A stretch of 14,217 nucleotides of DNA from an uncultured bacterium. Lineage in GTDB: Bacteria; Hydrogenedentota; Hydrogenedentia; Hydrogenedentales; JAEUWI01. The translations under genes and the position numbers were made by a program. The stretch spans positions 1-14,217 of the forward strand of contig CAXBPH010000186.1 in assembly GCA_963977445.1 (NCBI GenBank), in the 5' to 3' direction. Shown here one piece after another: positions 1-14,217 of the stretch (positions within the stretch are counted from its first letter, which is position 1; the number at the start of each line of letters is the position of its first letter). The notes below the pieces were generated by a model that was not told the origin of the DNA, did not search any database, and saw nothing but the letters and a program-made list of their open reading frames with translations.

Positions 1-980
1 TCAAGCTGAACAAATTGGCTGGCGAGTTTGCTGAGCCGTTGGGTAAGGGCTTCCGTGTCATAGCGTCGGTGCCGAACCACTCGATCCAGAAGCAGTTGGG
101 CTCGCTCGCGTATCGGCTGAATGACGATAGCCACCACGAGTGAAGTCAGCGCGATGCTAAGGATGTCATAGGCCTCACCGGCCTGGGAAAAGCCTTTGTG
201 AACCAGGGAGACCACGGAAAAGTAGAGTACAAATACCATGACCGTAACAACAGCGTAGGTGGTCGTGCGGGATACGATAACCCAGATGTCGAGGAGGTGA
301 TAGCGCACCATCGAATAGGCGAGGCCCGTAATCATCAATACGACGAAGCAGGGGCCGTAGAGTTCCATGCTGTTGACATCAAAGAGGGCGGGCAACAACA
401 CGTTGGTGGCAATGGCAAATCCCAGGCCACCAAAAATGGAGCCGAGTACGTGCTCAATCTGACGCCGCTGAATGCCCTCGCTGTGGGAAAGTTTACGAAA
501 CAGATTGACAAACATCAGCACCGTCGTCAATACCAGCATGGCGGTATAGGCCTGGAAGACGGGACCATACTTCGCACTGGGCGGCAAGACAGGAGAAACT
601 TCGAGGCTGACAATATACCAATCCGTATTGACGAGTGCGGTCAACACAAAGGCTCCGCCATACAGGAAGTACAGATACCACCGGATACCTTTGAAATGCT
701 GGTTGGGGAAATAACCGATGAAATGGTAGAAGGTGGCCGGGAGGAAACTGGCTACGCCAAAGGTCACCATAATCCAGAGGCGGGCGCTATCGTAGTTTCG
801 GCAATGTACGATGAAAAATACGCCGAGGGCCCACATGGAGAGATTCAGGGTAAGCAGGGCGAAGACACGGTGGGTGATACGTTCAGGATTGCGAATGAGG
901 ACAACAAGGCCCATCAGACAGCTCGATAGGGCTGACGTGATAAGTAAAAAAGAGGTTATCAGGGCGCTGTAATCCGTCAA
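1..980 (-). CDS. Membrane sensor protein, N-terminal part (HisKA_7TM-like multi-TM domain; probably a histidine kinase or other signal transducer); 3' end truncated by the window edge
   Basis: Not in the ORF track because the frame has no stop in the window. Manual translation from TTG at 980, 2 bp after the ketosynthase stop, gives MTDYSALITSFLLITSALSSCLMGLVVLIRNPERITHRVFALLTLNLSMWALGVFF...GLAYSMVRYHLLDIWVIVSRTTTYAVV...IQPIRERAQLLLDRVVRHRRYDTEALTQRLSKLASQF. It has about 9 hydrophobic segments. The RNP, AYxxxRYxLLDI and PxRxxxQxxxDRxxxxxxYD motifs are typical of 7TM-type sensors that precede GAF/HisKA domains. The output domain is not visible. Confidence 0.85.
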   Translation of the reverse strand, partial: MTDYSALITSFLLITSALSSCLMGLVVLIRNPERITHRVFALLTLNLSMWALGVFFIVHCRNYDSARLWIMVTFGVASFLPATFYHFIGYFPNQHFKGIRWYLYFLYGGAFVLTALVNTDWYIVSLEVSPVLPPSAKYGPVFQAYTAMLVLTTVLMFVNLFRKLSHSEGIQRRQIEHVLGSIFGGLGFAIATNVLLPALFDVNSMELYGPCFVVLMITGLAYSMVRYHLLDIWVIVSRTTTYAVVTVMVFVLYFSVVSLVHKGFSQAGEAYDILSIALTSLVVAIVIQPIRERAQLLLDRVVRHRRYDTEALTQRLSKLASQFVQL

Positions 981-982
981 AG

Positions 983-2227
983 TCAGGCTGCTTTTCGAAT
1001 GATTGTGGCGCTATGGGTGCCGCCAAAACTGATGGCCACAACCAGGGCAGCGCCTACGTCGTTCATGCGCGCGATTTTAGGGACGAAATCGAGGTCACAA
1101 TGGGGATCGGGATCGTCCAGGTTCACCGTCGGAGAAATAATGTCCCGGTTCAGGGCCAGCAGGCCGGCGGCCAAACCCAGGAGTCCGCCCGCCGCGTAGG
1201 ATTGACCAATCATGGATTTTACGGCACTTATAGGAATGCGGTATGCCTGATCGCCAAAGACCCGCTTGAAGGCATTGGTCTCGCTGCGGTCATACATATC
1301 AAGAGAGACGCCGTGTGCCTGGATACAATCTATTTCATTCTTATTGACGCCGGAGGCCCGCATGGCCCGCTCGATGGCTTGCGCCAGTCCCCGACCTTCT
1401 CTGTCCAGGATGAGGGGGTTGACGCCTTCGGAAGAGGAGCCATTACCGGCAACTTCTGCCAGAATGCGGGCACCGCGTGCCACAGCTTTATCCCGCCGCT
1501 CCAAAACGAGGGTGCAGGCCCCTTCGCTGAGCACGATGCCGTCGCGGTGTCGATCAAAGGGCCGCATGGCCAGCGCGGGTTCGTTGTTTCGTTTGGATAG
1601 AATGCCCAGGGCACAGGCACCCGCCATGGAAATGGGAAAAATGGGCGACTCGGTAGCGCCTACGACGGCGGCATCCACCTGGCCCATTCGGACCTGATTG
1701 TATCCCCAGGAAAGGGCATCCAGGCCGGTGGCGCAGCCACTGGATATGGTGATCGCAGGGCCCTTCACGCCGATATCGATGGAAACGTGGACAGTGGCCG
1801 AGTGTCCGGAAAAGGCCGAAGAAGCGAGCTTTCCGATGCCCTTATAGCCCGACGTTTCCATGGCGCGCATCTGCACATCATAACTCTCGTCGGGCGACCC
1901 GATGCTGGTGCCCACGGCGACGGCGATGCGTTCGGGGTCATACTTCGCGGCTTTGAGATCGGCATCTTCCACCGCAAGGCGGGAACTGGCGAGGGCCTGG
2001 TGGACGTGTCGGTTCCAATTGCGAACGACACTTTTTTTCATAAAATCTTCGGGATTAAAATCCTGTAACTCGCCCGCGATCTGACAGGGAAGGTCGCTGG
2101 CGTCGAATCGGGTGACGGCACGAATTCCAGATTTGCCGGCTTCAATGGATTTCCAAAATGCTTCCCGGCCGATTCCATTGCAAGCCAGAACGCCCATCCC
2201 GGTAATTACTACAGAGTCTGAATACAT
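983..2227 (-). CDS. fabF: Beta-ketoacyl-ACP synthase II (FabF/KS-alpha)-like ketosynthase with an atypical catalytic triad
   Basis: 414 aa with VVITGMG start, G-P-x-x-TISSGCATG (Cys165), RPFDRHRDGIVLSEGA, IQAHG (His305), AVKSMIGQS (Lys337; Gln342 where the second His is expected), PTVNLDDPDP and SFGG. The family is clear, but it is probably a specialised paralog rather than the housekeeping FabF. Confidence 0.85.
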   Translation of the reverse strand: MYSDSVVITGMGVLACNGIGREAFWKSIEAGKSGIRAVTRFDASDLPCQIAGELQDFNPEDFMKKSVVRNWNRHVHQALASSRLAVEDADLKAAKYDPERIAVAVGTSIGSPDESYDVQMRAMETSGYKGIGKLASSAFSGHSATVHVSIDIGVKGPAITISSGCATGLDALSWGYNQVRMGQVDAAVVGATESPIFPISMAGACALGILSKRNNEPALAMRPFDRHRDGIVLSEGACTLVLERRDKAVARGARILAEVAGNGSSSEGVNPLILDREGRGLAQAIERAMRASGVNKNEIDCIQAHGVSLDMYDRSETNAFKRVFGDQAYRIPISAVKSMIGQSYAAGGLLGLAAGLLALNRDIISPTVNLDDPDPHCDLDFVPKIARMNDVGAALVVAISFGGTHSATIIRKAA

Positions 2228-2235
2228 AGCGCTGC

Positions 2236-3918
2236 TCAGTTTCCCATTACTTTCTTCACGATCGATGGCGGATAGAAATCTACGGTATTGATCGATGCCG
2301 TAGCATGAATGTTAAAGGTGTCGACAAAATTCCGTAAGGCGGCTATATTGAGCGTCTTCATAGCCCGCTCCAGGCCGTGGATAAACCGGTTCTCCCGGCC
2401 CTGTTCACCCGATATCCGGGCAATGAGTCCTGCCTGGCAACCCGATTCAATGGGGGGGCAGATGCCTTCCAGTTCCTGATCGAAGGCCTTGAGCTGGCCC
2501 GCAATGGTGCTCCGTTTTCGCCCGGCGAAGGTGAAGGGGAGCCTCGCGGCCTCTTGAAAGGTGTTCATCGTCAAGGACGAGGTGGAAATCCAGTCTTCAA
2601 GTTGCCTGAGACGGGTGGCGAAATCAAATTCCGCTGCGTGTTGGTGCCAGGCGCTGCCGGGTATCAAGTGGGGCAGTAAGAGGCGCAGCGTGCCGGGTTT
2701 GCAACGGTGCAGTAAACGGATGGTTTCTGCACGAGAGTGGTAATCATCGGCGGGAACGGGATAAATGAAATCGGTGTGCAGGAATATACCCGACTCGCGA
2801 CAGGCGCGCAGACAGGATTCCACATCACTTATGGACCAGTTTTCGCCGAAATAATCGGAAAGCGTGATCTGACTGCCCGTCAGCAGGGAGAAACCGAGGG
2901 ACTGACAGCCCGAAGTGGATAGAAGTGACACCGTGTTCGGGCAAAGTTCAAAAACGTGGGCGTCGCGACTGTAGGCCACCGGAAAGGGCATGGTGATGCA
3001 TTCCCGGGCGAATTCGATGACCCCGTCCCTGGACGTATGGGATCCGGTCACATGAAAGGCCTGCGTCCCATAAAGTTCGTGGAGTGCAATCATCTCCCGC
3101 CGAAGCTGGCGGACGGAACGGGCCTGTGCCCTGCCGTGGGACTTGCCGCGATAGTGTCCCTGGTGATTGAGCCCGCGCCCGCCGTTCAAAGTGAAAAGAT
3201 TAAACTTGCCGCCCTCGCGCAATGCGGGATAGGACTCCGGGTGGTAGGCGGGGATGGCACTGGCGGGCAATGCCGTAGCACCCCAGTCGGGTGATTCGAA
3301 TAGATTGGCGTCCGCGCGGCAGATAATTCCCGGGATCTGTGGCCACGTTGCAGGCGCATCCCATCGGGCGGCCAGACTGGGCACGGATGATTCCGGTCGG
3401 GTGGTGCAGGCCACATCGATGGCGTTGCAATCCATCAATACCTGCCGACCAAAGCGTACCGCCATTTTACCGGCAAGGGCGATGCAAAGGCGGGGCCAAC
3501 GCATTTTCAGGGCTTCGGCGAGTTGCCGTGCCTCATGGAGGTCTTTTCGTCGCTGTGCCAGTAATACGACCACATTGGGCGGGCTATCCACCTCGCCCGA
3601 AGCGGCCAGGGCCCGATCGATGCGTCGCTTCAGGAAAAGGGCCAGCGCCCGACGTCGACCCCGCTGGGGAGAAGAGAAAAGTTGTTTCCAACCTGCGGCG
3701 ATGGGGGCACCCTTGTCGATAGTTGCCGCCAATATATGGGGCAATTCGTCGTCCAGAAGGGATTCCAGGGCATCTAGCGTGCCGTCATCCACAATGGTGG
3801 CGCCATGCCCATGCGCCCGTAGTGCACCGGCACACCGGGCCAACAGGGGCTGTGGCATGAGATCATCCACATGCAGGGGCATGCCGGGCAGCGCGTATAG
3901 TAGAACCCGTGTATCCAT
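2236..3918 (-). CDS. B12-binding domain / radical SAM-fold protein with degenerate Fe-S motif
   Basis: 560 aa that follow class B radical SAM architecture: PQPLLARCAGALRAHGHGATIVD (cf. PPLGLxxLAAxLRxxGHEVxIxD), QIPGIICR, RSVRQLRREMIALHELYG, SGCQSLGFSLLTGSQ (cf. AGCxxIxxGxESGS), TDFIYPVPADD...ETIRLL (cf. FIxGLPGET) and PGSAWH (cf. PGTPLY). The expected RGCxxxCxFC reads RGLNHQGHYR. Confidence 0.75.
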   Translation of the reverse strand: MDTRVLLYALPGMPLHVDDLMPQPLLARCAGALRAHGHGATIVDDGTLDALESLLDDELPHILAATIDKGAPIAAGWKQLFSSPQRGRRRALALFLKRRIDRALAASGEVDSPPNVVVLLAQRRKDLHEARQLAEALKMRWPRLCIALAGKMAVRFGRQVLMDCNAIDVACTTRPESSVPSLAARWDAPATWPQIPGIICRADANLFESPDWGATALPASAIPAYHPESYPALREGGKFNLFTLNGGRGLNHQGHYRGKSHGRAQARSVRQLRREMIALHELYGTQAFHVTGSHTSRDGVIEFARECITMPFPVAYSRDAHVFELCPNTVSLLSTSGCQSLGFSLLTGSQITLSDYFGENWSISDVESCLRACRESGIFLHTDFIYPVPADDYHSRAETIRLLHRCKPGTLRLLLPHLIPGSAWHQHAAEFDFATRLRQLEDWISTSSLTMNTFQEAARLPFTFAGRKRSTIAGQLKAFDQELEGICPPIESGCQAGLIARISGEQGRENRFIHGLERAMKTLNIAALRNFVDTFNIHATASINTVDFYPPSIVKKVMGN

Positions 3919-3979
3919 GTTGTTCAGCTGGTACTCTCTTCATCGAGTAGGTACAATATATAGATCGGGACACAGTTCG

Positions 3980-3996
3980 CCAACACTATATGTTGG
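3980..3996. promoter_or_regulatory. Palindromic candidate operator CCAACA-N5-TGTTGG
   Basis: Perfect 6-bp arms at 3980-3985 and 3991-3996, overlapping the predicted transcription start of the leftward operon. Confidence 0.35.
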
Positions 3997-4001
3997 AACA
4001 A

Positions 4002-4030
4002 ATACTATCATGTATACAACATATGTGCAA
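4002..4030 (-). promoter_or_regulatory. Putative sigma70 promoter of the rSAM-like/KS/sensor operon
   Basis: Minus strand reads TTGCAC (4030-4025), a 17-bp spacer, then TAGTAT (4007-4002) preceded by an extended -10 TGn. It lies in an AT-rich intergenic region about 85 bp upstream of the ATG at 3918. Confidence 0.5.
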
Positions 4031-4189
4031 GTACAAAAATGTACATGACGGAAATTTACGGTATATGCGGATCTCTTACGCTAAATAGAGGCATTGTAGT
4101 GGTTTGTGCGCGTTCTTGACCCGGATTGCTATCCCCTTGGGTGTAAAAATCGTACACCTCGGGAAAAATCCAATTCCTCAGTCAGAATA

Positions 4190-4219
4190 TTGAGGCCTCT
4201 GGTCTCGCCTCGGTACAAT
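4190..4219 (+). promoter_or_regulatory. Putative sigma70 promoter of the acyltransferase gene
   Basis: TTGAGG (4190-4195), 18 bp, TACAAT (4214-4219), followed by an RBS-like GAGAGG (4225-4230) and ATG at 4240. Confidence 0.4.
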
Positions 4220-4239
4220 ATCGCGAGAGGAACCCCGAT

Positions 4240-4860
4240 ATGAGTTTATTTACCAAATGGCGGCAAAAGCGCCTGGCCCGATTGTTCAAGCGCGTCGGTG
4301 CCGATTGCGTCTTTAATGCAGAGCACCTTGAGATCAAGGGGCGTGTTGAACTGGGTGACCGGTGCACGCTCGCCAACAATGTGTTGATGCGTACCCATAA
4401 AAAGTCCCACATTATCCTGGGTGACGACGTGAGTCTGGGCGATCACGTGATGATTGCCAGCAACGATTCGGTGGAAATTGGTTCCAACACCCGAATCGAT
4501 GCCTATTGTGTCATCCGAGATATGAATCACAGTTTCCGGGGCACCGATGTGCATTGGCGCCTCACGCCCCACTTGAGTGAACCCATTCGAATCGGCGAAA
4601 ACTGCTTTATCGGTGCCCACAGCTACATTATGCCGGGTGTGACGCTGGGCAACGGCGCCGTTATCCTGCCCCGCAGTATCGTGAGCAAGGATGTGGGCGA
4701 GTGCGAGATATGGGGGGGGAGCCCCCGGGCACAACGACTCGGTCACCGAACCGACGGGGATATCCAGAGCACCCTGAAGCGCCACTTGGACCTGCTGTCG
4801 CTCTACGGATTTGACGAAGCATCGGGCGATGACGACGAGACCGACGAGAAGCGTTCCTGA
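4240..4860 (+). CDS. Hexapeptide-repeat (left-handed beta-helix) O-acyl/acetyltransferase, maltose/galactoside acetyltransferase-like
   Basis: Repeated [LIV]G hexapeptides (VELGDRCTL, IILGDDVSLGDHVMI, VEIGSNTRI, IRIGENCFIGAHSYIMPGVTLGNGAVI), the conserved His motif DMNHSF, and SIVSKDV...WGGSP. RBS GAGAGG upstream. Confidence 0.9.
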   Translation: MSLFTKWRQKRLARLFKRVGADCVFNAEHLEIKGRVELGDRCTLANNVLMRTHKKSHIILGDDVSLGDHVMIASNDSVEIGSNTRIDAYCVIRDMNHSFRGTDVHWRLTPHLSEPIRIGENCFIGAHSYIMPGVTLGNGAVILPRSIVSKDVGECEIWGGSPRAQRLGHRTDGDIQSTLKRHLDLLSLYGFDEASGDDDETDEKRS

Positions 4861-4954
4861 CCCGACACCCGCTTCTGGATGAACTTGAAGGTGTGACGAC
4901 CGCAGTGCAGGATGCAGTGGAGTAGTACGTAACTCTGGTCATAAGAAGCGCGAA

Positions 4955-4981
4955 CGTAGGCTGGGCGTCCCGCCTGACCCG
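4955..4981 (+). repeat. GTAG-type REP-like element, left copy
   Basis: CGTAGGCTGGGCGTCCCGCCTGACCCG is a GTAG tetranucleotide followed by an imperfect GC-rich hairpin. An inverted copy lies at 5284-5311. Confidence 0.7.
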
Positions 4982-5129
4982 CAGTTGGCGACGCGTCATG
5001 GGGTACACCACGGTCACATGCCGCCAATATATCCTCCACCGAGAGCCCATCATCAAGAGAAGTTGCCAGAAAAACGCGTTTTGACGTTACCTCAGCCAAA
5101 ACCCTCCGCGACACCTAATAAACCTCAGG

Positions 5130-5162
5130 GTGGCACGGACAAGTCCGCAGGACTTGCCCGTG
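5130..5162 (+). repeat. GTGG-type REP-like hairpin
   Basis: GTGG followed by CACGGACAAGTCC-GCA-GGACTTGCCCGTG (12/13-bp stem). Its first 12 nt, GTGGCACGGACA, recur at 14168-14179. Confidence 0.65.
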
Positions 5163-5283
5163 AGCGTCAGCGTGGGAAATTGGGGTTTAGAACCTGAGTA
5201 TGCGCTTTCAATCGTCGTTGTTATTCATTTTTTCGACGTGCACGTTCAACATCTAATTTCCAAGCGGTGCAGTATCGATACGA

Positions 5284-5311
5284 CGGGTCAGGCGGGGACG
5301 CCTAACCTACG
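5284..5311 (-). repeat. GTAG-type REP-like element, right inverted copy
   Basis: The reverse complement CGTAGGTTAGGCGTCCCCGCCTGACCCG matches 4955-4981 with 2 substitutions and 1 indel. Confidence 0.7.
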
Positions 5312-5407
5312 ATAGCGTAAGCTTCACGTGTGGGGTTGCCCGGAAATAAGGACGTGGCACTATGTCGCATGATAACGCCCCGAAGAAGTATTCCTCAGTG
5401 ACTGCAC

Positions 5408-8400
5408 TCAGGGTATCGCGATGTTCAGCTCAACCGTGCCCGTCGATCCAACTTCCACCGTCGCCGAGGCGAAGCGTGCTCCATCGAATCCATTGGACCC
5501 GATTTCCACCGCGAACACGGTGTACGTGCCTCCACCAAGCCCGCCAACATCAAACGCTCCCCCGGCCTCGACCATGGAAAACCCGGCGACGTTCGCTTGG
5601 AAGTCTGGGGACGTGAATAAGGTGGCAATGTTGTCGGTTTGGATGTTCCCATTGACTGCGATAACCTGACTTTGGCCAGCGCTGGAAATGCCTGATACGA
5701 TTCCCTGAATATGGGCACCCTCATCAATCTCCACGTCCAGACGAGTCGTTTGTCCATCGGTGACGGTCGTATCGATGACACGCATCTGTCGCTGCGTGCT
5801 GCCCGCCGCTACGGCGTGGAACATAACCCGATACGTTCCCGTCGAGAGACCTGAGATGGCGTAGGTCGCATTGGGCGACACCACGCCCTGCACCTGCTGT
5901 CCGGCACTATCTTCCCCGGGCATCGACGCAACCACGAAGCCTTCACTGATGGCCTGACCACCTATGGTGATGGTGCCTTCGATGGCACCCGATCCGAAGT
6001 CCACCGACAAGTCGACCGTGGTGGTGAATCCCGCTTCGACGGTCACCGTTTTGTTTTGGCTCTTGGTCGCACCGTCCCGGGTGACTTGAGCTTGTATCAT
6101 CACTTCGCCGGCAGGTAGCTTGTCCAAGGTATAGAATCCATTGGCATCGGTTGTCGAACGGTGCTGGCCTTGTGCCAGGCTTTGTGCGAAGACGTGTTGA
6201 TTGGCTATGGGCGCTCCATTGGCGTAGACCGTGCCCTCGATCGTGGCACCACCCGTCATGACGATTTCTACGTGGGTCGACTGTCCGTGGACCAGTTGGA
6301 CGTCGACCGTCGTATCGGGGAAGTCCGGGTGGATGGCGGTGATCTTCGCCAGGTCTTCGCCCACGGAATGAATATCGAAACGGCCTTCTGCGTCGGTGGT
6401 TGCTGCCGCGCCAGAGCTATTGTTATTCAGCATCCAGGGTTGAACCTGGGCGAGGAGAAAAATCCGGGCGTTTTGCACGGGTGCGCCTTGCATATCGCGC
6501 ACTACCCCCTCGATGGACGCGCCGGGCTGGAGGCGGAATTGAACGCCACCCGTTACGTCGTCGGGCGCGACATAGGGCACGTGTTGAATCTGGGGTGCAT
6601 ACCCGGCGGCCTTGGCATAGATGGTCGCTTCGCCCGCTTCAACCGTATCGATGGAGAAATGACCCTCTTCATCATAGAACGATACGTAGTTGGAGGTCTG
6701 GTAGCTGTATTCATCATTCGCCAGACCCTGACTGTGGGTGATCTCAAAATTGGCAATGGGCCGCCCTGTCGTGGCGTCAACCACCTGGCCTTCCACGGTG
6801 CCCCGACCTTCCAGGACAACGTCCAAATTACGGGTGCCGGCCTCAATGCCCTCACGCTGTTGGTGGCTATAGCGCGGGTGATGAATCTGCATGTTATAGC
6901 TCAGGCCTTCATCCACAGTGAGCTCGTACTTACCCTCCGTGTCGGCTTGAACGTAGGCACTGCTTCCCCCCGTGGGGCTGTATGCATTGACGGAGGCGCC
7001 TTCAATGGCTTCCCCGGCGGCATTGGTGATGCGACCGGAAATGGTGCTGCCCGGCCCGGCCTCGAAGACCAGGCGGACGCCTGTCAGTTCCTGTCCCTGG
7101 GTGACCGTGACTTCCTGCTCACCTTGTTGGTTTTGGCTCCAGGAATTGCGGCGTCGGACCGTAAGACGGTAGCTACCGGCGTCGAGGCTTTTGATGACGA
7201 ATTCCCCGTCCGGTCCCGTAAGTTCGGATCCGTTGTTGAAGCTGCCGTCGGCGGAGGCCACAGAGACAAACATATCCGGCAGGGGCTTGCCCGCCGTGTC
7301 CACCACCACACCAGTAATGCTCGCGCCTGGCGCCACGACGATTTCGATGTCTTCCAAACCGGAATCACCCGTGCTCAAGGGGCCCAGCTTGGGTGCCGTA
7401 TAGCCGCGACCGGAGACCCGAATCTCAACGTCCACGTTGGGTGAAAAGCCCCGTAACGAAAACGTGCCGTCTTCGGTGGTCAATACGTTTTCGCCCTCGC
7501 CGTTGTCTACAATCGGATTGCAGGCAACGTTCACGCCCTGAACAGGATCACCGGCCTTGTCCACCACGATGCCCGAGATCGTCAGGCCACGACGAACGGC
7601 AAAATCGATGTTTTCCAGTGCTTCGCCCAATTGGAGCGACACGGTTTTGTTTTCCCGCGATTCGCCGTGGAGATAGCCTTCTTTCCAACGACGACGCAGG
7701 GTGAAGCTGCCGCCGGGCATGCCCGATATGCGATAGAAACCGCTGGCATCACTGATCCCCTGTAGTTCCCGGCCTGTCGAGGGCTGGTTGCCACGGGCCT
7801 GAATCCGGATGCCGGAAATAGGCGCACCGGTTTCTGCGTCGGTTACCAGACCCGAAACGGAGCCCCCGTCGATAATTTTGAGCTCGACCCCGTCCACGGG
7901 TTCTGCGTTGGAGAGGGTGACCCGAGGACTTTCGCCCACGAGGATGCGCTCTTCATCGTCCAGGCGAATGACGTAATCGCTGTCGGCCAGGGCCGTGGCC
8001 TCGAAGGCACCATCTTTGTCGGTGAGTACCCGCTGTTGATTGCGACCGTTCTTCTCATCATTTACGGTTACATAGATATTGGGCACGGCCTTTCCGCCCT
8101 TTGCCTCGGTAACCGAACCTGAAATGCTGGAGCCCTGTTTCAGCACGATTTTTGCATTGACCTCACCGGTCTTGAAGGCTTCCGTAATTTCGCTAGCGTA
8201 ATCCGTTGCACCCACGGAGAGTTTCCACGTGCCCTTAACCAGGTTTGCCAAAGCGAAACGGCCTTCTTTGTCTGTTGAGGCCCAGACATTTCGGGCACCA
8301 TAGGAATATCGTTCCTGACCTTTTTCTTCAATGGATTCGGGGGTAACAATGGCACCGGCGACGGGTGCGCCCTCTCCGTTGAGGACCTGGCCGCTGATGC

Positions 8401-9025
8401 TTCCCGAGGGGCGCAGCTCCAGTTCGATCAAAGTCTGGGTCTCGTCATCGGTCAATCCGGCGGTGGTTACGGCACTGGCACCATCCTTTTCGGCGATGAC
8501 GCAAAGTCGCCCGCCTCGATTACCTGAAACCGCATTGACGGGAAGGTTGGTAATACGAAACTGGCCCCGATCGTCCGATTGGGTGGTCCACCGTGCAGGA
8601 TCGTCGGGGTAGGGGTCATAGGAATTCTCGCGCAGGACATAGTCCAGCACGACGCGGGCACCGGCAACGGGTGAGCCGTCGCCATGCCACGTAACGACAC
8701 CGGACACGATGCCCGGACCCCGGGGACGCTTCGCGTTTTTCGCCGCTTTTTCTTCGGGCGTATCATTGCTGTCTTCGTCGGCCGTGGCGGCCAGCTCTTC
8801 GTCAAATTCGGACGCCGAGGAGCGTGGCGAAGCGGCAGCGCTGGGAGAAGAGCCCGAGGAGAGGTTTAGATCAGCGCTGCTATCCGTTTGTCGAGTGGGC
8901 CTGGTAGAGCGGGATGACTCGACTCCGGGCGCAACTTTTTCCTCCTGGAAAAGGAGGAAACCGATACACCCCAACACCACAACAAAAAATAGTCCGATTA
9001 AAGACAGGCGTAGATTGTCACCCAT
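5408..9025 (-). CDS. Large membrane-anchored extracytoplasmic protein with about 12 carboxypeptidase-regulatory-like (CarboxypepD_reg / CnaB-like beta-sandwich) repeats
   Basis: Start moved from 9073 to ATG 9025, which has AGGGAG 8 nt upstream; 1205 aa. It has an N-terminal TM/signal anchor (LSLIGLFFVVVLGCIGFLLF), a Ser/Pro/acidic linker, then 12 units of GxISGxVxDxxGxPIxGAxV...TDxxGxFxxxxLxxGxYxL. No catalytic domain recognised. Confidence 0.85.
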   Translation of the reverse strand: MGDNLRLSLIGLFFVVVLGCIGFLLFQEEKVAPGVESSRSTRPTRQTDSSADLNLSSGSSPSAAASPRSSASEFDEELAATADEDSNDTPEEKAAKNAKRPRGPGIVSGVVTWHGDGSPVAGARVVLDYVLRENSYDPYPDDPARWTTQSDDRGQFRITNLPVNAVSGNRGGRLCVIAEKDGASAVTTAGLTDDETQTLIELELRPSGSISGQVLNGEGAPVAGAIVTPESIEEKGQERYSYGARNVWASTDKEGRFALANLVKGTWKLSVGATDYASEITEAFKTGEVNAKIVLKQGSSISGSVTEAKGGKAVPNIYVTVNDEKNGRNQQRVLTDKDGAFEATALADSDYVIRLDDEERILVGESPRVTLSNAEPVDGVELKIIDGGSVSGLVTDAETGAPISGIRIQARGNQPSTGRELQGISDASGFYRISGMPGGSFTLRRRWKEGYLHGESRENKTVSLQLGEALENIDFAVRRGLTISGIVVDKAGDPVQGVNVACNPIVDNGEGENVLTTEDGTFSLRGFSPNVDVEIRVSGRGYTAPKLGPLSTGDSGLEDIEIVVAPGASITGVVVDTAGKPLPDMFVSVASADGSFNNGSELTGPDGEFVIKSLDAGSYRLTVRRRNSWSQNQQGEQEVTVTQGQELTGVRLVFEAGPGSTISGRITNAAGEAIEGASVNAYSPTGGSSAYVQADTEGKYELTVDEGLSYNMQIHHPRYSHQQREGIEAGTRNLDVVLEGRGTVEGQVVDATTGRPIANFEITHSQGLANDEYSYQTSNYVSFYDEEGHFSIDTVEAGEATIYAKAAGYAPQIQHVPYVAPDDVTGGVQFRLQPGASIEGVVRDMQGAPVQNARIFLLAQVQPWMLNNNSSGAAATTDAEGRFDIHSVGEDLAKITAIHPDFPDTTVDVQLVHGQSTHVEIVMTGGATIEGTVYANGAPIANQHVFAQSLAQGQHRSTTDANGFYTLDKLPAGEVMIQAQVTRDGATKSQNKTVTVEAGFTTTVDLSVDFGSGAIEGTITIGGQAISEGFVVASMPGEDSAGQQVQGVVSPNATYAISGLSTGTYRVMFHAVAAGSTQRQMRVIDTTVTDGQTTRLDVEIDEGAHIQGIVSGISSAGQSQVIAVNGNIQTDNIATLFTSPDFQANVAGFSMVEAGGAFDVGGLGGGTYTVFAVEIGSNGFDGARFASATVEVGSTGTVELNIAIP

Positions 9026-9085
9026 GCCGCATGCTCCCTGCGTTAACTGTTTCAATATAACAACGTACCGCAACGTTAGAATATC

Positions 9086-9114
9086 ATGCTACTGCCGAAG
9101 CGCAGGAAATACAA
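9086..9114 (-). promoter_or_regulatory. Possible promoter for the repeat-protein gene
   Basis: Minus strand TTGTAT (9114-9109), 17 bp, TAGCAT (9091-9086). An alternative extended -10, TGnTATTCT, has its hexamer at 9083-9078. Confidence 0.3.
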
Positions 9115-9176
9115 CAAAAAAACGGGTGGTATTCAAACCTTGCCAGAGCGTCTTCCATTGACCCTGTATTTTATGT

Positions 9177-9205
9177 TTGACAACTGAATAAATATACAGT
9201 ATTCT
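9177..9205 (+). promoter_or_regulatory. Sigma70 promoter of the helicase gene
   Basis: Perfect -35 TTGACA (9177-9182), 17-bp spacer, -10 TATTCT (9200-9205), RBS GGGAGG (9221-9226) and ATG at 9231. Confidence 0.8.
9182..9201. promoter_or_regulatory. LexA (SOS) box, E. coli type CTG-N10-CAG
   Basis: AACTGAATAAATATACAGTA versus the consensus TACTGTATATATATACAGTA (17/20). CTG is at 9184-9186 and CAG at 9197-9199, with an A/T-only core, sitting between -35 and -10. Confidence 0.7.
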
Positions 9206-9230
9206 GAGGTCTGCAAAAACGGGAGGCGTC

Positions 9231-11846
9231 ATGAAGATCAATCAGTTGCTCCAATATGAAATCCCTGAGGACGTGGTAGGGCGTTGGCGTACCTATGGGT
9301 GCGAGACCTTGTTGCCCTTGCAGGAAGAGGCCGTAAAACGACACGATCTTTTTGGCGCGAGGAACCTGCTGGTCCAGGCCCCCACAAGCTCGGGCAAAAC
9401 CTTTGTGGGAGAGATGGCGGCCATCCATACGGCTTTGCGTCAGAAGCAGGTGGTCTATCTGGTGCCCTTGAAGGCCCTGGCGGAAGAGAAATACCGCGAA
9501 TTTCATCAGAAATACACCGATTATGGCCTCAAGGTGATTTTATCGACCCGGGACCATCGCGCCCACGACCAGGAGTTGGAGCAGGGGAATTTCTCGATTG
9601 CCGTGGTGGTCTACGAGAAGCTTGCCCAATTGCTGGTGCGGCGGCCGGAGCGGGCGGCGGAAATCGATTTGGTTATCGCCGATGAACTGGAAATCCTCAG
9701 CGACCCCGAGCGGGGGCCCGGCGCGGAACTGCTGCTCACCCGGCTTCGTCAATCCCAGTGTCGTCTTATCGGGCTGTCGGCGGTTATCGGGGGTGCCCAA
9801 CGCCTGGCAAACTGGATGGACGCGACGCTGGTGCAATCGGACCAACGGCCTGTGGAGCTGCGCTACGGGGTCTTGTATGAAGGGGAATTTCACTACCGGA
9901 GCTGTAATGCCATGGGGCAGGGGAGTGAATCCCTGGTTGCGGGGTCCGGGGAATCTGCCGAAGAAGTCGCCCTGGAAAATCTTGCCGTCTTCGCCGAAGC
10001 GGGGGAGCGCAGTCTGGTTTTTGTGCGGGCGAAGCAGGATACCCGCCGGGGTGCTGATCGGATAGCGGCGCGATTGGATTTGCCCGCGGCGACCGTAGCG
10101 ATGGCCGCGTTGGAAGGCCTGGAGCCGACCCGATCCCGGGAAGCCTTGTTGGCGGTCATGGCCCACGGGGTCGCCTTTCACAATGCCGATCTTTCGCCGG
10201 AGGAACGGGTGGTGGTGGAGGAGGCCTTTCGTGTGGGTGAGGTGCTGGTGCTGGTGTCGACGAGCACCCTGGCCGTGGGACTGAATCTGCCCGCTCGGAA
10301 TGTGTTCCTCACCACGGAGAAATGGCGCTATGATAGCCAGCTGGGCATGCCGTGGAAGACGCCCGTATCGCATATGGAATATGAAAACATGGGCGGCCGG
10401 GCCGGGCGCCTGGGCATGGGCTACGACTATGGGCGGGCTATTCTCGTCGCCACATCGCCTTTCGAGAAGGAATTGTGCTGGCGGCGCTATGTGGAAGGCA
10501 CGCGGGAGTGTATTGAGCCCCAACTGGGGCGGGTGCCTTTGGAAGATCATGTGTTGCGCCTCGTGGCGTCGGGTCATTGTCGCACCCTGCGGGCCCTGGC
10601 GGCGTTCCTGGAACAGACCCTGACCGGCCAATGGGTCTGGGCGGAAACGGTCACCCCGGAAGAAACCCGCTCCCGGATTCGTGCGGCCGTCCACCGTTGT
10701 GTCAGCTACGACCTCATTGTAGAGGTTCCCGAAGAGGAGGGCCGTCCCATGGAGGCTACGCCCTTTGGACGGGCCGTGGCACAGAAAGGAATCGGGGTGG
10801 AGACCGCACGCTTGCTGCGAACGTGGGCCGAGGCGTCGCGCTACCGGGAATGGTGTGTTGCCGACGTGGTGTATGCCGCCGCCAGCACCCCCGAAGGGCG
10901 CGCGACCCAGGTTCTCCTTACGACCCGGGAATATGACGAGGCCGGTTACGTGGCGGAGTTGCGGGAGCGGACGCGACATGCCGGCATGGATAGGGACCTG
11001 CCCCTGGGCCGATTGTGTGCTGCGCGACTGCAACCCTTCTTCGAAGAGGTCCGTGCCACAAAAGTCACCTTGTTTCTACTGGATTGGCTCGACCAAATCC
11101 CTATATATGCCGTAGAGGAACGATACAACACAATGTCAGGACAAGTAATTGCGTCATCAGCGCAACTTTCCTGGTTGATTGACGCCATCGGGGCCATCGC
11201 CGTTGCGCAAGGGATGGAAGGACCCTTTACCGACAGGCTCGCCCGATTGGCTGCGAGCCTGTCCTGTGGTCTGGGCGAAGCGTTGCTGCCCGTGCACCAC
11301 GCCATGGAGGGTGGGCTGACCCGCGCCGAAGCGATTCAGCTTGGGGAGGTGGGGCTCGGTACCTTGGCGGCCCTTGCGGAAGCGCCCTTGTCCGTGCTTA
11401 CGCGCTATTTCGACGAAAATCGGGCCTGTCAGCTGCAGGTCCTTGCGAAAGCGGCCGTGCCGGTCGAGACGGCGATGGAGGGCGAGGTAGATTCCGCTGG
11501 CGCCCCGCCCCGTCTGGTGATTGATGAAGGGAAGCCCAATGAGATTGCCCTGGATGCCCATGTCGTGCCCCTGCAGCGTAAGCAATACGAGTTGATTCGT
11601 CTATTGGCCCAGGTGCCGGGGGAGTGCGTCCGTTACGAAACCATCTATGACACCTTGTGGAAAGGAGTGTGCGTTGAGCAGAGCCAGATGCACTATCAAA
11701 AACGGACCCTGCTTCAGCGCATCCAGGAGGCCTGTCCCGGCCGGGAAAAGGGCCTGATCGTTACACGAAGTCGCTATGGCTATGCACTCAACATGGCGCC
11801 CGACGCGGTTCTTGTTCGGCCGGCACCGGTCGTCTCAACGGCATAG
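9231..11846 (+). CDS. Ski2-like/Hel308-like SF2 helicase fused to a C-terminal OmpR/PhoB-type winged-helix DNA-binding domain
   Basis: 871 aa with Q motif LLPLQEEA, I APTSSGKT, Ia VPLKALAEEKYREF, II ADELE followed by DPERGP, III LSAV, RPVEL, IV LVFV, GVAFHNADL, V STSTLAVGLNLPA and VI NMGGRAGRLG. It also has the Hel308 winged-helix ATPFGR and an HhH-like segment. Residues ~759-855 match the Trans_reg_C pattern (LQRKQYELIRLLAQVPGECVRYETIYDTLW...LIVTRSRYGYAL). Confidence 0.9.
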   Translation: MKINQLLQYEIPEDVVGRWRTYGCETLLPLQEEAVKRHDLFGARNLLVQAPTSSGKTFVGEMAAIHTALRQKQVVYLVPLKALAEEKYREFHQKYTDYGLKVILSTRDHRAHDQELEQGNFSIAVVVYEKLAQLLVRRPERAAEIDLVIADELEILSDPERGPGAELLLTRLRQSQCRLIGLSAVIGGAQRLANWMDATLVQSDQRPVELRYGVLYEGEFHYRSCNAMGQGSESLVAGSGESAEEVALENLAVFAEAGERSLVFVRAKQDTRRGADRIAARLDLPAATVAMAALEGLEPTRSREALLAVMAHGVAFHNADLSPEERVVVEEAFRVGEVLVLVSTSTLAVGLNLPARNVFLTTEKWRYDSQLGMPWKTPVSHMEYENMGGRAGRLGMGYDYGRAILVATSPFEKELCWRRYVEGTRECIEPQLGRVPLEDHVLRLVASGHCRTLRALAAFLEQTLTGQWVWAETVTPEETRSRIRAAVHRCVSYDLIVEVPEEEGRPMEATPFGRAVAQKGIGVETARLLRTWAEASRYREWCVADVVYAAASTPEGRATQVLLTTREYDEAGYVAELRERTRHAGMDRDLPLGRLCAARLQPFFEEVRATKVTLFLLDWLDQIPIYAVEERYNTMSGQVIASSAQLSWLIDAIGAIAVAQGMEGPFTDRLARLAASLSCGLGEALLPVHHAMEGGLTRAEAIQLGEVGLGTLAALAEAPLSVLTRYFDENRACQLQVLAKAAVPVETAMEGEVDSAGAPPRLVIDEGKPNEIALDAHVVPLQRKQYELIRLLAQVPGECVRYETIYDTLWKGVCVEQSQMHYQKRTLLQRIQEACPGREKGLIVTRSRYGYALNMAPDAVLVRPAPVVSTA

Positions 11847-11852
11847 GGCGCA

Positions 11853-11882
11853 TTGAGGGGCAAGCGAGCCCTCGTGTACCAT
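11853..11882 (+). promoter_or_regulatory. Possible promoter for the phosphodiesterase gene
   Basis: TTGAGG (11853-11858), 18 bp, TACCAT (11877-11882). This overlaps the ORF-track ATG, which favours a downstream start codon. Confidence 0.3.
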
Positions 11883-11940
11883 GTTCACGGCGAATATAGT
11901 GCAACCCATCCCCCAAAGAAGTAGAGAGGACGGCAGTCTT

Positions 11941-13914
11941 TTGAAGGTACAACATCTGTTTGGCAGTTTGATGATTCGTGGTTTCGGATTGGCCGTGCTG
12001 CTGGTGAGTCTGGTCCATCCCGCTAACGCGGGGCGGGTGGTCATACTTGGATTTGATGGGGCCGATCCCCACGTAGTAGACGATATGATTCGCGCGGGCG
12101 AACTACCCAACCTGGCGAAACTGAAGACCTCCGGCAGTTATCAACCCCTGGGTTCCAGCAGTCCGCCCCAATCGCCCACGGCGTGGTCGTCGTTTTCCAC
12201 GTGCAAGACGCCCCTGAATCACGGTATCTACGATTTCCTCAAGCGAAATCCCAAGACCTATTTTCCGGCACCGGGATTCGGCCGACTGTCCCATGCCGAA
12301 CTCGACGGCAGTGGTGCCCTGAAGACCCCTGCCCAGTACATTTCCAATCGTCAGGGAGACAGTTTCTGGAAGGTGGCCAGTGATCAGGGATTGAAGGTCA
12401 AGTCCCTGCTGGTGCCCTTCGCCTACCCCGCAGATGAACTTTCCGATGAATGTCGCATGCTCTGTGGCCTGGATGTGCCCGACATTCGGGGCACCCAGAG
12501 CACCTACTTTGCCTTGTCCACCGAATTCACCGCGCCCGAGTCGGTGCCGGGTGGTCAGCGTCTGCCCCTCAACCTCTCCAATGGGAACGGGGTGGTTCAG
12601 ATTCCTGGAATTCGTAAGCCGGGTACGGCCGACTACGTGGAAGTGCCCCTCAACGTATCGGTGGATGGTGCCGCGAAATCGGTTGCCCTCACGGTTCAGG
12701 GAGAGACGGTTACCCTCAAGGCCGGGGAATGGAGCGACTGGGTTTCGTGGGACTTTGCGTTGTCACCCGCTTTTTCCGTGAAGGCCATTAGCCGCTATTT
12801 CGCCACGGAAGTGGGGGACACCACCCGAATCTACATGACCTGTCTCCAGTTTCATCCAGAAGCGCCCTACACGGCCATCAGCAGTCCGTCAAGCTATGCC
12901 GCCGAGTTGGTTAAGCGCGGGGGACTCTACAAGACCATTGGCTGGGCCTACGATACGAAAGCGCTCGAACGAGATGACATGAGCGAAGCCATGTTCCTGG
13001 AGGACGTACAACGCACCATGTCGTGGCGGGAGCAATTGGTCCTCGATGAAATAGACGCCGGTAATTTTGACCTGTTGGTCTGCGCATGGACCGGTACCGA
13101 CCGTGTTGCCCACATGTTCTGGGGTTACCGCGACCCCAAGCACCCTCTCTATTCCAAGGCCATGTTCGAAAAGTATGGACGCGTCGTAGAAGATACCTAC
13201 ATGAAGATGGACAGTATCGTGGGCAATGTGATGACACGTCTCGAGGACGACGACCTGCTCATGGTCATGTCTGACCATGGGTTCCACAGCTTCCGCAAGG
13301 GCTTCAGCGTCAATACCTGGCTGGTCCGAAATGGCTACCTGGCGGTCCGTGGCAAGCCCGACGCCGACACGGCCTACACCGATGTGAAATTCATGTATGA
13401 CCGCGCAACCCGTGGGTATACCTATGACTGGTCCAAGACGAAAGCCTATGGTTTGGGCCTCGGTATGATCTTCCTGAACCGCCAGGGGCGGGAGAAGGAA
13501 GGTATCGTCGGAGAAGGGGACGTGGCCGCACTCATTGAGGAAATTAAGACCAAATTACTCGCCGAGAAAGACCCCGAAACGGGGGAACCCGTTTTTCGCG
13601 CCATCTATACCAATGCCGATCCCAAAGGGGCCGCTACGGAAGATGCACCCGACTTGCAGCTCGGTTATGCCGAGGGCTATCAAACCGATAAGGCTTCGGC
13701 GGCGGGTGCGGCACCACAGGACCTGTTTTCCGTTAATGACAACAAGTGGAGTGGTGAACACGCCAGCTCGGACCACGAATTTACGTCCGGCATACTCTTC
13801 TCCAATCGCCCGCTGAAGACCGGCGCAACCTTGCTGGACCTGGGCGTGACGGCTCTCGAAACGTTGCAGGTAAAGGTGCCCGCTGATTTTGAAGGCAAGT
13901 CATTGCAGGAATAG
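11941..13914 (+). CDS. Secreted alkaline phosphatase superfamily protein (type I phosphodiesterase/nucleotide pyrophosphatase)
   Basis: Motifs VVILGFDGAD, LPNLAKL, PPQSPTAWSSF (nucleophile region), HGIYDF, DRVAHMFW, VMSDHGF and WSGEH. A signal peptide ends in ...LVHPANA|G. The likely start is TTG 11941 (GAGAGGA 10 nt upstream) or ATG 11971; the ORF is open from 11881. Confidence 0.85.
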   Translation: MKVQHLFGSLMIRGFGLAVLLVSLVHPANAGRVVILGFDGADPHVVDDMIRAGELPNLAKLKTSGSYQPLGSSSPPQSPTAWSSFSTCKTPLNHGIYDFLKRNPKTYFPAPGFGRLSHAELDGSGALKTPAQYISNRQGDSFWKVASDQGLKVKSLLVPFAYPADELSDECRMLCGLDVPDIRGTQSTYFALSTEFTAPESVPGGQRLPLNLSNGNGVVQIPGIRKPGTADYVEVPLNVSVDGAAKSVALTVQGETVTLKAGEWSDWVSWDFALSPAFSVKAISRYFATEVGDTTRIYMTCLQFHPEAPYTAISSPSSYAAELVKRGGLYKTIGWAYDTKALERDDMSEAMFLEDVQRTMSWREQLVLDEIDAGNFDLLVCAWTGTDRVAHMFWGYRDPKHPLYSKAMFEKYGRVVEDTYMKMDSIVGNVMTRLEDDDLLMVMSDHGFHSFRKGFSVNTWLVRNGYLAVRGKPDADTAYTDVKFMYDRATRGYTYDWSKTKAYGLGLGMIFLNRQGREKEGIVGEGDVAALIEEIKTKLLAEKDPETGEPVFRAIYTNADPKGAATEDAPDLQLGYAEGYQTDKASAAGAAPQDLFSVNDNKWSGEHASSDHEFTSGILFSNRPLKTGATLLDLGVTALETLQVKVPADFEGKSLQE

Positions 13915-14001
13915 AATAAGGGTTCTTCGTCGAATTACGGGGCATGTTCGTGCTTGGTGCTGCTCCCGATCCTGTCCCAGGCACATGGTGAACGCTATTA
14001 A

Positions 14002-14073
14002 TTCGGCCCGAAGGGCCAGCGCAGCGTTGTCCGCCGCGGCGGACTATGCTGCGCTGCCCCTTTGGGGCGCGAA
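14002..14073. repeat. 72-bp imperfect palindromic element with nested hairpins
   Basis: TTCG-GCCCGAAGGGC-CAGCGCAGC-GTT-GTCCGCCGCGGCGGAC-TAT-GCTGCGCTG-CCCCTTTGGGG-CGCGAA. The central 16 bp (14029-14044) are a perfect palindrome. Confidence 0.7.
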
Positions 14074-14160
14074 CTCTCCCTTGGCTAAGTAAACGTATTG
14101 GGATGCTGCCGTTCGCTCTAAGAATCTATCAAACCATTCCCGCAAATCGACGAAGACCCA

Positions 14161-14197
14161 ATAAAAAGTGGCACGGACAGCGATTGTCCGTGCCACT
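14161..14197 (-). terminator. Intrinsic terminator for a minus-strand gene beyond the right edge; stem related to the REP at 5130
   Basis: Perfect 13-bp stem AGTGGCACGGACA-GCGAT-TGTCCGTGCCACT (14167-14197), followed on the minus strand by TTTTAT. Confidence 0.65.
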
Positions 14198-14217
14198 CAA
14201 GTAGTACCATGAGATAA

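Follow-up and report, generated by a model that had tools for sequence, protein, structure and literature searches.

The three genes at the left end of the window (the entire contig of 14,217 nt that was analyzed) are the front of a five-gene signaling operon that encodes, in order, a radical-SAM-like protein, a FabF-derived ketosynthase, a 7TM-GAF histidine kinase (HK1), a REC-GAF-PAS histidine kinase, and a sigma-54-dependent response regulator. Judging from gene order across genomes, this operon is a conserved unit that is common in the uncultured phylum Hydrogenedentota. We found no published description of the five-gene cassette in the literature.

All three window genes are on the minus strand, namely, a 560-aa radical-SAM-like ORF (2236..3918), a 414-aa ketosynthase ORF (983..2227), and the N-terminal membrane sensor of HK1 (HisKA_7TM, ~9 TM; 3..980), which is truncated by the contig end after 326 aa. 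Their coordinates and the reads of their junctions (TGA-8 nt-ATG between the radical-SAM-like and ketosynthase genes and TGA-2 nt-TTG between the ketosynthase and HK1 genes) agree with the spacers of 8 and 2 bp recorded in a first-pass annotation of the window, and such short spacers suggest a single transcript. That annotation had pointed to the region beyond the left contig end as the place to look for the sensor output domain, a response regulator, and an ACP. Contig C258 is the continuation of the operon and supplies the GAF-HisKA-ATPase part of HK1 (GAF-HisKA-HATPase; G000:C258:8378-9898, with ~6 residues missing between the contigs), the REC-GAF-PAS kinase, and the sigma-54 response regulator. 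As first reported for the window, genes for an ACP, CLF, FabG, or FabZ are lacking: no PP-binding (ACP) domain was found on the window contig or C258, and no CLF, FabG, or FabZ was found among the other six ORFs scanned on the window contig. No FadL gene was found on the window contig or C258 (a single FadL match occurs in the genome, on contig C336), and no exporter was found at this locus in Hydrogenedentota. The intergenic region upstream of the operon (3919..4239, minus strand) contains a sigma-70-like site (TTGGCG-17-TATATT, 3983..3955); such sites are no more numerous there than expected by chance, and a search for a sigma-54 promoter gave no convincing candidate. Beyond this region, a gene encoding a hexapeptide-repeat acyl/acetyltransferase of 206 aa (4240..4860, plus strand) is divergent from the operon. 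The gene keeps this position beside the operon in the genus of the window and in a small number of other genera (it is divergent also in G077 and G032), and we regard it as a syntenic neighbor that might possibly have a part in the system.

The first-pass annotation had staked its reading on conservation of the gene order in relatives, and the order is indeed conserved. In 27 of 30 Hydrogenedentota loci, the gene immediately after the radical-SAM-like gene encodes the ketosynthase, and all five genes are in order in 17 of the 20 longer loci, with one more being cut by a contig end. The layout is also found on a distant metagenome contig (L058), where an intact B12-rSAM gene overlaps the gene for a Cys-His-Asn ketosynthase by 11 nt and genes for a 7TM-GAF-PAS kinase, a REC-PAS kinase, and a sigma-54 regulator follow downstream, with FadL and RpoN genes adjoining. 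This cassette and the Hydrogenedentota operon have in common the ketosynthase, the B12-type rSAM, the 7TM kinase, the second kinase, and the sigma-54 regulator, but L058 has the adjoining FadL gene, Asn as the third residue, and a canonical rSAM, whereas the Hydrogenedentota operon has no FadL at the locus, Gln as the third residue, and an AVGN-tail subfamily that mostly lacks the cluster site. The genes flanking the operon differ between genomes. Comparison of the loci thus gives good support to a functional link of the sensor with the two enzyme-type genes. In two genomes (G075 and G087), the radical-SAM-like gene and the kinase are retained but the ketosynthase is not, indicating that the cascade can exist without it. 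Families f3 and f8 and G032 have the radical-SAM-like gene but neither the ketosynthase nor the kinases, so the role of this gene cannot depend wholly on them.

The radical-SAM-like protein is predicted to combine a B12-type Rossmann domain with a radical-SAM barrel, and it barely passes the Pfam Radical_SAM model (PF04055; 29.7 bits against a cut-off of 29.5). The closest Foldseek matches of its AlphaFold model (mean pLDDT, 87.5) are the cobalamin-type enzymes TsrM, MgmA, AprD4, CysS, OxsB, and TokK (E 1e-15 to 1e-10), and MiaB and BioB are also matched, which bears out the B12/radical-SAM fold proposed at first pass and shows a partial TIM-barrel radical-SAM fold. The N-terminal domain has a Rossmann fold and matches a TokK B12-domain profile, with Pfam B12-binding not detected. 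The protein had been called "Cys-less"; this holds for the cluster motif, as neither CxxxCxxC nor any C-x(2-5)-C-x(2-5)-C was found in the whole protein, but not for the protein itself, which has 13 cysteines. Its aligned cluster site reads G-L-N-H-Q-G-H-Y-R, with L250, G254, and R257 at the cysteine positions, and by this criterion it is predicted to be unable to hold a canonical [4Fe-4S] cluster. All three cluster cysteines have been lost in 98 of 151 family representatives (altered in 86 and deleted in 12), and in the more distant family members the site is the canonical ESRGCPxxCxFCxHP and both Pfam domains, B12-binding and Radical_SAM, are present. The modeled protein shares its two-domain fold with the cobalamin-type (class B) radical SAM enzymes named above but differs from them in having PxDDxHTxAETxRxxxR instead of a PGET-type motif, an added AVGN tail, and no cluster cysteines.

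In the window's genus, the radical-SAM-like protein is, as far as the alignments tell, an ex-enzyme derived from cysteine-bearing ancestors. The cluster cysteines appear to have been lost at least three times, a count that depends on a ketosynthase tree made by a fast procedure, with its root placed on a very long branch, and this repeated loss is the new element here. Despite the loss, the protein is under purifying selection, with dN/dS values of 0.12-0.17 in four cysteine-less pairs (dS unsaturated) versus 0.13 in a cysteine-bearing pair (dS saturated). Its alignment has 30 invariant columns, and throughout the order the gene remains open over its full length; its identity of 26-59%, versus 57-83% for its neighbors, reflects faster evolution. 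A subfamily-specific patch, P-x-D391-D392-x-H394..E398..R401..R405, and a disordered C-terminal tail that ends in VMGN (family consensus, AAVGN) stand out: in the cysteine-less group, the DDxH..R..R patch is kept at 94-100% and patch and tail together are conserved at 79-100%, and the cluster cysteines, R265, K/R359, W424, and F431-F433 are relaxed. Every radical-SAM-like gene that is followed by kinase 1 encodes the AVGN tail, whereas a stand-alone paralogue (G091), L058, and the majority of the distant canonical B12-rSAMs lack it.

The ketosynthase carries both ketoacyl-synthase domains (PF00109, 144 bits; PF02801, 90 bits), and its best structure matches are FabF proteins (1j3n, E 2.6e-90), with full-length alignment and a two-domain thiolase fold. 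Its score on the NCBIfam FabF model (TIGR03150), 365.4 bits, is below the equivalog cut-off of 493.75. In alignment to the FabF proteins of T. thermophilus and B. subtilis, Cys165, His305, and Gln342 fall at the Cys-His-His positions, in agreement with the His-to-Gln change noticed in the first-pass annotation; the second catalytic His is replaced, and the nucleophile Cys (Cys165), first His (His305), Lys (Lys337), and gating Phe (Phe401) are retained. Leu272, Ile273, Val307, and Leu309 occupy the positions of E. coli FabF Thr270, Ser271, Thr305, and Thr307, as transferred by a constant +2 offset in an ungapped alignment, and these four FabF residues anchor pantetheine according to bioRxiv 10.1101/2021.02.13.431092. 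Among 33 family members, C163, H303, K335, and F400 are kept in all, position H340 is Q in all, T270 is L in all, T305 is V in 32, and T307 is L, I, or V in all, and the four polar pantetheine contacts are hydrophobic throughout the family. In comparison with FabF / KAS II, the thiolase fold and the retained Cys, His, Lys, and Phe are common to both, but a Gln and hydrophobic residues stand where FabF has its second His and its polar pantetheine contacts. Of the two proteins first described as catalytically rewired, the ketosynthase fits the term (His340 and four pantetheine contacts changed), whereas the radical-SAM protein is better described as a former enzyme.

Ketosynthases of this type were found in 83 of 135 phylum genomes with 52-83% identity, and their dN/dS is 0.017-0.064. 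The genome has a separate housekeeping acpP-fabF pair (Cys-His-His) on C238, and the operon ketosynthase is not beside acpP or fab genes. Each operon, here and in relatives, has only one ketosynthase gene, which rules against a KS/CLF heterodimer. Because its Cys-His-Lys core is intact, this FabF-type protein may plausibly be active; on the other hand, with none of the four polar pantetheine contacts left, it could have given up thioester substrates altogether. Its conservation is far above that usual for strain-specific quorum signal synthases and would fit a fixed metabolite or an internal sensor equally as well as a signal.

The sensor part of HK1 matches HisKA_7TM (PF16927; 52.1 bits, cut-off 28.6), and its hydropathy profile has eight peaks above threshold and a weaker ninth, read at ~100-119, in accord with the ~9 TM of the first-pass annotation. 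The architecture is that of a HisKA_7TM kinase, with a multi-helix sensor followed by GAF, HisKA, and HATPase_c on the abutting C258, and an orthologue in L002 is complete at 838 aa. Both kinases have cytoplasmic GAF domains. The sigma-54 regulator (L002 orthologue) scored 345 bits on the NCBIfam LuxO model, below its cut-off of 800.

In the explanation that we prefer, with confidence that stops short of even, the kinase would receive a hydrophobic acyl ligand made or captured by the ketosynthase, and the radical-SAM protein would have no catalytic part here. The ketosynthase would still be an acyl-thioester enzyme, its acyl-ACP or acyl-CoA substrate being supplied from elsewhere, and the hydrophobic acyl compound that it makes or covalently captures would be the input to the membrane kinase. 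Kinase 1 might then relay the signal to the receiver domain of the second kinase, from which it would reach the regulator and then sigma-54 promoters. The radical-SAM-like protein of the window's genus would no longer modify the compound and may instead be a non-catalytic partner acting through its DDxH..R..R patch and AVGN tail in binding, scaffolding, or gating, a role that may have arisen while it was still an enzyme. The absence of an ACP, an exporter, and FadL from the Hydrogenedentota locus counts against this explanation, as do the loci that keep the kinase or the radical-SAM-like gene without the ketosynthase. In a broader form that we consider rather improbable, the cassette would be an undescribed multi-phylum signaling system in which the seven-helix kinase receives a lipid-type ligand from a FabF-derived enzyme whose third residue has become an amide and whose pantetheine tunnel has become greasy, and the radical-SAM partner in Hydrogenedentota has been turning from enzyme to regulator, gaining the patch and docking tail first and then losing the iron-sulfur site independently at least three times.

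The same absence of an exporter or channel from the Hydrogenedentota locus would suit a somewhat unlikely alternative in which the ketosynthase and radical-SAM-like protein release nothing and instead report the acyl-ACP or acyl-CoA state of lipid synthesis to the kinases as accessory sensor subunits, as PII proteins serve NtrB, possibly through Cys165 becoming acylated or the hydrophobic tunnel being filled. The uniform conservation of the ketosynthase, with its low dN/dS and invariant altered pocket, would fit a fixed universal ligand and a conserved partner, e.g., the single housekeeping ACP; the repeated loss of radical-SAM chemistry from a retained operon and the cytoplasmic GAF domains also point this way. 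However, a large 7TM sensor would be superfluous for a purely cytoplasmic input, and the FadL-type outer-membrane channel for hydrophobic molecules beside the cassette outside the phylum (L058) suggests envelope traffic. An unlikely reading is that a membrane lipid or secondary metabolite is produced or altered by the products of the two enzyme-type genes and that the two-component genes control only expression, with no ligand link. Enzyme genes are often encoded next to their own regulators, the intact Cys-His-Lys core makes ketosynthase activity plausible, and relatives with cysteine-bearing radical-SAM versions exist, but the conserved unit has no ACP, reductase, dehydratase, or transferase, neighboring genes differ among genomes, and the enzyme-type genes come first in the regulators' own operon with no sigma-54 promoter upstream. 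Further, most of the 37 phylum genomes examined have one enzyme of the pair that is predicted to be catalytically dead.

The neighborhood itself offers an improbable third reading, that the radical-SAM-like protein is functionally tied to flanking sugar-type genes (the hexapeptide acetyltransferase upstream and a PfkB-family kinase downstream) and the cassette merely lies between them. A conserved PfkB-family gene (58-88% identical) occurs in 17 of 31 loci examined, mostly close downstream of the cassette's last gene, and it directly follows the radical-SAM-like gene in cassette-less L136 and L140 (family f8). L141 (G032) has a different PfkB-family gene (by Pfam only), convergent and next to the radical-SAM-like gene, which in family f3 adjoins a sugar nucleotidyltransferase gene; the divergent hexapeptide transferase of the window's genus, G077, and G032 belongs to the same argument. 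However, the radical-SAM/ketosynthase pairing is older and wider than the phylum, as seen from the overlapping genes of L058, on whose contig no PfkB match was found, and six loci without the cassette (L135-L140) have lost the AVGN ending, though L141 keeps it. Highly improbable and disfavored is the view that the radical-SAM-like gene is a functionless, decaying relic kept by chance or for translational coupling: the missing catalytic cysteines and the faster evolution would suit it, but the full-length frames, the dN/dS values, the invariant columns, the confident model, and the conserved patch and tail all argue against it.

Among known systems, CqsA/CqsS and LuxM/LuxN of Vibrio feed LuxO through LuxU, and their synthases of small hydrophobic signals are a PLP enzyme or an AHL synthase rather than a ketosynthase. 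By analogy, CqsA/CqsS-LuxO resembles the operon in layout alone, a candidate synthase gene lying by a multi-TM kinase gene with a sigma-54 regulator as output, with the likeness here being one of genes only. The operon has a ketosynthase and a HisKA_7TM sensor in place of the PLP-dependent synthase and CqsS, and a second, REC-bearing kinase in place of LuxU; moreover, dialect-forming signal synthases are usually far less conserved than the ketosynthase here. A FabF-derived enzyme with an inactive partner encoded just upstream is described for anammox bacteria (amxFabF2/amxFabFmut) in bioRxiv 10.64898/2026.05.19.726425. As described there, amxFabFmut has lost the Cys and both His, whereas the ketosynthase here keeps the Cys and one His, and the inactive partner in that pair, as in KS/CLF, is a second ketosynthase, whereas the partner here has a radical-SAM fold. 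The FabF-type synthase chains of PDB 9s5h match the operon ketosynthase no better than ordinary FabFs do.

The window is the whole of contig C186 (14,217 bases) in a 7.1-Mb assembly of 464 contigs. Its left end carries three open reading frames on the minus strand, encoding a radical-SAM-like protein (3918-2236, 560 aa), a ketosynthase (2227-983, 414 aa), and the N-terminal part of a sensor kinase, kinase 1 (980-3, 326 aa, open at the contig end). The junctions read TGA, 8 nt, ATG between the first two genes and TGA, 2 nt, TTG between the second and third. The coordinates and spacings given for these genes in the first-pass annotation were therefore correct, as both the ORF positions and the junction sequences agree with them. 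Using as queries the complete orthologues of L002, a relative's locus in which all five operon genes form an unbroken series within a single-contig 7.9-Mb genome, we found in the assembly that the operon continues on contig C258: residues ~333 to 838 of kinase 1 exit the high end of C258, which meets the start of C186 with a gap of ~6 residues. This part of kinase 1 contains a weakly matching GAF domain as well as HisKA and HATPase_c and is followed on C258 by kinase 2 (639 aa, REC-GAF-PAS-HisKA-HATPase) and then by a response regulator (461 aa, REC/sigma-54-activator/HTH_8), making up a two-kinase sigma-54 relay. No PP-binding (ACP) domain was detected on C186 or C258, and the sole stand-alone ACP of the assembly adjoins a normal FabF on contig C238. 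A sigma-54 promoter pattern matched 19 times in the window versus 16.0 expected, with no convincing match upstream of the operon, and the numbers of promoter-like and terminator-like sites in the window were not above chance.

The operon is conserved across Hydrogenedentota. Of 135 genomes of the phylum, 130 have a match to the radical-SAM-like protein (E ≤ 1e-5), although the weakest hits probably represent other enzymes of the B12-type radical SAM class, and a ketosynthase of the window's type (52-83% identical) is present in 83 of the 135. Among the 30 best loci, taken with 1.5-kb flanks, 27 have the ketosynthase gene immediately after the radical-SAM-like gene, and a 7TM kinase gene follows the ketosynthase gene wherever the flank reaches. 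All five genes stand in order in 17 of 20 long-flank loci, and one more locus ends with its contig after the fourth gene. Also among the 20 are a locus from genome G087, in which the radical-SAM gene, kinase 1, and a PfkB gene come in succession and the ketosynthase is missing, and one from G091 with a stand-alone cysteine-bearing paralogue.

Outside the phylum, the nearest clusters in a protein atlas come from Omnitrophota, Planctomycetota, Thermodesulfobacteriota, and Elusimicrobiota. A metagenome scan by ketosynthase alignment, whose patterns are generic to FabF, returned 80 loci that are mostly ordinary FabFs; the only close family members are L053 and L054, and more distant ones with Gln or Asn are L058, L060, L077, and L132. 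The contig L058 has a similar layout: genes for RpoN, a REC-kinase, and a FadL/TodX-type outer-membrane channel precede a canonical B12-rSAM gene, which overlaps by 11 nt the gene for a Cys-His-Asn ketosynthase, and there follow genes for a 7TM-GAF-PAS kinase, a REC-PAS kinase, a sigma-54 regulator, and a REC-GAF-HD protein.

The ketosynthase is clearly derived from FabF. Its best solved relatives are the FabF proteins of T. thermophilus (E 2.6e-90) and B. subtilis (E 2.9e-82), and it scores 365 bits against the NCBIfam FabF model, under the cut-off of 494. By alignment, its triad positions are Cys165, His305, and Gln342. Across 33 family members (E. coli FabF numbering), Cys163, His303, Lys335, and the gate residue Phe400 are kept in every sequence, and His340 is Gln and Thr270 is Leu throughout. 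Ser271 is replaced by Ile, Val, Met, Ala, or Leu, Thr305 by Val in 32 of the 33, and Thr307 by Leu, Ile, or Val in all. According to a preprint on E. coli FabF, Thr270, Ser271, Thr305, and Thr307 anchor the phosphopantetheine arm, and coordination of the substrate carbonyl falls to the two His residues, of which His340 is termed essential for condensation (bioRxiv 10.1101/2021.02.13.431092). The housekeeping FabF of the same genome retains both HGTST and His340; with an acpP-fabF pair of the Cys-His-His type on C238, the ketosynthase was rejected as the cell's main FabF. A role in a ladderane pathway is unsupported, as the phylum is not an anammox one and the FabF pair of anammox bacteria is different.

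This altered ketosynthase thus has an intact core, and its dN/dS is 0.017-0.064. The nucleophile and acyl-side machinery are retained and the second-substrate site is systematically rebuilt, from which we infer a still-functional protein acting on a substrate other than malonyl-ACP in the usual manner. By a simple pattern match, 113 of the 120 top database relatives have Gln at the third position, the remaining seven being probably pattern mis-hits. It is a large family: of 8,000 candidates scored, 2,997 proteins reached E ≤ 1e-60, a set that surely includes ordinary FabFs. In source records, these FabF-like proteins are called nothing more specific than "beta-ketoacyl-ACP synthase family protein" or "3-oxoacyl-ACP synthase II".

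The structural model of the radical-SAM-like protein is of high confidence (mean pLDDT 87.5, pTM 0.89) and best matches the cobalamin-type radical SAM enzymes TsrM, MgmA, AprD4, CysS, OxsB, and TokK, and a profile search of solved structures matched only the TokK B12 domain. The protein has 13 cysteines, none of them at the cluster site. A profile search of 1.84 billion representatives returned 382 relatives at E ≤ 1e-30; among the query and the best 150 of these, the aligned site reads CxxxCxxC in 53, is altered in 86, and is deleted in 12, so that the cluster motif is lost in 98 of 151 representatives. More distant members have a canonical ESRGCPxxCxFCxHP motif with Pfam B12-binding and Radical_SAM domains. 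Longer family members are fused to a methyltransferase domain or to nothing recognizable, and none to a ketosynthase or kinase. In genome G126 (L043 12322-16254, minus strand), the reading frame of the radical-SAM gene continues upstream for ~750 codons without a stop; no domain is recognizable in this stretch, which is probably not a real extension.

Within the phylum, CxxxCxxC is kept in 5 of 37 genomes (G087, G091, G093, G126, and G127) and in a partial sequence outside the 37 (G083, L030); the other genomes of the 37 have lost two or three of the cluster cysteines. When a ketosynthase tree is rooted on L058, the forms that bear the cysteines fall among cysteine-less ones. If the motif was never regained, this topology would imply at least three independent losses on strongly supported branches and four on the best tree, a count that comes from a quick gene tree with a very long outgroup branch and for which plain parsimony requires just three changes of either direction. 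Differing replacement residues and partial states are compatible with independent decay. The cysteine-less genes have a dN/dS of 0.12-0.17 in four pairs with unsaturated dS (0.13 in a cysteine-bearing pair, with dS saturated), and we accordingly rejected the idea that they are relics: the former enzyme is under selection. In the window's genus, the ex-cluster loop (3170-3145, minus strand, residues 250-257) has the conserved pattern G-[LYH]-x-H-x-G-H-Y-R-G, a His-rich loop that might serve as a new structural site or metal site.

Other conserved features are shared across the loss of the cluster. We compared 23 cysteine-bearing and 85 cysteine-less members sharing a C-terminal ending (consensus ...RPF.P..AAVGN-COOH) with 30 canonical members without it. 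F242, E367, D391, D392, H394, R401, and R405 are common to both tailed groups and missing from the canonical group; within the cysteine-less group, conservation is 87% for F242 and 94-100% for the remaining six, and the relaxed positions are the three cysteines, R265, K/R359, W424, and F431-F433. In the window protein, tail residues 544-560 are disordered in the model (pLDDT below 50). A strict pattern finds the ending in 70 cysteine-less and 22 cysteine-bearing representatives; 28 cysteine-less and 31 cysteine-bearing ones lack it. In the phylum, it is found on every radical-SAM-like gene preceding kinase 1, including the ketosynthase-less operons of G075 and G087, and it is missing from the stand-alone G091 paralogue and from the canonical L058 protein. 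That the patch and the ending occur in both tailed groups suggests that these non-catalytic features arose in a still-active enzyme, in which case they would predate its loss of activity and have survived the catalytic site.

Searches with the window's ketosynthase found no member of its type in the 23 genomes of family f3 or the 10 of family f8. Six loci from these families have a cysteine-less gene without ketosynthase or kinases, and its ending is no longer GN; in f8, a gene for a PfkB-family kinase directly follows it. Using as query the host genome's own PfkB copy, which lies just downstream of the regulator gene (C258:3962-4861, minus strand), we found this highly conserved sugar or nucleoside kinase gene (58-88% identical) in 17 of 31 loci examined (L033-L051, L136, L140, and L142 are among the loci concerned), mostly downstream, near the operon's last gene. 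No NCBIfam model gives its substrate. The PfkB gene is a boundary marker for the four-gene cassette, which f8 lacks. From its position and the cassette-less loci, the four genes from ketosynthase to regulator behave as a losable cassette, and the first gene can remain. In genome G032, the first gene keeps AVGN; a hexapeptide transferase gene lies upstream of it and a convergent PfkB-family gene downstream, and no cassette is present within 3.5 kb. Together, these cases show that the radical-SAM-like protein does not depend entirely on the cassette. In f3, a mannose-1-phosphate guanylyltransferase-type gene (L135 7940-9067, L139 5805-6932) is convergent with the stand-alone cysteine-less gene. 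In genome G106, the PfkB orthologue (L039 14939-15831) matched as two overlapping pieces in different frames and may be frameshifted.

The CqsA/CqsS system, which feeds LuxO, is similar in layout to the Hydrogenedentota operon. The first-pass annotation had proposed either an acyl-derived signal synthase and receptor circuit or altered enzymes serving as ligand-binding partners of the sensor. Our own preference, held tentatively, is that a hydrophobic acyl compound made or captured by the ketosynthase would be the kinase input and that the radical-SAM-like protein would be, in the window's genus, a non-catalytic partner. The main rival casts the two proteins as internal co-sensors of the acyl-thioester state; we consider this rather unlikely, and the uniform conservation of the ketosynthase fits it at least as well as it fits an acyl signal. 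As the first genes of f3, f8, and G032 persist independently of the cassette, we also grant a slim chance to the reading in which the radical-SAM-like protein belongs with the sugar-type genes that flank it.

A literature search outside subscription journals found no paper describing the cassette, and it is not mentioned in the accessible portions of a preprint on anammox FabF (bioRxiv 10.64898/2026.05.19.726425) and of a review of lipid-modifying radical SAM enzymes; nor do the available portions of the literature found on the HisKA_7TM sensor family name a ligand. Should our preferred reading hold, the operon would provide the first functional context for that sensor family and for a large unnamed FabF-like branch labeled in databases just as ketoacyl-ACP synthases, as well as the first context for a B12-type radical-SAM family in which most of the closest representatives (98/151) have ceased to be radical enzymes. 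Repeated cluster-site loss, in an operon that is otherwise frozen, amounts to a natural experiment that parts the catalytic from the non-catalytic role of the radical-SAM protein. It is also a warning not to label these genes lipid-biosynthesis enzymes when genomes of uncultured phyla are annotated.

Upstream of the operon on the same strand, the window encodes a 1,221-aa protein (5408-9073) with at least 10 CarboxypepD_reg-type repeats. It weakly matches an anammox S-layer glycoprotein model and the NCBIfam "radical SAM-associated putative lipoprotein" model (71 bits, cut-off 39.8, with no single stretch passing alone), and genome G066 has a 58%-identical orthologue in the same position. Contig C46 of the window's own genome has, at ~6.7-16.3 kb, an open frame of 2,307 codons; with its four tandem ACP domains and several matches to ketosynthases, it looks like a gene cluster of the PUFA-synthase type (PfaA-like). 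Further along the window, on the plus strand, lies a gene for an 871-aa DEAD/Helicase_C helicase (9231-11846) whose C terminus weakly matches a DNA-binding winged-helix domain of the OmpR type (Trans_reg_C, 22.7 bits, short of the 26.2 cut-off), which would be an unusual fusion if the domain is real.

Follow-up and report, generated by a model that had tools for sequence, protein, structure and literature searches.

TsrM, the tryptophan 2-C-methyltransferase, is a class B radical SAM member that is not known to use 5'-deoxyadenosyl radical chemistry, and it thus provides a precedent for non-radical work on a class B scaffold. An analogy comes from the CqsA/CqsS and LuxM/LuxN systems, in which an acyl-chain enzyme is encoded beside a polytopic membrane sensor kinase. 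The radical SAM-like (rSAM-like) protein described here, P0001, and the gene cassette that it opens resemble both. P0001 shares the three domains of TsrM (PDB 6WTE/6WTF) and the domain order and fold of the class B enzymes TokK, CysS, MgmA, OxsB and AprD4, while its cassette is analogous to CqsA/CqsS and LuxM/LuxN in pairing a putative synthase gene with a membrane kinase gene, although there is no sequence relationship and the enzymes are of other types. TsrM retains its CxxxCxxC cluster, whereas P0001 lacks the cluster cysteines. A lipid context is known for class B proteins of the TIGR04072 model ("lipid biosynthesis B12-binding/radical SAM protein", ladderane-type clusters), and ladderane clusters also contain FabF homologs, as stated in the accessible part of a preprint (bioRxiv 10.64898/2026.05.19.726425). 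The P0001 operon differs from those clusters in carrying kinases and a sigma-54 regulator and no lipid pathway; TIGR04072 matched relatives of P0001 weakly (25-95 bits, cutoff 360) and P0001 itself not at all.

The window, meaning the whole stretch of 14,217 nucleotides that was analysed, comes from an uncultured bacterium of the Hydrogenedentota (contig CAXBPH010000186.1). Its relevant genes are as follows.

3..980, minus strand: N-terminal 7TM part of sensor kinase HK1 (PF16927 HisKA_7TM), truncated by the contig end; begins 2 nt past the ketosynthase (KS) stop
983..2227, minus strand: P0002, FabF-like KS of 414 aa with a Cys165-His305-Gln342 triad; begins 8 nt past the P0001 stop
2236..3918, minus strand: P0001, rSAM-like protein, first operon gene; uninterrupted ORF of 560 aa
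4240..4860, plus strand: hexapeptide-repeat acyl/acetyltransferase, divergent, a frequent upstream neighbour

Fold and former cluster loop of P0001

The AlphaFold2 model of P0001 (pLDDT 81.7, pTM 0.86) predicts three domains, namely a B12-type Rossmann domain, a partial (beta/alpha)6 TIM-barrel core and a domain at the C-terminus, and its best structural matches were TsrM, AprD4, OxsB, MgmA, CysS and TokK. TsrM ranked first, aligning across all three domains (Z 19.8, rmsd 4.0, 426 aligned residues, model 2-539; Foldseek E 8.6e-13), with a sequence identity of about 14%. Since its Z score is tied within 1 with those of AprD4 and OxsB, no specific kinship to TsrM is shown, and the TsrM model of NCBIfam (TIGR04428) does not match P0001. 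For residues 238-539, the Z scores were 11-13 against HydE, NifB, MqnE and viperin, and 17-20 against class B enzymes; TsrM, OxsB and TokK aligned with the model from residue 1, and the N-terminal domain matched the cobalamin domain of MetH (Z 11.1, rmsd 2.5, 123 aligned). These matches agree with the fold of B12-type domain plus barrel on which the original prediction rests, and the ancestry of P0001 lies among the class B radical SAM enzymes, which depend on cobalamin.

PF04055 scored 29.7 bits against a gathering threshold of 29.5, covering residues 259-403 only and beginning at profile position 20, past the Cys motif, and PF02310 gave no match to P0001 even at E<=1. Among the named class B families of NCBIfam (ApyD, HpnJ, BzaD, PhpK and TIGR04013), none was above its curated cutoff; the weak matches were to ApyD (2e-10), HpnJ (1e-6) and BzaD (8e-6), all far under their cutoffs, the highest score being that of ApyD with 39.6 bits vs 750. 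Four segments of P0001 are considered below.

3148..3177, minus strand: former cluster loop, R248-G-L250-N-H252-Q-G254-H255-Y256-R257 (translation RGLNHQGHYR, residues 248-257)
2869..2892, minus strand: F343-SLLTGSQ-350, family motif (D/x)TGSQ at the canonical GxESGS site
2725..2763, minus strand: Y386-PVPADDYHSRAE-398, family motif YPxPxDDYHxRAE at the canonical GLPGET site
2239..2253, minus strand: C-terminal tail K-V-M-G-N, the family ...VGN end

The loop and the B12 domain could be aligned with those of TokK, CysS and MgmA through a profile of relatives, which placed the loop opposite their NRGCPYSCSFC-type cluster loops. In full-length relatives with an intact CxxxCxxC, the cysteines fall exactly at columns 250, 254 and 257, which L250, G254 and R257 occupy in P0001, with H252, H255 and Y256 also in the loop. 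The translation thus agrees with the claim that Leu, Gly and Arg stand at the three [4Fe-4S] Cys positions with two His in the loop, and the reading frame is, as had also been claimed, free of frameshifts and stops. CxxxCxxC was absent from all members of the P0001 clade (21/21, P0001 included). Within this clade, G249, H252, H255 and Y256 do not vary, and G254 and R257 are each shared by 20 of the 21 sequences. The statement that the aromatic residue is kept holds for Y256 itself, but this residue is fixed solely within the 21-sequence clade: the nearest Cys-containing relatives mostly have H255 and then a small residue at its site, and in the other clades lacking the cysteines, where H252 and H255 are not invariant either, the loop varies or is missing. 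In the model, loop residues 251-263 have a pLDDT below 50, as does the tail 544-560.

A family defined outside the cluster motif

The family profile matched 134/135 Hydrogenedentota genomes at E<=1e-20, with a best E<=1e-60 in 118/135, and all family loci of known origin belong to Candidatus Hydrogenedentota. A profile search of the genome that holds the window returned a single match and no second family member. The family tree comprised 157 rows, with 18 outgroup rows and an ingroup of 139 rows at branch support 100; the ingroup contained 25 members with CxxxCxxC (Cys+) and 114 without (Cys-). On this tree, which is a FastTree reconstruction with long branches flagged, the Cys state needs 14 changes, of which at least 6 are forced by well-supported branches. 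CxxxCxxC thus appears to have been lost at least 6 times within the family. Conservation confined to Cys+ members was seen at just six columns (250, 254, 257, 354, 359 and 472); about 60 further columns, those of the B12-type domain included, are conserved equally in both.

The original prediction had called the downstream barrel motifs eroded. The sequences are as described, with SLLTGSQ and Y386-PVPADDY aligning opposite FGVESGSQ and PAPxETE of canonical relatives, but they are family signatures and no sign of erosion, because G348, S349, Q350, P387, D392 and E398 are invariant in the 123-sequence family alignment, Cys+ members included. D391, H394, R401 and R405 are likewise at least 89% conserved in Cys+ and Cys- members alike and unlike the outgroup, and a G[ND] protein end was found in 20/25 Cys+ and 89/114 Cys- members vs 0/18 of the outgroup. 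TGSQ, PxDDYH and the C-terminal ...VGN tail, all absent from the canonical outgroup, define by alignment an uncurated family that is new here.

Two further positions, 346 (acidic, in GxESGS) and 359 (basic, about 13 residues later), are presumably SAM contacts in canonical enzymes. Position 346 is E in 18/18 outgroup sequences, D in 20/25 Cys+ members and L in the P0001 clade; position 359 is K in 17/18 outgroup sequences, R in 20/25 Cys+ members and E in P0001. Because the cysteines are absent, E346 is replaced by L and K/R359 by E, P0001 would be unable to hold SAM on a cluster or to cleave it reductively.

CxxxCxxC was found in 0/20 P0001 orthologs (41-59% identity). In ortholog pairs with dS <1.2, dN/dS was about 0.095-0.125 for the P0001 gene, which is faster than the acetyltransferase gene in the same pairs (0.02-0.06). 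Across the 21 sequences of the clade, 85 columns are invariant, among them the clade-specific C29 and C307. Apart from a single TAA in ortholog G085, none of the orthologs examined has an interrupted ORF. A decaying gene, whose close orthologs keep CxxxCxxC and whose dN/dS is near 1, had been allowed for; the absence of the motif from all 20 orthologs and a dN/dS of 0.10-0.12 contradict it. By these comparisons, the P0001 gene is not decaying and is kept by purifying selection.

Literature searches returned nothing on radical SAM pseudoenzymes of the P0001 kind or on members lacking CxxxCxxC, and nothing on Hydrogenedentes with radical SAM; the available part of a class B review (PMC12931638) makes no mention of cluster-less members. 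A search of sequencing runs gave no RNA run and just two DNA runs, whose word shares were low (0.11 and 0.05); it is uninformative on expression or habitat.

The operon and its ketosynthase

The operon runs in the order rSAM-like gene, FabF-like KS, 7TM-GAF sensor kinase HK1, REC-GAF hybrid kinase HK2 and sigma-54 regulator, often followed by PfkB, and Cys+ and Cys- members occupy the identical slot in it. Full-length HK1 orthologs have about 840-860 aa and the architecture 7TM-GAF-(PAS)-HisKA-HATPase; the HisKA_7TM literature, in its accessible parts, consisted of census papers only, with nothing relevant to the P0001 cassette. The related-locus search used an alignment narrower than the 123-sequence family alignment, and several of the metagenome loci are duplicates of phylum genomes. 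By tblastn-based counts, KS lies directly downstream of the rSAM-like gene in 21/32 informative metagenome loci and in 14/20 loci of the phylum sample. Of the 21 metagenome loci, 8 are Cys+, 9 are Cys- and 4 do not cover the motif. A comparison of coordinates across the phylum placed 77/82 KS genes next to an rSAM-like match, the remaining 5 being on different contigs. HK2 and the sigma-54 regulator come next in 9/9 extended loci and PfkB in 5/9. In 6/6 genome-contig loci the acyl/acetyltransferase gene is found upstream and divergently oriented, as it is in several phylum loci (L053, L054, L061, L065) and in metagenome loci L018, L024, L025, L034 and L043.

The rSAM-like gene also occurs apart from KS. 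Two families of the phylum have no KS (0/23 genomes in f3, 0/10 in f8), and the rSAM-like profile is found in 22/23 and 10/10 of their genomes; in loci L010 and L015, PfkB directly follows the rSAM-like gene. Because the rSAM-like gene persists without KS and can directly precede PfkB, its product has, or is able to take on, a role that does not depend on KS, which counts against the reading that we favour below.

P0002 is FabF-like over its full length (E 2.6e-90 to FabF/KAS II of T. thermophilus, 1J3N), with the nucleophile Cys (C165) and the first His (H305) in common. It departs from the Cys-His-His triad of FabF/KAS II at Q342 (1202-1204), which takes the place of the second catalytic His and is invariant in 20/20 cassette orthologs and 119/119 nearest cluster representatives, i.e. 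in every KS of the clade, whereas the other FabF of the genome (C238) retains His. The score of P0002 on TIGR03150 was 365 against a cutoff of 494, and the literature search found no paper joining Cys-His-Gln with a ketosynthase.

Identity to the proteins of the window was 24-36% for rSAM-like proteins and 57-69% for KS, and mean pairwise identity was 0.32 and 0.65, respectively. P0001 thus evolves far faster than KS, which is unusual for tight obligate partners and also weighs against that reading.

Candidate functions of P0001

A conserved, selected gene without the cluster cysteines beside KS suggests a non-radical job, and this job would be performed jointly with KS. From the gene and protein comparisons, we judge the chances to be evenly balanced that P0001 is a functional non-radical partner of KS in a signalling cassette. 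P0001 would bind or process the acyl substrate or product of KS through its B12-type domain and a family-specific barrel pocket, whose residues (TGSQ, DDYH, E398, R401 and R405) are conserved equally with or without the cysteines. More speculatively, P0001 and KS might together make or buffer a lipid-like ligand sensed by the membrane 7TM/GAF kinases.

P0001 could instead be a pseudoenzyme receptor that binds cobalamin or another cofactor or ligand and modulates the downstream kinases without being a partner of KS. The match of its N-terminal domain to the MetH cobalamin domain is consistent with such a sensor, as is the conservation of L7, P14, P22, A27, A30, L33, G37, H38, D44, G150, D168, Y225, Y230 and K238, B12-domain columns conserved in canonical relatives and equally so in Cys- members. 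Signalling genes also dominate the operon, and KS-less family members in loci L020, L034, L043 and L059 still adjoin sensor kinases. However, PF02310 finds no match at E<=1, and in 77/82 places the neighbour is a KS that retains both the nucleophile Cys and the His, which argues for chemistry rather than sensing alone; we regard this receptor as rather unlikely. The loop HxGHYR, re-fixed in the P0001 clade, and the invariant C29 and C307 might make up a new site for a metal or a cofactor. This would open the way to a metalloenzyme in which an Fe-S cluster or a different metal, bound by H252 and H255 together with C29, C171, C307 or C338, supports SAM-dependent or other redox chemistry, and the invariance of H252, H255, Y256, C29, C307 and C338 (C171 in 20/21) at 41-59% identity is in its favour. 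Yet the remaining 39 sequences of this Cys- clade have aliphatic residues at positions 29 and 307 and a loop that varies or is missing, and C338 is 84% conserved also in canonical enzymes, outside the three motif Cys. In the model, C29, C171, C307 and C338 each belong to a different secondary-structure element, spread over two domains, and E346 and K/R359 are replaced. Such a metalloenzyme seems very unlikely to us.

Another suggestion of the original prediction was that P0001 serves an active paralog as a structural subunit. The genome does encode other B12-domain proteins (4 PF02310 matches), but it has a single member of this family, none of the loci examined showed a radical SAM gene among the conserved neighbours, and Cys+ and Cys- forms swap at the same operon position, where they do not co-occur. 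The constant neighbour is KS. That P0001 is an inactive subunit whose active radical SAM paralog is encoded at another place is most improbable. We give virtually no credence to a decaying gene or an annotation artefact: P0001 is faster than its neighbours, but its dN/dS far under 1, its intact ORFs and invariant columns and its near-universal presence in the phylum rule this out.

Beyond the partnership with KS, the repeated loss of the radical module with all else kept might mean that the family always had a cluster-independent activity. At least 6 losses would then have uncovered a second activity on the B12-domain/barrel scaffold, one candidate being a polar modification, mediated by cobalamin or by acid/base chemistry, at the nucleophilic alpha-carbon of a beta-ketoacyl product that, with KS, yields a lipid-like signal for the 7TM/GAF kinases and the sigma-54 regulator; we consider this full scheme distinctly unlikely.

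Radical SAM proteins are usually annotated from fold or HMM alone, with radical chemistry assumed. Here, a family present in almost every genome of one uncultured phylum has mostly cluster-less members, yet it is under purifying selection, and similar genes labelled radical SAM or B12-binding radical SAM may be mis-assigned. Matched Cys+ and Cys- orthologs in one operon slot constitute a natural experiment on a class B scaffold without its cluster. The distinct Cys-His-Gln KS clade and the two-kinase/sigma-54 operon are flagged as a single biological unit, and, if the lipid-signal reading is true, this unit would be a previously undescribed signal-synthesis/sensing cassette, near-universal in an uncultured phylum.

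The radical SAM-like protein and its former cluster loop

The original prediction described the 560-aa ORF as a radical SAM pseudo-enzyme with all three cluster cysteines replaced. Translation of positions 2236-3918 confirmed that this ORF (rSAM-like protein, P0001) is uninterrupted and that its loop contains the two histidines announced, H252 and H255.

2236-3918, minus strand: rSAM-like gene, intact ORF, 560 aa
3148-3177, minus strand: former cluster loop R-G-L-N-H-Q-G-H-Y-R, residues 248-257
2869-2892, minus strand: motif F343-SLLTGSQ
2725-2763, minus strand: motif YPVPADDY

In the profile of its relatives, residues 248-257 line up with the loops that bind the cluster in TokK, CysS and MgmA; among relatives of full length that retain the motif, the cysteines stand exactly at alignment columns 250, 254 and 257, indicating that L250, G254 and R257 occupy the former cysteine positions, as predicted. 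None of the curated families of Pfam and NCBIfam covers the protein: Pfam gave no PF02310 match and a borderline PF04055 match (29.7 vs 29.5 bits, residues 259-403, beginning past the Cys motif), and the NCBIfam class B models ApyD, HpnJ and BzaD matched weakly, far under cutoff. An AlphaFold2 model built from a 21-sequence alignment (mean pLDDT 81.7, pTM 0.86; residues 251-263, in the old cluster loop, and 544-560, the tail end of the protein, fall under pLDDT 50) predicts a B12-type Rossmann domain, a partial TIM barrel and a C-terminal domain, in agreement with the B12-binding plus TIM barrel fold first proposed. Its top structural matches (Foldseek, VIA-align) were class B cobalamin-dependent radical SAM enzymes, TsrM ranking best (Z 19.8, rmsd 4.0, 426 aligned, model residues 2-539), followed by AprD4 (Z 19.3), OxsB (Z 19.2), MgmA (Z 18.6), CysS (Z 18.1) and TokK (Z 17.9); the methionine synthase cobalamin domain resembles residues 1-188 (Z 11.1, rmsd 2.5). 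ESM Atlas look-alikes were B12-binding/radical SAM clusters.

A word-indexed search retrieved 20 homologs at 41-59% identity, all of ~540-560 aa, and none of the 20 has the CxxxCxxC cysteines, so the loss is conserved in the closest homologs. Aligned with the rSAM-like protein, they show 85 invariant columns, among them G249, H252, H255 and Y256; G254 and R257 vary hardly at all. The gene was found in six genome loci, five in Candidatus Hydrogenedentota/Hydrogenedentales MAGs and one in a metagenome chromosome. Nei-Gojobori dN/dS in pairs with unsaturated dS was 0.095-0.125 for pairs among loci L005, L006 and L007 and 0.12 for L003-L004, far below the ~1 of a decaying gene (every comparison to the window's own copy is dS-saturated); in the same pairs, the neighbouring acetyltransferase gave 0.02-0.06 and the FabF-like ketosynthase (KS) 0.035-0.11. 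The family profile matched at E<=1e-20 in 134/135 genomes of the phylum and in 86/86 high-quality genomes, the best match reaching E<=1e-60 in 118 of the 135, and weaker matches may be other class B proteins. With homologs that lack CxxxCxxC, a low dN/dS and the predicted B12/barrel fold, neither of the two outcomes that would have refuted the original prediction was seen. A decaying gene was ruled out on the cysteine-free homologs, the dN/dS values and the presence of the family in nearly all genomes, and we give this reading practically no weight.

Family signatures and the cysteine columns

Searched with a profile, 1.84 billion representatives yielded 4843 matches at E<=1e-3, 265 of them at E<=1e-30; with the best 150 used, 169 sequences were assembled (21 + 148 new), of which 45 carry CxxxCxxC (Cys+; those without, Cys-), always at the homologous site. 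A FastTree tree of 157 rows (12 of the 169, shorter than 480 aa, were dropped and motif columns 246-266 left out) split the 139-row ingroup, the family of P0001 with 25 Cys+ and 114 Cys- members, from an outgroup of canonical relatives with support 100. With the root set on the outgroup and long branches flagged, the Cys state changes 14 times on this single FastTree tree, at least six changes being forced by well-supported branches alone. We read them as losses because the outgroup is Cys+ and a regain of three spaced cysteines is implausible; P0053, P0054, P0066, P0078, P0040 and P0025 are partial-Cys intermediates. A 60-row clade without any Cys+ member (support 88) holds P0001, which belongs to a 21-row clade nested in it (support 100).

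The barrel motifs had been called eroded. SLLTGSQ and PVPADD are present as described, but they are rather conserved family signatures: Cys+ and Cys- ingroup members alike have (D/x)TGSQ(R) in place of canonical GxESGS, YP(C/S)PxDDYHxRAE in place of GLPGET, and a C-terminal ...(A/V)VGN end, whereas the 18 canonical outgroup relatives have ESGSQ and PAPxETE and no VGN tail. A G[ND] protein end occurs in 20/25 Cys+, 89/114 Cys- and 0/18 outgroup sequences. An ingroup alignment of 123 sequences shows no variation at G337, G348, S349, Q350, P387, D392 and E398, which is why we read the motifs as signatures. A divergent Cys- subclade (L035, L038, L042, L058; P0109-P0122, P0146) lacks the ...VGN tail, ends in ...FS or similar, and adjoins thioredoxin and aspartate-semialdehyde dehydrogenase genes, not the KS cassette.

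When 25 Cys+ were compared with 97 Cys- rows (17 of the window's 20 close relatives were dropped so that they would count for less), just six columns, 250, 254, 257, 354, 359 and 472, reached 75% conservation in Cys+ and fell short of it in Cys-. About 60 other columns, including outgroup-shared B12-domain positions and ingroup-specific barrel residues, were equally conserved in both. Judged from the alignment, the cysteines and two or three further columns set Cys+ and Cys- members apart; elsewhere both conserve identical residues. Positions 346 and 359 are presumably part of the canonical enzymes' SAM-contacting motifs. The former is E in 18/18 outgroup sequences, D in 20/25 Cys+, and D (46), L (22) or P (19) among the 114 Cys-; the latter is K in 17/18 outgroup sequences, R in 20/25 Cys+, and H (27), R (23) or E (22) in Cys-. 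The window's 21-sequence clade is the most derived, with L346 and E359. Drift of both positions alongside the cysteines fits a loss of SAM binding.

The neighbouring ketosynthase and the signalling operon

The rSAM-like gene is followed by KS and a kinase, and the operon continues in relatives:

983-2227, minus strand: FabF-like KS, 414 aa, beginning 8 nt past the rSAM-like stop
1202-1204, minus strand: KS Gln342 codon, replacing FabF's second catalytic His
3-980, minus strand: 7TM histidine kinase, truncated at the contig end, beginning 2 nt past KS
4240-4860, plus strand: hexapeptide-repeat acyl/acetyltransferase, WbbJ/WcaF-like (below cutoffs), upstream of and divergent from the rSAM-like gene
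After KS in relatives: full-length HK1 orthologs (sensor kinase), 7TM-GAF-(PAS)-HisKA-HATPase, ~840-860 aa
After HK1: HK2 orthologs (histidine kinase), REC-GAF-(PAS)-HisKA-HATPase, ~640-665 aa
L006:10934-17675 and L067-L075: operon continuation past KS (two kinases, sigma-54 regulator, often PfkB)

KS matches T. thermophilus FabF (1J3N; E 2.6e-90) and keeps the nucleophile Cys165 and His305, but Gln342 takes the place of FabF's second catalytic His, giving a Cys-His-Gln triad. Gln342 is invariant in 20/20 cassette KS genes and in 119/119 nearest cluster representatives at >=64% identity, whereas the genome's other FabF (C238, 35% identity) keeps His. KS scores under the fabF equivalog cutoff (365 vs 494). 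The Cys-His-Gln KS is a distinct, very conserved clade, annotated only as generic FabF, and none of the papers that a literature search on the triad or on ketosynthases listed contained the term Cys-His-Gln. KS is much the better conserved of the two neighbours, with 57-83% identity to the window's proteins vs 24-59% for rSAM-like. Among 29 loci in which both genes are nearly complete (pairs >0.9 KS identity dropped; pairs not independent), mean rSAM-like identity at KS identity ~0.65 was 0.37 in the 12 Cys+/Cys+ pairs, against 0.33 in the 83 mixed and 0.32 in the 89 Cys-/Cys- pairs, indicating that cysteine loss brought at most a small acceleration.

By tblastn, KS is the immediate downstream neighbour, in the same orientation, in 6/6 genome-contig loci, and likewise in 21 of the 32 metagenome loci with enough downstream sequence (11 without KS; 7 of 39 loci uninformative). 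These 21 comprise 8 Cys+, 9 Cys- and 4 loci with the motif region uncovered; the 7TM kinase follows KS in 19, and the other two contigs end first. KS is downstream in 14/20 sampled phylum genomes (10 families), a sample in which L064 has a Cys+ member inside the cassette, and occurs (E<=1e-110) in 81/135 phylum genomes, where coordinates put 77 of 82 KS places directly beside an rSAM-like match and the other five on different contigs; the metagenome and phylum sets overlap (e.g. L014 = G090:C111), and kin are not independent. Families f3 (KS 0/23) and f8 (KS 0/10) keep the rSAM-like gene without KS. Dependence is thus asymmetric: a KS nearly always has an rSAM-like gene beside it, but not vice versa. 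Genome G125 has two rSAM-like + KS pairs, on contigs C213 and C190.

Past HK2, a same-genus complete genome has an NtrC-type sigma-54 response regulator, then a PfkB-family kinase; the regulator (56-72% identity) follows HK2 in 9/9 phylum loci extended downstream, and PfkB comes after it in 5/9. In L010 and L015, PfkB directly follows the rSAM-like gene and the KS-kinase block is absent. The hexapeptide acyl/acetyltransferase recurs upstream, both within the window's family and at some distant loci (L034, L043).

Elsewhere in the window, 5408-9073 (minus strand) encodes a 1221-aa protein with ~11 CarboxypepD_reg (transthyretin-like) repeats, a weak match to an anammox S-layer glycoprotein model and a match to 'radical SAM-associated putative lipoprotein' TIGR04134 (71 bits vs cutoff 39.8), conserved at 58-61% in L003 and L004. 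A Hel308-type DEAD/DEAH helicase (9231-11846, plus strand, 871 aa) has a C-terminus weakly similar to an OmpR/PhoB-type winged helix (Trans_reg_C, 22.7 bits, below the 26.2 cutoff), an unusual fusion if real, and 11881-13914 (plus strand) encodes a 677-aa type I phosphodiesterase/nucleotide pyrophosphatase family protein.

A proposed activity that outlives its cluster

Purifying selection maintains the rSAM-like protein, which combines a class B fold with a lack of cluster ligands and sits where its Cys+ relatives sit in the operon. We infer that the activity under selection works without the radical SAM cluster; it would use the B12-type domain and a family-specific barrel pocket. Our literature search found no description of the rSAM-like family, the KS clade or the cassette.

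With two kinases in the operon, the protein might instead be a cobalamin or ligand sensor acting on them, which we consider rather unlikely. A new His/Cys metal site would concern the window's 21-sequence clade, in which the loop is re-fixed as G249-x-x-H252-x-G254-H255-Y256-R257 and C29 and C307 are invariant; the remaining 39 sequences of the 60-row clade have either a variable or a deleted loop, with aliphatic residues at positions 29 and 307, and we hold such a site to be improbable. That the protein serves as a subunit of an unlinked active paralog is harder still to credit, as no second member of the family occurs in the genome.

Since nearly every Cys-His-Gln KS gene lies beside an rSAM-like gene, the rSAM-like activity is most likely exerted on or with this KS, inside a two-kinase/sigma-54 signalling operon. 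More speculatively, the rSAM-like + KS pair may make or buffer a lipid-like ligand that the 7TM/GAF kinases sense.
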